Of a stretch of 64,000 nt of DNA, positions 1 to 64,000 are shown piece after piece. A program made the translations under genes and the position numbers. The notes beneath the pieces are model-generated. The model saw only the letters and a list, made by a program, of their open reading frames with translations. It searched no databases and was not told the DNA's origin. Each line of letters starts with the position of its first letter. The first letter of the stretch is position 1. The DNA is from an uncultured virus (IMG/VR IMGVR_UViG_3300042876_000347) (Duplodnaviria > Heunggongvirae > Uroviricota > Caudoviricetes): the IMG/VR virus record IMGVR_UViG_3300042876_000347; one strand, written 5' to 3'.

Positions 1-113
1 CCCCCCCATAGGCTGACCCCCTCGGACAACCAGCCCACCCCCCCATGGTGTTGAGAATCTCAGCACCTTCCATAATAAGCCTCTAAACCCTTGACAGGCA
101 AGGCTTTAGCAGG

Positions 114-130
114 TTGGCATCATTATTGCT
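114..130 (+). promoter_or_regulatory. Sigma-54-like (-24/-12) promoter
   Basis: TTGGCATCATTATTGCT has exact GG-N10-GC spacing with TGGCA and TTGC boxes, upstream of the first gene. Confidence 0.55.
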
Positions 131-144
131 CGTGTGCTGCTGCG

Positions 145-176
145 TGTTTATTATTTCAACTGTTTATTATTTCAAC
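145..176 (+). repeat. Perfect 16-bp tandem duplication, AT-rich, IHF-site-like
   Basis: TGTTTATTATTTCAAC at 145-160 and 161-176. Confidence 0.85.
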
Positions 177-224
177 CCCACCATGGGTACTTTCCTAGCC
201 TAGAACACCTATGAAGGGACGGTT

Positions 225-360
225 GCGCTAGCGCATGAGACTTGGACATGGCCCCACGGCCGAGCACCATCTAGGTGCGTCCACTAGCCTTACGCCCGAT
301 CGGGCTGTGCCGCTCTCACTGGCACGAGGCTAGAGTCTGCCGCGCTAGCGCATGAGACTT
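225..360 (+). repeat. 19-bp direct repeat containing the GCGCTAGCGC palindrome
   Basis: GCGCTAGCGCATGAGACTT at 225-243 and 342-360. Confidence 0.9.
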
Positions 361-422
361 TCGACCGCACCGCACCGGATCGTGCGGCACCGTAGCATCC
401 GGCATGATGCAAAAGGTTCAAG

Positions 423-1328
423 ATGAGCAAGACCGAAAAGGCAGCCGAAGCATCCGTGGCTGCCGAAGTCAAGACCGAAACCCGCCCGGACGTACTCGCG
501 GTCGGTGCGCTCTACCAGAACGCTCTGCTCGCGCACGTCGACGCGGTGCAGCAGTCGAGCAAGACCGTGGATCTGTCAAAGGTCCGCGACTGGCTCGCCA
601 ACACCGTCATCACCGGCGGGTACCTTTCCGCGATGAATTTCGCGGACAAGGGGCCGCGCAAGGCAGACGGAACGGCCGCTCTCAAGGCAGACGTTGCGCC
701 CGTGGCGCGCGTCCTGGACGTCAAGATGGGGCGCGTCAACGGCGCTCCGGTGCGGCTCGCGGTCTTTTCGACCGTGAGCAACGCTAGCAGGGTTCACGCG
801 GCAGCGGAGTTGCTTTCCGTTGCCGTGGATGAGACGTGCAAGACGGCCGACAAGGCGGGCAAGATGCGGCGCGACAAGGAGGCGGCTGGAGTGCTTTCCG
901 CGACCTTGGGACTCCGCTCCGAGTCCATCATCTCCGGTGCGCGTTTCGAGCACGTCACCGGGCCGGCGAGCCTTTCGGACGCCATTCGGAGCCTGCCGGA
1001 GTTTCCGGTCGTCTTCGATGCCTCTGCCGACGACAAGAGGCAGGGCGGGGCGGTCGTTCCGGTCGACGTGACGTGCACACTGGCGAGCGGCGGAACCGTG
1101 ACGGCTCGGTTGCTCTGGCCGACGTCACGGCCGGACGACAAGACCGGAGCGCTCAAGGATTCCGCCGTGGCGTTCGCGCGGATCTTGCTGGACCCGGCCA
1201 CGAAGTTCTCCTTCAACATGCCGAAGCATGGCAAGGATGGGACCATCGGAGTCGGCGACATGTACCGCGCGGCTGTGCTCCCGAAGGCGGAACCGAAGGC
1301 GCAGCAGGCGACGGGCACCAACGGCTAG
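423..1328 (+). CDS. Early hypothetical protein (301 aa, high GC)
   Basis: Long ORF with AAGG SD and strong GC3 bias, followed by a terminator. Confidence 0.85.
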   Translation: MSKTEKAAEASVAAEVKTETRPDVLAVGALYQNALLAHVDAVQQSSKTVDLSKVRDWLANTVITGGYLSAMNFADKGPRKADGTAALKADVAPVARVLDVKMGRVNGAPVRLAVFSTVSNASRVHAAAELLSVAVDETCKTADKAGKMRRDKEAAGVLSATLGLRSESIISGARFEHVTGPASLSDAIRSLPEFPVVFDASADDKRQGGAVVPVDVTCTLASGGTVTARLLWPTSRPDDKTGALKDSAVAFARILLDPATKFSFNMPKHGKDGTIGVGDMYRAAVLPKAEPKAQQATGTNG

Positions 1329-1339
1329 GACAGCCACGC

Positions 1340-1378
1340 GAGACGGGGGGGCCGAAAGGCCTCCCTGTCTCTTTTTTT
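1340..1378 (+). terminator. Rho-independent terminator
   Basis: GAGACGGGGGGGCC-GAAA-GGCCTCCCTGTCTC followed by T7. Confidence 0.9.
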
Positions 1379-1476
1379 ATCTCTTGAGAGAGAGAGTTAG
1401 CGTAAAGCTTGTGCGCTAGCGCATAGGCTTTACCCTAGCACTCTAAGCTAGCTAGGATGAGAAAGAGAGAGAGACC

Positions 1477-1641
1477 ATGCCCGAGACGAAGACGCTGCTG
1501 AAGGCGCTGGCCGAGCACTTCAACATGAAGATGGCCGACCTGAAGACCGAGTACCCGCAGCTGACCGAGAAGGACCGCGCGGAGTTCGTCGAGATGTTCG
1601 GGCAGATCGGCGTCGCCGTCGAGGCGCGGAAGGCGGCGTAG
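1477..1641 (+). CDS. Small early protein (54 aa, MPETKTLLKALAEHF...), not in the ORF track
   Basis: Translated by hand; purine-rich leader, high GC3, between two terminators. Confidence 0.8.
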   Translation: MPETKTLLKALAEHFNMKMADLKTEYPQLTEKDRAEFVEMFGQIGVAVEARKAA

Positions 1642-1720
1642 CACAGGAGAACGTCGAGTCGGGGTCGGAGAGCCTAGGGCCACCCACTAGCACGCGTCAT
1701 GTGCTAACTGGGCACCTAGC

Positions 1721-1771
1721 AAAGGGCACTCTGCCATTACCGAAAGGTTTTGGTGGGGTGCCTTTTTTTTT
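1721..1771 (+). terminator. Rho-independent terminator
   Basis: GGCACTCTGCCA...TGGTGGGGTGCC stem with GAAA loop and a T9 tail. Confidence 0.85.
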
Positions 1772-1818
1772 GGCCTGCGCTCTTGGCGCAGCCAAATGAA
1801 CGAAAGAGAGAAAGAACC

Positions 1819-2225
1819 ATGCGGTTTCTTTTGGGGCAGCAGATAGCAGCCATTTGGATGGTGGGCAGCTTCCTTCTGCCTACGGCAGGGAGCAAGACCT
1901 TTGCTTTGTGCATGTGCTTCATCACAGTGTTCAGCATGTTGGCAGGGCACTACGAAGAGAAGAAGCGCTAGCGCATGACACCTCTTGAGAAAGTGAAGCA
2001 AGCCTACCAGAGAGCATATAGAAATACGATGACTATTGCGTGCAGCAAGCGCAAGAGTCTCGCTTTCTACGTGGTAGCTGTGCAAGAGCAGTGGAATGGT
2101 GGGATTTGGCCCATCAAGGAGAGCAAGTGATGGAAAGCTACGACCTCAAGGCAGCAGCAGGCGAAGGAGCAAGGTTCCTGGCCTGCGTGCTCCTGCTTTA
2201 CATTCTGCTGTTCTTCGTGCTCTAA
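1819..2225 (+). other. Three tiny early ORFs (1819-1971 membrane peptide, 1975-2130, 2130-2225 membrane peptide)
   Basis: Hand translation; coupled stop/start junctions; hydrophobic stretches. Confidence 0.55.
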
Positions 2226-2231
2226 CCTGAG

Positions 2232-3173
2232 ATGAAGCTCGAAGACATAGGGTTCTACACCCTGAGTGATGAAAGAGCAGCCACAGCTAGCGAGCACACT
2301 CCCCTTTCAAGGTGTGAGCTTCTCCTGACAGCTAGGTGTAACTTCAACTGCCCTTACTGTAGGCATGTGGGAGGCAGGGATCTTCCACTTGAGCAAGCAA
2401 TAGCTTGGCTTGACTGCTGGGCTAACGAAGGCTGTAAAGCTATCAGGCTCAGCGGAGGTGAACCTACCCTACACCCACACATCCTCGACCTAGTGTGGTA
2501 CGCAAGGGAAAGAGGAATCAAGAGGATAGCACTTAGCACAAATGGCTCTGCCTCTTGGGAACTCTACAGCAAGCTGCTCTCAGCAGGGGTTAACGATTTC
2601 AGTGTTAGCCTTGATGTTTGCTGCGCTGAAGATGCTGACAAGCTCGGGATGAGAGGCACCTTCGCTAGCGTGGTAGAGAATATCAAAGCGCTAGCGCAGC
2701 ACACTTACACTACAGTGGGGGTAGTGCTGACTGAGCTCAACGTAGCAAGGGTAAATGAGGTAGTAGCCTTTGCCAGCTCCTTAGGCGTGGCAGACATCAG
2801 GGTGATTCCTGCCGCGCAGGATGGAGAGAAGTTGAAAGGCTTGCAGGTTGAGGAAGGCTTGCTGAAGAAGCACCCAATCCTTGCCTATAGGGTGAGAAAC
2901 CTGCAGGAAGGAAGGGCAGTAAGAGGCCTTAGCACTGAGCCTCGCACTTGTGGCCTAGTGCTTGACGACGTGGCTGCCTGTGGAACTGAGCATTTTCCCT
3001 GCATCATCTACATGAGGGAAGGGGGCAAGGCGATAGGGAAGCTAGGAGGGAGCCTTAGAGCGGATAGGGCAGAGTGGTTCAAGCAGCACAAGGCCACAGA
3101 AGACCCTATCTGTAGCAAGAACTGCCTTGACGTGTGTATTGACTATAACAGGAAGTTTGAAGCAAGGAGTTAG
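2232..3173 (+). CDS. Radical SAM enzyme (MoaA/NifB/PqqE-like)
   Basis: CNFNCPYC (CxxxCxxC), SGGEP and STNG motifs; C-terminal Cys cluster. Confidence 0.92.
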   Translation: MKLEDIGFYTLSDERAATASEHTPLSRCELLLTARCNFNCPYCRHVGGRDLPLEQAIAWLDCWANEGCKAIRLSGGEPTLHPHILDLVWYARERGIKRIALSTNGSASWELYSKLLSAGVNDFSVSLDVCCAEDADKLGMRGTFASVVENIKALAQHTYTTVGVVLTELNVARVNEVVAFASSLGVADIRVIPAAQDGEKLKGLQVEEGLLKKHPILAYRVRNLQEGRAVRGLSTEPRTCGLVLDDVAACGTEHFPCIIYMREGGKAIGKLGGSLRADRAEWFKQHKATEDPICSKNCLDVCIDYNRKFEARS

Positions 3174-3175
3174 TC

Positions 3176-5820
3176 ATGCTGGACAAGGAAAGATTCGACG
3201 CAGCAACTGAGCTTCGTGGAGCCCTTGACTGCCTCGCCACTGAGATCATGAGCGACTTCCCCCTCTCTGGCACTCAGGTGCATCATGAGATCGCTGAAGC
3301 GCGCAAGCTCTACCTGAGAAAGAGCTTCTGCCTCAACAGGGCAGAGCAGTGGCTCAGGGCAACCAAGGACGCTCAGATGTTCCTCGACAGGCAGAAGACG
3401 CCCAAGTACATGCGCTAGCGCCTGAGAGATGGGAGAGCCCCAAAGGCTCTCCCTCTCTTGCCCTAGGGCTAAGCTAACGCTAGGTTAGTCCTAAGGCAAG
3501 GGATTCTAAGTTCCCTTGAAGGAGAAAGAAGCCATGTTGAACCTGAAGCCGATCACCCGCGCCAAGGCCGAGCCTGTCGATCCCAAGCTGGTTGCCCTCG
3601 CCGAGCAGTGGCAGAGAGCCAAAGCCAAGCGAGATGCTCAGCGGAAGCGTCAGGAAGAGCGCAGGGCCAAGAACGCCCTGCACTTCGCAGAGCTCAGCCC
3701 TGCCAAGGAGGCCTACCTGCTGCGGGAGTGTCGTGCAACCCTGGGCCAGATCATGGCCACCCACGGGAGCACGCCCTTGCAGCCTGAGAGCTTCCAGAAG
3801 GCGCAGAAGCACTAGGTGGGCACGCAGGATAAGTACATCATCGTCGACCTGATCTCCTTGACTACTGCTGCCATCGGCAGCAGGGAAGAGGACCTCAAGG
3901 CGCAGTTCTACGGCAAGGTCAAGGATGGCTACATCACTACCAACAAGGATCGGAAGTACGGCATCTACCAGCAGGTGGGTGAGGTGGCTATCACAGTCGA
4001 GACCAAGACTGTTGAGATCACTGGGGAGCCTCAGTAAGTGAGCAAGGTGAAGAAGTACGCTGTCATCTACCATGACTCCTACTATGGTGATGTCTACTAT
4101 GGTGCCTGCTTCCCCACAGAGCAGGCTGCCAAGGAGTACATCGCCAAGGCAACCAAGAAGCCCACGATCAGCTGGTACGTGTTCGAGAAGCGTTACGGGC
4201 TGGTGAGCGAAACCAAAACCAACATCGAGTTCAAGTTCTGGCAGCCGCAGGCTGAAGAGCCTGCGGCTCCTCCCAAGGAGAAGAAAGCGAGGAAGAAGCG
4301 TGCAGCAAAAGATCCTGCTCCTGCTCTGCCCGAGGTGCCAGAAGGAGCCAGTGCAGGTGATCACGCTGGGCAAGATCCTGACGTGCAGGAAGTGCCAGCA
4401 GCAGATGTTCCCTTCTAAGGTGGAGAAATGATCGTCAAGAAGCAGGAAGAGGAAACCTGTCGTGACTGTGGCGAAAAGATCACCTTGAGGGAATACGTAG
4501 GTCTTGAAGGTGCATGGTACACAGATCATAGGTGCCCTGCGCTGGAGGAGGAGCAAGTAAAATGAGTGGAAACCAATGGTCCACTTGCTGTGACGACAAC
4601 TACTACGCAAGGGGCATGGCTCCTTCTTTCCTCAGCTTGATGGATGCGAGGGAGCAATGTCTCAAGAAGGCTGACGCGCTTCTTCAAGAGGCCATGTCTC
4701 AGCTGAAGGAAGGGGAAGCCTACACCTACGAGGGCACAACCTACGCCAAGTATCAGGGAGTGCTGGTGAAGTTCGCCAGCAGGAGCTAGGGGGCGAGGGA
4801 TGGCTACTAAGCTCTACCCTGTTTACCCTATCTTCTGCACCTACTGGTATAGCTCACATAGGGATCTCATAGAGATCTATTCCACAGAAGAGGAAGCGCA
4901 GAAGGCTTGCATCAATCTGAACAAGACGGCAAAGAACCATGCCTGGTCTTACAGCTACGTGGAACGTTGGGTGAGGGGAGAATGAAAAGGATCGCTTACC
5001 TCGATCAGGGCAGCACGCCTAACTTCTGGCGCTGGGTTGCCAAGTTCTTCTCACCTGAGCAAGCCAAGTACATCACGGCGAGACGCGCGCGAGAGCTTGG
5101 CGTGCTTCAGGATTCCCGCCGGGTAATGGACCAGAAGGGCAACCTCTGGCCTGAAAGGCAGGCACTCTAGCATGAATCCTGTGTCAGAAGCAGCCATTGT
5201 CACTTTCGTAGCCTTCTGCGTGGGATTCGTGGTTGTATGGGTCCTGTTTGTGTTCCTCGCAGAGTTTGTCTACTTGGTCAAAGGAGATTGCCCTCGATGG
5301 CCCTAGCTGCACCCTTCATCCTAGAGGATGAGGACCCTGAGGACTACTACGAAGAGCGCATGTGGGCAGCAGCAGAGGTGTGGCTCGCTCAGGGCTTTGC
5401 CTTTGACGATGGGCCTGAGCCGAGGGAAAGGGAAGAGGTGTAAGAAGGAATGACCACAAAGAAGAAGCCAACGCCTGCCAAGATGGGGCTTGCACAGTAC
5501 ATCACAGCCAGCCCGCGTACTCGCTACGACAAGCCTTACCTGCTGAGTAGCGGTGCACGAGAAGATGCCCTGGCGCAGGTAGGGCACAGCAACGATGACT
5601 ATGAGGATGGTCCTCAGAAAGTCGGTCTCTACAAGCTCGTCGCTGTTGTGGAGATGGAAGTCAAGCGAGAGATGCATGTGAAGGAGGTGGAGGAGTGAGC
5701 AAGTATAACCGTAACCCGAAGGCAAGGCGTGGGCGCAGGTGGCTGGAGAACGTGGGGGATGGAGCAAAGCTGTCAAAGGATGGCAAGAATCCCAACGACC
5801 AGCCCAAGCTGAAGCGCTAG
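3176..5820 (+). other. Cluster of small early hypothetical genes (3176-3418, 3534-3815, 3816-4037, 4038-4418, 4562-4789, 4800-4985, 4982-5170, 5450-5698, 5695-5820)
   Basis: Tightly packed co-oriented ORFs with SD motifs; GC hairpins near 3425-3460 and 5838-5863. Confidence 0.7.
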
Positions 5821-6301
5821 CGCAGCAGTAATTCGAATGCTAGGGGGCTAAATGCCCCCTAGCAGAGGAAATTCATTTGAATCCAATGGAATACACCGGC
5901 GTTGGATACCCACAGGTCGAACGCTCAGCTTTCCTCAAGCTGAGCTTTTGGGAGCTGACCTTCCAGTTGTTCCGCTTGGTCGCTGCCCTTACCCTAGTGG
6001 CATTTCTGACCATTAGCCTTATTGTGGTCAGCTATTTCTGGGGTGATCTCCTTCTCAGCTGCTTACTCCCTAGCCCACATGCATAAGGACTCCCTAGAGG
6101 CCACTGACATCCACGAGTTAGGGGATGATGAGTTCACTGAGCTTTGGTTCCACATCAGCGAGGTAAAGTACGTTGAGGAGCAACTTGCAGCCAAGCTGGT
6201 GGAACAACTAGAGCAGCTTCGAAATCCTGAAGACCTCTATCATCGCTACCTTGACAGGTTAGTGGAGGAGAGCAAGAGCAGGCTCAAGATGCTAACCACC
6301 T

Positions 6302-6793
6302 TTGAGGCTTTTGTGCGAAAGGAACTCGATGACAGGTACCCCGCTCCCTCAGAAAGTCTTGACTGAGCTAGCAGCCATACCCACGATCAGCTTTCAGGGC
6401 TACAGTGCCCAGTGGCTGAGAGTGATGTACTGTGAAAGCAGGCTAGCGAGGCTGACTAGGTTTGGCATCAGCTCGGCAGGAACGCCAATTGTACCCTACA
6501 TGCTGATAGCAGAGAGCATCCCCAAAGCGTGCCGCCATCTCGACCTTCACAGGTTTGAGCTAGTGGTGCTCTCCGACTATCAGGATGAGCATTATGATCT
6601 CCCCTATAAGGTGAACTTCGTGAGGTTCCTAGCGAAGAAGCACGAAATGGGAGCGCTAGGAGGGGTCATCCTAAACATGATGCTTTGCGAGGAAGCCTGG
6701 ACCCTGAAGGGGGAGATGGAGGCTTTGCACTTGCCTAGCATCTTCATCCCCTTCAACCCTCTCGATCCCTCAGATCATAGTCGCGTTCGTTAA
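6302..6793 (+). CDS. Hypothetical protein
   Basis: ORF directly upstream of the ligase cluster; start uncertain. Confidence 0.55.
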   Translation: MRLLCERNSMTGTPLPQKVLTELAAIPTISFQGYSAQWLRVMYCESRLARLTRFGISSAGTPIVPYMLIAESIPKACRHLDLHRFELVVLSDYQDEHYDLPYKVNFVRFLAKKHEMGALGGVILNMMLCEEAWTLKGEMEALHLPSIFIPFNPLDPSDHSRVR

Positions 6794-6817
6794 CCCTTAG
6801 GCTAAAGGAGCCTATAG

Positions 6818-7912
6818 ATGCAGCTAAGTTACATCGGCCAGGACACAGAGTTCTTCCTCTTCAACACGCGTAGCAAGAAGCCAGTGCCAGCGTACAAGTA
6901 CTTCCCTCCTGTGGGGAAGGCCTTGCAGTGCAAGGACACAGACCCGGGGAATCTCCCAAAGGAGAAGTACTCGGAGGAGCTCCGCACTTCAGGTGCCTTC
7001 AGAGGAGGACATGGCAGCGGTAAGGTCTTCCGTGATGGCTACGCAGTCGAGATCAACACTTCGCCCTACCTTTGTCGGGCGCATGTGTGGCAGGCGATGC
7101 GGTTCATGACACGCTGGGCACGGGAGACTGCCAAGCTTCCTGAGCATATCGTGTTCACCTCGCGGCCTGTGGCAGAGTTCACTCCTGCGAGCATGAGCAA
7201 GTGGCCGAAGGACATGCTGGAGCTTGGCTGTAGCCCCACACTGGACGCCTACGAGAAGAAGCAGAAGGCCATTCAGGTGGACCCCAAGAAGCTGTTCTGG
7301 AGAACTAGCGGTGCCCACGAGCACTTCTCCTACCCGATGGGGCAGGGCAGGAACCGCCACTTGCTGCAGGACACTGAGCATCAGAGCAACTTCATCAAGC
7401 TGATGGACCGGCTGGTAGGAGTGCCGCATGCTTTCATGTTCGCTAGCGCAGATGAGTTCAAGAGGAGGACGCTCTACGGGCAGGCAGGGGAGTTCAGAGA
7501 TCAGCGCTACCCAAATGGAGGGCGTGGCATTGAGTATCGCGTGCTCAGCACTCGGATCTACGATCACCCAGCCCTGGCAGCCCTGTTCTTCGGCATCCCG
7601 AAGTACGTCGTGTTTCCTCAGTACGAGGAGCTGGTGCAGGCCCTCGATCCCAAGAAGGATGACCTCGTGCGGGGTGCGATCAACGAGGGCAAGGACCTGC
7701 CGCAGGCGATGGAAGAGTGGGCGAGGGTTTTCTCCTTCACCGACGGGGAGTGGAACATCAACTTCCCACAGGGTGACAAGGGACTAGCGCTATGGGAGGC
7801 GTTGAGGAAAAAGGTGCAGAATGGGGATTTTGTGGACGCGGGTGTGGCGAATTATCCCTTTCCTGAAGGCCACACAAGCTGGGGGGAGTACCGGCAGGTT
7901 TGGGGACTCTAA
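6818..7912 (+). CDS. phiEco32-like COOH-NH2 ligase type 2
   Basis: IGQDTEFF, DGYAVEIN, GCSP, RTSGAHEH, RRTLYGQAGEFR and GIEYRVLS motifs; AAGGAG SD. Confidence 0.88.
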   Translation: MQLSYIGQDTEFFLFNTRSKKPVPAYKYFPPVGKALQCKDTDPGNLPKEKYSEELRTSGAFRGGHGSGKVFRDGYAVEINTSPYLCRAHVWQAMRFMTRWARETAKLPEHIVFTSRPVAEFTPASMSKWPKDMLELGCSPTLDAYEKKQKAIQVDPKKLFWRTSGAHEHFSYPMGQGRNRHLLQDTEHQSNFIKLMDRLVGVPHAFMFASADEFKRRTLYGQAGEFRDQRYPNGGRGIEYRVLSTRIYDHPALAALFFGIPKYVVFPQYEELVQALDPKKDDLVRGAINEGKDLPQAMEEWARVFSFTDGEWNINFPQGDKGLALWEALRKKVQNGDFVDAGVANYPFPEGHTSWGEYRQVWGL

Positions 7913-8199
7913 ACAAGTGATGAGCCAGAGCCAAGAAGAAGATGAGACACAGGTGCTTTTCAACACAGTGAAGCTGAGTAGGGGCAGGAGGGACAAGGTT
8001 GGGCCGTGCTCAGGCTGTAGCCTCGATGCCAGCTATGAGAATGACATCTTGCTAGTGGTGGAGTTCCACGATACAGAGGTGGTGCTCTGCCATGTTTGTG
8101 AGGGGATGCTCCTGAGCAAGCTCCTAGGGAATTACCTGAAGAGGATCAACCGCAAGAGCACTGTGGGCTTCACTGACCCCATTCGAAGGGATATCGTCG

Positions 8200-8667
8200 A
8201 TGCGACTTACGACTGAGATCACTGCTGTCGTGCCGGAAGAAGTTGAGTTCATGCCACTGTTCAGCGTCGAGCTCACTGACGAGGGAGTACTCCTGAAGGC
8301 AAAGAGTCCTCTCTTTGCCAACTACTTCCGCACGATCAGCAAGGCGAGCAAGACTCGGAAGTTCAAGTTCTGGCCAGGGGAGTACTATGTGGACCTGGAT
8401 CTATCAAGGATCAAGAGCTCCTCAGGCGCTTTCGAACTGAACCAGTGGGACCAGAGCCTAGTGCGGGGTGGGATTGTGAATCTTAGCTGGCTCTCCCATG
8501 TTGACCTGGGCAGTGAGGAAGGGATGACCTTCCTCTATCCTGATGCCATGAGTTACCAGGACATGGAGGACTTCTTTACGCTGGCTTGTGAGGCCCTGAG
8601 GGATATCTACCTTTGCAATCTTAGGAAGGCAAAGTTGAGTGTCCGCATGGCGGAGGTGATCGAATGA
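8200..8667 (+). CDS. Hypothetical protein in the ligase cluster
   Basis: ORF coupled to its neighbours; followed by a 58-aa ORF at 8664-8840. Confidence 0.7.
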   Translation: MRLTTEITAVVPEEVEFMPLFSVELTDEGVLLKAKSPLFANYFRTISKASKTRKFKFWPGEYYVDLDLSRIKSSSGAFELNQWDQSLVRGGIVNLSWLSHVDLGSEEGMTFLYPDAMSYQDMEDFFTLACEALRDIYLCNLRKAKLSVRMAEVIE

Positions 8668-8850
8668 AGATCAAGGGCGTCCTCCTTCTGAAGGATGGCA
8701 CAGTGAAGAATGACAAGCAGCAGGTTGTGTCTCAGGGCTTTTGGCTCAGAGATACTGACCACCTGCTTGGTCTCATCGCTGCTGCGCTAGCGAAGCAACC
8801 AAAGAAGCTCACAGTGAGCTTCGACTTGGAGAAAGCCTAAGGGTGCTAAG

Positions 8851-9507
8851 GTGACCTTCATCAACAAGGTCGGCCTAGAGATTGAGGGAGGCTGGGATGG
8901 AACTCCAGGCCTTTCGCCATTCGAAGATGCTGTGCTCTTCGCAGATGGCAGCATTGATGGGCAGACTAGGGATCCTAACGAGGGAGTGCTGGAGACCACG
9001 CACGTAGGCGAGGTGATTAGCACCCCGCTAGCGAGGCCTGAGGTTGAGGAATGGCTTAAGGTTCACTGGCCTAATGCCACCAATCGAACCTGTGGCTACC
9101 ACATCCATGTGAGCCTCCTGAGCAAGAAGTCCTACGTGCTCCTCACTAGGAAGGGCTTCATGCTGCGGCTGAGGAAGAAGTTCCTAGCCCTAGGTGAGGA
9201 AGTGAAGCTTCCTAGCAAGCATCCCTTCTGGAAGCGCATGTCAGGAGAGAACACCTTCTGCCAGATGCACTTCGATGCTGGGAAGCAGATTAACATCAAG
9301 GTCAAGAGGCACAATGACAGGACTCGCTATGGGTTCTTGAACTTTGCCTATAACGTGCATGGGACACTTGAGCTTAGGGGCCTTCCTACTTTTAGGGACT
9401 TCCCCATCGCTCTCACGTTCACCAACTGCTTCCTCGACTTTGTTGAGGAGTACCTGACTGAGCAGAGCTCGGTCCAGTGGAAGCGTAGCGCTTCCCTAGC
9501 TGCCTAA
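8851..9507 (+). CDS. Putative amidoligase (Amidoligase_2-like)
   Basis: VGLEIEG, DGSI, GEVIS, TCGYHIHVS and GTLELR motifs. Confidence 0.85.
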   Translation: MTFINKVGLEIEGGWDGTPGLSPFEDAVLFADGSIDGQTRDPNEGVLETTHVGEVISTPLARPEVEEWLKVHWPNATNRTCGYHIHVSLLSKKSYVLLTRKGFMLRLRKKFLALGEEVKLPSKHPFWKRMSGENTFCQMHFDAGKQINIKVKRHNDRTRYGFLNFAYNVHGTLELRGLPTFRDFPIALTFTNCFLDFVEEYLTEQSSVQWKRSASLAA

Positions 9508-9941
9508 GGAGCCACCCAGCGTGTTCTATTCTTATTTCTGTAGCTCCTGCGTTTCCACGAGTCAAAGCCCCCGGATTCCCACGTTACTATCCTATGACAG
9601 TTCGCACAAAGGAGGCGACATTTCATAAGCTCAGCTTCTAGTACTGCAAGTGGCTTGTTGTAGCTTTGAGAAATAAGCATTTCTTTACTTTGAGGATCTA
9701 TATGGTCAAAGTCGAGTACCCTATAGTCAGTGTTGCCACAGTTTTGGCAAGCCCCTCCAAGCAAGGATTGAAGATGCAACTTTATCTTCAAGAGCTTTTC
9801 TCTTCGATGCTTTCTGGTAGCTTCTCGTTTCTTTTGCTTCCAGGCAGTTTCATCAACAGTCTTTTGCTTTGCTATGTAGCGTTGCTGCCTTAGCTTGTAC
9901 GCTTCCTTATTTCTTTGGTACGCCTCTTTAGAGTAGGCCAG
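9504..9941 (-). CDS. HNH homing endonuclease, inverted AT-rich insert; probable CTG start
   Basis: CQNCG, LDFDHIDP and LLCANCHRI motifs; frame open to a CTG at 9941 with AAGGAG SD 9 nt upstream. Confidence 0.85.
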   Translation of the reverse strand: MAYSKEAYQRNKEAYKLRQQRYIAKQKTVDETAWKQKKREATRKHRREKLLKIKLHLQSLLGGACQNCGNTDYRVLDFDHIDPQSKEMLISQSYNKPLAVLEAELMKCRLLCANCHRIVTWESGGFDSWKRRSYRNKNRTRWVAP

Positions 9942-9977
9942 TGCTTTGGACTCCTTTCTTATTCCTTTTCAAAGCAT

Positions 9978-10007
9978 ATATTACCAGAGAAGTTTGCTAA
10001 AAGACAA
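9978..10007 (-). promoter_or_regulatory. Sigma-70-like promoter for the HNH gene
   Basis: TTGTCT-N18-TAATAT with TGn extension on -. Confidence 0.5.
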
Positions 10008-10028
10008 GGAATATAGGAGGATAGTTAT

Positions 10029-10880
10029 ATCTGTGTGATCTACGCCTGTTACGATGCCATTCCCACTGATGACGAGCTGGTTCGAGGAACCCTGAACGAC
10101 GATGGTGCAGGGATTGCCTGGATTGGCTTAGAGGAAGGCAAGCGAGTGGTCCGCTGGCAGAAGGGCCTACCCTCGGATGTCGATGCAGTGAAGGAGGTGA
10201 TCAAGAAGGAAAACATCACGCTTCCCTTCGCGATCCACTTCAGGACTGCGAGTGTGGGCGGAGCCAAGACTACGCTGACTCATCCCTTCCCTGTGTACGA
10301 TGGCGTCCCCCTCTGGCTCGCTGGCTACGCAGAGACCCTGATGATGCACAACGGGCACTTCAACAACTGGGAAGAGCTGGTGATGAAGGCAGCACTAGGG
10401 AGTGGGAGCAAGATCCCTGGTGGCGCTTGGAGTGATTCTCGTGCGCTAGCATACGTGATCAACCTCCTAGGTGAAGGGGTGATTCCTTTCATCGTGGGAC
10501 AGAATCGAATCATGATCATGGATGCCCTGAGGGAGGAGGACGCCAAGGAGATTCAGCCTAGGCGCTACTTCAGGCTCTATGGCAACTGGGTTCAGGAGAA
10601 GGGCTGGAGTCAGTCGATCAGCACCAACACGGGAATGGGCCGCTACCGGATGACGCCCGGCTGGGAGCGTGCCGATGACGATGATGACTCCAAAAGTATT
10701 CCCATTCTACGGCTAGCGAAGGAGGGAGCGAAGAAGGAGGGGAACTCAACCTCGACTGTCATCACCCCCAAGACCACGGTCTTCGACGCCAAGAACTACT
10801 GGACTGTCGAGGAACTCTGGGGCCACTTGAAGACCATGGAAGAGGAGCAGCGGAATGCGGAAACTACTACCGGCCTATAA
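10029..10880 (+). CDS. Class II (Ntn) glutamine amidotransferase; probable ATC start giving M-C-V-I
   Basis: NDDGAG, HFRTAS, THPF, MHNG and SDS motifs; Cys codon at 10032; AGGAGG SD 8 nt before the ATC. Confidence 0.88.
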   Translation: MCVIYACYDAIPTDDELVRGTLNDDGAGIAWIGLEEGKRVVRWQKGLPSDVDAVKEVIKKENITLPFAIHFRTASVGGAKTTLTHPFPVYDGVPLWLAGYAETLMMHNGHFNNWEELVMKAALGSGSKIPGGAWSDSRALAYVINLLGEGVIPFIVGQNRIMIMDALREEDAKEIQPRRYFRLYGNWVQEKGWSQSISTNTGMGRYRMTPGWERADDDDDSKSIPILRLAKEGAKKEGNSTSTVITPKTTVFDAKNYWTVEELWGHLKTMEEEQRNAETTTGL

Positions 10881-11325
10881 CGGGCAGCGTCGTTTCGAGT
10901 GGAGAATTCTGGGGCAGGTGGTAGGCCCAAGGCTAGCACAAGGGGTGCCAGCTGACCTGGAAGAGGCTATCCTAGCGGTGGAGGAGGGTCGACTTGAGCT
11001 CCCACCTCTGAGGATCACCCCTAGCGGCTCGGTGATTGCCACCGAGAAGGAAAACCTGAAGGTCTGGCAAATCCTGCAGGCTAGCATGGCCTCGCACTTC
11101 AGGGTCGTGGTAGTGGCCATGGACGAGCTGAAGGAGACGGAGAACCTGGACTTCTTGGAGAGGTTGGCTGAGCTGCCAGAGGATCCTCAGACAATCGGTG
11201 CTGCAGTAGCTCAGGCGAGAAGGGCACGCTGGGAAATTCGACCTGTTGAGGAGCCCTTGCCTGACCCTGAAGACGACTTTGGCGAAGAGGAAGACCTTCC
11301 TGAAGAGGAAGAGGAGAACCAGTAA
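10855..11325 (+). CDS. Hypothetical acidic-tailed protein
   Basis: ORF coupled between the amidotransferase and ATP-grasp genes. Confidence 0.7.
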   Translation: MRKLLPAYNGQRRFEWRILGQVVGPRLAQGVPADLEEAILAVEEGRLELPPLRITPSGSVIATEKENLKVWQILQASMASHFRVVVVAMDELKETENLDFLERLAELPEDPQTIGAAVAQARRARWEIRPVEEPLPDPEDDFGEEEDLPEEEEENQ

Positions 11326-12005
11326 TGATCTGTGTTTGGCTTGGCGAAGGCAGGAGCACTAGCTCCGCGAAGGAGCTCGGGAAGTTGATCGCACAGAAGG
11401 AAGCTGAAGGTGGAAGGGAGCTTGAGGGGATAGTCAACTATTCAGGCTCAACGCTCAAGCTTGAGGTTCCTACTGTGCTGAATGCAACCTCTCGGACCAA
11501 CAAGCTAGTGCAACTTGCCACCCTGGAGGATGCAGGAGTAGTGATCCCACAATTCACAGAGACTCAACCTAGAGGGGAGGGCTGGTTCCCCCGTACGCTG
11601 AACCATCAGCAAGGTTTCGACTTTACTCGTAGGCGGATCCCTGTGCCTGACTTCTGGACCAGGAAGTGTCAGCTGGTGGAGGAGTGGCGAATCCATATCT
11701 TCCTCACCAAGAAGGGCAACCTGAAGATCCTGAGGAGTGGTGTCAAGAAGCCACTCCCAGGCGCGCATCCCTGGGTCAGGAGCCATCGCCTTGGCTGGCG
11801 TCTCTCCTACACTGGTGGCGCTAGCGCACCAATGTTGGCTGAGGCTCGGAAGGCAGTTGAGGCTCTCGACCTTGACTTCGCCGCTGTTGACATTGCTCTT
11901 GACAACGAGGGTGTGCCAGTGGTGCTTGAGGTGAACACCTGCCCTGGCTTGGAAGGTGGCACCTTGGACCGCTACGCTGAGGCCATCGTGGAGAGGCTCT
12001 CGTGA
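11325..12005 (+). CDS. ATP-grasp peptide ligase (RimK-like)
   Basis: EEWRIH, LDLDFAAVD and VLEVNTCPGL motifs. Confidence 0.88.
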   Translation: MICVWLGEGRSTSSAKELGKLIAQKEAEGGRELEGIVNYSGSTLKLEVPTVLNATSRTNKLVQLATLEDAGVVIPQFTETQPRGEGWFPRTLNHQQGFDFTRRRIPVPDFWTRKCQLVEEWRIHIFLTKKGNLKILRSGVKKPLPGAHPWVRSHRLGWRLSYTGGASAPMLAEARKAVEALDLDFAAVDIALDNEGVPVVLEVNTCPGLEGGTLDRYAEAIVERLS

Positions 12006-12418
12006 TTCACAGATGTCATAGCTGTGCTGAGGAGTGGACCTGCGATAAGCTGATTCCCTTTGGTGGTGCATTCTCAACTGGCTCAGCGACTCGGCCCTCC
12101 TACAGGTGCTGTGCTTGCTACTTCACCCGCGCTGGTGGCTACCCGGACCCGCCTTATAGCTTCGAGAACTGCCCGAAGTGCAACTTGGAGTACTGGGAAA
12201 GGTGGCAAAGGAACCTGCCTGATCTGGGGTACTACACGCCGACTAACATGGCGCAGGTGCAGGTGTGGGACTGGGTTAGCGGGCTTTGGCTCTTTTGGAA
12301 CCCTGAACATCCTGACTTCCAGTTCCGCCTGACTCGCTGCAAGGAGAAGCTCGGCCCTTGGGTTGATCCTAAGAAGCGCTGTAAGTGCAACAAGTGCAAG
12401 GATCAGCGGCAGTACTAG
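12002..12418 (+). CDS. Cys-rich zinc-binding hypothetical protein
   Basis: HRCHSC...WTCDK, CCAC, CPKC and CKCNKC motifs. Confidence 0.65.
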   Translation: MIHRCHSCAEEWTCDKLIPFGGAFSTGSATRPSYRCCACYFTRAGGYPDPPYSFENCPKCNLEYWERWQRNLPDLGYYTPTNMAQVQVWDWVSGLWLFWNPEHPDFQFRLTRCKEKLGPWVDPKKRCKCNKCKDQRQY

Positions 12419-12627
12419 GGAAATAAGGGAATAAAGGAAAATGGGTAAAACGCTAAAAGAGTCCCGAGTTGCAAAGGAAGAGCGCCAGGAGTGGAAAAAG
12501 CGGGAAGGGAAGCCTAAGGCGCACACAGGAGGGATGCATAACCTCGTGCGGGAGGCAGAAGCAGAGGAACTCTTTACACTAGAAGAGCTTGAGCTCTTGG
12601 CAGGTCCTGTAGAAAAGGAGTAGTAAA

Positions 12628-13551
12628 GTGCAAAAAGGCTACAGTCCGAGGGCGCAGGAGTTTGAGAGGTTTCTTCAGGCTTGTGAGGCTGCGGGCACGC
12701 TCCAGCTAGACGCGCTGAACTATGGTTATGGTCTAAAGGTCATCGACATCGAGCCTTCCTTCTGGGAAGACCTGAAGGCTGATCCAATACTGAGGGCTCT
12801 AATTGTTTGGCGGATGGGAGGCCATAGCGGCCTGAGCCCCTACGGGTTGGCGGAGTTCGCAGGAGGCAGGAGCCCTTTGGAGCTCTGGAAGTACTTCGTG
12901 GCGAACCCTCACAGGTTCCGCCGGGATGTCTGTGACGCCACCAAGCTGCCCGTGATCAGCCCTTGCTACTTCTTGGATTCCATTGGCTACCTGCGCCACA
13001 TCAGAACGAGGCAGCTCAGGTGGGATACCATTAGCAAGGAAGAGGCTGATGAGGAGTACACCGAAGAGGGGAGTGGACATGGGGATCCTGATGAGGATGA
13101 CGACTTCTCGGGTGACTCTTACGCTCAGGAGCTAGAGGAACTCTTCGATGACTGCTGGCTTAATGCTCAGCCCTGGCAGGATTTCGTGGGCAGAACCTTC
13201 CAGAACCCCCTTAACCCGAAGTCGAGTTCCATCATCAGCAAGGACACCTGGGCCAGTGTGGAGGCAGCAGTGAAGTTCCAGCTAGTTGAACCGGAGGAGG
13301 GAGCCCTTTGGGTGAATCCTCTCACCAGCACGCCTGAGCCATGGGATCCTGCGGTGATGCATGGCCAGTATGATCCGACTCCTGAGGAGCTAGCTAGGCT
13401 GGCGGCTGAAGAGGAGGAGAGACGGGTAGCGCACGAGAAGTGGCTGCGCACCATCGAGGAGGAACGCAGGAGGAAGGCCACTAGTTGGAGCACTACTAGC
13501 ACTGCTACCACTACCATTCAATGGATTAACACCACTACTTGGAATCTCTAG
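12628..13551 (+). CDS. Hypothetical protein (307 aa)
   Basis: Long ORF with AAGGAG SD. Confidence 0.75.
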   Translation: MQKGYSPRAQEFERFLQACEAAGTLQLDALNYGYGLKVIDIEPSFWEDLKADPILRALIVWRMGGHSGLSPYGLAEFAGGRSPLELWKYFVANPHRFRRDVCDATKLPVISPCYFLDSIGYLRHIRTRQLRWDTISKEEADEEYTEEGSGHGDPDEDDDFSGDSYAQELEELFDDCWLNAQPWQDFVGRTFQNPLNPKSSSIISKDTWASVEAAVKFQLVEPEEGALWVNPLTSTPEPWDPAVMHGQYDPTPEELARLAAEEEERRVAHEKWLRTIEEERRRKATSWSTTSTATTTIQWINTTTWNL

Positions 13552-13755
13552 TTGCCCGAAGCTAACAGGGTCTGGTGGCTTAAGAGTGGAAAGCTCGCCA
13601 CGAAGGTAGGAAACCTCTACAGGGCTCTTGGCGAGGAGGACTTGCAAGGGCTGGTCAACTTGAGCAAGATGGGCTACTCGAATGAGGAAGTCGCCTCTAA
13701 GCTGCGGGTACCAGTAGAGGCAGTGGAACTAGTGCTAAGGGTTGTGGGAGGTTAG
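13552..13755 (+). CDS. Small helix-turn-helix-like protein
   Basis: GYSNEEVASKLRVPVEAV resembles an HTH. Confidence 0.5.
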   Translation: MPEANRVWWLKSGKLATKVGNLYRALGEEDLQGLVNLSKMGYSNEEVASKLRVPVEAVELVLRVVGG

Positions 13756-13928
13756 AAGTGCGTGACTATTTGTGGGTGATCGAGGAGTGGTGGGGTGATG
13801 GGTGGATTGGTTGGAGCAATAACTGTTTCCCCACTCGGGCGCAGGCGAGGGACTACAGGAAGCGCGTGCTTGAACCTGATTGTCTCTTCAGGATCAGGAA
13901 GTACAAGAGGGAAGGAGGGAAGGGCTAA

Positions 13929-14288
13929 GTGGAACATCTAGGCAGCTATAACAAGGACTGGGATGTCCCCCTGGATACAGCGCACCAGTGTGTCGGCCCT
14001 GGTTGGCACCCACTGGTGAAGCAGCTGATTTCCGACCTACTGGTGCTAGGGTGGAATGGTAGGCTAGCGCAGGTGAAGGAGAAGTTCGGGGGCCTCAGGT
14101 TTTACGCGGATGATGTCCCAGAGGCAGGGGAGGATCTGATCCGCAAGGCCGAGGGTGACAGCTACCACATCTGCGAGGAGTGCGGCGAGCCGGGCAAGCT
14201 CCGTGCGAAGGGCTGGTGGAAAACCCGTTGTGCCAACTGTCAGACTGAGTGGGTGGAGAAACACCAGCTAGAAGGAAAGGTGTGGTAA
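13929..14288 (+). CDS. Conserved phage hypothetical protein with C-terminal zinc ribbon
   Basis: GW...QVKEKFGGLRFY...CEECG...CANC pattern. Confidence 0.75.
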   Translation: MEHLGSYNKDWDVPLDTAHQCVGPGWHPLVKQLISDLLVLGWNGRLAQVKEKFGGLRFYADDVPEAGEDLIRKAEGDSYHICEECGEPGKLRAKGWWKTRCANCQTEWVEKHQLEGKVW

Positions 14289-14289
14289 A

Positions 14290-14922
14290 GTGCACGACCC
14301 TAAAGGTGGGCCAGTGGTTGAGGTGGTGAGCACCTTTCCGAGCCCCTCACTCTACATGCGCTACGAGGCGCAGGTTCAGATTAACAGGGACCTGAGCCGC
14401 CTGCTAGAGGAGCAGGCGGAAGAGGTGGCGCGGCTCAAGGACAAGGGGCGCGCTGCTCTCCTGAAGAAACAACTCGATGAGGTTCTAACATTTCTTCGAT
14501 CTTCTACCTATGGTGGCCCCAAAGAGATCGTGTCTACGGGAATTCTCACTTCTCTGGAAATCTCCAATGCACGTGCGGCTGGAACCTTGTACGTCGAACC
14601 AACAAGTGGACTAGGACTTGGATGGGTAGTGCGAACGAGGCGTGTATTAGAAATGGTAGAGAAGGATCGAGATGCCGCACAGGCCGAGATCACTCGGCTC
14701 TCGGATCAGCAGCGCATCGCAGACGACTACCGAAGACAGGTGGCGAAAGCGCAGGCGCGCATCGCCAGTCTGGAGGCGGCGCTGGACAGGATCGAGAAGA
14801 GGATCAAGTTCTGGGGTGACGAAGCCTTCAGGAAGGCTGACTTCGCTAGCGCAGAGGACGCGCAGGAAATTCTGAAGACGATCAAGGCAGAGCGCGAGAA
14901 GGCGGGGGTGAGCCGTGGCTAG
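14290..14922 (+). CDS. Coiled-coil hypothetical protein
   Basis: ORF with heptad-rich sequence. Confidence 0.65.
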   Translation: MHDPKGGPVVEVVSTFPSPSLYMRYEAQVQINRDLSRLLEEQAEEVARLKDKGRAALLKKQLDEVLTFLRSSTYGGPKEIVSTGILTSLEISNARAAGTLYVEPTSGLGLGWVVRTRRVLEMVEKDRDAAQAEITRLSDQQRIADDYRRQVAKAQARIASLEAALDRIEKRIKFWGDEAFRKADFASAEDAQEILKTIKAEREKAGVSRG

Positions 14923-15382
14923 GATCTACATTCGCAAGAGCCCGACAGCAGACACTCGGACGTGCGACTGGAGCAAGGTGAGCAAGGAGACGCTGCTTCT
15001 GTCGAGCATCCAGCACATCGATGACGTTGCGCGAGCCTTGGAGCTGTTCGTTGATCTCTTGGATGAAGCCCAAGGGAATCACGACCACGACAAGATCAGC
15101 AGCATCGACCAGTTCCATGCGGACTTCGCCACGGGATTCAAGCAGACAGGGTGGTGGGACAACCACCGGAAGGTCAACCGGCATCACCTGCGAGAAGCAG
15201 ACGGAATCCCCGAGGACGTGAACCTCATCGACGTGCTGGACTACATCTCTGACTGCGTGATGGCCGGCATGGCGCGCAGCGGGAGCGTCTACGAGATCAC
15301 GTTGCCAGACGAGCTACTCCAGCGCGCATTCAAGAACACGACGGAGTTGCTCAAGGGATCTGTCGAGGTGGTCAATGAGTGA
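14915..15382 (+). CDS. HD-like metal-binding protein (DUF5662-like)
   Basis: H...HDHDK...H..NRHH...NLIDVL...D pattern. Confidence 0.6.
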   Translation: MARIYIRKSPTADTRTCDWSKVSKETLLLSSIQHIDDVARALELFVDLLDEAQGNHDHDKISSIDQFHADFATGFKQTGWWDNHRKVNRHHLREADGIPEDVNLIDVLDYISDCVMAGMARSGSVYEITLPDELLQRAFKNTTELLKGSVEVVNE

Positions 15383-16039
15383 GCCCAGCGCGCGTGATCT
15401 GGAGATGGCGAGGGAGTGGCTGGAAAGCTGGGAGCGGAACTTCTCCATGCTATGGCGGGACCAGACACTTCTGCCGCGCCTATCTAACTTGGTAGCCCAA
15501 GCCCGCGAGGAGGGAATGCAGGCAGCAGAACAGCAATGCCAGTCAGAGATCACGGCCCTACACTCGATGCTGTCCATGGCATGGGCACTCCTGCCGCCCG
15601 AAGAGGGCGAGCGAATCGGTCTGAAGGACTTGATGATGAAGTGCGAAAGGCTCGACTGTGAACTTCTTCCGGGGTTGCTGGAGAAGGCCCGCGAGGAGGG
15701 CCGCGCCGAGGAGCGGAAGCGGGCAGCTCGACTCATCATCCAGTTCCATGCTCCAAGTCCCACGCGCGAGGAAATGCTGCGCCGCCTGCGGGAAGAGGGG
15801 GAGGAGAAGTGAGCAAGGTCAAACTGAAGCTTGAGGTAAACCAAGCCTTCGATCGCGAGGGTAAGCCAGGAAAGTACAAGATCCGCTGGCTGGCCTCTAC
15901 AGAAGTGCCTTCGATGGATGCCTACTGGGCTTCGGAGCAGGAGGTCTGGGCTGAATCAGAACTCGGCTGGGCCGAGGCCTTGAAGCTCCTGCAGGACGAG
16001 GTGACCGACAGGGTGAGGAAGGCGAATGAAAGACTCTAG
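15375..16039 (+). other. Two hypothetical ORFs (15375-15812, 15809-16039)
   Basis: Coupled ORFs with SD motifs. Confidence 0.6.
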
Positions 16040-16331
16040 GAGGTTCTACAACCAGCTCCTGGCCCTGGCAGCACGCTCACCCCATCCGAGGTATCAGCAC
16101 GCAGCCTTGGTGGCAAAGGGTAAGCGGGTGCTAGGCATGGGCTATAACTCCTTCGAGCGCCATGCCGAAACGGAGGCTCTCAAGGATTGCGTCGGGCCAG
16201 TGAAGGGTGCGACTTTGTACACCCTGATGCTCAAGCGCCGCAGCGGTGTGGTCGGCAACGGCAACCCCTGTCCTCAGTGCATGGATGCCATGAGGGCTGA
16301 GGGAGTTCGGAGGGTGGTGCTCTACGTATGA
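16026..16331 (+). CDS. Zinc-dependent cytidine/dCMP deaminase-like protein
   Basis: HAE and PCPQC motifs; GYN. Confidence 0.85.
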   Translation: MKDSRRFYNQLLALAARSPHPRYQHAALVAKGKRVLGMGYNSFERHAETEALKDCVGPVKGATLYTLMLKRRSGVVGNGNPCPQCMDAMRAEGVRRVVLYV

Positions 16332-16768
16332 TGCACACAGCAGGCGATGACTGCGAAGTAGTACAGCACCACTTCTACCCTACCAGGAAGGAGCATTGCC
16401 TTAAGAGTGCTCGCAGGTTCGAGGTGCAGCTGATGGGTAGCATCCATGCTTGGCTCTGGCTTTGCAGGGAGCATGCTGAGTCCATGGGCTACGTGTGGAA
16501 GATGGGGGAGAGACCTTGAGGGAAAAGCGCTTCGTCGCATTGTTCGTTTCTGACAAGGGCTGGGTTAACACCTTAGGTGATCGTGCCTGCAACTGTGTGG
16601 CAGAGGCCGAAGCCTTAGGACTTGCGACTGCAAGAGCCTATGGTTCCAAGGGGAGCTTCTTTGGGGTTTTCGAAATGAAAACCCTAGTGAAAGTTCCTGT
16701 ACCAGCTGACCCAGCACCGATTAAGTACGACCTCGCAGAAGAGGATCCGCTATCCTGAGGCTACCAAC

Positions 16769-16793
16769 CCCGGAGCCCCCCAAGGGCTCCGGG
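16769..16793. terminator. GC-rich hairpin ending the early gene block
   Basis: CCCGGAGCCC-CCCAA-GGGCTCCGGG; no clear U tract. Confidence 0.5.
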
Positions 16794-17949
16794 TAGTGCC
16801 GCTCCTCGCTAGGTCCTTTCATTTCACCACTTCTATAGTATATAGGGAGCTGAAAAGTGCCCTTTAGGGAGGTGCAAACCCTTTGGATGGAGCAGGTTGC
16901 GAACTTCACCCGGGCGGTGAGGGGTCGCGGATCACGAAAGGAAACTTCGTATTTCACTGTTTCCTTATTCTCAAAACAGCAGCACCTTTTCTCTTTTTCC
17001 TGGGAGTCATATGGACGCTTACGTTCCTTCGCAAGTGCTTGCACTAGCATTGAGGCATAGTAGAGGGCGGGCTAAGGCTGAGAAGCCAGAAGGGAGCAAG
17101 CGCAAGCACGCTAGCAGTAGTCTTGTGCCCCTGCAGTGTTGCACTAGTAGTGCTAGGGAAGCAGCTAGACTCAACATTGGTTTCAAGATGCTCTACCCTG
17201 AAGGAGGGGATCGCTAGATGGAGAACTTCCTCGACTTTGAGGCCATTCCTCCTGATTCCCTTTGGATCGCAGCCGATGGAGGCGCCTATGGGCTTAGGGT
17301 TATCGGTAGGGATGCTGAGACAAAGGACATCATCTGCGAAGACATGCAAAGAGGCACTCCGAGGAGGATCAATTGGTTCAAACTTCAGTATCGTTACAAG
17401 CTGGTGGAGGTCTAAGGTGACGCTAGAAGCAACTCGTAAAGCTGCGTGGAAAGTCGTGGTGGCCATGTTGGATGTCTTCCTGGCCTTCGTGCTCTTCTGC
17501 CTGTTAGTGGCCCTCTCGACTGCCTGTGGGATCATGCTCTTTGGCTTGCTGGCAGTGCTAGTGCAGGCTTTCAAGGGGTTCTTCCTGTGAGCGGTGACTT
17601 CGGTAGCTTCGAGACCTTCTCCTGCGTAGTGTGTGGGCTTAAGTGGGAGGCCTTTGTGCCTGACGAGAGGGAGCTACAGCATCTCATCCCTACCTGCGGG
17701 GAGTGCGAGGGAACCCCAGGGTTTCACCACTTGCTCGACACGAAGGAGGAGGTAGCATGATCCTCAAAGTCTGTAAGGTCCTAGCAGCCATGCTCTTTGG
17801 AGCAGCTTGCCTAACGCTAGCTTCTTCAGTGATCATTGGCACTCTCTTCCTCGGCATCTGGCTAGGAGGAACCAACTCCCTAGCAGGCTTCTTCATTACG
17901 TTAGCCTTGCTAGGTGCGCTGATCGGAGGGATTATCTACGTGGTGGGGT

Positions 17950-18885
17950 CTAACCTTCCCTAGCCTTCAACCCTAGCCAGCTGGCACCAGGAAACTCTCC
18001 GTTCTCGACTGCCTTCCTCCTTCGGAAGGCAGTCGAGTCGGAAGTCTTTAGGAGCTTCGCTAGCTCGGAGTCGAACTTCGTCCCCCGAAGTTCGGGACGT
18101 TCGTGGAATAGCTCATAGGTCTGCAGCAGTTCCTCGAACCTGGGGCACCGTAGGGTTGCCCCGTCAGTTTCCAGCTTTAGCCCTAGTGGACCATAGAGTC
18201 TGCTAACTTGGCTCTTCTCATGGTTAAGCCTAACGTTAACCCCCTCGTGTTCAGCTACATAGGGAGTTAGGTGTAGGCCAACCTGGGCATCATTGAGCCA
18301 GTTCATAGCACCACTGAAGGATTCCTTGGCCTTCCCACCATTCCCATTCTGATCCACTTGGGTCTTCTTAGTATGGTGGACAAACACTAGCGCACTCCCC
18401 GGGAAGAGGTGCTGGAAGTAGGAATAGACCACCTTAGGTGTCTGTGGCTCCTTGTCGTTCAGGTCATGGACTTTCCGTAGCGTGTTCACTATCACGCAAT
18501 CATAACCTTCCTCCGCTGCCTCTTTGAGGTAAGCGTGATCCTCGGGGTCCACCTCAGGTACACTGAGGGGAGGGAGGAAAAGGAAATCGACATTCTTCAC
18601 CGGCTCGATTTTCTTAACCCGGTCATGCACGAGGCGTTGCGGGGTGTCTACCTCAAGGTAGAGCACTCTGCCCTCTGTGGCGGGGAGACCAAAAAAGTTC
18701 GTCCCCTTGCCGATGGCTCCCGCTAGGTGCCAACCCACGGGTGACTTCCCTGTGGAGGTTTCGCCCCAAAGGAATACGATTCCATCCCTTGGCACGTATG
18801 GCTCGATCAACCACATTGGCTTCTCGAAGGTTTTCTTCTGGAAATCCTCCCAGGAAACCCTGCAGCGAAGGTCCTTAGCTAGCAC
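17950..18885 (-). CDS. AAA_25 / RepA-like (SF4-related) helicase
   Basis: Walker A GETSTGKS, VLYLEVD, FVHHTKK and FSGA motifs. Confidence 0.85.
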   Translation of the reverse strand: MLAKDLRCRVSWEDFQKKTFEKPMWLIEPYVPRDGIVFLWGETSTGKSPVGWHLAGAIGKGTNFFGLPATEGRVLYLEVDTPQRLVHDRVKKIEPVKNVDFLFLPPLSVPEVDPEDHAYLKEAAEEGYDCVIVNTLRKVHDLNDKEPQTPKVVYSYFQHLFPGSALVFVHHTKKTQVDQNGNGGKAKESFSGAMNWLNDAQVGLHLTPYVAEHEGVNVRLNHEKSQVSRLYGPLGLKLETDGATLRCPRFEELLQTYELFHERPELRGTKFDSELAKLLKTSDSTAFRRRKAVENGEFPGASWLGLKAREG

Positions 18886-19039
18886 TCTTGTTCTCTAGCC
18901 AGTTAGGATTCTTGCACTTGGCGCAGAGCTTAGGAACTTTGCCTTCGATGGGTACCCAGGAGTGGCCGCAGCGCTTACAAGTGACCTTTACTAGGTCGAG
19001 AAGTTTGTTTATTAAAGTGATATACTCATCGTTGTTCAG
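18875..19039 (-). CDS. C4 zinc-ribbon protein (54 aa), probable CTG start, not in the ORF track
   Basis: CKRCGHSWVP...PKLCAKCKNPNW; AGGAGG SD; in-frame stops upstream exclude an ATG start. Confidence 0.8.
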   Translation of the reverse strand: MNNDEYITLINKLLDLVKVTCKRCGHSWVPIEGKVPKLCAKCKNPNWLENKSAS

Positions 19040-19069
19040 CTGGAGCCCACCTCCTAAGGGGGCATGAAA

Positions 19070-19098
19070 AGTTTACTAGGTAGTAAGGAGGGCGTCAA
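19070..19098 (-). promoter_or_regulatory. Sigma-70-like promoter for the zinc-ribbon/helicase cassette
   Basis: TTGACG-N17-TAAACT on -. Confidence 0.7.
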
Positions 19099-19503
19099 GT
19101 GGATATCGACCTTGAGGGAATGAAAGCTGTATTTGACCGTTACGTAGTTCCTCAAGAGGAACATTGGGTCTGGATTGGTGGAATGTCAAGTGGCTATGGA
19201 ATAATGAATTACAAGGGGACGCAATATCCATGTCACCGAGCAGCTTGGCTCCTCTTTAAGGGGCCTATTCCTGAAGGTCTAGAGGTCGACCACCTGTGCC
19301 GTATGCGTATCTGCTGCAATCCTGACCACTTAGAACCAGTTACCCACGCAGAAAACATGAGGAGGAAGCCAAAGAAGCAGGATGGTGTTTGGATGGAGGA
19401 GTTACGTAAGTGGGAATTATTTGCGGACAAGGAGCGTTTAGCAAGAGGGCTCCCTGTGCCAGCGTGGCGTGTAGCCCGTATCAAGGAGGCTGAAACAAAC
19501 TAA
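19099..19503 (+). CDS. HNH endonuclease (HNH_3-like)
   Basis: W.W.G...GYG...HRAAW...GPIP...VDHLC...CCNPDHLEPVT..EN. Confidence 0.92.
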   Translation: MDIDLEGMKAVFDRYVVPQEEHWVWIGGMSSGYGIMNYKGTQYPCHRAAWLLFKGPIPEGLEVDHLCRMRICCNPDHLEPVTHAENMRRKPKKQDGVWMEELRKWELFADKERLARGLPVPAWRVARIKEAETN

Positions 19504-19504
19504 T

Positions 19505-20554
19505 ATGCTCGAAGCGGAAGGGTTTAAGTGGGAAGAGCCACCAACCACACGCAGGAAGTACACGAGGGGAAGGTACACAGCAGCACTCGAAGCTTTGCTA
19601 GCCTCGCCCAACAGGTGGGCTCGGATTGACCTTTTCGAAGATGGGAAAAAGGCACACTCCACTAGAACTAATCTCGTGTACGCGGTTAAGCTGAAGAGGT
19701 ATAATCTTCCTCCCCCTCCTGAGGGGGGTGGGTGGGAGTTCACAGTTCGCAAGTTGCCTGCTGAGGGGTGGGCGCTTTTTGCTAGGCTAGCTTTAAAGGA
19801 GGTGGAAAGATGAGTTTCTTCGCAGCATGGTTGTTGGCTATGGTTATGCTTTTTGTGGTGCTCTCTTCACTTGGGCTTCTAGTAGGCTTTATCCTATGGC
19901 TAGAGGAAGAGTTCGACATTGATCCTGGTTGGGTTCTTGGCTTCATCATGGTTGCTGCCATGAGTGTCTTTATGGCTAATAGCATTAAGGAGCACTATGA
20001 TGCACAGCACCCACAGCCTAAGCCTCCAGTGGAGGTGGTACAGTGAAGCTTGATGTTCCCCCTGAGATGGACTCCTGTGGTCATGAGGGTCTCAGGTTTT
20101 ACTGGCTGACCTACGAAGGTCGGAGGCTCTGGCTATGTCAGGAGTGCTATAAGAAGGTGAAGGAGTAGGCATGCGGAAGTCTGGCTTCTACTGGGTGCAT
20201 ACGGTAAACAAGTGGGAAGACATGTGGGAGGTGGCTCGTTGGGAAAAGGTGCCAGGGCCTGGTTATTGGTACCTTACTGGATATGACATGGACTTCACTG
20301 ACAGTGCCTTTGCAGAGATTGATGAAAAGGAGCTAGTGAAATAGGTGAGCGCGACTAAGCCGTGGGAAGACGTAGAAGGTGAGATGGAACGGATGCGGGT
20401 GGAAGGTGGCTGGCTTTACCGGAGCAAGTGGTCAGTGCAGTCGCTAGCGTTTGTCCCTTATGAGGAACAGCACTTTGACCTAATGGAGGCTTTTGGTACT
20501 TACCCTAGCCCCTATGATGCAGCTGCTGGCTTCGACGCAGCGAGGGATGTTTAA
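19505..20554 (+). other. Small hypothetical ORFs (19505-19813, 19810-20046 membrane protein, 20345-20554 and others)
   Basis: Coupled small ORFs with SD motifs. Confidence 0.55.
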
Positions 20555-20672
20555 TGGCAACTAAGCAAGGAAAGAAAAACGCTCAGCTTGCTGGCATCAA
20601 GTGTCAGGCCTGCGGGAACTACTTCCTAGAGATTCTGAAGCACTTGAAGAAGTGTAAAAGGGGGAAGGGCTA

Positions 20673-21281
20673 ATGGAGGTTGTCAAGCCCTCCTTCCTGA
20701 TCGAATTAATGCCTTCAGGAGAGGAAGCCCTTAAAACCCTAGAGCTCTACGGCCGAGTAGCCTACAAGAGCGAGGAAAGGATCACGCCTGAAAGCGCTAA
20801 AACTTTCGTTAAGACCCTCGTTGATCGTCAGCATGAGTCTGTGCTGGAGCATTGCTCTGCTATTGTCAGATTCATCTGTGACCGTGGTATTTCTCATGAG
20901 TTGGTGCGCCATCGTCTTTGTAGCTTCACTCAGGAGAGCACTAGGTATGTGAACTATGGGAAGCGTGGGCTACAGGTGATCTGCCCTCCTGAGTTGGAGG
21001 GCCACGCGTTAAAGGCTTGGACTGTTGCAGTCGAAGCGGCCGAGCGTAGCTATAATATCTTGCTTAGCTATGGTGTTAAGCCCCAGATTGCTAGAGCGCT
21101 TCTGCCACACTGCGCCAAGACTGAGCTAGTGGTGACGGCTAATTTTCGCCAGTGGCGCCACATTTTCAAGATGCGCTGCGCTAAGAGTGCCCACCCACAG
21201 ATGCGGGAGCTGATGGTTCCCTTGCTGGAGGAGTTCAAAAGGAGAGTGCCAATTGTCTTTGATGACCTCACCACAGGTTGA
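20673..21281 (+). CDS. thyX: FAD-dependent thymidylate synthase
   Basis: HESVLEH and SHELVRHRLCSFTQESTRY (RHRx7SxR) motifs. Confidence 0.96.
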   Translation: MEVVKPSFLIELMPSGEEALKTLELYGRVAYKSEERITPESAKTFVKTLVDRQHESVLEHCSAIVRFICDRGISHELVRHRLCSFTQESTRYVNYGKRGLQVICPPELEGHALKAWTVAVEAAERSYNILLSYGVKPQIARALLPHCAKTELVVTANFRQWRHIFKMRCAKSAHPQMRELMVPLLEEFKRRVPIVFDDLTTG

Positions 21282-21592
21282 AACAGTAGTGCCTGTAGTC
21301 TGGGAAGATTGGGAAGTGCAAGCTTTCGAAGAGGAAGCTTACATGCGTGGCGTACGCTGGGCTCTCGACGCAGTAGTGAGCTCCCTACAGATGTATCCTA
21401 ATGGCGGAGGGGATACCAGGGTTATGGCTGAGGTGGAGCGGCTTCTCGTAAGTGTTCCTGAATGTGACCCCCTCTGCAGGCACTGTGCTGAAAGACGTCA
21501 AGCTAAGCAAGATGCAGAAGACTTCACCCGAGATGTGGACGAAGGTTGGACAATTCTAAGAGAGGCTAAGGAGAATCACATGCAAAAGAAAC

Positions 21593-22654
21593 GTGAGGCG
21601 TGGGCTGAGATACATAAGCAGAAGTAGCCATGCACTCTTTAGGAAGTGTCCTAGAGCGGGATATTATCGCTATCTCGCCGGACCATTCGGTAGCTCGCAG
21701 ACATCTGGTTTGCAAGAGACTAAGACGCCGTATCCTCTTGCGCTTGGTATCGCATGGCATGCAGGAGCGGAGATCCTGCTTCGAGGTGGAACAGGAGAGG
21801 AGGCTGCGGAAGTTGGGGTATCGTCTGCAAAAAGCTATGGTCTGGGCGAGGTAGAGCAAAACTGGCTACTAGCAGCTTACCTAGCATGGGAGCGAGCCGT
21901 AGCTCCTGAGTTCTTCGAGTCCTGGGAGGTAGTGTGCATAGAGAAGGAAGTGGAGGTGCCCATCTCCCCCAATGTGATCCTGCAGGCCCGGGCGGATGCA
22001 GTGCTCCGCTCAAGGGGCGATGGTTCCCTTTGGGTTTTGAATTGGAAAACCGCCTCAGATGTGAAGGACTGGAACCGGAAGTGGTTCTTCGACGTGCAGG
22101 CGTGGACGGAATCGCTGGCAATGGAGAGCTTCCTTGGCGAGCCTGTTGCTGGCTGCATCTTCTACGGCGTATGGAAGGGGCCGGTGTGGAACGGGCAGAT
22201 TTCGTCCAGGCTGATCCATGGATACGTGCACACCTCAAAGACGGGATCTGTTACGTATGGAACGGAAAACTCTGGTGGTGGACAACGCTTCAAAGCGTGG
22301 GAGATGGAGTTCCCATTTGGCGAGGGTGTGGCATCGTGGGTGAACTGGCTCCCTAAGGAATTCCTGAAGAAGCACTTTGTAGAGAGCGCGCCGCAGATGA
22401 GGAATGACACGCTAGTGGAGAAGTGGCTTAGGCAGCTAGTCAGGCTAGAGGCTGACGTTGACCACTTGCTAGAGAGTGGGGATGAGGAAGACCTGGAAGA
22501 TTACTTCTTCCAGAACTTCTCCGACATCAACTGCGCTAGGTGCCCCTTCCTCGACTTGTGTATGCTCAGGAGCACGCCTGAGGAGAAGATCAAAGAGGGC
22601 ACCCTGGTGCCTAGGATTGACCACCATGAAGTGGTGGTAGAAAGTGGGGACTAA
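21593..22654 (+). CDS. PD-(D/E)XK (RecB/Cas4-like) exonuclease
   Basis: SRS...CPR, EKEV, RAD, NWKT motifs; C-terminal CARCPF..LC. Confidence 0.85.
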   Translation: MRRGLRYISRSSHALFRKCPRAGYYRYLAGPFGSSQTSGLQETKTPYPLALGIAWHAGAEILLRGGTGEEAAEVGVSSAKSYGLGEVEQNWLLAAYLAWERAVAPEFFESWEVVCIEKEVEVPISPNVILQARADAVLRSRGDGSLWVLNWKTASDVKDWNRKWFFDVQAWTESLAMESFLGEPVAGCIFYGVWKGPVWNGQISSRLIHGYVHTSKTGSVTYGTENSGGGQRFKAWEMEFPFGEGVASWVNWLPKEFLKKHFVESAPQMRNDTLVEKWLRQLVRLEADVDHLLESGDEEDLEDYFFQNFSDINCARCPFLDLCMLRSTPEEKIKEGTLVPRIDHHEVVVESGD

Positions 22655-22827
22655 CATGGTTGACTATTCGCAGGAGATCCTAAGGAAGTGCTACGAGGAA
22701 GCTCACGGTCAATGGGAACAACTCTATAAGGAAAACATGGACTTGCGCTCCCGCTGTTTCGGGCTTACCTTCCTAGCGATCTTTTTTGCAGGACTTTTCT
22801 TCTACACTATTTGGAGGTGTGCCAGTA

Positions 22828-23859
22828 ATGGTTAGTTCGCCGCTACACGTAATGATGGTCTATGGGCAAGGGGGGCTAGGCAAAAGCACCCTAGGTGCTC
22901 AGCTAGCTGCCCATGTCTGGAAGACCCTAGGCAAGAAGACCAGGGTAGTGAATGCTGACGGTGGCGGAACTAGCAACTCCCATGCCTTCCTAGTGGAAAA
23001 GGGCATTGTGGACCTCTGGAACATTGACATGTGGGATGAGAAGAGTCTCTTCTACACGCTAGAGATGGCTACCAAGGGTTGCTGGCCGGAGGATACTAGG
23101 GAGCCTAACTCTCCCCTCCTGCCTCCCATGGTTCGCTGGAAGGAGTGCCCAAGTTGCAAGAAAGATGTCGGGGCGAAGGGATTCGCGGTGCCAGCAAAGT
23201 GTGCATCTTGCGGGACTGTCCTAGGTGCGGGGACCTTTTGCCGTACCCGGACCGAGTACGCGAATGGCTTTGGGGATGTGGGGGCAGTGATCTTCGAAGG
23301 TTTTACGAGCTTTGGGGACCTACTCCTAAGGCGTCTGCGAAATATCAATCCTGAAGGAGGGCGCTCAATCAAGGATGGAGAGACAACGATTTCCGCGCCG
23401 GGCCAGCAGCACTACGGTGATGCGCAGGCGTATCTGGCACAGTACATTGGGAATACGAAAACCATTCCAACCAACTACGTCATGTGGACAGGACTTGAAA
23501 ACCGAGGAGAAGATGACGGAAAGCCAGTCTACGGGCCTAAAGGACCAGGGCAAGCCCTCACCACCCTCTGTATCCCCTGGTTCACTGATGTCATCCACCT
23601 TGACGGTCTCCCAAAGGTAGACAAGGGATCAGTGGTCAAGGATGCGGAAGGGAGGGAAGTGCTAGAGAGGAAGCTATTCCTAGCGCCACACTACCCACCG
23701 GATAATAAGTTGTTCATCTTTAAGGCTAAGACCAGCGCTCCCTTAGGTGGGGATATGCCGACGAGCATCACCTTCCCTGCTGAGGGAAACACGATGAGTG
23801 CCTTCTTGGGGCTGCTAGAGAAGGCTCGGCAGAAGGCTGGAGAGGGGTTGCTAGCTTGA
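22828..23859 (+). CDS. AAA_24 / Sak4-like ATPase with an inserted zinc ribbon
   Basis: YGQGGLGKST Walker A; CPSC...CASC insert; GGAGG SD before ATG 22828; lies beside the nuclease and SSB-like genes. Confidence 0.8.
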   Translation: MVSSPLHVMMVYGQGGLGKSTLGAQLAAHVWKTLGKKTRVVNADGGGTSNSHAFLVEKGIVDLWNIDMWDEKSLFYTLEMATKGCWPEDTREPNSPLLPPMVRWKECPSCKKDVGAKGFAVPAKCASCGTVLGAGTFCRTRTEYANGFGDVGAVIFEGFTSFGDLLLRRLRNINPEGGRSIKDGETTISAPGQQHYGDAQAYLAQYIGNTKTIPTNYVMWTGLENRGEDDGKPVYGPKGPGQALTTLCIPWFTDVIHLDGLPKVDKGSVVKDAEGREVLERKLFLAPHYPPDNKLFIFKAKTSAPLGGDMPTSITFPAEGNTMSAFLGLLEKARQKAGEGLLA

Positions 23860-24407
23860 GGATTGGCTTAGATCTCGATGGCGTCCTTGCCAAGTGGGAT
23901 GAAGCAGCAGCGAAGTGGTTCAACAAGACCTACTCGTACAACTTCCCCCTTGGCAGTCAGCCCTCATGGAACTGGCTTGAAGAGCAGGTTAAGCCTGAGG
24001 AATGGGATGCCTTCTGGCAGGCAGATAATGTTGTCTTTTGGGATCGCATTCCTCCCTACATGGGTTCCTTTAAGTTCCTACAGGCCCTTGCTAAGAAGGG
24101 TGAAGTAGTGGTGATCACTAGTCGGCCTAGGTTCACTCGGCCAGCTACCTACTTCTGGCTAGCGCGCTACTTCGACATGGAACTGCTAGCTGGAGTTAAC
24201 TTCCTGAAAGGCAAGGAGAAGTACCTTGTCAAGTGCGATGTCCTGATTGAAGACAATCTGGACAACGCTATCTCCTACGCTAGCTATCACCTCCACTCCC
24301 AGATCTGCCTAATGGACAAGCCATATAATCAGGTTGCACCCAACCTTGACCCAGCCTATATTGTTAGGTGCGCCACTTATGAGGAGGTACTAAAAGCCCT
24401 TGACTGA
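23856..24407 (+). CDS. 5'(3')-deoxyribonucleotidase (HAD, NT5C-like)
   Basis: IGLDLDGVL, ITSR, IEDN and PYN motifs. Confidence 0.9.
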   Translation: MRIGLDLDGVLAKWDEAAAKWFNKTYSYNFPLGSQPSWNWLEEQVKPEEWDAFWQADNVVFWDRIPPYMGSFKFLQALAKKGEVVVITSRPRFTRPATYFWLARYFDMELLAGVNFLKGKEKYLVKCDVLIEDNLDNAISYASYHLHSQICLMDKPYNQVAPNLDPAYIVRCATYEEVLKALD

Positions 24408-24699
24408 GATCAACGATGACCCAATCGGCCTTACCCTCTTTGATGATCCCTCTGAAGTGGAAGTTGCTACTAGCGCCCAGCTTCCTGGTGTGCTAATCTT
24501 GCTGTTCCCCGAAGCGAATCAGGCTATCGGGTTTCGTGGGTTGGCAGCGGAGGCATTCGTTAGGGATGTCGTCCTCGCTGCAGGTAGGCTACACCCACTA
24601 CCAGTGCTAGGGCTTGCTGAGGAGAAAGTCCTGGCTGAACCAGTCCTAGAAAAGAAGCTCCTAAACTAAACTCTAAAGAAAAGGAAACTAAAAAACAAA

Positions 24700-25356
24700 A
24701 TGAGCGAATTCATGACCCCCGCAGAGCTGATGAACGTGGCCGAGACTGTCGAAGATGACTCCATCGTGGTTGAGAGCGGGGAGTACACCGATTACGAGCT
24801 CCTAGAACCGGGCGAGTACACCTCAGCAGTGCGGGAAGTCTTTGTGGCTGACAAGGTTACGAAGACCGGCGTGCCCTTCATGTCAGTCGAAGTGAAGGTG
24901 GCAACCCTGATGAACGAGAACGGCGAGGAAATCACCCTCAGCCGCCCCCTGCGTACCTGGGTTAGCTCCCTCCAGTTTGGGAAACGCAACCGCCCAGGAA
25001 CCACCTCCTCGCTGAGTGAGTACCTGAAGGCTTGCGGCTTTGACCCCAAGCAGTTTGGCCGAACGCAGACTATCGAGGCCCTTGGGGAGAGCGCTACCAT
25101 TCCCGTCAAGGTTCGCCTGGAGCGCACCAATCGCACCAACAAGCTCGCGGATGGCACCTACGAGAAGGAGCTAGCCTATACCAGCGACTTCAACATGGGC
25201 ACTCGGGATGAGCCCAAGTATGTGGCAGTCCTGAACCCTGCTGAGCTCAACGAGAAGCAGCGTGAGCGTCTCGCCCCGATCATCAAGGAGGGCGAGTTCA
25301 TCAAGGCGGTCCACAAGATTGGAAGCCGCTACGATGCGGGCTTCCGAAAGATCTAG
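24700..25356 (+). CDS. Putative single-stranded DNA-binding protein
   Basis: Position after Sak4-like and nuclease genes; LLEPGEY motif; strong SD. Confidence 0.55.
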   Translation: MSEFMTPAELMNVAETVEDDSIVVESGEYTDYELLEPGEYTSAVREVFVADKVTKTGVPFMSVEVKVATLMNENGEEITLSRPLRTWVSSLQFGKRNRPGTTSSLSEYLKACGFDPKQFGRTQTIEALGESATIPVKVRLERTNRTNKLADGTYEKELAYTSDFNMGTRDEPKYVAVLNPAELNEKQRERLAPIIKEGEFIKAVHKIGSRYDAGFRKI

Positions 25357-25555
25357 GCCTAGCTAGTACCCTCAGCCGGGGAGGGCGGATTCATTACCCG
25401 GCGATTTCCTTATCCCTTTCATTCATAAGCACTTATAGGAAGAGACCTAAAGTGAGCCTTCCAATTATGGATTGTCTAACTTAGGGGTGGTGCAAAGAGA
25501 CTCAAAACCGAAGCGAGCAGTAACCTGGCGGGGCCATGGGAGCCCCGCTAGTGCT

Positions 25556-25584
25556 TTGCCTGAGCCCCTCAAGCATGGTATCCT
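25556..25584 (+). promoter_or_regulatory. Sigma-70-like promoter for the lipoprotein/lysis block
   Basis: TTGCCT-N17-TATCCT with TG extension; AAGGAGG SD downstream. Confidence 0.6.
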
Positions 25585-25611
25585 ATAGCTAACTAAGGAG
25601 GTTAGTGCCTG

Positions 25612-26304
25612 ATGAAGAATTTTTTGCTCCCCCTCGGAGCGGTCGCTCTCGCGGTGGCATGCGTAGTGCCTGCCCCCCAGCCGCCAGCTCCCCCTCCTGT
25701 CACAGACCCCCCTCCTCCGGTTGAAGTTCTCACCTGTGCCAACATGGACTGCGCCCCAGGCTTCAGCTGTGTTGAGAGCTCCAGTGGGCCAAAGTGCGTA
25801 AAGGTTAGCCCCCCGGCGGATGCCTGTAGTCTAGAGACCCCTCCCTGGACCCAGGTGAGGAACCCCCAGTTTAAGATTGGCCCAAATGGTCAGCGCCTCG
25901 ACTCCACCCCCTGGGGCTGCTTCGGCACGGAGTACTGTGCTAAGGCAGGATGGACAGACGGTAGGTCCTGCTGTGGTGCTGCCCCTGATGGCCACCCTGA
26001 ACGGGTAGCCTGCGAGCAGCAGTACATGCGTACTCAGTGTCCTGTCTGGACGATGAGCCGTTGTACAGGAACCTCTAGCCAGTGCCCCCTCACCATGCAC
26101 ATCGCGTACTTCGACAAGCAGCAGGGCAAGGAAGTCCCCTATCCGGCGAATGAGCCATGCCCAGCCCAGCAAAATGACCAGCCCACTGCCCTAACCTACA
26201 CCGCTGTGGTTAATGGCAAGGGCTATGTTAAGGTGTGCAGTGGCCCCGGCCCAGCTGGCGAGGAGCCCTTCTGCACTGAATATCCACAGGAGATTGACTA
26301 TTAA
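25612..26304 (+). CDS. Cys-rich lipoprotein
   Basis: MKNFLLPLGAVALAVAC lipobox, Pro-rich linker, many Cys. Confidence 0.8.
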   Translation: MKNFLLPLGAVALAVACVVPAPQPPAPPPVTDPPPPVEVLTCANMDCAPGFSCVESSSGPKCVKVSPPADACSLETPPWTQVRNPQFKIGPNGQRLDSTPWGCFGTEYCAKAGWTDGRSCCGAAPDGHPERVACEQQYMRTQCPVWTMSRCTGTSSQCPLTMHIAYFDKQQGKEVPYPANEPCPAQQNDQPTALTYTAVVNGKGYVKVCSGPGPAGEEPFCTEYPQEIDY

Positions 26305-26558
26305 TGGATTCAAAACTAATGCAGGTCAGCGGAATCAGGACCTTTTCAGATGCGAACATCCAAAAGGCTATCGACCAAGCCCTCACTAAGCTTCCTTCTG
26401 GCCATACTGTGGCTGCTGTTGCTCATGCTGATCTCAACGGCGCTAGCGTTTCCCTTGTTGTTAAGCTAGGCGACAAGTGGAGCGTGATGGCAGGAGCGTA
26501 TCAGCCCTACAAGGGTAAGCTCTCAGCCGAGGCTGAGGTGATCTGGAGTCCCTTCTAA
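26304..26558 (+). CDS. Small beta-strand-rich hypothetical protein
   Basis: Coupled ORF ending AEAEVIWSPF. Confidence 0.7.
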   Translation: MDSKLMQVSGIRTFSDANIQKAIDQALTKLPSGHTVAAVAHADLNGASVSLVVKLGDKWSVMAGAYQPYKGKLSAEAEVIWSPF

Positions 26559-27566
26559 GTGAAGACCTCTTCTGACCGCATGTTGGTGGCCTTTCACACG
26601 ACAGGCACTTGCGTTACCGAGTTCGCCCTGTCCCTGGCTGCTGCCATGCGTTACTCCGGGACCTTCATCCCTATGGCCATCCACTACCCTTCCTGCTACG
26701 TGGATGAAGCCAGGAACAAGCTGGTTGAGGAGTTCCTCTCGGTGCCTGATGTTACCCACCTAATGATGATCGACGCGGATATGATCTTCCCGCAGCACGC
26801 GTTCAACTACACCTATATGGTTCAGCAGGCCACGGGAGCAGATGTGGTCTATGGGAACTACGCGTTAGGGAATGCGGGGAACTCGCTGTTTGGCCCCTCC
26901 GACACCCCCGAGGGTGAGCCCTCAGTGCTGGTCAAGCTAGAGCCTAATGTGATCTACCAGCAAGTAGTCACGGGAGGCACAGGATGGCTGCTAACCACCA
27001 AGGCTTTCCTCCTTAAGATGAGAGAAAGCTACCCTGGCCCTTGGTACTGGTTCGACAGGGACCTCACAAGTGATGGCAAGGGCAAGAAGGGTGAGGATAT
27101 CACCTTTGGCCAGCGCGCCACTGCCTGTGGTGGGAAGATCGTTGGCACCACTGGCCTCCTCCTCAAGCATTCCAAGCCCTTCCCGCTAGTGCCCTCCTAC
27201 GTGCCTGAGACCCCTGGGATCCAAACCATGCGTGTGGCGAATCCCTACGAGAACGAGTCGATCTTTACCATTGTTGGCAACAGAGCTCATGTAAAGGAGG
27301 CTGCGAGTGCCGATCAAGTTGGAGCAGGACCTACAGAAGGAAGCAAAGAAGAAGGGCCTCAAGGGGAAGCGAGCGGGAGCGTATGTGTACGGAACCCTGA
27401 GGAAGACGGGGTGGAAGCCGAAGCGGGAACTAGGCCTGACCTCGCTGGCGGAGAAGAAGTAGAAGATGATGATGGTTGCTCTTGTAGAATCCTAGGTTCA
27501 GACAACATGGATACTCTACCTTGCGACCTTTGTCTAGGGCAGCACATCCACGATGAGTGTATTTAG
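26559..27566 (+). CDS. GT-A fold (family 2-like) glycosyltransferase
   Basis: ARNKLV, HLMMIDADM (DxD), GTGWLL and GEDITF motifs. Confidence 0.85.
   Translation: MKTSSDRMLVAFHTTGTCVTEFALSLAAAMRYSGTFIPMAIHYPSCYVDEARNKLVEEFLSVPDVTHLMMIDADMIFPQHAFNYTYMVQQATGADVVYGNYALGNAGNSLFGPSDTPEGEPSVLVKLEPNVIYQQVVTGGTGWLLTTKAFLLKMRESYPGPWYWFDRDLTSDGKGKKGEDITFGQRATACGGKIVGTTGLLLKHSKPFPLVPSYVPETPGIQTMRVANPYENESIFTIVGNRAHVKEAASADQVGAGPTEGSKEEGPQGEASGSVCVRNPEEDGVEAEAGTRPDLAGGEEVEDDDGCSCRILGSDNMDTLPCDLCLGQHIHDECI
27307..27462 (+). CDS. Small basic protein nested out of frame in the glycosyltransferase 3' end (51 aa)
   Basis: AAGGAGG SD 6 nt before GTG; MPIKLEQDLQKEAKKKGLKGKRAGAYVYGTLRKTGWKP. Confidence 0.75.
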   Translation: MPIKLEQDLQKEAKKKGLKGKRAGAYVYGTLRKTGWKPKRELGLTSLAEKK

Positions 27567-27989
27567 TTGACTCGTGTAGAGTGGGATGCCAAGTGGGAAG
27601 AACTCTACAAGGCTCGCATCGTTGCTGGCCTCCCCCCTTCCAAGGCCTTCACCCTAACCCATGAAGCCATGGCTGCACGCTATGGCTATCGTCCTGCAGG
27701 GGAGCCTGGGCCTCCTCTTGGGACCTCACTCATTGCCCAGTATTTAGGAGTACCAAAAGAAATGCTTTCAAGCGTTTGGGAGTTTCTAAACGGGAAGAAG
27801 ACGCAGATCGGTATTTTGATCAGCCTTCTCTCGGTACTGCAGCTAGCCCTAGTTCAGGCTGGCCCGGCTCTAGCCCAGCTAGTGCCTCAGTATGGCCCCA
27901 CGATCACTGCCATCGTCGGCGGTGCGACCGTAGTGGTTGGCCTAGCGCACAAGCTTTACAAGGCTATCTACAAGGAAGACCACCCGTAG
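27567..27989 (+). CDS. Holin-like membrane protein (possible second start at 27762)
   Basis: LNGKKT motif, two hydrophobic helices, near the endolysin. Confidence 0.6.
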   Translation: MTRVEWDAKWEELYKARIVAGLPPSKAFTLTHEAMAARYGYRPAGEPGPPLGTSLIAQYLGVPKEMLSSVWEFLNGKKTQIGILISLLSVLQLALVQAGPALAQLVPQYGPTITAIVGGATVVVGLAHKLYKAIYKEDHP

Positions 27990-27995
27990 GCTCCA

Positions 27996-28313
27996 ATGGA
28001 GAGAGAGGCGCTAGAAAAGTTAAGGCTCTCTAAGGGAGCAGTCCTTCGGGTTCACTGGTTTGATATCTACGAGAATCCGGTAGGAGACACGACTAAGGCA
28101 GATGTGGTCACACGAACCACCTATGGTGTGTTCTGGGAGGTAAAACCTAGCCCTTCTGTTGGAGTTGATTGCCTCGTTACCACAACCACTGAGGACCCGG
28201 ATGGCCCCTCTGAGCAGGGCTTTACGATCTACCCCCTCTCTATTGTCCTTAGGCTAGAAGTTATCCATCGCCCAAGGGCGAAGAAAAAGAAGGAGTCCCC
28301 CAGCAATGCTTAG
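27996..28313 (+). CDS. Hypothetical protein
   Basis: V.W.D...T.G...I pattern common in phage small proteins. Confidence 0.7.
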   Translation: MEREALEKLRLSKGAVLRVHWFDIYENPVGDTTKADVVTRTTYGVFWEVKPSPSVGVDCLVTTTTEDPDGPSEQGFTIYPLSIVLRLEVIHRPRAKKKKESPSNA

Positions 28314-28596
28314 CACCATCCTTGAGGTAGTTCAGAAGTACTTTCCACCCACGCATGTGGCATCTAGGATTGCCCTGATAGGCCTCCTGGTCCTGAGCAT
28401 CTGGGCGATGGGCCATCAGAGTGAAGCCAAGGCGATAGCCGCTAGACAGCTGGTGCAGGATGACGCGCAGCAGCAACAGTACAATGAGATCATTCGAAGG
28501 CTGGGGGATTTGCAGAACCAGATCAGCAAGGTGGACGAAAAGCTTGACAAGAGTATCGAGAGAGAGATTTTGAGGGGAGGGAAAACCACTAAGTGA
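28306..28596 (+). CDS. Membrane-anchored coiled-coil protein (holin/spanin-like)
   Basis: One TM helix plus coiled coil, directly before the endolysin. Confidence 0.55.
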   Translation: MLSTILEVVQKYFPPTHVASRIALIGLLVLSIWAMGHQSEAKAIAARQLVQDDAQQQQYNEIIRRLGDLQNQISKVDEKLDKSIEREILRGGKTTK

Positions 28597-28913
28597 AACT
28601 AACCTTTAAGGAAGGCGTAGCCATCAAGGGGCTACAGCCGCAGATGTTAGTGGCGCTGCTACTAGCAAAGCAGGTCTTTGACGAGCTAGGCGTGGATACC
28701 ACGGTGACGAGTGGCTCGGACGGGGAGCACATGGAGGGCTCTAAGCATTACACGGGGCTAGCCTGGGACTTCCGTACACACCACACTGGCAGGGCAGAGG
28801 CGGTAGCTAGGGAGCTAACTAAGGTGCTTAAGCCATTAGGCTTTGACGTAGTGCTAGAGGCACTAGGTAGTTTCAACGAGCACATCCATGTGGAGTATGA
28901 TCCGCATGCCTAA
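28593..28913 (+). CDS. Peptidase M15-like (LAS zinc peptidase) endolysin
   Basis: VTS..DGEH...SKHY.G.A.DFR and HIHVE motifs. Confidence 0.8.
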   Translation: MKLTFKEGVAIKGLQPQMLVALLLAKQVFDELGVDTTVTSGSDGEHMEGSKHYTGLAWDFRTHHTGRAEAVARELTKVLKPLGFDVVLEALGSFNEHIHVEYDPHA

Positions 28914-29349
28914 GCAGTGCGATTGCTACTTCTGCACTGGGGGGTCTATTATTCAACGAACTTTGCCCCAAGAGAAGCTGTTACCTATCAGTAACCCCGC
29001 GAATGAAATCCGAATAGTCGACCCCGACACAGGTGGGGAGAAAGGTAGTAAGCCCGAGCGCTACGACCTAGTACCCTCCGTAGCCATGGATGAAGTAGCC
29101 AGGGTCTATGGCACTGGGGCCAAGAAGTACCCAGCTAGGAACTGGGAAAAGGGCTATGCCTGGGGCCTATCGCTTTCTGCTCTAGAGCGACACCTTGCGA
29201 AGTTCAAGCAGGGTGAAACACGAGATGAGCTAGGTAATCATCATTTGGCAGCAGTAGTGTTTCATGCTCTTGCCTTGATTACCTTCCAGAAGTTCAACCT
29301 TGGAACCGACGACCGAACCAACCTAAAAGAGGAGAGCAAGAATGTCTGA
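28906..29349 (+). CDS. dATP/dGTP diphosphohydrolase domain protein (DUF5664)
   Basis: GGEKGSK..RYDLVP, GAKKY..RNWEKG and HLAAV motifs. Confidence 0.88.
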   Translation: MPKQCDCYFCTGGSIIQRTLPQEKLLPISNPANEIRIVDPDTGGEKGSKPERYDLVPSVAMDEVARVYGTGAKKYPARNWEKGYAWGLSLSALERHLAKFKQGETRDELGNHHLAAVVFHALALITFQKFNLGTDDRTNLKEESKNV

Positions 29350-29587
29350 TGTTGAAGTGGTGGATGCTGAAGTGGTAGAGGGTGGGGAAGTGCCTGTGCC
29401 TGACCAGCGGGTGGAGCAGATGCAACTCCTCGCTCAGGGTCTGTTTCAGATCGCTCAGCTAGTCTATGAGTTCGACGCGAGGCTTCAAAACCTGGAGCAA
29501 GCGCACGATGCGCTGTTTGAAGCGATCTATGGTAGTCAGGAAGAGGGCGAAGCTGGCCCCCAGATCCCGGCTACGGAGGTCAAGTGA
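29342..29587 (+). CDS. Acidic coiled-coil hypothetical protein
   Basis: Coupled ORF with SD. Confidence 0.6.
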   Translation: MSDVEVVDAEVVEGGEVPVPDQRVEQMQLLAQGLFQIAQLVYEFDARLQNLEQAHDALFEAIYGSQEEGEAGPQIPATEVK

Positions 29588-30288
29588 GCGCCAAGATCCT
29601 CCTCGTTGACATTGAGTGTACCAACCTAAACGCAGACTTTGGTGTCTGCCTAGCCTTTGGCTACAAGTGGTTTGGTGATAAGAAGGCGAAGTGCATCACG
29701 GTGCATGATCACCCCGGGGCGAATGTCCTTGACGACAAGCCCCTACTAGTGGAGGCGAGCAAGATCTGGGCGGAAGCGGACATCGTAGTGACGTGGTATG
29801 GGTTAGGTTTCGACCAGCCCTTTCTAAATTCCAGGCTGATTTTCCATCGCCTTCCAATCCTAAAGGACGTGTACCATCTCGATCTTTGGAAGACCTCACG
29901 GAAGCAGCTGAAGTTCAGGAACAACCGGCTCGCTACAGTTAGTGAAGCCCTCAGGACCACGCAGAAGAAGACCCCCATTGATCCTGATGCTTGGATCAAA
30001 ATTCTCTTCGGTGATAAGAAGGCGATGAAGTACATCAAGGAGCACTGCCTTGCAGATGTGGATACGCTAGAGGAGGTCTACGAGCTCATGAGGCCCCTCG
30101 TGAAGGCCCATCCTCGGGTCACGCATGACAACTGGAAGTGCAGGAGTTGCGGCTCTGACAGGCTGGTTCGCCGGGGCTGGAAGTACTCAGCTGCCAAGGG
30201 TAAGCAGATTCAAACTGTCTGCAAGGCCTGTGGTTCCTGGACCGCTCTAAACATGAAGGAGAGTGCAAAACTAGATGAAACCGTCTAG
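29584..30288 (+). CDS. DEDD / RNase H-like exonuclease with C-terminal zinc ribbon
   Basis: VDIE, WYG..FD and HCLADV motifs; CRSC...CKAC. Confidence 0.88.
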   Translation: MSAKILLVDIECTNLNADFGVCLAFGYKWFGDKKAKCITVHDHPGANVLDDKPLLVEASKIWAEADIVVTWYGLGFDQPFLNSRLIFHRLPILKDVYHLDLWKTSRKQLKFRNNRLATVSEALRTTQKKTPIDPDAWIKILFGDKKAMKYIKEHCLADVDTLEEVYELMRPLVKAHPRVTHDNWKCRSCGSDRLVRRGWKYSAAKGKQIQTVCKACGSWTALNMKESAKLDETV

Positions 30289-30820
30289 GAGGATCCTCCT
30301 CCTAGGTTGTGGCTCGAAGCCTTATCTCCAACGCGTGTCGCTTAGTGGGCTCCCTCAGACTTTTGAGGGAGCCGAAGTTGTTGGAGTAGACTTTGTGCAT
30401 ACCCACAACCCGGAGGTAGTGTTTGATCTTAACCAGAAGCCTTGGACCTTTGCCCGAGAGGGGGAGTTTGATGAAGTGCACGCCTATGACTTGCTAGAGC
30501 ACCTTGGCGCTCAAGGCGACTTCAAGACTTTCTTTGATGACTTCTACGAGATCTGGCGAGTCCTGAAAGTTGGTGGCCTCCTCTATGCTCTCTGCCCCTG
30601 GTGGCAGAGCGAGTGGGCATGGGCGGACCCTGGCCACACTCGGATCATCAGCCCTTATACACTTACCTACCTTGACAAGAAGGAGTACAGGAACCAGATT
30701 GGGAGAACCTCCATGACTGACTACAGGGGGTGGTGGAATGGGAACTTTCAGTACTTCCATGGTGAGCAGATGGGTGATGCTTTTGTGTTTGTGCTAAGAA
30801 AGAAGGAGAGGGATGGCTAG
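30275..30820 (+). CDS. Class I SAM-dependent methyltransferase-like protein
   Basis: LLGCG, DLN..PW, LLEHL, RVLKVGG and DPGH motifs. Confidence 0.85.
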   Translation: MKPSRRILLLGCGSKPYLQRVSLSGLPQTFEGAEVVGVDFVHTHNPEVVFDLNQKPWTFAREGEFDEVHAYDLLEHLGAQGDFKTFFDDFYEIWRVLKVGGLLYALCPWWQSEWAWADPGHTRIISPYTLTYLDKKEYRNQIGRTSMTDYRGWWNGNFQYFHGEQMGDAFVFVLRKKERDG

Positions 30821-31678
30821 GAAGGAAATTAAGACTAAAGCAGGAAGTGTGTGGGTGGAGGAGAATCCGCTTATTGATCTCAGGACTAAGGAGTGGGCGG
30901 AGCGGCTGATAGACGTGGTGCGTGTGGATGAACTCTACGCTTTGATCCAGGAGATTCGTGATGAAGCTAAGGATGAAGTGAATGAAACCTACTTCTGAGG
31001 ACTCCGGCATCCTAGGCTTCACTCACCCCGATGACCCCTCCTTGCTACGCCAGCTTGGAGAGCGTAAGCTAGAACTCGGCCCCCTAGCTGGCCCATCAGT
31101 GTTAGAGGCCTACTTGGATGCCTGCCAGAAGGCCCCGTTTGCTAGTGAGGACACTAAGAGGAAGTGGAGGAAAAGGCTCGGGCTATGATGACTGACGAAG
31201 AAGTTAAAGCATGGCATGAAGCTAATAACGCACGCTTGATCCATGAGGACAACATCAACACTGCCATTAAGCAGCAAAGGGAGCGGTTCCAAAGCACCTA
31301 CGGTGTAGGCCTAATGTTGATCAATGCCCTAACAGAGGACCTACGGCAGCTTGGGTCTGCTTTTCCTTACGATGAGCTCTTAAAAGCACGTTGCCCGCAT
31401 TGTGGGGAGGAGTTACTAGGGTGAAAGGCCGCAACTACACCCATCAGGAAGGTCTTAATATCCTCTCCTGGGGCTACAAGGGGCTTCGTGATGATGAGTG
31501 GGATAAGCAAGATCCTGTGCAGCCACAGAACCAGCCACCTCCTGCTGCTATGCCTAGTCCCGCTATAGAACTTCAGCAATACCTAGCTACGATGAAGCCA
31601 GGGGACAGGGTGCCAGTGGTGGCTACTTCTGTGCAGTATAGTGAATACCTTAGAGGTGGCTATGGCTATGGTTATTAA
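30813..31678 (+). other. Four small hypothetical ORFs
   Basis: Coupled ORFs at 30813-30998, 30982-31188, about 31185-31424 and 31421-31678. Confidence 0.6.
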
Positions 31679-33260
31679 GCCCTCCACTTGTAAGGGCTGC
31701 CCACTTGAAACCCTAGGTTCTGGCTTCGCCCTCACCGATGGTAAGGGGGAGCAGGAGGTGCTAGTTGTCGCAGAAGCGTTGGGCCAAGATGAGGCGAGAG
31801 CCGGTCGCCCTCTTGTCGGGCAGGCAGGAAAGACCTGGGACCGCATTGTCTCTCGAACACATGATCCATTTCTGGGACGCACTCTCCAAAGAGACGACTT
31901 CCTCCACGCAAATGTCCTCAACTGCCAACCCCCAGGAAACATCCTCGTCAAGGCCCCTTATGAGTTCGGAGCAATCAGCCACTGCCGACCCCACCTGGAG
32001 AAAACACTTAGGGATTTCAAGCCGAAGGCGATTGTAACCCTTGGGAACACACCGCTTAGATGGTTTACCGGGCAGTGGGGAGTCGAGAGCCTCAGGGGGT
32101 ACATCTTCGAAACCGAGTGGGGACCAGTCGTCCCCACCTACCACCCGAGTTACATTCAACGGGGTAATTTCCATCTTGCCCGAGTTGTCCAGCTTGATCT
32201 ACTTAAAGCACTTACGGTCGCTAGAAAAGGGGTCAAGCATTTTGTCCTACCTAAAGCGTACGACATCAACCCTATGGCGGGGGACTTCCAGGACTTCATA
32301 ACTAGGTACAAAGCTGCTGGTTGCCCCCCGCTAGCGTTCGACATTGAGACCCCCTACGGCTCAGCTTCCAAGGACGAAGACATGACCTTCGAGCAAGATG
32401 AAAGCTACACAATCCTCATGGTCAGCTTCGCCTTCGAGCCATTCAAGGCAGTCTCGGTACCGTGGATTGAGCCATACATCAGCATGACCAAAGAGCTTTT
32501 GGCTCTCCCTGGCACTAAGCTCTCCTGGAATGGCATCTCCTTTGACATCCCGCGCTTGCAGGCCAATGGCGTAACCTTTGGGGGCGAACTCGTAGATGTC
32601 ATGCTAGCGTGGCATTGGCTGGAGCCCTCGCTGCCAATGGGCCTCAAGTGGGTAGCCCCCTTCTACTGCCCCGATATGCCACCCTGGAAGTTGCAGATGC
32701 ATCAGAACTTCTCCTGGTACAACGCAGCGGACTCAGACGTTTTGCTTAGGGTATTCCTAGGGGTGAGGAAGGAGCTTGAGGAGCAGGGCCGGTGGAAGGT
32801 CTTCGAGAGGCACTTTGTGGAGTTCGGCAAGACTCTACAGAGGATGACCACTCGTGGAGTCACGGTGGATCACGTGGCTAGGAAAGCCGCTAGGGAGCAC
32901 TTTGAAGCTAGGTTCTCGGAGACTGTAGCGCAGGCTCAGGCTCTCGCTCCCAAGGAGGTCTGCCCCTCGGACCCACCGCGTGGCTATAAGAAAACAGAAG
33001 AGCAACTAAAGGAAACTGGCCTATGGCAGGAAGGCTCTATGCGACGTATTCTTGTAGAGCTCTCCCCCAAGGACCTGGAGGTGCGTGAACGTGTCGAAGA
33101 AAGAGCTAAGCGCCGAGCAGAGAAGAAAGCGGAACTTGAAAAGAAGCGCGCAGAGAAAGCGGCAGAAAGAGAAGCTAAGAGAGCAGCTAAGGCCCTCCTC
33201 AAAGCTACTAGAAAGCCTAGAAGTACTACTAAACGAAGAACTAAGGAGGTGGCAAGCTAA
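31662..33260 (+). CDS. DNA polymerase A N-terminal part: family-4 uracil-DNA glycosylase domain, 3'-5' exonuclease and start of the thumb
   Basis: CKGCPL, AEALG, NVLNC and YHPS (UDG); FDIET, WNG..FD and YNAAD (Exo I-III); RM..RGV.VD. Confidence 0.92.
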   Translation: MAMVIKPSTCKGCPLETLGSGFALTDGKGEQEVLVVAEALGQDEARAGRPLVGQAGKTWDRIVSRTHDPFLGRTLQRDDFLHANVLNCQPPGNILVKAPYEFGAISHCRPHLEKTLRDFKPKAIVTLGNTPLRWFTGQWGVESLRGYIFETEWGPVVPTYHPSYIQRGNFHLARVVQLDLLKALTVARKGVKHFVLPKAYDINPMAGDFQDFITRYKAAGCPPLAFDIETPYGSASKDEDMTFEQDESYTILMVSFAFEPFKAVSVPWIEPYISMTKELLALPGTKLSWNGISFDIPRLQANGVTFGGELVDVMLAWHWLEPSLPMGLKWVAPFYCPDMPPWKLQMHQNFSWYNAADSDVLLRVFLGVRKELEEQGRWKVFERHFVEFGKTLQRMTTRGVTVDHVARKAAREHFEARFSETVAQAQALAPKEVCPSDPPRGYKKTEEQLKETGLWQEGSMRRILVELSPKDLEVRERVEERAKRRAEKKAELEKKRAEKAAEREAKRAAKALLKATRKPRSTTKRRTKEVAS

Positions 33261-33436
33261 TGGCTAATCAGTGCCAGCATCAGCATCTTTGCATTGAGTG
33301 TGGTAAACCCTACAAGTGTGACAAGCCAGAGTGTATGACCCTGCCTGCCAACGACTGGCAAGGGGGCTGTGATGTCTGCCTATGGAATCATGGTTGGCGG
33401 CAAGCCAAGGACCGGGTGCTACTTGAAAGCTTCTAA
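33260..33436 (+). CDS. Cys-rich 58-aa protein inside the polymerase split, not in the ORF track
   Basis: TAATG coupling, AAGGAGG SD; HLCIECGKPYKCDK matches HRCHSCAEEWTCDK of 12002-12418. Confidence 0.75.
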   Translation: MANQCQHQHLCIECGKPYKCDKPECMTLPANDWQGGCDVCLWNHGWRQAKDRVLLESF

Positions 33437-33590
33437 ACTCCCTCCAACCCTAGAAGAACTCTTCAACGAGACCAAGGTCTCCCTCGACGTGGAGGCCCTG
33501 AGTAAGGAAGAGGCGAAGGAGAAGTGGGAGAAGACTGGAGACTTCGCGCTCTTGCCCAAGGGGAAGCGTGGCACTATTAAGCGAAGCTAG
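33372..33590 (+). CDS. Small hypothetical protein inside the polymerase split
   Basis: AGGGGG SD before ATG; overlaps both neighbours. Confidence 0.55.
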   Translation: MSAYGIMVGGKPRTGCYLKASKLPPTLEELFNETKVSLDVEALSKEEAKEKWEKTGDFALLPKGKRGTIKRS

Positions 33591-34752
33591 ATGGACTAAG
33601 GTCGCACCCTTTAACCCACTAAGCTCTAAGCAGGCCCTGGCTTACCTGAAGCTAAAGGGTTACAAGATCCCACTTGAGAGGAAGAGTGGGAAGCCTACTG
33701 CGAATGAAGAAGCCCTAGAGAATATCCTAAGGTACAACAAGGATCCCCTCTTAGAGCTCATGCTTGACTGCCGTCACCTCTCTAAGGCAGTCTCCTACTT
33801 GCAAGACACCGCTATCGGTAGGGATGGGAAGTTCCATCCGATCTATAGCTTTAAGCCTGAAACAGGAAGACTCTCCAGCGTCAGGCCAAACATGCAGAAC
33901 GTGCCCAACGGTGGTGTGGATGCTGAACTCGCGAAGGCAGTTCGCTCTTGTATTGTCCCCTCCCAGCCTGGGATGGTCCTTCTAGAGTGTGACTGGAAAG
34001 CCTGTGAAGCCGTACTCACAGGTTGGTTCGCTGGGGACGATGAGTACATTGCTGCCTCGCAGAAGGACTCTCACTCTTGGTTCGGTGGTTACATCCTTCG
34101 TGAGCTAGGCATCATCAAGGATGTTCCCTCGCCTAAGAGCGATGGCTTCATGGACTTCGCACACTGGCTTAAGAAAGAGCACCCGAAGGTTAGGAAAGAG
34201 GCCAAGCAGGTCAACCTAGCCACTGGCTATGGCATGCAGTGGAAGCACCTTTCCGAAGTCTTGCGCTGTAGTGCTGCTCAGGCTAAGCGCTACCTTGCCA
34301 TCAAGGCTGCGATGGCACCTAAGATTGAAGCATGGAAGAACGCCACTTGGCTGGAGGCTCACAGGAAGGGCTTCTTAGAGACACCATTTGGTTATCGCTC
34401 TTACTTCTGGAATGTCCTTCAACCTATCAAGTCTAAGCCTGGGAAGTTTCGCCCGGGTAAGGAAGCCAACGAAGCCCTAGCTTTCCGGCCTCAAAGCACT
34501 GGCGCTGCCATGCTACGAGAGGTCATGCTGGAGATTGAACTCTACAATGGAATTGAATCTGGCGGGCTCTTTAACATGCTAGTGCCCATCCATGATGCTA
34601 TCCTGGTGGAGTGTTTCGAAAAAGATGTCCAAGCCTGTATGGATGTGATTGTTCCTAGCATGGCCCGATCCTGGGTGGAGCTAGGTGGCCTTTCCATCGG
34701 GGCTGACTGCAAGTCTGGCCCGAGGTGGAGTGAAATGGAGGAGGAAGACTAG
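33568..34752 (+). CDS. DNA polymerase A C-terminal part (thumb, fingers, palm)
   Basis: FNPLSSKQ, TGRLSS..PNMQN, motif A DWKACE, motif B RKEAKQVNLATGYG, motif C IHDA. Confidence 0.95.
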   Translation: MALLSEARWTKVAPFNPLSSKQALAYLKLKGYKIPLERKSGKPTANEEALENILRYNKDPLLELMLDCRHLSKAVSYLQDTAIGRDGKFHPIYSFKPETGRLSSVRPNMQNVPNGGVDAELAKAVRSCIVPSQPGMVLLECDWKACEAVLTGWFAGDDEYIAASQKDSHSWFGGYILRELGIIKDVPSPKSDGFMDFAHWLKKEHPKVRKEAKQVNLATGYGMQWKHLSEVLRCSAAQAKRYLAIKAAMAPKIEAWKNATWLEAHRKGFLETPFGYRSYFWNVLQPIKSKPGKFRPGKEANEALAFRPQSTGAAMLREVMLEIELYNGIESGGLFNMLVPIHDAILVECFEKDVQACMDVIVPSMARSWVELGGLSIGADCKSGPRWSEMEEED

Positions 34753-34919
34753 TGAGCCTTTGGAAACTCGCGAGTGCAGTGCAGCAACTCGACCTATACC
34801 TAGACGAAACAAAAGAGCCGGACCTCGAAAGGATCCGGCCCTTGGTACATCGTATTAGTGAAGCCTACCTGAACTACGCCTTCACTACCTATAACAAAGA
34901 GTTGACACTCCCTGAGTAG
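34752..34919 (+). CDS. Small hypothetical protein (55 aa), not in the ORF track
   Basis: GTG overlapping the pol stop, GGAGG SD. Confidence 0.5.
   Translation: MSLWKLASAVQQLDLYLDETKEPDLERIRPLVHRISEAYLNYAFTTYNKELTLPE
34807..34843 (-). terminator. Terminator of the late (-) transcript
   Basis: AAGGGCCGGATCCT-TTCG-AGGTCCGGCTC followed by TTTTGTTT on -. Confidence 0.7.
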
Positions 34920-34930
34920 GGTGCTACCCT
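34902..34930 (+). promoter_or_regulatory. Sigma-70-like promoter facing into the late operon
   Basis: TTGACA-N17-TACCCT with TGn extension. Confidence 0.5.
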
Positions 34931-34988
34931 ATCCTTATAGTTAAGGACTAAGAGAGAAAGTCCTCGCGGGGGCGGCGCGAGTAAGAAG

Positions 34989-35516
34989 TTACCGCCCAGA
35001 CGTTCTTGCGAGCCTTCGGGCTCGCATTTGCTCTATCTTGGCCATGAGCTCCTTATAGCGTAGGTCTGGGTCTCCTGCAGCTGTTCTGGCTGCTAGCTCA
35101 CTTGGCCGTCCTGCTTCAACCATCCACTCAGCATCATCAGGGGTGAGCCCTGAGGTCATGTACTCTGCGCGAAGCTTGCGCATTCCGGGTAGGTAGGCTT
35201 GGTCCATTTGATCAACGCCCCCTCCGTATAGCTGGTCAACATGCTCAATCTCATGGCGACGCTCCCAGGGCTGAGCCTTGGGGCTCACCCTAATCTTAGG
35301 GATGCCTTCTAAGCGCTGGCCATAGGTGCCCGGTTCGAACTCACCAACCTCTTCTACAAAGGGATAACCCCTAGGTGTGCGCTTAGCCCCCTTGAGGGGA
35401 ACTCCTGGCATCATTTCAGCAAAGCGTTTCTCTGCATCTTGCACACTAGGATACTGTAGTGTGCTCAGCCCCTGTGGCTGTGCTGGCGCTGGTGGTCGCA
35501 TCAACTGGTCCGCCAT
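34989..35516 (-). CDS. Putative zincin-like metallopeptidase (virion/ejected)
   Basis: RHEIEHVDQ (HExxH) with downstream ELAAR. Confidence 0.6.
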   Translation of the reverse strand: MADQLMRPPAPAQPQGLSTLQYPSVQDAEKRFAEMMPGVPLKGAKRTPRGYPFVEEVGEFEPGTYGQRLEGIPKIRVSPKAQPWERRHEIEHVDQLYGGGVDQMDQAYLPGMRKLRAEYMTSGLTPDDAEWMVEAGRPSELAARTAAGDPDLRYKELMAKIEQMRARRLARTSGR

Positions 35517-38500
35517 TAGTCTTTCACCTCTTCTTCTAGATCACTCTTGAGGAAGCCCTTGAGGGCTGGGAGCTTCAGCTTCGCGCCACCAAAGGTCAGG
35601 GTCTTCTCCCTTACATCCTTGTTCACAGGCTGAATCTTGCCTGCCTTCCAATTCTGCACAACCTGTCGCTTCATTCTCCGATTAACCCCATAGACCTCGT
35701 TGAGCTTAGCAATGCGCATAGCTAGCGCCTTGCGCTGCTGCTCTGTGGTCTTCGCCTTATAGGAGGGGCTCTCGATGAACTCACTCAGAACCTTCGTGAT
35801 CAGTGGCATGTAAAGCTTGTCGTGATCCGCCAGCTCACGAGCGCTAGCGGTGTAGTACAGACGCTTGCCGAACTTGTCCTTACCAGGGAGGCTGACATTC
35901 ACACCTAGGCGTGGGTCCCCAACTCCAAGGCGTCTTTGCTCTTTCGCTAGCTTAGTGGTTTGCTCTCGCGTGGCCCCAGTTGCCCAGTCTTCCTTACTGC
36001 CTAGTCCTGCGCTCACGCCTGTGCCTAGAAGCATCATCGGAATTAGAGCTAGGTGCTTTGGGTTTTCCTTGGTGATATTGATGAAGTCCTCAACGCTGAG
36101 GGGGCTCAGGATATCCCTTGCAGTCTGCTGTGCTTCGTCCCAGTTCTCTGGGGCCTTGGGTGCCTTCCCGCTCGGGGAACGCTGCCCTGTGATGGCATCA
36201 TAGAGCATGCCGCCTCCCGGTGACATCTTGCTCCGAGCGAACCGCATAAGTGTTACCGCCGGGTTCTTCGGAACTACCTTGCCTGTGGAGACTTCCTTCT
36301 CGGAGCCAGTGATCACCTGGAAGGCAGTGCGGATGGGCTGCTGGAAGCTGGCCCAGGTATCCACTACGGTGTTGCCTAGTTTGATCTTAGCGAAGTTGCT
36401 GCTCCTGGGGTCGAGGTCGACTTCAGGTTCCTCGCCAGCTAGGGTAGCTAGGGCAGTTAGGCTGCCAACTAGCGCAAGGTTAGCTGCAACCGCTCTCAGT
36501 GCTGTCCCTCTCGCGTACGCCTTCGCCTCTGGGGTAGTGTAGTTGTTAAACCCAGTCATGGCGTTCTTAATCATCCTAAGCCTAGAGCTCTGCATCTGCT
36601 GAGAGAAGACCATCAGGTTGACATACTTAGCTGCGTCCCCACTTACGAAGCCCTGACCCCTAGAAGCTGCGTTGTTGATCATATGGGCGATCTCCCTCAC
36701 TGCCTCATGAGGAGCCTTGGAGGAAGAGAGCTCGACATAGTTCATTGCATGCTTGAAAGCATCGAGCATAGCGCGGTCCTGGTAGTAGGTATAGGACCTC
36801 TCTGAGCCCTCAACTACGCTCTCTAGGAACTTAGCTGGGTGCTTCACGCCAGGGAGCTTTTGGCCAAGTTTTAGGGCTTGTACTAGTGGCTGTTTACCAA
36901 AGAACGCTTCCTGCTGCGCTGTGCCTTCCCCTGTGAAGTTAACCCCTGCTTCCTTAGCGAGTTTCCAGTCGGGGTCATCGGTCATCTCTTTCCTGAGCTG
37001 TTCCCCTCCTGCCTTCTTCCAGGAGGCCACCATATCCCCTAGGTTCTTCCTTAGCTGGTTATCCTTCCTCCACACCTTTGGATCCCTGAAGGCCTGATCC
37101 ATCGTGAGCATCCAGGTCTGGCGAAGTGGGTTTGAAAGGTCAGCAATCGTCTTCATGGTGGTGCTCACGTTGAATGCACTACCAAGCCAACTCGCGATTG
37201 CCTTACTCCTAGTTACATGGGCGGGTTCGATGCCTTTCCTAGGGTTAGGCCTAGTAGCCTTAAGGGCGTCTTCCAGCTCTAGGCGCTTGGCTTTTGGGAT
37301 TGCAGCACCAGCACTCTTACCAGGAAAAGGCTTCATTTGCCTCTCACCTGCAGACCTGTGCTGCAGGGCAATCTGATGAATTGCTTCCATATAGGCAGCT
37401 GCGCGCTGAGCCTTGGGCAGTTCTCCAAGGTTTACCTGTCCATCAATGATCTTGATTGCGGTAAGCGACGTTGGGTAGCGCTTAACGATCTCCTTTACGA
37501 GGGCTACTGTCTCCGGTGTGGCCTTGGTGTCAGACCTAGCATCAGCGGATACCTTCTCAAGCAGGGCATCAGCCTTCTTGCCGAAGCCTAGTCGAGGAGG
37601 TGGAGGCTGCATTCCAAGAGCATCACCCTCAGCTTCCTTTAGCCCCTTAAGGGTCTTCCGCTCCTCAGGTGTGAGGCTCGCATACTTCTCTCTTCCCTGT
37701 AGGGTCTTCATGCTGGAAGAGATGTCACTCGCAGCTCTTTCTGCCTCTGCTTGCTGCATGGCAGCATTCCGCTGGTAGCGCTTGTTTAGTATGGCGCTGT
37801 CAACAAACTGGCTCTCGACTTCGGAGCCTAGGAGTTCATCTGGCCGAAGTTCGATCTCGTTTCCGACCTTCTCGTTCCGGTCCATCCAGCGGAAGCGCCG
37901 TGCGGTTTCCGCCTCACCCGTCCTCTTGCCTTTCCTCTCCGGGTGCGTACGCATTCGCATAGGCAGAGCAGGATCAAGGGTAGGTGGCAGGGTGGCTTGG
38001 TTCCCACCCTTACCTGATGGCATCCCAATAGCACCCTCGTACTTCTGAGGGAACACCCCGCCAGGGTACTCATTAGGATTCATGTCATAGGTCTTCTTGG
38101 TTAGCTGCTCCCGCCTAACTGGAGCCTGCCCCTTCTTCGCGCCTTCAGCCTTGGAGGGCCGAAGGTCAACTGGCCCCTGAACGTTAGGTTTTCCGTAGAG
38201 GGCAATCTGGGAGCGCTCAGGCGAAGCTCCTGCCGGAGGCGGGGTCATTGGCTTGCTGGGCTGTCCAGGCTTGAGGTCCGACCAGAACTCTTCTACCTGC
38301 TTTAGGTTAGCCTTCTCGTAACGCTCTGCCCCGCCGATACGCTCGTAGGCCTTTTGCACCTCCGCCTGCGCTGCGGGGTTATTCTTGTAGCCCTTCTCAA
38401 CCGCATCCTCATAGACCAGCCGTGTGGCATCGAGCTCGCTGAACTTCTTGCCAGCCTCTGGCATAACAGTCCCTAGCTCGGTGATGCTCTTCAGCCCGCG

Positions 38501-41500
38501 AAGCCTAGCGTATTCCTTGAAGGTCTTCCGCATTCCAGGGATCTGCGCTGCATCAAGGTCTACCTTGCTAAGCAGCCTTTCCTTAACTACGCTTCCGTCC
38601 TTGGCAGTCCAGTCTCGGGTGCGTGTCTCGGTAGGCACAACGCTCGGTGATGGCACCGGGATATCAACAGCCTTGATCTCTACTTTGCCACGCTTGATGA
38701 CAGCACGTTCGGCCTTTCGAGTCTTCTGCACCCTAAGGGGAGTGAAGCCCTCGGGCACAGGAGTGAGCTTAGGCTGTCCACTAGGCTTGCCTTCCTTAGC
38801 AGCGTTCTCCTGTGCAGCCTTTGCCGACTTGGCCATGATGCGCGCCTGACGGATTCTCTTCCGCTCTAGGTGCCTATGCGCTTCGGTGCTTCCACCAAAT
38901 GCAGGCCGTGGAGCAGTAGCTGCGATCTGGTCCCTAAGGCTCTCGATCTCCTTGATTAGAGCTGCCCTATCAATGGGCTTCCTCTCAGGAGGTGCCCCTG
39001 CAGGAAGTAGCCCCTTAGGCGTGAACCTCTCCCTTAGTGCCTGTGCTCTTTCCCAGATACCCTTGACATCCATCTTCGGACGAGGCTTGCCAGGAGCGGG
39101 CTTAGCAGGCTTAATGTACTCTGCTAGTGCTTCCTTGTCGCCACTTGCTAGAGCCTTGGAGATGTCAATCTGCTCTTGAGGAGAAAGGATCCGCCGCCTA
39201 GCCATCCTAAGCTGTCTGGCTTCCTCGGGTGTGAGGGCAGCTCCGGCTCGCCGACCAGCGATCCTAGGCCCAGCCTGTGTGGGCTTCTTGACTGGTGCTT
39301 CCCCAGTAACTGCTCCTTCAACTTGCTCCATAGGGAACTCATCTAGGATGCTGGACTTCTGCTTAGCGGCTACAGTGGGCTTCTTCTCTCTAACTCTAGC
39401 TCTGGTCTCCTGTCTGATAGACTTAACACCAGCCTTAGCTGCATCCCTGGCTGAAGCTTCCGCGACCCTAGTAGCGTGTTGCTTCTGTGCCTCGGTAGCG
39501 TTTGCACTTCCTAGTACCTGTTCAACCGTATCCATAATCCGGCGGAAGATGCTGAGTTTCTCTGTAGGGTTGCTCATTCTGTTGGCCCTAGAGCGTGCAT
39601 CGTTAAGGGCCTGAATACTAGAGGGTACCTTTTCCTTGTCCATCGCCAATGCGATAGAGTGCTGCTTCTCCCTGTAGGCTGCCTTCTGTTCAGGCGTGTA
39701 CCTATCCCCTAGCGCCTTAGGGTTAGTTCCCTGCGCCCTGGGATTGGTTCCCTGCTCTCTTTGATCCCTCGGTCCACCCCACACCCTAGGCTTAGCATTC
39801 GTAACGCTGCTCATCGCCTTGATGGTGTCGTTGAGCTTAGCCAGTTGTGGTGATGGTCCCTTGCCTGCTAGCTGATGCGCTTGCGCTCGGAAGTTCGCTA
39901 GTGTTCTCTGCCAGAGGGCCTTGTCCATTCCGAAGTCTTCAGGCTTAACTGCCTCGCCACCCTTGATAGCAATTTCTTCTGCAAGGGCCTTCATGTGGTC
40001 GGCAACCTCGTCAGCGCTAAAGGCAGCCTCACCACGCTTGTTGTGGCGGCCTACGTTCTCAGCGCTAGCAAGACGCTCCTTCAGAGTGGAGGCCCAAGTC
40101 TTTAGGTTCTCCACTGGCGAGAGCGGGCTCTCCATAGGAATGGGCTCTTCAACTGCTCTACTCTGTGAGGCTCTCCAACGCTCAGCAGCTTCCTGCCCTA
40201 GCTTGGGGTTCCCGAGAAGTGCCTGATAAACAGGGTGCTTTAGCAGGGGGTCAGTAGCTGGTGGTCCCTGCATCTTGCCCTCTAGCTCAGCTCTCTGCTC
40301 AGCTAGAAGCTTTAGCCTTCGATCTTCGATAGCTGCCTGCACGCGCTCGGGCTTGTATACCCCAGCCTGTGCGCCAGCTTCCATGCGCTTCCTAAAGAGG
40401 CCTAGCTGCGCTGCCCTTGCTGGGTCTAACTTATCCTCACCCCTAGCAGCACCAGCACGCCTACCTTCCATCCTAGCCTTAAGCGCCTCTACTAGTGCAG
40501 CCGGCTGGCCGTCTTTCCCTCGGTCCTGCAGATTGTAGGGAGTGCCCTTTTCCGTGCCACCAATGCCCAGGCCTTCAATCAGCCCTAGTGTCTCAGGAGA
40601 GTAGGTACCTGCTTCAACCGCCTGAGGGGTTTCACCCCGAAGGTTGGAGGCTAGCTCGGGGTCTCCACCAATGAGCTCCCCCTGAACCCTCGTACTCTCA
40701 AGCCCCTTAAGGAGGCTCTCTAGCTTCCTGGTAGTGTAAACATCCGAGATGTCCTGCGTCCTGTCGTCAAAGAACTCCCCTGATCGAGAGTGCCCATGAG
40801 GGTTCTGGTCAACAGGAGTTCCTTCTAGCCCAGTGGTGGGGTCTATCGTCCCCGGCCTAGCTTTGTTCTTGTTTAGGAAGTGTGCGAACTCATGGCTAAC
40901 AAGCCTGATAGCCCTAGCCTGTAGGCCCGCCGCATCACCCGCCTGCAGGAGTGACCCCACCCCAGTGGGCGACATGATGATCTTTGGACCTGACTCATCA
41001 ATGGTGAAGTAGACACCGTTAGTCGTGGTGGCTGTAGCTAGCCCCGGCTGAGGTGCGTCACTATAGACTACCTCGACTGGCTGCGGTGGCTTCTCACCAG
41101 GGTAGAAGAAGTCCCCAGGACCTTCGGTCTGCGCTTGTGCCCGTGCGTAGTCTTGCGCTAGAGCAGAGTTTAGCTGCTGCGCGAGGGAGTTCATTACTCC
41201 CATGACCTTCCCAGTGATAGGGTGGTTAGGAGGAACAGGCTCAGGCGGGGCCATCTGCTCAGGCGTCAGCTCAGGCCGAGGAAGCCCTTCGACTAGCTCT
41301 GCATCAAGACTAGTGTCCTCTAGGGAGTTAAGCGCTGGAGGCTTACTGATGCTCTGGTCAGTGGGTCGGCCATTCTTAATAAGAGGAATCCTGCTACGCT
41401 GTTGTTGGGTTCGAACCTCTTCACCCGCAGTCGGCCCCTGCTTATGGGAAGCATGCCCTGCCTCACCACCGAGGAAGGCACCTAGCATCACTCCGCCTGA

Positions 41501-42061
41501 GCCAAGGATCTCCATAGCCCTAGGAGTGAGCTCCGTCTTACCTTCCATCTCCTTCTGGTACTCTTGGGCAGCATCAAGCATACCCTTACCGACTAGGGCT
41601 CTAAAGCCCCACTGGAGGATGTTGCCAGCCTTCCCAGGTAGCCCAGGCGCGATCATCGCAGGGTCAGTGGCCATCTCCATGGAAGCCTCATTGGCTCCCT
41701 TAACTAGGCCTGCAGCTTTGGGCTGCCCCATCGCGCTTAGGCCCCTTGCTGCAGCTTGGTTGACTAGGTTAACTCCACCAGCAATTGGGTTGATCGTCGC
41801 CCCTAGCAGTGGGTGCTTCGTCATGAAGTCCCCCATGCCACTCACTGGCTCTTGCCCCGCTAGGCGTAGTGCCGGGTTAGCCATCGCCGAGAAGGCATAG
41901 TCGGTGCCCTTCTTAGGGAGGCCTGCTAACTCCCCGAAGAAGTCGATCCCCTTACCTAGGAGGCCCATCCCTGAAGAAGGGGCTGCCTGCTCTGGGTCTT
42001 CCTGCGGAGGCGCACTAGCTCCTCCGAACTGACTCTTTAGGAGATCATAATTAATCGGCAT
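35516..42061 (-). CDS. Large internal virion / DNA ejection protein (2181 aa)
   Basis: Size and position at the end of the virion module; HEFAH motif; C-terminal DLDPRSSNFAKIKLGNT motif typical of large phage polyvalent proteins. Confidence 0.8.
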   Translation of the reverse strand: MPINYDLLKSQFGGASAPPQEDPEQAAPSSGMGLLGKGIDFFGELAGLPKKGTDYAFSAMANPALRLAGQEPVSGMGDFMTKHPLLGATINPIAGGVNLVNQAAARGLSAMGQPKAAGLVKGANEASMEMATDPAMIAPGLPGKAGNILQWGFRALVGKGMLDAAQEYQKEMEGKTELTPRAMEILGSGGVMLGAFLGGEAGHASHKQGPTAGEEVRTQQQRSRIPLIKNGRPTDQSISKPPALNSLEDTSLDAELVEGLPRPELTPEQMAPPEPVPPNHPITGKVMGVMNSLAQQLNSALAQDYARAQAQTEGPGDFFYPGEKPPQPVEVVYSDAPQPGLATATTTNGVYFTIDESGPKIIMSPTGVGSLLQAGDAAGLQARAIRLVSHEFAHFLNKNKARPGTIDPTTGLEGTPVDQNPHGHSRSGEFFDDRTQDISDVYTTRKLESLLKGLESTRVQGELIGGDPELASNLRGETPQAVEAGTYSPETLGLIEGLGIGGTEKGTPYNLQDRGKDGQPAALVEALKARMEGRRAGAARGEDKLDPARAAQLGLFRKRMEAGAQAGVYKPERVQAAIEDRRLKLLAEQRAELEGKMQGPPATDPLLKHPVYQALLGNPKLGQEAAERWRASQSRAVEEPIPMESPLSPVENLKTWASTLKERLASAENVGRHNKRGEAAFSADEVADHMKALAEEIAIKGGEAVKPEDFGMDKALWQRTLANFRAQAHQLAGKGPSPQLAKLNDTIKAMSSVTNAKPRVWGGPRDQREQGTNPRAQGTNPKALGDRYTPEQKAAYREKQHSIALAMDKEKVPSSIQALNDARSRANRMSNPTEKLSIFRRIMDTVEQVLGSANATEAQKQHATRVAEASARDAAKAGVKSIRQETRARVREKKPTVAAKQKSSILDEFPMEQVEGAVTGEAPVKKPTQAGPRIAGRRAGAALTPEEARQLRMARRRILSPQEQIDISKALASGDKEALAEYIKPAKPAPGKPRPKMDVKGIWERAQALRERFTPKGLLPAGAPPERKPIDRAALIKEIESLRDQIAATAPRPAFGGSTEAHRHLERKRIRQARIMAKSAKAAQENAAKEGKPSGQPKLTPVPEGFTPLRVQKTRKAERAVIKRGKVEIKAVDIPVPSPSVVPTETRTRDWTAKDGSVVKERLLSKVDLDAAQIPGMRKTFKEYARLRGLKSITELGTVMPEAGKKFSELDATRLVYEDAVEKGYKNNPAAQAEVQKAYERIGGAERYEKANLKQVEEFWSDLKPGQPSKPMTPPPAGASPERSQIALYGKPNVQGPVDLRPSKAEGAKKGQAPVRREQLTKKTYDMNPNEYPGGVFPQKYEGAIGMPSGKGGNQATLPPTLDPALPMRMRTHPERKGKRTGEAETARRFRWMDRNEKVGNEIELRPDELLGSEVESQFVDSAILNKRYQRNAAMQQAEAERAASDISSSMKTLQGREKYASLTPEERKTLKGLKEAEGDALGMQPPPPRLGFGKKADALLEKVSADARSDTKATPETVALVKEIVKRYPTSLTAIKIIDGQVNLGELPKAQRAAAYMEAIHQIALQHRSAGERQMKPFPGKSAGAAIPKAKRLELEDALKATRPNPRKGIEPAHVTRSKAIASWLGSAFNVSTTMKTIADLSNPLRQTWMLTMDQAFRDPKVWRKDNQLRKNLGDMVASWKKAGGEQLRKEMTDDPDWKLAKEAGVNFTGEGTAQQEAFFGKQPLVQALKLGQKLPGVKHPAKFLESVVEGSERSYTYYQDRAMLDAFKHAMNYVELSSSKAPHEAVREIAHMINNAASRGQGFVSGDAAKYVNLMVFSQQMQSSRLRMIKNAMTGFNNYTTPEAKAYARGTALRAVAANLALVGSLTALATLAGEEPEVDLDPRSSNFAKIKLGNTVVDTWASFQQPIRTAFQVITGSEKEVSTGKVVPKNPAVTLMRFARSKMSPGGGMLYDAITGQRSPSGKAPKAPENWDEAQQTARDILSPLSVEDFINITKENPKHLALIPMMLLGTGVSAGLGSKEDWATGATREQTTKLAKEQRRLGVGDPRLGVNVSLPGKDKFGKRLYYTASARELADHDKLYMPLITKVLSEFIESPSYKAKTTEQQRKALAMRIAKLNEVYGVNRRMKRQVVQNWKAGKIQPVNKDVREKTLTFGGAKLKLPALKGFLKSDLEEEVKD

Positions 42062-43584
42062 TACTGCTGCACTCCTCCCTGTACCCTCTGTGCTTGTAGT
42101 ACCTGACCGTAGATTAGTTTAAGCGCCTCTGCAGGTTCGTACGGTGTACCGTCCACTACGATCTTCCCAGGCACTGACTCGTTATCTAGCTGCATGCCGA
42201 TAGCCTCGCCCCACTGCACTAGAGGCTGTGCGATCTGCACTAGAGCCTCATCCTGGCTCATCATTCCTTGCTGCATCCCTTGGGTAACCATACGCTGTAG
42301 GTTGGAAGCTCCTGCGCGAAGCTGCATGTTCCCCTGTGTAGTGTTAAACCTCTCCTTGGTTGCATTAATCTGGCCCCAACCTAGAGCACCACGCTGCTTA
42401 AGCTCCTGTTCTCTGAATTGTCGGTCCTTGGCCTTCTCCCCTAGCTCAATGTTCTGTAGATCAGTCAGCCGAGCGCCCCCGTACTCAGGTCGAGCCTGAT
42501 ATCCTGGGGGAGTCTGGCTAGCCCTAAACCTGTCCTCAGGTCGAGCGCCTGCTGGGTTCTCAATAGCTTCCTGAACACGCCTGTTGGCTGCGTCTGCCCA
42601 GCCCTCAGTCTGGCCGTGCTCAGCTTCCCTCGCTCGTGTCTGCGCGTCGATCTCCCGCTGTTCCTGCATCTTCTGCAGGTCCCCAGCGAAGAGTGCCCGC
42701 TGCGTGAGGAACTGGCTGATAGCCTTCTCGTTAGCCACATCCCCCTTGCCCACACTCTGGAGCACTGCCTGCTGTGCAGCCACGAGGTCCTTGTACTTGG
42801 GGTCAAGTAGGATATCCTGAGGGAGCAACTGCGCCTGCTTGTATGCATCCTCCATGGCCATCTGTCTTCGCTGCAGGTGCTCCATCTGGTCCTGCCGTAG
42901 GCGCTCCATGGTGAACTGTCCACCAGCCTGAGCTGCACCCGAAGCTGCAGCCGTGCCTCCGAAGAGCCCAGCAATGCCAGTACCCAGAAGGGTCATTAGA
43001 CCTTCCTTCGCTCCTGGATGCTGATACCACTTCTCACCAGTTACTCCCCCCTCGACTGGCTGTCCAGGAGAGTGCATTGAGCTAAGGGAGTTGAAACTCC
43101 TACCAGTAGGAAGAGTATCTGGTGAGGTAGCAAGGGAGTTAAAGCTTCTGCCTGAGCTATGTAGCTCTGGTGCAGTGCCTCCCTCTACTGAAGTGGACCC
43201 ATTTAGTGGCCCCGCAACTTCTCCTCGCATCGGAGGAGGTGTGATGGTCTTTACATCCTGCATCATGTTGTACTGAGGGCTCTTGCTTTGTAGTACATCC
43301 GCTAGGCTCTGCTGTGGAGGAAGAGGGAAGGTCTTCTGTGGTCCACTAAGGAGGAAGTCATTCTCAGACGTTACTGGCCTACGATCAGCAGGCCCTGGCT
43401 CCTGCTCTGAGTAAAAGATAGAGGCTCCTCTCTTGATACCCTCTCGATCACCTGCTTTGAATGCTTTACCTAGTTCAGTAAGCGAGTAGGGCTTTTCTGC
43501 AGTCTCAGTCTCAGTAGGCCAAGGAGATGTATCAAGATCTTCCGGTCGTGCTGGCTGTAGCTTAGTCCACCGATCTAGGGGCAT
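42061..43584 (-). CDS. Internal virion / ejection protein
   Basis: Q/G/A-rich helical protein with a glycine-zipper segment; GRSFNSL repeated twice. Confidence 0.7.
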   Translation of the reverse strand: MPLDRWTKLQPARPEDLDTSPWPTETETAEKPYSLTELGKAFKAGDREGIKRGASIFYSEQEPGPADRRPVTSENDFLLSGPQKTFPLPPQQSLADVLQSKSPQYNMMQDVKTITPPPMRGEVAGPLNGSTSVEGGTAPELHSSGRSFNSLATSPDTLPTGRSFNSLSSMHSPGQPVEGGVTGEKWYQHPGAKEGLMTLLGTGIAGLFGGTAAASGAAQAGGQFTMERLRQDQMEHLQRRQMAMEDAYKQAQLLPQDILLDPKYKDLVAAQQAVLQSVGKGDVANEKAISQFLTQRALFAGDLQKMQEQREIDAQTRAREAEHGQTEGWADAANRRVQEAIENPAGARPEDRFRASQTPPGYQARPEYGGARLTDLQNIELGEKAKDRQFREQELKQRGALGWGQINATKERFNTTQGNMQLRAGASNLQRMVTQGMQQGMMSQDEALVQIAQPLVQWGEAIGMQLDNESVPGKIVVDGTPYEPAEALKLIYGQVLQAQRVQGGVQQ

Positions 43585-44921
43585 TAGAACTTCCTCCGTT
43601 CCACTTCTCTTGCTAGCTCCTGTACTGCCTGTACGGTCATGCTGAGGATGCTATAGGTGTCGACAGCTTTCACTCCTCCTATTTCTTCTACCATCTCAGG
43701 AGCGACCTTTTCTAGGTCTTGGGCCATGATGCCCTGCCGACGCTTACCCTTGGGGTCAACTTCCGGGATGTAGCCATAGGAGAACACACCTAGCTTCATG
43801 AGATCACTAAGGCCACGCCTGCCTGGGCCAATGTTGTCCTTGACCCTTACGTCTGAGAGTGCCGCTGCACCTAGGCCAAAGAGCCCACCCATAAGGCCAC
43901 TAGCCAATGAAGTCTTCTGTTGGTTCTTCATCTGTTGGTTCTGGAAGCCTAGGTTCTGATTGAACTGTCTCTGTCCCTCGGTGAACTGCTTGCCCCAGTT
44001 GGCTTGCTCAGTAGGAAACTGTACATTCTGCTGCCAGTTCTGTGCACCCTCCTGCAAGCCTAGTCCACGGGATCCCAGGTTGTAGGAGTTAGTCGCCCCA
44101 TACCAGCCTAGCGCGTTGCCCATGTTCGCCTGCCTAGCATTCTCTGCTAGAGCATTCTGTCCTGAGAGCCAGTTAATCTGCGGGTTAACCTGCTCACCTA
44201 GCATTCCCCTAGCAGCTCCCGTCGCTGCTGTCCTCATCTGTAGTGGCAGCCCAATCTCCATCTGCTTGATCTGGTTCTCTAGGGCTGCCCTCTGCGGCCC
44301 CTCAGGCGTGAGCGCTAGCTGCTTCCTGGCTTGGTCAATCTGCTGTTGGAACTGCTGCTCCCCGCCTTGCCCCGCTAGGAGCTCGAAACTCTTTCTTCCA
44401 GTGGGATCCTCTAGTGCACCCTTAGCCTGCTGGCCTAGGTAGCGATAGTACATCTCCTCATCGGAGCCACCACCGCCAGAACCACCTGAGCCACCAGCGC
44501 CTCGTCCACCAGCACCGCCCTGACCACCACCGCCTCTCTGGCCTTGCCCTGCTGGCACGCACCCATCCGTCTCGTTCGGCCCGCCAGGAACCATTCCCTC
44601 AGGGCACTCGGTTGGCTTGTCGAAGTAGCCTTCTGCGCCTCGCATGCTCCGGTACTTGCCCGCGTTCGGACCTTCCTTCTGGAGGTAAGGGTCCCAGCGC
44701 TTGAAGGTCTCGTTTGACTGGTTCCCCTGGCCTTCCTCATTGCCTGTCCAGCCGAAGCGAGCCATGTCTTCAGGGCGCGCTCCCCCTTGCTGCTGCCCGT
44801 ACCACTTCTGGAACGCCCCTGTATCCTCATACCCTGGGAAGCCCTGTGGCTGCTGCGGCTGCACTGGCGGCCTCTGCGCCCCCCTGTAGTAGGGATTCTC
44901 ATAGTCCTGCCCGTAGGCCAT
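43584..44921 (-). CDS. Ejection protein with C-terminal intramolecular chaperone (peptidase S74) domain
   Basis: Q/G/N-rich body; SDVRVKDNI...GIMAQDLE..APE...AVQEL; probable start MAYGQ. Confidence 0.8.
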   Translation of the reverse strand: MAYGQDYENPYYRGAQRPPVQPQQPQGFPGYEDTGAFQKWYGQQQGGARPEDMARFGWTGNEEGQGNQSNETFKRWDPYLQKEGPNAGKYRSMRGAEGYFDKPTECPEGMVPGGPNETDGCVPAGQGQRGGGGQGGAGGRGAGGSGGSGGGGSDEEMYYRYLGQQAKGALEDPTGRKSFELLAGQGGEQQFQQQIDQARKQLALTPEGPQRAALENQIKQMEIGLPLQMRTAATGAARGMLGEQVNPQINWLSGQNALAENARQANMGNALGWYGATNSYNLGSRGLGLQEGAQNWQQNVQFPTEQANWGKQFTEGQRQFNQNLGFQNQQMKNQQKTSLASGLMGGLFGLGAAALSDVRVKDNIGPGRRGLSDLMKLGVFSYGYIPEVDPKGKRRQGIMAQDLEKVAPEMVEEIGGVKAVDTYSILSMTVQAVQELAREVERRKF

Positions 44922-45112
44922 TATTCTTCTCCTCCAAGGGGTCCGCAGCACCCTGGCTGGCTTCCCCGAACAACTTGCTTGATGGCCTCTAGCCCTCTAG
45001 CAAAGTAGCGTTTTCGACACTTTAAACAGAACCAATGCCCACAGGCGGGGCAGAACTTGATAGGGCCAAGGAACTTGCAAATGTGGCAGAGCCCGAGGGG
45101 TCCAAGGTCCAT
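44921..45112 (-). CDS. Small Cys/His zinc-finger protein (63 aa)
   Basis: CHIC...CPACGHWFCLKC; ATG just downstream of a strong promoter. Confidence 0.65.
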   Translation of the reverse strand: MDLGPLGLCHICKFLGPIKFCPACGHWFCLKCRKRYFARGLEAIKQVVRGSQPGCCGPLGGEE

Positions 45113-45121
45113 AATAGCTTC

Positions 45122-45150
45122 ATTATACAGGGGGTTAGCAGGGGTATCAA
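45122..45150 (-). promoter_or_regulatory. Strong sigma-70 promoter for the ejection-protein operon
   Basis: TTGATA-N17-TATAAT on -. Confidence 0.85.
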
Positions 45151-45162
45151 TCACTTTTTCCC

Positions 45163-45810
45163 CTATACTCCAAGGTCCTCATACCACTCGAAGCGGAGCA
45201 GATACTTACACCCGTTGGTCTGGGAAGTGAACCTGAAGAGATAAACTGTGTTGTTCTTCAGGACGAACTCAGTGGCTGCAGTGGAAATACCCCCTGCCTT
45301 GCCCGCTCCTGCGAAGAGCATCTGGTAAAGGGGAGTGCCCACACCAGTGATAGTGGGGTCTTCACCAATTACTAGTTTTGGTGTATATGTTCCATTTCGT
45401 TCCTTAGCAATCGGTGTCCGTGCTGTCCCCGCTCCTGTCACCGTAGGCCCCTCATACAGGAAAGCCTGGGAGTAGGAATCTGCGATTACCTCAAACCTAA
45501 AATGTGGGCAGAGCCCCACAGCAGTGTTGGTTCCAGGGATCGTGATATTAGGCACCGTAAAGAGGATATCCTTGCTGGAAGTTGCTGCAAGCCCTGCTAC
45601 TGACATTACATCCCAGTAGAAGGTTTCCCCTTCGTGGAGCTGGTGATGGTCATAGTCGATTATCACTGGCATGTTGCTGATCTTGTCAGTAGGACCAATC
45701 AAGACCCTAAGGCCCTTTTCATTCCAGGCTACCGCTGTCTCATTGGGGCTAACAACCTCCGCTAGGTCCCCGCCTGCATCCTGAATAATGTGCTGTCTAA
45801 GGTAACTCAT
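45163..45810 (-). CDS. Virion structural protein (beta-rich)
   Basis: HHQLHEG and EFVLKNNT.YL patterns; tail module context. Confidence 0.65.
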   Translation of the reverse strand: MSYLRQHIIQDAGGDLAEVVSPNETAVAWNEKGLRVLIGPTDKISNMPVIIDYDHHQLHEGETFYWDVMSVAGLAATSSKDILFTVPNITIPGTNTAVGLCPHFRFEVIADSYSQAFLYEGPTVTGAGTARTPIAKERNGTYTPKLVIGEDPTITGVGTPLYQMLFAGAGKAGGISTAATEFVLKNNTVYLFRFTSQTNGCKYLLRFEWYEDLGV

Positions 45811-46568
45811 TAGAGTACATCCCAGCTGGTGCCGTTACAGTGAATCATGAGGTTCTCTCCTTGCCTTAGTAAGTCCTGCGTGGTGGCGTCCTCCACGAGC
45901 TCACTCGCATTTCCATCAATCCTAACGAAGTTCGCTGAGCTATCCACCTTCTTGATGTTATAGATGAGGCCTGTTGAGCTAGCTGCTGCAGGAAGGTTAA
46001 CTGTCATGCTAGCTCCTACTGCATTACACCTAATGGTGTAGTCTTCAGCTGTGGCCGTGTAGCTGGTGGTCTTAGTAGTGGTAGGTCCATAGATGTCTGG
46101 TAGGTTGAGCTTCCTAGGCTCCCATACGCCAGTGCTGAGCTTGTGGATGAAGACATCCTTGTCAGCTGGAGTCTCCTGACTAACTCCGCTAAGCTCACCT
46201 AGTGAGGGCAGCACCTGCACGTTAACCACTACAGTAAAGAGGCTAGAACCCTCGGAGTAGGCAACCTGCCCCACCAACACCTGCGGTGTTGGGGCAGTCT
46301 GCCTAACATTCGAGATTCCCCCTCCTGCCTTACCCCAGAGATTATTCCCTGCTACCCAGGTCTCCCCGCCTGTCTGTGCGCACCCCCTAAGGATGCCACT
46401 CCGCATCACCGCTACAGGCTCCCCTACTGCAGAATCTGTCATGGTAACACCTGCAATGCGCCAGCCTACACTTAGTCCTGGGCGCTCAGCCGCTCCTGTC
46501 CAAGGAAGCACTTTTGGAAGGCTATTACCTATGTCTTGTGTTTGCACTAAGGTGAATTTAGAAATCAT
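45810..46568 (-). CDS. Tail fibre-like protein
   Basis: TTSYTAT..DY.I, VNLPAA, IKKVD, IDG and C-terminal W. Confidence 0.75.
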   Translation of the reverse strand: MISKFTLVQTQDIGNSLPKVLPWTGAAERPGLSVGWRIAGVTMTDSAVGEPVAVMRSGILRGCAQTGGETWVAGNNLWGKAGGGISNVRQTAPTPQVLVGQVAYSEGSSLFTVVVNVQVLPSLGELSGVSQETPADKDVFIHKLSTGVWEPRKLNLPDIYGPTTTKTTSYTATAEDYTIRCNAVGASMTVNLPAAASSTGLIYNIKKVDSSANFVRIDGNASELVEDATTQDLLRQGENLMIHCNGTSWDVL

Positions 46569-47972
46569 CTAGGGTCTCCAGAGGTAGCCATAAGCGCGAG
46601 TCACACCAGAAGATGAGAAATTCAGGAGTTGAACTGAGCCAGTTGAAGGGGCGCTTCCGAGTGCAAAGACCGACGAGTCGAAGAGGTTGACTGAGCCCAC
46701 GCCCGTGAAGATGTCACTCGGGGGTGGGACGGGGACGTGCGCTGTGTCGGAGGTCATCTGGTCATCTACCCACGTTGTAATCCCGCAGAAACTATCAAGC
46801 ACGGAGAAGTCCGTCGTATTCGGCCCGTACCTGTCAGAGAGTCTAAAGTTGAGGACGACACCTCCGGCCTGCGCGTAGTCGATGATCGCTTGGCAGCGCT
46901 GCGCATCTGTTGCGCCAAGGGCGGCAAATTGATTGTACTGAACGAATGAATAATCAGTTTTTGTCCGATCTAATGAACTGCCAGGGAGGGGCTCATATAC
47001 GAAGTCGCAGAGCGGATCCATTTCCATCCAGACCCATGAGTCAAAGGGGTGAATCAGAGAGAGTCGAGCAGTCGTGCTATATAAGGTATTGCCGATGTTA
47101 ATGGCCCACTGGACCGCGCCTGCAAACGCTGCTGGCGTGTTCTGCTTCGCCCACGCGGAGAAGGTGAAGTCGGACCCGAATACGAGGATACCACCCGGTT
47201 GCGTAGAGCTTTGCATCATTAGGGCATTCCACCCCTCACCTAGCTTAGCCACTGTGCTACCACTGGTGACCAGGGAAGAGAGCACTCGCTCTGTGGTATC
47301 CCAGACTACTCGCTGGTTAGCAAGCGTGGGCGTGGAGGCTGTGAAGTCAATCCTGGAGGGGCTAATGATCGCCCCAGCGCCACTGAAGGTCGCATCCGCC
47401 TCAACCTCTATGTTGTTGACATTGTTCACATTGTTGTGGTTCATATCGAGGTTGCCTAACATGGTCTGGCTGCCGTCCCTGGCGAGCTTCTCATCATCTA
47501 ACTCATTCAGAGCTGCCTGGACATTAGTACTCGCTATGTGCCCGTAGGGCACATTGATGATTTCACTTGCTGTATGGCTAGCCCCTGGGTGAGGACCACT
47601 TGCTGTAGGTGTGAAGGGCTGACCTACTGTCAGCCCGGTGTCTTTGTAGTACTTCCAGTTGCCTGCTTCACTAGCCTCTAGAATCAGGGCTGCTGTGGCA
47701 TCTGCAATCCAACCATTAGCCTTGTCATAGTGGCACCCCACTGCGATCCCCATGGTCATCCTGTCGATGCCATAGGCATTGAAGGTGATTGGTCCAAGGT
47801 CAACCAGGAGGTTCCCATCAGAAATGATCTTCAGGGTGTCCCGTAGGGTGACAATTCCATTCCTGCCCTCTAGGGCAGTGCTCGCCGTGGCTAGCTTCGC
47901 TAGTGCTAGGTTGATCTGCTGTAGGGTAAGCGCGCTAATCTGCGGTAGCTGTCTCGGGTCGCCGAAAGCCAT
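46569..47972 (-). CDS. Tail fibre/spike protein
   Basis: TNVQAALNELD..KLARDGS..M.GNLDM fibre motifs. Confidence 0.7.
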   Translation of the reverse strand: MAFGDPRQLPQISALTLQQINLALAKLATASTALEGRNGIVTLRDTLKIISDGNLLVDLGPITFNAYGIDRMTMGIAVGCHYDKANGWIADATAALILEASEAGNWKYYKDTGLTVGQPFTPTASGPHPGASHTASEIINVPYGHIASTNVQAALNELDDEKLARDGSQTMLGNLDMNHNNVNNVNNIEVEADATFSGAGAIISPSRIDFTASTPTLANQRVVWDTTERVLSSLVTSGSTVAKLGEGWNALMMQSSTQPGGILVFGSDFTFSAWAKQNTPAAFAGAVQWAINIGNTLYSTTARLSLIHPFDSWVWMEMDPLCDFVYEPLPGSSLDRTKTDYSFVQYNQFAALGATDAQRCQAIIDYAQAGGVVLNFRLSDRYGPNTTDFSVLDSFCGITTWVDDQMTSDTAHVPVPPPSDIFTGVGSVNLFDSSVFALGSAPSTGSVQLLNFSSSGVTRAYGYLWRP

Positions 47973-50401
47973 TACGTTCCACCTTCCTTTCTAAGGTAAG
48001 GCGGGTAACCTGCGGTGCCGAAGGGATTCAGAGGCTGATATGTATTCCCCGTCTGCCAAGGCTTGGCGAAAAGCACAGAGTCTTCCCCGTAGAATCTAAA
48101 GGGAGCAGTGCTCTCTAGCTTAAAGCCCCAGTGCTTCCCGAGGAAGGGAGCTAGTTCCTGGTAGACCTTAGCCCTCAGGCCAGCAGTACTCGCCAGTGTG
48201 TAAGGTGGGTGCGTGATCCCATCTGTGGTCACCGTCAGCGTCACCGCTGCAGTACTCCTAAGGCCCCAATAGGAATCCTTAATATGGAAGAGCCCCGCCA
48301 TCCCCAAGCTCTGCTCTGGGTGCTCCCAGTGAACTATCGCTTCCTCGTCCTCCCTAAAGAGGAGGACTGCTTGGTAAAGCTTAGGATGCGTAGAAGAGCT
48401 CTCACTCCACTGGAAGTCGAAGGCAATGCTCTTTGCGTAGTAGTCGTCAAGCGAGTAGGTGGCAACTCTCCTACCAGCGTTGTCATTAGCAGTCCCAGTC
48501 TTGAAAGAAGTCCCAGCTGTCTTCTCCGAGTCATAGTACGGGGTGATGGTGATATCCACGTTGTTCGGGTCGAAGTCGAGCATCAGGGTGCCGAACTCCT
48601 TGTGGGTAAGAGGGATGCCGGAGTCCCAGCTGCCGGTCCGTAGTTGCACATTCAGGGTCTCATTCACATTCGAGTAGGAGTCATTGAAGTCCCAGAGGTA
48701 CTGGTCCTGTGCGGTGCCGATGATGAGCTGGTTCCAGTTCTGGCCCTCGTTGTAGTACACAACTGAGGCCCTATCGGGAGTCCACTCAAACCACTTGCCA
48801 TCTTCGAGCTGCATCACTAGGTGGAAGAGCTTTTGAGTTGTCTGCCCAGGGTAGATGAAGTGGAGCTCCCTGTTGGTCACATAGAGTCTGATCTTGTCAG
48901 ACTGCACGTAGTCGATAGCCTCTAGGTCACCAGCGGGCCGCCCCCTAAAGATCGGCCTGATAGTGGTGTCTGTCAGATTGACTGGTGTATCCGGCTGGCA
49001 GTTCGTTGCATAGATGCCATCCTTGGAGCAGATGTACACTGCGTTAGGGCCAACGGCGCAGGCCCACTTACCAGCAACTCCCATCCCAATCGGGATCTCC
49101 CTAGGGGTGAACTCAGGCGTAGAACTCGGCCCACCATAGTCTAGGGCATAGAGTCTCTTGGTCGAGAACACGAATGGGTTCCCACCAAAGACGAAGCCAT
49201 TCAGCAGTTCCTCCGCTGGGTCACTCACTGCATTCACATTGTTCAACTGGTTATGCTTCCCTAGGTCATCAGTCGAGTTCCAGTACACGTAGTTCTTCTT
49301 GACTGGATCCCCAACCCAGAAGAGGTACTTCCCCTGGAAGGGGCCGAAGCAGTAAGAGAACTTCTGTCCTGTCAGTGCTGCCCCACTAGAGTCAATGGTT
49401 GAGAAGATCTCCACTAGCTCAGCATCAATGGTCTCCGCTAGGGCTGCAGTAGCATCAGGCACGTTGTCGGTGATGTTCGTGGTGCCTACAGTGCCGTCAT
49501 TCACCGCAGTGCCAACTAGCCGCCAGGAGTTGCTAACCGCACCTCCCTTGCGCCATAGCCTGATCTGGTCCACCGCACCCGCTGTAGTCTTCGTGCAGGT
49601 GATCACTGCGTTCTGCGCGCTAAGCACTACCGAGGAGGCAATGATTGCTCCTAAGGGACTCTCGAAGCCGGTCTTGGTGTTCTTGTAGGTGGCAGCATAG
49701 TAGTAGGTGCCAGTGAGTACACCAGCAGGGGTGGAGTCCTTAGTGGGAGCAATCGGAGCGGTGATCCCTAGGTTGTAGGCATAGAGGATCGGCACGTTCG
49801 GTAGTGTTGGTCCTCCAATGGCGAAGCTAGTTGCTGTCACTGGTGGAGCCGTCAGGTTGCAATCCTTCAGGGCGATCCACCACTTTCCATCCACGATCAC
49901 TAGTGGAATCCCATTAGGCGCGTTAGCCAGAATGATCGAGTTCCCTGTGGGATCAATGAAATCCCCGTAGCGAGTAGCGCTAGTGGGCCACCCTGCTGGG
50001 TTGGAAAGAGCCACCTGGGAACTCTTTAGCATCACTGGCACGCCATTGATAAAGACTCTCGCGAGAGGATCAGTGTAGCCTGTCATCCTAGGAGTGGCAG
50101 CATGAATAGTCAAGTAACCATTTACTAAGCCAGCGCTAGTGGTAACCTTACCGATGTAGCGCACAGCCCTTAGGGAGCCTACTCCCCAGAGCCCTGGGTA
50201 AGGACTATCCAAGTACCCTGCTAGCTGCTGCTGCGGCATTACAAAGTACCCACTTGCAGGCCGAGCTTCAATAGCTCCTTCAATGTTGGGCCTAACATTC
50301 AGTGCCCTAGTTAGCTGCCCATCATTTAGGAGCTCTGGAGGGTGCGTAACATCAAGGCCTCCTAGGACGAACCTGAAGGGTTGATTTCTATAGTCTGCCA
50401 T
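47972..50401 (-). CDS. Tail nozzle / stabilisation protein (P22 gp10 / T7 gp12-like position)
   Basis: 809 aa, beta-rich; N-terminal GGL...A.NV...G motif; follows the adaptor genes. Confidence 0.7.
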   Translation of the reverse strand: MADYRNQPFRFVLGGLDVTHPPELLNDGQLTRALNVRPNIEGAIEARPASGYFVMPQQQLAGYLDSPYPGLWGVGSLRAVRYIGKVTTSAGLVNGYLTIHAATPRMTGYTDPLARVFINGVPVMLKSSQVALSNPAGWPTSATRYGDFIDPTGNSIILANAPNGIPLVIVDGKWWIALKDCNLTAPPVTATSFAIGGPTLPNVPILYAYNLGITAPIAPTKDSTPAGVLTGTYYYAATYKNTKTGFESPLGAIIASSVVLSAQNAVITCTKTTAGAVDQIRLWRKGGAVSNSWRLVGTAVNDGTVGTTNITDNVPDATAALAETIDAELVEIFSTIDSSGAALTGQKFSYCFGPFQGKYLFWVGDPVKKNYVYWNSTDDLGKHNQLNNVNAVSDPAEELLNGFVFGGNPFVFSTKRLYALDYGGPSSTPEFTPREIPIGMGVAGKWACAVGPNAVYICSKDGIYATNCQPDTPVNLTDTTIRPIFRGRPAGDLEAIDYVQSDKIRLYVTNRELHFIYPGQTTQKLFHLVMQLEDGKWFEWTPDRASVVYYNEGQNWNQLIIGTAQDQYLWDFNDSYSNVNETLNVQLRTGSWDSGIPLTHKEFGTLMLDFDPNNVDITITPYYDSEKTAGTSFKTGTANDNAGRRVATYSLDDYYAKSIAFDFQWSESSSTHPKLYQAVLLFREDEEAIVHWEHPEQSLGMAGLFHIKDSYWGLRSTAAVTLTVTTDGITHPPYTLASTAGLRAKVYQELAPFLGKHWGFKLESTAPFRFYGEDSVLFAKPWQTGNTYQPLNPFGTAGYPPYLRKEGGT

Positions 50402-52569
50402 TACTGCCCTCCATAGATGAACTTAGTAAGTTCGACGCCAGCACTGTAGAGTTCCTCGCAGGCCCTTGCTCTAGCGGGGTCATTCATCTCCCCTTCCTGG
50501 GAAAGCAGCTCTGCTAACACCCCGTATTTCACTGGCCACCAGAGCACGTAGGGTAGTGGGAAGGGAGACCAGGGACTTGCAACTCCGCCTCCACCCCAGG
50601 GAGTGCCCACGCATCCACAGCCAGTTGGAACTGTCGCTAGCGTTGGCGCTGGTACATACCATGCCTTCAGGGTGGTGACATTCGAGGCTGGTACTAGCTG
50701 GATGCTCAGGCCATCAGGTAGGGGATCCCGGATGTACTGTACACCACTTAGGGAGCCCTGTGAGAGATCAGCTTCTAGCTGGTCTACAGGAAGAATGGCG
50801 TAGCTGTCGGCCTCCAGGCGACGGAGTTCAACTAGATCTGTCGGAAGGGCATACAGGCCTGAGGAACCCGTGATCGTGGCTTCCTTCCTAAGGAGACCCG
50901 TGTCTAAGAGGAACCTTACTAGCCTGTCATAGGTGACTCGTAGGACCTTAGTGATCCCACCAAATCTAGTAAAGCCACCAGTAGCTAGGTAGGCTGTGCT
51001 GGAAGGAAGGGGCTCGATCAAGTGATTCCAAAGCTCGTCTAGGAAGTCTGCGTAGCTCGCTCCTGCGGGTAGCACACACACGTAGTTAGTCTGAGTGCTG
51101 GTGGAGTTGTCTGAACCATTCACTACCTGCAGAGCTACCGTGTAGGTCCCTGCAGTGGTATACGTATGTGAGGGACTCTGGCTTGTGCTAGTGCCTGTGT
51201 CTCCAAAGGTCCACCCCCAGCTCACCACATCCCCCGTGGAGGTATCCTTGAACTGCACTACTAAGGGTGCTACTCCAAAGGTAGGTGAGGCTGTGAAGGA
51301 AGCTGTAACTTTAGCTGGTAGGATAGTAAAGTTTGAAGTGGTGCTCTTGGTCCCTGCAGGGTTAGTAGTTGCCAGGGTAGCCCAAGCAGCGCCTGCTGTG
51401 GTGAACACATGTACTGGGTTCTGTGAATCACTAGTGCTCCCATCTGAGAAGGTCCAAGCCCAAGTGGTTGGGTTATTAGTAGCGCTTCCTGTGAAGGCAA
51501 AGCTCACTGGCCGTCGAAGAGTAGCAGGTGTAGCCACATAGCTAATCGTCGGCGTGGGCCTGCCATCCGCTGCCACAATGAGGTTGCTCTTAGTAACTGT
51601 GCTGGTATCTGCCCCTGTGCCTCCTGCCCTAGTGGCAGTCAGGCTCACAGAGTAGGTCCCTGCAATCATGTATGCATGTGAGGGATTCTGTAGGGTGCTA
51701 GTTCCCCCATCACCGAAGGTCCAACTCCAAGTTGTGGGAGCTGGCGTACCTGTAGTGGTGTCAGTGAACTGGACAGCGAAAGGTGTAGACCCTGAGGTAT
51801 AGTTACAGCTAAAGCCTGCCTGTAGGTCAGTTGAGCTAGCATTAACCGTAATGTATGAGGTCTTAGTAACTGAGCCTGAACCCGAGGAGTTGGTGGCTGT
51901 CAGTGTAACCGTATAGGTCCCTGGGTTCGCGTAGGGGTGCGTGGGATTCTGCGTAGTTCCATGCGTAGTGCTATCCCCATAGTCCCAGTCCCAACTAGTG
52001 GGAGTGTTGCTCGAAGTGTCAGTAAAGGTGACACTTAAGGGGTTGAAGCCACTTAGAGGTGTAGCTGTGAAATTCGCCACTGGCGCAGCTGCAGCTACAT
52101 AGGTGATGGTAACGTAGAGGTTATCCACCCCGAAGTACACACCTGAGTTCAGCGCCTTGTTGATCTCGACTCCGAAGATCAGAGAGGACAAATCGGAGGA
52201 AGTCCAGCTTCCCCCACCCGGCCTAGCTAGTGCTCCCGTAGTACTGAAGTAGTAAGAGTGCCCATCATTCTCTGGACCATATACCCTAGTAGAGCCCAGC
52301 TGCACGAAGAACTTCAGCCGGGAGTCCGTGCTCCCCGAGCGCTGTACCGTGCTATAGATCTCCACCTGGGAGATGCTAGTGATGCTAGGAATGCTGGCGG
52401 GGTTCAGCGTATACGAGTCCCTGCTTTGGCTTCCTAGGTCCTGCACCTGAATAATCTTGCTATCCCCAGCTGCTACCACGCAGGGTACATGGTCTAAGGC
52501 TGTCCCTGCTCCTACATTAGTCCAGTCTCTCTCACTCTGCGCGTAGGGGATGAAATCAAAAGTTGCCAC
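50401..52569 (-). CDS. PKD-repeat virion protein with an adaptor-like C-terminal domain
   Basis: Four PKD repeats (W.W.FGD...QNP.H.Y...GTY.V.L); C-terminal YALPTD...KYGVLAE. Confidence 0.85.
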   Translation of the reverse strand: MATFDFIPYAQSERDWTNVGAGTALDHVPCVVAAGDSKIIQVQDLGSQSRDSYTLNPASIPSITSISQVEIYSTVQRSGSTDSRLKFFVQLGSTRVYGPENDGHSYYFSTTGALARPGGGSWTSSDLSSLIFGVEINKALNSGVYFGVDNLYVTITYVAAAAPVANFTATPLSGFNPLSVTFTDTSSNTPTSWDWDYGDSTTHGTTQNPTHPYANPGTYTVTLTATNSSGSGSVTKTSYITVNASSTDLQAGFSCNYTSGSTPFAVQFTDTTTGTPAPTTWSWTFGDGGTSTLQNPSHAYMIAGTYSVSLTATRAGGTGADTSTVTKSNLIVAADGRPTPTISYVATPATLRRPVSFAFTGSATNNPTTWAWTFSDGSTSDSQNPVHVFTTAGAAWATLATTNPAGTKSTTSNFTILPAKVTASFTASPTFGVAPLVVQFKDTSTGDVVSWGWTFGDTGTSTSQSPSHTYTTAGTYTVALQVVNGSDNSTSTQTNYVCVLPAGASYADFLDELWNHLIEPLPSSTAYLATGGFTRFGGITKVLRVTYDRLVRFLLDTGLLRKEATITGSSGLYALPTDLVELRRLEADSYAILPVDQLEADLSQGSLSGVQYIRDPLPDGLSIQLVPASNVTTLKAWYVPAPTLATVPTGCGCVGTPWGGGGVASPWSPFPLPYVLWWPVKYGVLAELLSQEGEMNDPARARACEELYSAGVELTKFIYGGQ

Positions 52570-53279
52570 TAACTACCTCCCTTAAGACCAGGGGTTGCTA
52601 CTGCACTAGGTGCCTGTGGGGTACGCTCTACTCCCATGTACTTGCTGTAAAGGGCAATCCCTGCAAGCTTGGAGTTTCTAGTCCTAGCTGCGAGGAGCAT
52701 CATCTCTCGGAGGGGAGCGGAGTTCTCAAGGCCTTCCTTTGGGCTCTCCTTGAAGCTGAGGTACCACTGTGCGTACTCTAGGATCCTCACCAGTTCTTCG
52801 TCCCCTAGGTTCACATAGCTGGAGTCAGAGGTCAGGATCCGGTCACCCCTATAGTAAAAGGCCCCATAGGTAGTGCTAGTTCCTGTCTGTGGATAGACTA
52901 CTACATGTGAAACCCCATAAGGTGCCCAGTAGGTAGGGGTTCCTGTTACTGCTGCCCTCCACCCATACTTCTCAAAGTCTAGGTCATCCACACTAGTGGG
53001 GTTCAGCGTTGCGCTTCCCTGAGTTACCCTGAGGATGTTTAATGGCACAGGGCTTAGAGCGTTAGCATTCGCCCCTGTGGGGTCGAACACTTCGACTAGG
53101 TTGCCTGTGCCAGTAAAGTTCGCTGAGGCCACGAAGTCCCCTGTCATGAGTTGCCACACCGCTAGGGCCTCGTTGATCGCGTCTTCCCGTTCGTGCTCTG
53201 ACCAGAACTTCCCTTGACTTCCTACTTGCTGCGCTAGGCGATCCTTTAGGGCGAGAAAAGTAGTTCTAGCATATGCCAT
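52569..53279 (-). CDS. Head-tail adaptor-like protein
   Basis: FWS..E....INEA, GTP.YW and VYP patterns. Confidence 0.7.
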   Translation of the reverse strand: MAYARTTFLALKDRLAQQVGSQGKFWSEHEREDAINEALAVWQLMTGDFVASANFTGTGNLVEVFDPTGANANALSPVPLNILRVTQGSATLNPTSVDDLDFEKYGWRAAVTGTPTYWAPYGVSHVVVYPQTGTSTTYGAFYYRGDRILTSDSSYVNLGDEELVRILEYAQWYLSFKESPKEGLENSAPLREMMLLAARTRNSKLAGIALYSKYMGVERTPQAPSAVATPGLKGGS

Positions 53280-53281
53280 CG

Positions 53282-53479
53282 TTACATCCCGCTAGAGAAT
53301 CCGGGGCCTCCACCAATCTTGGGAATGCGTACTCCTGGGGGCTTAGGTGCGCTCACCTGGGGGAGCCCCTCAGTTAGGGGTGGGAGACCAACAGACTGCT
53401 TAGGCGCAGGCGGCTTCATCCCTCGGTATGCGCGAAAAGCTTCCAGAGCACTAGGCTTCTTCTTAAGAATCCCAGGCAT
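53282..53479 (-). CDS. Small Pro/Lys-rich protein
   Basis: Co-oriented ORF in the virion operon. Confidence 0.5.
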   Translation of the reverse strand: MPGILKKKPSALEAFRAYRGMKPPAPKQSVGLPPLTEGLPQVSAPKPPGVRIPKIGGGPGFSSGM

Positions 53480-53487
53480 CTGGGGGA

Positions 53488-53676
53488 TTACTCCAGGCTC
53501 TTTAGATAGCTAAAGAGGTCGCTGTCACCTAGGCCGATCACAGGCTTCTGGCCGTTGATCTCTAGGTCTCCGCCCACGTAAACAGGACCCGAACCATTGA
53601 TCTCTAGATCACTGGAGCCCGAGGAGGGCTTGACAATCGCATCCTTGAACACCGGCTTTAGAGTAGTGTTTGCCAC
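53488..53676 (-). CDS. Small virion-module protein (FKDAIVKP motif, DLEING twice)
   Basis: AAGGAAG SD; motif shared with 58122-58241. Confidence 0.7.
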   Translation of the reverse strand: MANTTLKPVFKDAIVKPSSGSSDLEINGSGPVYVGGDLEINGQKPVIGLGDSDLFSYLKSLE

Positions 53677-53693
53677 TTTGAAAACTTCCTTTC

Positions 53694-54626
53694 CTAAACA
53701 AGCCCATGCGATTGCATGAACTTAGCATCAATTGGGTACCCTAGCCCACCGTCGTCCGAGTCTAGGATCATCGTCTGTGACCGATCGAGGTCGTTCATCA
53801 CTGAGTTCTGGAATGCCTCATCGAGCATCTCCGTGTACTGCCGATGTGAGTCGGGACTAAAGAACGGGTTCGGCTTTGCGCCAGTTCCTGGCCAGAGTGC
53901 AAGCTCTGCGAGTGCCCCATACACAAGGCACTCAGGTCTAAGTGCATCAATGATCCTATCTGAGTCAGCACTTAGTGTGTGATTCTTATAATACCTGTAT
54001 ACGAGCTCTCGTTCAACCTCAATCCGGGGCCAGAACTCAAGCCTAGGCACACGCACGTTGTTTGTGTCAAGTCGTGTTGGTGCAGCAACATACAGGATAG
54101 GAGTGCCAGCGAACGTTCGCTTCGGGTCAATCCGATCAATGTACGCCTGCTGACTCTGTTGAGTGCGTAGCCGCCAGTTCGTGTTGAGATCTCTGATCTC
54201 ATCCATCGCCCTATAGTCAGTTGGGAGGTCCAGGTAGAAGTTGCCGATCCTGTAGGAGATTCCCGCCGGGAGGCTGGTGGGTCCTCCAAAGGCCCTATCA
54301 ATCGTCATGCTGGTAACCCCAGCCACCGCTGTGATGGTATACCAGGGGGCGATGTTGTTCGGCGCAATCTGCCTGTTGATCATCGCTGAGGTCCAATCAG
54401 TGCCAACGCCACTCACTGTAGTACTGCCATTTGTGAATACTGCTGTGCCCGTAGTGCTGACTGCCTTAGTCAACAGAGAGGCTTCCGCCCGTAGCTCACT
54501 CCAGTAGTGATCCGTGATCACCCGCTGGTATGTATTCTTAACTGCTTGCTGAATTACCCCGACTGGCGCATCGGGAGCGTAGAGTCTGACCCGATTCCAC
54601 ACCATACCAAACGTATCTTGTGCCAT
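53694..54626 (-). CDS. Head-tail adaptor-like protein with an inserted beta domain
   Basis: LPTDY, GTP..Y, EFWP and LVYGALA patterns; TNGSTTVSGVGT insert. Confidence 0.7.
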   Translation of the reverse strand: MAQDTFGMVWNRVRLYAPDAPVGVIQQAVKNTYQRVITDHYWSELRAEASLLTKAVSTTGTAVFTNGSTTVSGVGTDWTSAMINRQIAPNNIAPWYTITAVAGVTSMTIDRAFGGPTSLPAGISYRIGNFYLDLPTDYRAMDEIRDLNTNWRLRTQQSQQAYIDRIDPKRTFAGTPILYVAAPTRLDTNNVRVPRLEFWPRIEVERELVYRYYKNHTLSADSDRIIDALRPECLVYGALAELALWPGTGAKPNPFFSPDSHRQYTEMLDEAFQNSVMNDLDRSQTMILDSDDGGLGYPIDAKFMQSHGLV

Positions 54627-55009
54627 TAGAGATAACTTTCCAAGTAAGCAATTGCTCGGCGCATTCTATCTGTATCCTCATCAAAAAGCCCTAGAGCAGC
54701 ATTACAGGGTTGGCACAAAATGCCTCTTACCTCTCCCGTAAGATGATCATGGTCTACATTGGTAGCTTTTGAATCAATGTTTAACGCTTTAAGACAAATC
54801 AAGCAACAGCCTCCTTGATCTGCAATACGCTGCTTTAGCTCTGCCTTGTCTATACCATATCGACAAAGAAGGCGTGCTTCTCGTGCACACGCTTTACAAC
54901 GCCACTGCAAACCATCTGCAGCAGCTGCACACTTTGCAAAGTTAGGAAGGGGCAAGTGCTTCTTACAACAGGAGCAACGCTTTTCTGTATCACCCACTTT
55001 AATTTTCAT
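54626..55009 (-). CDS. Endonuclease VII-type homing endonuclease, AT-rich insert
   Basis: CSCC, CKAC, YGI, QGGCCLIC and VDHDH.TG.VRGILC..CN motifs. Confidence 0.92.
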   Translation of the reverse strand: MKIKVGDTEKRCSCCKKHLPLPNFAKCAAAADGLQWRCKACAREARLLCRYGIDKAELKQRIADQGGCCLICLKALNIDSKATNVDHDHLTGEVRGILCQPCNAALGLFDEDTDRMRRAIAYLESYL

Positions 55010-55016
55010 AAGCTTA

Positions 55017-55046
55017 ACAGAAAAGGGGAGGCACTAAGCCTCCCCT
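55017..55046 (-). terminator. Terminator after the capsid genes
   Basis: AGGGGAGGC-TTAGT-GCCTCCCCT followed by TTTCTGTT on -. Confidence 0.8.
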
Positions 55047-55066
55047 CCATCCTAACTAGTTAACCC

Positions 55067-55333
55067 TTACCAACCGATGAACCCGAGCTTCTGACTTGCG
55101 GCACCAGAGGGGACAGCGCCATCAGTGCCGTAGACCGTTAGCGTACCCGACGCCCACGCGGCCCCTTGCACCGTAGCATTGCCCTGAAGGACCAGCACCC
55201 CAAGGATCGTCTGCAGGCCGACAGCGTTCGCTGCCAGTGCATTCACCCCCGTGGTGTTGACCGTCACGGTAGCCGTATGAAGCTTCAGGTCACCAATCCA
55301 GTGCTGTTCTAGACCTGTAACACCGATAGCCAT
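55067..55333 (-). CDS. Small capsid-associated protein
   Basis: AGGAGG SD; beta-rich; second gene after the capsid gene. Confidence 0.65.
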   Translation of the reverse strand: MAIGVTGLEQHWIGDLKLHTATVTVNTTGVNALAANAVGLQTILGVLVLQGNATVQGAAWASGTLTVYGTDGAVPSGAASQKLGFIGW

Positions 55334-55342
55334 GAAACCTCC

Positions 55343-55882
55343 TTACCAGCCGTTACGCGGAGGGGCGAGGAATACCGTCCGAGTAGTACCAGTAGCCGTG
55401 GTGAAAGCCTGAACCACAAAGCCCGCACCAACCTGATCGACCTCGTTGGTCTGCGAACCGGAAGCCTTGAAGACCGCCTCAGTCGTAGCCGCGATGAGCT
55501 TAGCACCCACCACGCCAGTGCCAGTGACCTTCGCATTTACGGGACCAGCAACCTGAATGTACCCATACTGGGAGGTTGAAGGAACCGCGCTTAGGAAGAC
55601 CCCTGCCACCACCGGGTTAACCGCACCACCTAGCGCGCCAGTGGTCGCAGCCACTACTGTGTAGTTGCTTAGGTCAGCCCAGTAAGCCACCGCACCCGTA
55701 GTGGGGGCTGTGGCATCCGTCTGAGAACGCTTCACCTTCTGGAACGCCTGCATGCCAAGAGTACCCTGAATGAAGGTAACCTTGCCAAGTTCGCCCGGAA
55801 TCTGCTGAGTCGCCTCGTCGGCCAGATTCATGTTGCCCGCTAGACCCTGAATCCAGAGCCCGTCCTGTCGCTTGTCTGCCAT
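55343..55882 (-). CDS. Capsid decoration/cement protein
   Basis: Directly after the capsid gene; YGYIQVAG motif. Confidence 0.7.
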   Translation of the reverse strand: MADKRQDGLWIQGLAGNMNLADEATQQIPGELGKVTFIQGTLGMQAFQKVKRSQTDATAPTTGAVAYWADLSNYTVVAATTGALGGAVNPVVAGVFLSAVPSTSQYGYIQVAGPVNAKVTGTGVVGAKLIAATTEAVFKASGSQTNEVDQVGAGFVVQAFTTATGTTRTVFLAPPRNGW

Positions 55883-55915
55883 TTTCTCTATAGCTCCTTT
55901 CTAAAACCCTAAGCC

Positions 55916-56977
55916 TTAGGCGAAGCCCCAGAGAACTCGCATGAGCCTAGGAGCCTGACAGGTGAAGTTACCCGCAAACTTGTAGTGGCCCACGACCATG
56001 GAGTTGTCCTGCGCAGGAAGGAACCCAGTGAAGCCGAAGCCAAACAGGGAATCCGTCGAGAGGTAGAACCGGAGGTACTTGGTGTTGAGGAACCAGAGGG
56101 TCTCGCCACTCAGGGCAGAGATGCCTAGCTTAGTGGACTCCATGGTGCTCACCGTGTCAGTACCCGGGGCGTATCGGTCCTGGAAGATCGTAGCGCCGTT
56201 GAACTTGATACCCTGGAAGCCAAAGTCGGCCGTGGTACCCTCGTAGCGCTGCTGTGCGTGGAAGGCGAGCTTGATCATGCTCATGCCCTTGTTCGTAGTG
56301 ATAAGTAGATCAGGGCTCTCAGTTCCATACACCACTGAGTTATACGCCTGCTCTAGGATGGGGTAGGAGAGTGAACCCGAGCTCTGGTCACCCGCCACGT
56401 AGCCCTCAGTCGAAAGAATCGGGCTGTTGATCGCCGAGCCGATGTTGCCGTCGTTACGCGTTAGCGTGAGGTAGGAAGCATAGGTCTCCGCGAAGGGGCC
56501 ATTGTTGGAGCCATTCGAAAGGGCCTCAGCAAGACCATTGATGTACTTGGTCCGGTCACCTAGGGCCGTGCCCGTCTGGCCGTGCCGGAAGATGTCCGTT
56601 GCTAGCTTGGCGCTCATCGTGAGGGCCGCCGCCTGCATTAGCATGTCAACATAGTTGAACACTGCCTCAGGACCCGCCATCTCGATCTTGACCTTCTCCA
56701 GTAGCGCGGGCACTGGAACGTTGTAGTACCGAGGCGTGACTGTGCCTCCGGTGAAGATCTGCTGCTGCTTGATGTCGAAGCTCTCACCCGGAACGTAGGG
56801 CTGAACGTCAAGCATGCCATAGAGGAAGTTCTCCTGCCAGCTGGGGCCTCCAGCGTACTTCTGCAGGCAATTCCTCTTGATGTACGCCATAGTCGGACCG
56901 CTCTTGAAAACTAGGTCCGTGACGCCGGGCACGATGGTCTTTCGAGCAATCGTGTTAACCGGATCAAGAAATGCCAT
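55916..56977 (-). CDS. Major capsid protein
   Basis: 353 aa after the scaffold; INGLA, PDLLIT, QQRY, GF.GIKFNG and WFLNT motifs; strong SD. Confidence 0.9.
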   Translation of the reverse strand: MAFLDPVNTIARKTIVPGVTDLVFKSGPTMAYIKRNCLQKYAGGPSWQENFLYGMLDVQPYVPGESFDIKQQQIFTGGTVTPRYYNVPVPALLEKVKIEMAGPEAVFNYVDMLMQAAALTMSAKLATDIFRHGQTGTALGDRTKYINGLAEALSNGSNNGPFAETYASYLTLTRNDGNIGSAINSPILSTEGYVAGDQSSGSLSYPILEQAYNSVVYGTESPDLLITTNKGMSMIKLAFHAQQRYEGTTADFGFQGIKFNGATIFQDRYAPGTDTVSTMESTKLGISALSGETLWFLNTKYLRFYLSTDSLFGFGFTGFLPAQDNSMVVGHYKFAGNFTCQAPRLMRVLWGFA

Positions 56978-57006
56978 TTGTTAACTCTCCTTTAAAAAAG
57001 ACCCCG

Positions 57007-57774
57007 TTAGAAGTTCCCTTCCACGAACTCTTTCATGGCTGCAGAAACTCGGTCCCCTGAGGAGGGTGCCTTGTTCGCTGCGTCATTTAGGGAGTTCAGG
57101 TAGGAAACCACGTTAGCCGTAGGCTGAATATGATCGGGGCTGTTGGTCAGTGCTTGGCGTCGACCCTCTGCAATCCACTTCTGCTTCTCGTCTTCCTGCG
57201 CCTTTTCATAGCGCTTTCGACGTTCGTCAGCCGTTAGGCTCTCATAAGCCCTGTAGGGTTCGATACCTTGCTGTAGTGATAGCCGAATGACCTCTCGGGG
57301 ATCAACGTTAAAGCCATTCTTGATGGCGTCATGGGTAAAGGCTGCAACGTCCCCTAGCACACTAGGTAGCATCTTATCCAGTACGTCCACCTTGTTAACC
57401 TTAGCCCTGAGCTCCGCAAGATCCTGCGAAGAGATTCCGAGGTCAGTACCCGAAGCGGCGGGGGCATTTCCTGAACCTAGGGTCTCAAGCTGCGCTCGGA
57501 GTGCATCCCGTTCAGCAATGAGAGCCTCATTCTTGGGTGCCTCCTCCTCATACCACTTGGCTAGTTCCGCAGCATCGTCCTTGAGCTGGCGCTCCTGGGC
57601 GGTGATATCGTTTAGCCGAGTGTAGTAATCCTCAGTACGAAGGGAGCCTCGGAAGACATCCCGAGCGAACTCCGTCTGAGAAAAGGCCTTGAAAGCTTCT
57701 AGCTCTGCGCCCGCTAGCTTAGCTTCTCCAGCCTCAATCCACCTCTTGTACTGTTCGTCCTCTTTTCGCGACAT
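57007..57774 (-). CDS. Scaffolding protein
   Basis: Helical coiled coil, LRTEDYYTR, located between portal and capsid. Confidence 0.75.
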   Translation of the reverse strand: MSRKEDEQYKRWIEAGEAKLAGAELEAFKAFSQTEFARDVFRGSLRTEDYYTRLNDITAQERQLKDDAAELAKWYEEEAPKNEALIAERDALRAQLETLGSGNAPAASGTDLGISSQDLAELRAKVNKVDVLDKMLPSVLGDVAAFTHDAIKNGFNVDPREVIRLSLQQGIEPYRAYESLTADERRKRYEKAQEDEKQKWIAEGRRQALTNSPDHIQPTANVVSYLNSLNDAANKAPSSGDRVSAAMKEFVEGNF

Positions 57775-57804
57775 ATTCCTTCGTTACCTCCTGGGGTTTA
57801 CGGC

Positions 57805-58116
57805 CTAGTAAGGGAACTTAGCGTTAGGACTTTCCAGCCCCTGCTTACCCTCGAAGGACGCTCCACCGGAAATTGCCTGCGCTAGGATCTCAGAAAGGCG
57901 AGTTTTGATCTCATCAATCTCCTCGGCCTGATCCGGGATAATGCTAGCCAGTGAATCCAGAACAAACTGGATCTCATCAAAAACGTCTTTCAGCCCTCCG
58001 CCGCCGCCAGACGGGTTAGGCTTTTCAGACCGCGCCATGGCGCTAAGCCCCTGCGGGGTAGAGCCAGGAGGCGGACCTGACATCTTGCTCGTGCTAACGG
58101 GCGGCATGCTAGCCAT
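57805..58116 (-). CDS. Small head-module protein
   Basis: Pro/Gly-rich N-terminus followed by two helices. Confidence 0.65.
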   Translation of the reverse strand: MASMPPVSTSKMSGPPPGSTPQGLSAMARSEKPNPSGGGGGLKDVFDEIQFVLDSLASIIPDQAEEIDEIKTRLSEILAQAISGGASFEGKQGLESPNAKFPY

Positions 58117-58121
58117 TTAAG

Positions 58122-58241
58122 TTACTTCCCCGTCTTGTTGTTCTGCGCAGGAGCAGGACTAGAATGCCCACCGCCCGGCTTAACAATCGCATCTTTGAAG
58201 GGGGAGTTCACTAGGGTGCTGCCCTTCTTGGTTTCTGCCAT
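58122..58241 (-). CDS. 39-aa peptide MAETKKGSTLVNSPFKDAIVKPGGG..., not in the ORF track
   Basis: AAGGAG SD, own promoter, FKDAIVKP motif. Confidence 0.75.
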   Translation of the reverse strand: MAETKKGSTLVNSPFKDAIVKPGGGHSSPAPAQNNKTGK

Positions 58242-58275
58242 TTCGTTATAGTCTCCTTTCGACGGAACTACTGTT

Positions 58276-58305
58276 ATAGTAAAGTCCTAAAGCCCTAGGT
58301 GTCAA
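58276..58305 (-). promoter_or_regulatory. Sigma-70-like promoter for the scaffold/capsid genes
   Basis: TTGACA-N18-TACTAT on -. Confidence 0.65.
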
Positions 58306-60404
58306 GCACTTTCGGAAACTACTGGACGGGTTCCGCCGTCCCGGGTTTCGAAGTGAGGAGCCACCGCGCCCGAAGGAGGTCTGCCCCCTGAGGCATTAGG
58401 ACCTGGGGGAGCTGGAGGCCCACCGGCTGGGGCCGGTCCCATTTGTGGAGGGGTACCCCCTGGGGGCATCCCACCGCCCATCTGCTGCTGCGCCATCATC
58501 TGCATCATCATTTGCTGCATTTGAATCTGCTGCATCTGAAGCTGCTGGAGCTGACTCTGTAGCTGAGCCTGCACTAACTCAGGCGTTGGCCCTTGCATAA
58601 GGCCCTGCTCCCGGGCTTTGACGATCCGCTCTGGCACAGTCTCCGCAGGGTAGGGGCCAATGTCGGGAACGTCAAACTGCGTCCAGACTGTCCAGGGATC
58701 CATGAGGTTCGACCTAAGTAGCTGTAGCATGAACATCTTCTGGGTAGTGTGGCTAACATTGAGCCAAGAGTTTGGCGCCACCTGGAAGGAGAAGAGCTTG
58801 TGGTGTTCCATGGCGCGCTCCTGCCTAGTGCCCTCACCAGCAGGCACAAGGGTACCTGGGTCAAAGTCGAAGTCCTCCCGAGTAAGGCCATCCTTGCCGA
58901 GAAGTTCGATCCTCCTGGGAGCGGAGTACCACTGGAAGAAGCCAACCTTTAGCATCTCAGCTAGCTCAGAAAGGGAGATTTCCATGTTCCTAGACCTTAG
59001 CCGTAGGATTGGGCTGAGCGCCTCCATGAAGCGCTCCATGGTATCAGCTGATGGCATCTGGCCTAGCTGAGAGAGTTGCTGAACGCCGCGCATCCCTGAG
59101 GCGTCATCCATGGCTACTTTGAGGTATTCGATCAGATTGTTATAGATGGTGAAGACCTGCGGGTCAGGACCATCAAGCACCTTGAAGGGCTCCCCCGCCG
59201 CTGGGTTGTAATGGAACTTCACACCAGCCTTCCGGGTGTCTAGCGCATCTAGGGCACTCTTAGGCATAGCTCGCTTGTCAGCTGCCACGCTCCTTCGTAC
59301 CCACTGGTTGAGACCATCCTCCGCTCCTCGGAGTGCTTCGTTAAGGGCATCCTGGAGGGGAATGAGATCTCCCAGCACGCTGGCACCTAGGAGGGTCCAA
59401 GGGATGGGATCCATGGTAAACCTGACCACAGGGAAGAGCCCGTGCCAGTGAGGGTTGGGGAGGTCCTTAAGGACTGCCTCAGGAGTAAAGATGATTAGCC
59501 GGCCCCTAGGGTAGAGTTTAGCCTCCTCCTTAGTGACCACCGTTCCATCTTCCCTGGTCCAGCCCATTGGGTAGACCGTGTAGGACCATTCGCCCTCACC
59601 TAGAGTGATAGGCTTGTCGCCTAGGTTTAGGGTGTCATCCTTCATGTACGCACGCATCACATCTACGCCCGGTGGGTCCTGAACGTTCTTCTTGCCCTCT
59701 AGGACTTCCCACTGGGGGCTAACGATAGAGCCCATTCCTGAGGAGCTATCCGTCCTTGGGATTGGTGCCCAGGTGAGCTCCTTACCGAAGATCTTCGGTG
59801 CCTTAGAGGGGAACATGCGCTTGACAGTTTCCAGGGGCATCCGCTGCCGTAGGATCACCCCACGCCAGTCCTGAATACTATCAGAGTAGACCGGATCAAT
59901 AGGAACCACATCTCGGGGGTCAAAGGGGATCAGCTCAAGATCACCTTGCCCACCCTGCAACTCCTTGTTGAAAGTCAGGAGACCATAACCTGTGCCCCCA
60001 CACAGGGCGTACAAGAGAATGCTAACTAGCCTCTTATCCGCCTTGGTGTTCTTCCACCATGCTCTCGCAAGCTTGTTAAGCACATCGCCCTGCTTCTTAA
60101 ACTCCTCGGCGTAGGTCTCGTAGTTCCAAATCGGCCGCACGTCCGTCAGCGTGGCACACGCTTCCATGGCGATCTTCCGCATCCGGTTGTCCACAATCCT
60201 GGAGATCGTCCTACTCTTCATCGAGTACTGCTTACCCTCAAGGTAAAGCATCGCCTGAGGCATCTGATCCCAGGCACGCTCCTTCTTGAGGAGAGTCATC
60301 CCTTCGCCATGCTTGATTCTAAGCCAGCTGAGAAGGACCTTTTCCTGCTCATCGGCTGAAGCTACTTTAGCTGCAGCGTTGTCGTAGTTTGATAGTTCAG
60401 CCAC
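58302..60404 (-). CDS. Portal protein
   Basis: 700 aa; DLIPLQDALN and SG....QL....Q.PSADT patterns; Q/P/G-rich tail; upstream of scaffold and capsid. Confidence 0.85.
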   Translation of the reverse strand: MAELSNYDNAAAKVASADEQEKVLLSWLRIKHGEGMTLLKKERAWDQMPQAMLYLEGKQYSMKSRTISRIVDNRMRKIAMEACATLTDVRPIWNYETYAEEFKKQGDVLNKLARAWWKNTKADKRLVSILLYALCGGTGYGLLTFNKELQGGQGDLELIPFDPRDVVPIDPVYSDSIQDWRGVILRQRMPLETVKRMFPSKAPKIFGKELTWAPIPRTDSSSGMGSIVSPQWEVLEGKKNVQDPPGVDVMRAYMKDDTLNLGDKPITLGEGEWSYTVYPMGWTREDGTVVTKEEAKLYPRGRLIIFTPEAVLKDLPNPHWHGLFPVVRFTMDPIPWTLLGASVLGDLIPLQDALNEALRGAEDGLNQWVRRSVAADKRAMPKSALDALDTRKAGVKFHYNPAAGEPFKVLDGPDPQVFTIYNNLIEYLKVAMDDASGMRGVQQLSQLGQMPSADTMERFMEALSPILRLRSRNMEISLSELAEMLKVGFFQWYSAPRRIELLGKDGLTREDFDFDPGTLVPAGEGTRQERAMEHHKLFSFQVAPNSWLNVSHTTQKMFMLQLLRSNLMDPWTVWTQFDVPDIGPYPAETVPERIVKAREQGLMQGPTPELVQAQLQSQLQQLQMQQIQMQQMMMQMMAQQQMGGGMPPGGTPPQMGPAPAGGPPAPPGPNASGGRPPSGAVAPHFETRDGGTRPVVSESA

Positions 60405-60413
60405 TTAAGCTCC

Positions 60414-60978
60414 TTAAACCCAGCAGTTCGGCATGCCTACGCCGTTGCCTTCTTTGTACTCCTGCTTGCCAGTGCGGTGGTTGTAGCCCACATATTCCTT
60501 GTTAATCCAAGCAGAGTCATCCCGCTTCACGCAGCCATGCTGTTGCATCAAGGCGCGCTCATGGGCTCTGGAGGTCACTTCGACTTCCTGGCCTGTGAAC
60601 ATCTTCGTAGTGAAGGGGTAAGACTTCTCGGTGACTAGGTGGCTAGAACCATGTGGGCAATAAGGCCAGTCGCCAATTTGGATTTCCTTATTGCAAGTGT
60701 CACACTGCATTTTAAGTTCCTAGAATAGCTGCAACCTGATCCTTCACTGCATCAGTGGCTGCTCTGTACTTGTCTGCAATTACCTTAGCACGGACATCCT
60801 TAGTAGTATTAAGGTAAGAGTTCACTGCTGAGCCTAGGATGTAGCTAGCATACTCATTCATGTCCACAAAGGGGAGACCTGTTACTGGGTTAACCTGCCC
60901 AGCTAGGAAGTTAGAAGTTAGCTCTGTGAGCTCTTTTGCACTTACGATTACTTCACCTTGGATTTTAGCCATTTTCAT
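60414..60978 (-). other. Two small ORFs (60414-60710 zinc-binding, 60712-60978)
   Basis: Co-oriented with SD motifs; CDTC...CPHG. Confidence 0.65.
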
Positions 60979-60984
60979 CCCCCC

Positions 60985-61722
60985 TTATGGGATTGTCGCC
61001 ATTGCGCGCCAAGCGTAGGTATCAGCAGCCGCTTTGGCACAAATTGAAATAGAGTCTGCCACTCCGGCGCCACCCGCGTCGTACCAGATGGCACCCCGGA
61101 TACCGGCTGCGCAGGTGGGCTGGGTGCCACCATCCACGATACGAACCGCGCCCGGTTCACCTGTGCTGGACTTGTCGCCGCCCGAGAGTAGCAGGTTGCC
61201 ACCATTGGCGATGCCGGATGTTCCCGCGCCGCCCTTGACGGTCAGGTCGCCGCCTGCGATGGTGGCCCCGGTACTGTCCGAGCCCTTGATCGTCTGGGCG
61301 GTGGCTGTGGCTGCGTCGACGCCGAGCTGGAGAGTGGCTGCGGTGTCTCGCACAAGAGATAGGTCAGCGGATGCTGTAGGGCCGGCCGTTGAAGACCACG
61401 AGAAGGCCGATGCAGCGGGGAGACGAATGCCAGATAGGTGCAGATATCCCGAGATCGTTCCTGAGCCAATCCAGTAAAAGCCAGCACTGCTGGCGAGGGA
61501 TATCCCGACAGTGGGGTAAGTGCTAAAGGCGATGCTGGGAGCAGGCGCCGTCCCATCAGGAATCAGAATTGGCCCCGTCGTGAACGTAGTCGGCTTGGCG
61601 ATGGTAACCTTAGTGTTGTCCTCAGTAATGCTTGGAGTCCCACCTGTGCCTCCGCCACCATACTGCGCGTTAGCGCCAGTTGCTACTAGAAGGAGGGAAA
61701 GTGTTAAGAAAAGCTTTTTCAT
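60985..61722 (-). CDS. Fibre-like protein with a Sec signal peptide
   Basis: MKKLFLTLSLLLVATGANA-QY; PDGT.PAPSI.F and GGDLT..GGAG fibre-type repeats. Confidence 0.8.
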   Translation of the reverse strand: MKKLFLTLSLLLVATGANAQYGGGGTGGTPSITEDNTKVTIAKPTTFTTGPILIPDGTAPAPSIAFSTYPTVGISLASSAGFYWIGSGTISGYLHLSGIRLPAASAFSWSSTAGPTASADLSLVRDTAATLQLGVDAATATAQTIKGSDSTGATIAGGDLTVKGGAGTSGIANGGNLLLSGGDKSSTGEPGAVRIVDGGTQPTCAAGIRGAIWYDAGGAGVADSISICAKAAADTYAWRAMATIP

Positions 61723-61732
61723 CTTAGGCTCC

Positions 61733-62887
61733 TTACTGAGGCGTACAAGTTGCTGGAGTCATGATGTCCCAGCGAGATTCAGACTGTAGGGTGGTCTGCG
61801 TTAGGGAGGAAACTGCGTTGAAACTAATCGCAAAGGAGTCTGTAGTGTCAGAACAAGTCACCGCATAGGTAAGGGTACCAGAGTTAATCGCAGCTGCGTT
61901 AGCATCAGTCGTCTCGTTAACAGTAGTGTTCCCGGTAACTGTGGTGAGGCCACAAGTTGTAGTGCCAGCCTTGTTTACAGCTGCTACTCGAATGTCAGCG
62001 CAGCGTTCCTGCTGATCTGTAGCATCAGCTGCGTAGACACAGTACTTAAGGGTACCTCCAGTGTGGGCGCCTGCTGCGAGGGCGCAATCCCAGGCTGCAG
62101 TAGCGGAGGACTCGGTGAGGGCCTTGGACTTGCTGCCTTGGATGGAGCGGGAGAGGTAGGCGTTGGCAAAGAGTTTTGCACTAGTACCCAAATCGACTAC
62201 GTCAGAACTTTCCGGCTGGAAGATGCTCGTGTTGTAATACACACCAGCACCAGAATTGGTTCTGAGATAGACACCCTTTCCGTTAGGAGAATTCAGAACA
62301 AGGTAGTCTGCGGAGTCGATTGTGATTCCGCGAGCAGTACCAGAGCCGAGAGACTGAGTCTTGATGTTGAATGCTGCCCCTGCTGTCCCGTAGATGCTCA
62401 GCCGCTCATAGTTCGCCCCATCCGTATACGTGTTGTACACGTTGAATGTCTGAGCATTCGTGCTATTGCGGAGGGCGAGAGTGTTGGCGGCGTCCCGCAC
62501 AAGAGCCACGTCAATCCCAGATACCGGATCTGTCGTAGGGCTGAAGCCGAGCGTACACGCCGCACAAACCCGAAGGTAACCACCAGCGATTCCCGTTGTT
62601 GCAACACCTCCAGTACGAAATACAATTGCCGTAGCCCCGGCAACCTTGTAGAACCCCAGCGTTGGGTCAGAAGTAAATCCCAAAGCTGGGGCAGCGAAGG
62701 TCCCATCCGGCAGCAGAATTGGCACCGTCGCTGTCAGGTTGCTCCCGTTCGCTGCGAGGCCGGGGATGTTACTCCCTGTCCCTCCCGAGTACTGCGCCTT
62801 AACCTCCGCCACTGGCAGAGTTAGCGCTAGCAGGGAACCGACAAAAAGAAGGAAGCCTGAAAGCTTCCTCACAAGTTTATTAGGCAT
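61733..62887 (-). CDS. Fibre-like protein with a Sec signal peptide (paralog of the previous gene)
   Basis: Basic N-terminus, hydrophobic core, VKA-QY; PDGT.AAP.L.F, RDAANTLALRN.TNAQTFNVYNT, DLGTSAK.F.NAYL. Confidence 0.8.
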   Translation of the reverse strand: MPNKLVRKLSGFLLFVGSLLALTLPVAEVKAQYSGGTGSNIPGLAANGSNLTATVPILLPDGTFAAPALGFTSDPTLGFYKVAGATAIVFRTGGVATTGIAGGYLRVCAACTLGFSPTTDPVSGIDVALVRDAANTLALRNSTNAQTFNVYNTYTDGANYERLSIYGTAGAAFNIKTQSLGSGTARGITIDSADYLVLNSPNGKGVYLRTNSGAGVYYNTSIFQPESSDVVDLGTSAKLFANAYLSRSIQGSKSKALTESSATAAWDCALAAGAHTGGTLKYCVYAADATDQQERCADIRVAAVNKAGTTTCGLTTVTGNTTVNETTDANAAAINSGTLTYAVTCSDTTDSFAISFNAVSSLTQTTLQSESRWDIMTPATCTPQ

Positions 62888-62892
62888 CCCTA

Positions 62893-63383
62893 TTACTCCA
62901 TCCCGTTAACAACAAGATAATTAGTGGCTCCAACTGTGCCAATAGCATAAACCTCTGCAGGGTTACCGTTCCAGCCTTCCCCACTATAGAAGTCATAGCT
63001 CTGGCCAGGAACTAGCTCAATGTGAATGTTCGCTGAGGTAGTCACATCTGCGTTCCCAAGTAGGAGATTCGCTGTGCTCCCCGCTGAATTCTTCACCGTC
63101 ATTCGCTTAGCAAACCTTCGGTCAGTAATCCCCAGTAGGTCAGCAATCGTTTTGGCTGTAGCCTGATGAGCTACGTTCGCGCCCCAAGCAACACAGGACA
63201 TTACTTATCCTCCCCTTCGAGCTCTTCCAGCTCTAGGTTAACCACCCCTGGTGCCCAGCCGCAGGGCTTGCTCCAGAGGCCATCATCCCGCTTCTCAACT
63301 TCGCTCTTCTCGTACTCCCTCCCCGTGTGCATCCCGAAGAGCCTACCCCCATGAACCTTCGTTACTTCCTCAACTAGCGCCAT
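62893..63383 (-). other. Two small ORFs (62893-63201 beta-rich, 63201-63383)
   Basis: Coupled ORFs with SD motifs. Confidence 0.65.
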
Positions 63384-63392
63384 TTAGACCTC

Positions 63393-63770
63393 CTATGGTC
63401 CAACAATAGTGGTTACTGCCTTAGTAACCATATCCCTAACATAGGTCTCGTAGGGCAGGCCCATGTACTTAGCCATGTCCTTCAGCCTCTGCCGCTGACC
63501 CTGGTTCAGGGGGATTTCCCCCACGTCCTGCAAGTTAACCCTAGCTGCCTTCTGCAGCCAAGCCTTCAGATCCTCAAAGGTCGAAACTGGAAACCCTAGG
63601 CCCTCACTAAGAGCAGCTAGCTCCTTAGTACCCAGCACCACGTATGGCCTATCTGGGTCGAAGCCCTGGAACTTCTCTAGAACCTTCTCCATAACCTTCC
63701 GAGGGTTCTTCGCGTCAAGGGCCACGTAGCTTTCGAAAAGCTCATCCGAGACCCTAAGGTTAATGTTCAT
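63393..63770 (-). CDS. Hypothetical protein, possible ribbon-helix-helix regulator
   Basis: MNINLRVSDELFE N-terminus; own promoter and AAGGAG SD. Confidence 0.55.
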   Translation of the reverse strand: MNINLRVSDELFESYVALDAKNPRKVMEKVLEKFQGFDPDRPYVVLGTKELAALSEGLGFPVSTFEDLKAWLQKAARVNLQDVGEIPLNQGQRQRLKDMAKYMGLPYETYVRDMVTKAVTTIVGP

Positions 63771-63797
63771 TTAGTTAATTACTCCTTTGTAAATACA

Positions 63798-63826
63798 ATT
63801 ATACCTTAGAGGTTAGGTCCAGTCCA
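63798..63826 (-). promoter_or_regulatory. Sigma-70 promoter for the head operon
   Basis: TGGACT-N17-TATAAT on -. Confidence 0.75.
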
Positions 63827-64000
63827 CACCTTCCATCAGGCGGTCATAGAGAGAATCCATGTCCTCGCCTACCCCTAGTCCTCCCGCTAACTCCCAGAGC
63901 TGCTTGGGCTTCCGCGGGTTCTGCCTTTGCTTCTCCTTAGCCTCCTGTTCCCGCCTTCTCTCATCAGCTATGTTTAGGATGTCAAACTCATGTGCGATGT
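63813..64000 (-). CDS. 3' end of a gene truncated by the window, possibly the terminase large subunit
   Basis: Open frame IAHEFDIL...EGVDWT-stop; identity inferred only from its position upstream of the portal module. Confidence 0.4.
   Translation of the reverse strand, partial: IAHEFDILNIADERRREQEAKEKQRQNPRKPKQLWELAGGLGVGEDMDSLYDRLMEGVDWT

What the first reader, a model, noticed from the sequence alone, without database searches (positions are those of the whole stretch)
31662..34752. UDG-fused family A DNA polymerase split in the thumb, with two small genes in the break and bypass-like junction signals
Seen: part 1 (UDG, exonuclease, RM..RGV.VD helix) runs into a long Lys/Arg/Glu-rich tail and stops at GTG GCA AGC TAA (33249-33260). 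Part 2 resumes about 307 nt later in a different frame (AGC GTG GCA CTA TTA AGC GAA GCT AGA TGG ... FNPLSSKQ). Two ORFs (33260-33436, 33372-33590) fill the gap. The junctions are imperfect direct repeats: GTGGCA..AGCTA-ATGG-CTAA versus GTGGCA..AGCTAGATGGACTAA. The last sense codon AGC recurs in frame in part 2 at 33565 and 33580, after an SD-like AAGGGG. Known: the break maps to the thumb loop where T7 gp5 carries its thioredoxin-binding insert; UDG-PolA fusions occur in SPO1-like phages; split PolA genes occur in phiEco32/LUZ24-type phages; T4 gene 60 bypassing uses a matched codon before a stop and a basic nascent peptide, but over only 50 nt. Inference: most likely a two-subunit polymerase whose split loop acquired passenger genes or accessory subunits. 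A long ribosomal bypass or a splicing event is a less likely alternative.
Basis: partly seen in the sequence, partly recalled or inferred. Interest (0 to 1): 0.75.

Follow-up and report, generated by a model that had tools for sequence, protein, structure and literature searches.

The report
Phage polymerase split at thumb tip
An uncultured phage, like a whole group of its relatives, encodes its only detected DNA-copying enzyme as two separate genes cut at the tip of the enzyme's "thumb", with changeable small genes in the cut, so the enzyme most likely assembles from two proteins rather than by ribosomes jumping the gap.

Summary
The split is real and inherited. All 120 listed close relatives of part 1 stop at 389-564 aa. 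Of 91 distinct related loci, 17 are cut at the same thumb-tip insert, in two separate clades (14 and 3; AU p=0.0002). The gap runs 76-1149 nt in all three frames with changing small genes, one an endonuclease VII; part 2 has its own plausible start in 16 of 17. The bypass-like signals are not conserved: matched codon in 2 of 17 (4.4 expected), junction repeat in 0 of 16 relatives, and its first copy overlaps ORF A's ribosome-binding site. In a related strain all 25 listed changes are silent, 18 of them in the two small ORFs, so both look translated. Best reading: gene fission giving a two-chain UDG-exonuclease/polymerase, likely rejoined through the thumb, with passenger genes (about 0.85). 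Assembly is inferred, as co-folding was unavailable. Split phage polymerases are known; I found no paper on a thumb-tip cut in UDG-PolA. This scan noted thumb-split PolAs on other DNA before.

The parts
31662..33260 (+). Part 1, 530-532 aa: family 4 UDG + 3'-5' exonuclease + first thumb helix + N-terminal side of the thumb insert + charged tail
   Evidence: start at 31668 has the better-spaced SD
31662..32246 (+). Family 4 uracil-DNA glycosylase domain (EALG and YHPS motifs; Cys10, 13, 88, 108 are likely 4Fe-4S ligands, inferred from family knowledge)
   Evidence: Pfam PF03167; Foldseek to 1l9g, 4zbx, 1ui1; N84, C88, C108, H161 invariant in 108 sequences
32247..32786 (+). 3'-5' exonuclease domain with intact acidic motifs (D227, E229, D295, Y353, D357)
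   Evidence: all five invariant in 108 sequences; Foldseek matches to Klenow and Pol theta; motif names are recalled
32871..33065 (+). Thumb helix (res 404-428) and the N-terminal side of the thumb insert (res 429-468). It is mostly coil when folded alone; the matching segments are strands in a relative with an intact thumb.
33066..33257 (+). Tail: predicted 48-residue charged single helix (469-516) and a disordered basic end; 25 K/R and 12 D/E in 64 aa
33242..33262 (+).
33260..33436 (+). ORF A, 58 aa, HxHxCxxC...C...PEC...C putative zinc-binding protein of no named family; in the gap in 5 of 17 split loci, all of one subclade
   Evidence: 7 of 7 listed strain differences silent
33423..33590 (+). 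ORF B, 55 aa from TTG 33423 (or 72 aa from ATG 33372); no family; C-terminal end differs in strain X3
   Evidence: 11 of 11 listed differences at 33437-33521 are silent third positions; weak likeness to an ORF in L013
33557..33599 (+). SD-like site and GTG start of part 2 (23 nt inside ORF B), second repeat copy and the two AGC codons; not conserved
   Evidence: 33561-33567 replaced by 52 other letters in X3
33568..34752 (+). Part 2, 394 aa: closing strand of the thumb insert (RW), rest of thumb, palm and fingers, with catalytic motifs A (D142), B (K213, Y221) and C (H342, D343)

Best explanation
The phage's only detected DNA polymerase gene is split at the tip of a thumb insert into two genes, which are likely translated separately and likely reassemble non-covalently into one enzyme, while the small genes in the gap are likely passengers. 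Shown: the cut site, its inheritance across a clade, intact catalytic motifs in both halves, a plausible start codon for part 2, and silent-site conservation of ORFs A and B. Inferred: one polycistronic message is read by stop-restart coupling (part 1, ORF A, ORF B, part 2). The halves would join through thumb helix packing, the exonuclease-palm contact and a small sheet in which part 2's first strand (RW) pairs with part 1's strand. The cut falls where many intact relatives carry a Cys-rich tip, so no core element is lost. The freed C-terminus of part 1 became a basic tail that would lie along the outgoing DNA or bind a replisome partner, as other thumb-tip inserts are thought to. Once the cut existed, the gap gained and lost small genes like any intergenic site. 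A homing endonuclease insertion is a plausible but unproven first cause.
For: 120 of 120 listed part-1 relatives are 389-564 aa although up to 931 aa was searched, and none holds the polymerase TGRL motif. The closest single-chain forms are 34% identical to part 2 or less. 17 of 91 distinct loci are thumb-split, and the window's clade is 14 of 14 split (SH-aLRT 100). Gap 76-1149 nt, frames 0/1/2 in 3/6/8 loci; an in-frame start lies 3-18 codons before the conserved aromatic residue in 16 of 17, and in 8 of 17 it overlaps the upstream gene's stop directly. 25 of 25 listed differences in strain X3 are silent (1 part 1, 7 ORF A, 11 ORF B, 6 part 2). Motifs A, B, C and the exonuclease residues are invariant. 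No other polymerase match in the 68,309-nt genome. Tree distances of the two halves correlate (Spearman 0.84, 15 loci). A relative with an intact thumb (L124) folds with strands at 59-66, 77-82 and 113-121; the first two match part 1 (mostly coil alone) and the third matches part 2's start. Precedents: split gp43A/B co-purify and are active (PMC2988022, passage); exo/pol fission in PolA (PMC10201439 section 32).
Against: No protein or RNA data. Strand pairing is inferred from secondary structure lists, not seen in coordinates. The two half-trees share only 5 of 12 splits (short deep branches, some partial sequences). L091 has no convincing canonical start for part 2. The window's part-2 start has only a moderate SD (-6.4 kcal/mol, 4 nt spacer). 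ORF A is kept in 5 of 5 members of the window's subclade, more than a pure drifter needs. 65 of the 185 hits were not listed, and only 25 places of about 50 differing letters in X3 were listed. The basic tail is not universal: last-60-residue net charge is +2 in L013, -1 in L048 and +3, +4, -2 in the second clade.
Confidence: 0.84

Rival explanations
1. Three-chain enzyme: ORF A is a zinc-binding accessory subunit that replaces the Cys-rich tip of intact relatives in the window's subclade.
For: ORF A directly follows part 1 in 5 of 5 subclade members, with a very strong SD and silent-site conservation. 29 of 55 intact thumbs carry CxxC or CxC in this insert.
Against: Absent from the gap in 12 of 17 split loci. 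Not similar to the intact Cys-rich tips (profile E of 2 or worse where listed). An ORF A-like gene sits about 600 nt upstream of an unsplit polymerase in L114 (E 6.6e-4 among 10,496 segments).
Confidence: 0.1
2. Programmed ribosomal bypass of about 300 nt (T4 gene 60-like) from AGC 33255-33257 to AGC 33565 or 33580 gives one chain.
For: Matched AGC codons and a basic nascent peptide are present in the window; 102 of 112 part-1 tails have net charge of +5 or more.
Against: Matched codon within 15 codons in 2 of 17 loci against 4.4 expected. The gap is coding, with a strong internal ribosome-binding site, whereas gene 60's is a 50-nt non-coding gap (PMC7026636, passages). No excess structure at take-off or in the gap (z +0.7, +1.4, -0.6). 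Stop position, gap length and frame vary. AGC 33565 is lost in strain X3; AGC 33580 could not be checked there.
Confidence: 0.02
3. RNA splicing or split-intein protein trans-splicing removes the tail and gap and restores a single chain.
For: Introns and inteins are common in phage polymerase genes (recalled; L014's part 2 carries an intein-like insertion elsewhere); an endonuclease VII gene lies in L048's gap.
Against: No Rfam match in the window or in 16 split loci. The gap is filled with unrelated coupled ORFs. Pfam finds no intein domain in either half, and neither junction shows Cys-start or His-Asn-end residues by eye.
Confidence: 0.025
4. Broken gene or assembly artefact; or the halves work independently.
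For: None beyond the break itself.
Against: Same cut in 14 genomes whose part 2 is 37-71% identical pairwise (12 compared); catalytic residues kept; silent-only changes; no other polymerase found in the genome.
Confidence: 0.015

Closest known systems
Bipartite T4-like gp43A/gp43B (Aeromonas phages 25, 44RR); PMC2988022, passages read
   Same: A phage replicative polymerase in two genes with a variable insert between them (endonuclease gene or untranslated sequence); the halves co-purify and are active.
   Different: Family B, not family A; no UDG domain; different cut site.
Exo|pol gene fission in S-SBP1-like T7-type PolA, and separate exo and pol genes in LUZ24/phiEco32 phages; PMC10201439 section 32, PMC3517423 passages
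   Same: Family A polymerase split by gene fission, with its own start for the second gene; predicted non-covalent reassembly.
   Different: There the cut lies between domains and the genes overlap. Here it lies inside the polymerase domain at the thumb tip, part 1 carries a UDG and a long basic tail, and whole genes sit in the gap.
MEP401/MEP402 OM43 phages; PMC10580990, passages read
   Same: PolA in two ORFs cut inside the polymerase domain with a small unknown ORF between; shared by most of the clade.
   Different: Zobellviridae-related, no UDG reported; the passages read do not place the cut at the thumb and leave an intron open.
Single-chain UDG-PolA fusions (SPO1, SP-15/YerA41/phiLo, N4-like); PMC10201439 section 31, PMC13697223 passages
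   Same: Family 4 UDG fused ahead of exonuclease and polymerase; thumb-side inserts proposed to grip DNA as T7's thioredoxin module does.
   Different: Those are single chains (the word 'split' does not occur in PMC13697223). No cultured phage exceeds about 28% identity among the 25 rows listed of 419 records.
Aeh1 split nrdA (mobE insertion); PMC3045599 abstract
   Same: An essential enzyme in two pieces with new terminal tails at the cut; a model for an endonuclease-made split.
   Different: Ribonucleotide reductase; tails on both halves are shown essential there. Here only part 1 has a long tail and its role is untested.
T4 gene 60 bypass; PMC7026636 passages
   Same: Matched codon before a stop and a basic upstream peptide, in this window.
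   Different: 50-nt non-coding gap with stem-loops there; a 307-nt coding gap here, with signals not conserved.

Membership tests
Family A DNA polymerase | Motifs A, B, C and Klenow-type fold | tested here: met
   Pfam PF00476 E 4e-39; D142, K213, Y221, H342, D343 invariant in 14 part-2 sequences; an intact-thumb relative matches Klentaq at TM 0.67
UDG-PolA fusion | Family 4 UDG N-terminal to the exonuclease domain | tested here: met
UDG-PolA fusion | UDG, exonuclease and polymerase on one chain | tested here: not met
UDG-PolA fusion | Glycosylase activity | not testable with these tools
   EALG, N84 and YHPS are present; no assay
Genes-in-pieces / bipartite phage polymerase | Two ORFs, each with own start and stop, together covering the whole enzyme, inherited in a clade | tested here: met
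Genes-in-pieces / bipartite phage polymerase | The two products associate and are active | not tested
S-SBP1/LUZ24-type exo|pol split | Cut between exonuclease and polymerase domains | tested here: not met
   the cut is after the first thumb helix
T7-type thioredoxin-binding insert | Insert at the thumb tip | tested here: met
   position relative to Klentaq; TBD at the thumb's tip per PMC10201439
T7-type thioredoxin-binding insert | Homology to the T7 TBD and thioredoxin binding | not tested
   T7 gp5 was not among the rows shown; the wide structural search was busy
T4 gene 60-type bypass | Matched take-off and landing codons, conserved | tested here: not met
   present in the window, but 2 of 17 loci against 4.4 expected
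T4 gene 60-type bypass | Short non-coding gap with take-off stem-loop | tested here: not met
   307-nt gap holding two ORFs with silent-only changes; fold z-scores unremarkable
T4 gene 60-type bypass | Single fused protein product | not testable with these tools
   needs proteomics or ribosome profiling
Group I/II intron | Conserved ribozyme core in the gap | tested here: not met
   no Rfam match at gathering score
Split intein | Intein halves at the end of part 1 and start of part 2 | tested here: not met
   no Pfam intein match; junction residues inspected

The most novel reading that the evidence does not exclude
The fission is adaptive rather than merely tolerated. It turns the UDG-exonuclease chain into a detachable repair and processivity subunit whose 48-residue charged helix and basic end replace the ancestral Cys-rich thumb tip as a DNA tether, and in this subclade ORF A docks on as a third, zinc-binding subunit. 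Two separate lineages were cut at the same tip.
Probability: 0.12. Interest if true: 0.72.

Novelty: new variant of a known kind. Interest (0 to 1): 0.42.

Why it matters
It shows a natural permissive cut site inside the family A polymerase domain, used by two separate lineages, and gives a ready pair of genes for testing how a thumb reassembles from two chains and whether a basic tail can act as a built-in processivity factor. This is useful for split-polymerase engineering. It also matters for annotation: part 1 is labelled only as a uracil-DNA glycosylase in many records. It is not evidence for a new recoding mechanism.

Tried and rejected
Bypass: matched codon, repeat, frame, gap length and RNA structure all failed across relatives. 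Intron: no Rfam hit. Split intein: no signature. Misassembly: rejected. ORF A as a detached piece of the thumb's Cys-rich tip: no similarity found. ORF A context outside the gap: viral scans returned only 2 known loci and nothing for a distant subgroup, and the 30 library relatives come without context, so this stays thin. ESM Atlas gave only hypothetical clusters. Expression: no RNA holder listed, which says nothing either way. The wide structural search was busy. Host: genome contigs gave one full-length, unsplit, distant locus (L247) and no split one among 45, so the host is unknown. Literature searches found no paper describing a thumb-tip split in a UDG-PolA; the library lacks most subscription papers and no supplements were read. 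PMC10354031 (passages) was irrelevant. Search of earlier findings by sequence returned nothing.
Full report
Observation. The sequence is as described. Part 1 runs from ATG 31662 (or 31668) to TAA 33260. It holds a family 4 UDG (Pfam E 9e-19; Foldseek TM 0.79 to T. maritima UDG), an exonuclease domain whose five acidic or aromatic catalytic positions are invariant in 108 aligned sequences, the first thumb helix and a tail. Part 2 starts at GTG 33568, 307 nt later and in another frame, and carries motifs A, B and C. It is the only polymerase match in the 68,309-nt genome, a tailed phage with portal, major head and tail fibre genes. The host is unknown, and none of the 25 listed phage records exceeds 28% identity to part 2.

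The split is inherited. A search with part 1 allowed 292-931 aa and found 185 proteins; the 120 listed are 389-564 aa and none contains the polymerase TGRL motif. The other 65 were not shown. A search with part 2 among 691-2000 aa proteins gave one hit at 46% that is itself a split part 2 with an intein-like insertion (judged by eye; Pfam found no intein model), then single-chain UDG-PolA proteins at 34% or less. From the scans I kept loci matching both halves with a summed profile score of at least 330 and removed duplicates, leaving 91. Loci cut by a contig end before one half, and weaker ones, were dropped. Of the 91, 17 are cut at the thumb tip, 58 are single ORFs and 16 are cut elsewhere. 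The last 16 were not examined and may include introns or errors. The window lies in a clade of 14 in which all 14 are thumb-split (SH-aLRT 100). Three more (L021, L023, L028) form a second clade nested among unsplit genes. On 49 of the 91 rows, holding all 17 together is rejected (AU p=0.0002, quick tree, LG+G4). The groups were named after a first tree had been seen and no root was fixed, so two fissions is the simplest reading, not the only one. Contigs of X1 and X2 span the region in one piece but may be its source; X3, a strain about 90% identical from another study, also shows the arrangement in pieces.

Where the cut falls. Against Klentaq, the family has about 60 extra profile positions between chain residues 181 and 187, just before FNLNS. 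That is the thumb tip, where T7 has its thioredoxin-binding insert and phiKMV-like enzymes an unrelated beta insert (PMC10201439, passages and section 31). In a relative with an intact thumb (L124, folded from the thumb to the end, mean pLDDT 94) the insert has strands at 59-66, 77-82 and 113-121 around a Cys-rich tip. 29 of 55 intact thumbs have CxxC or CxC in this insert. The first strands correspond to part 1 residues about 432-467 (one search aligns up to the start of the second strand; the rest is matched by eye), which are mostly coil when part 1 is folded alone. The last corresponds to part 2's opening RW segment. So the cut removes the tip and leaves the strands on different chains. 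After the cut, part 1 continues as a predicted 48-residue charged helix and a disordered basic end. Of 112 tails where the anchor motif was found, 102 have net charge +5 or more (median +9), against 6 of 55 intact tips (median +2). The windows differ, so the comparison is rough, and several split loci, including the second clade, lack a strongly basic end.

What is in the gap. Across the 17 loci the distance from part 1's stop to the conserved aromatic residue of part 2 is 76-1149 nt, in frames 0, 1 and 2 in 3, 6 and 8 loci. The content changes: ORF A in 5 loci of one subclade, a second Cys-containing ORF in L002 and L011, another shared by L040 and L092, another shared by the second clade, and an endonuclease VII in L048 (Pfam E 1e-22). 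Part 2 has an in-frame ATG, GTG or TTG 3-18 codons before that residue in 16 of 17; L091 has only a doubtful TTG. In 8 loci the start overlaps the upstream stop directly. In the window, ORF A has the strongest ribosome-binding site of the 21 starts scored (-13.2 kcal/mol) and a TAATG overlap. In X3 all 25 listed differences are silent in the annotated frames: 7 in ORF A and 11 consecutive third positions in ORF B. Differences near contig ends are not listed, so about half were not seen. Both ORFs therefore look like translated genes. An ORF A-like gene lies upstream of an unsplit polymerase in L114 (E 6.6e-4), ORF A has 30 relatives in the 50% library without context, and it does not resemble the intact Cys-rich tips. 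This favours passengers. Against that, ORF A is kept in all 5 members of its subclade.

The bypass-like signals. The last sense codon recurs in frame within 15 codons of part 2's aromatic residue in 2 of 17 loci, with 4.4 expected from base composition. The repeat scores 18, reached by 136 of 19,944 random pairs and by 8 of 748 windows for the same 26-mer; none of 16 relatives reaches it (best 15). Its first copy overlaps ORF A's ribosome-binding site and the stop-start overlap. In X3 the seven letters 33561-33567, with AGC 33565 and most of the SD-like run, are replaced by 52 others and ORF B stops earlier; AGC 33580 could not be checked. Folding energies at the junctions and in the gap are ordinary. 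Gene 60 needs a 50-nt non-coding gap, matched codons and stem-loops (PMC7026636, passages). No Rfam family matches the window or 16 split loci, and there is no intein signature at the junctions.

How it most likely works. One message is read gene by gene. Part 1 and part 2 would fold and join through the thumb helices, the small sheet and the exonuclease-palm contact, giving a UDG-exonuclease-polymerase like the single-chain fusions (PMC13697223, passages). The basic tail would sit by the outgoing duplex. I put this at 0.84, an accessory role for ORF A at 0.10, bypass at 0.02, splicing at 0.025 and a dead or artefactual gene at 0.015. The origin is open. Endonuclease VII genes lie in L048's gap and beside other cuts in L098 and L178, which fits an insertion of the kind that split Aeh1 nrdA and perhaps gp43 (PMC2988022 passage; PMC3045599 abstract), but one locus in 17 does not show it.

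Comparison and novelty. Split phage polymerases are known: gp43A/B (active as two chains), exo|pol fission in S-SBP1-like PolA, reported in 2023 as the first in family A (PMC10201439), separate exo and pol genes in LUZ24 and phiEco32 phages (PMC3517423), and PolA in two ORFs around a small unknown ORF in OM43 phages (PMC10580990). Seven searches found no paper on a thumb-tip cut in a UDG-PolA, with the limits of an open-access library and no supplements read. Earlier unchecked notes of this scan describe thumb-split PolAs in other genomes; I had reached my reading before seeing them and did not check their loci. Verdict: a real, clade-wide, probably twice-arisen fission at a new site, a new variant of a known kind, interest 0.42.

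Noticed in passing
L014:5133-5366: The single gap ORF resembles the tip and following helix of intact thumbs (33% over 58 aa to L140/L143; 34.7 bits against a best of 24.6 in 300 shuffles). It could be a decayed duplicate of the thumb tip, or chance; the family profile did not pick it up (E 0.34).
   Followed up: partly
L039, L045, L123, L130, L140, L143, L097; L058, L061; L033, L101, L108; L098, L099, L178, L213: The same UDG-PolA family is also cut at other sites: between exonuclease and thumb, after the UDG, and at two places in the polymerase domain. Endonuclease VII genes lie at the cuts in L098 and L178. Introns or errors were not excluded.
   Followed up: partly
window:34204-34230: Motif B has Leu at the position matching Klenow F762; split relatives show Leu, His, Tyr or Asn there. 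The link of this residue to speed and lifestyle is recalled, not checked.
   Followed up: no
L048:1-1252: Part 1 appears in two frames (1-492, 449-1252), a frameshift or sequencing error in addition to the thumb split.
   Followed up: no
L016:5156-5230: Shortest gap (about 50 nt to the start of part 2), still spanned by a 24-codon ORF overlapping both neighbours.
   Followed up: partly
L091:5592-5680: Part 2 has no convincing ATG/GTG/TTG start; an ATC follows a GGAGGA site, so a non-canonical start is possible.
   Followed up: no
window:16026-30820: Nucleotide-metabolism and possible modification genes upstream: dCMP deaminase, thymidylate synthase, deoxyribonucleotidase-like, glycosyltransferase-like, dATP/dGTP diphosphohydrolase, a stand-alone exonuclease and a methyltransferase-like gene. 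The phage may modify its DNA.
   Followed up: no
window:17950-18885 (minus strand): A helicase/primase-type P-loop gene lies on the opposite strand within the rightward gene run.
   Followed up: no
window:6818-7912 and 11325-12005: COOH-NH2 ligase and RimK-like (S6 glutaminyl transferase) genes.
   Followed up: no
window:35516-42061 (minus strand): 2181-aa protein with no PHROG match, next to tail genes; possibly an ejection protein.
   Followed up: no
window:54626-55009 (minus strand) and 19099-19503: Free-standing endonuclease VII and HNH endonuclease genes; the former is 43% identical to the one in L048's gap.
   Followed up: partly
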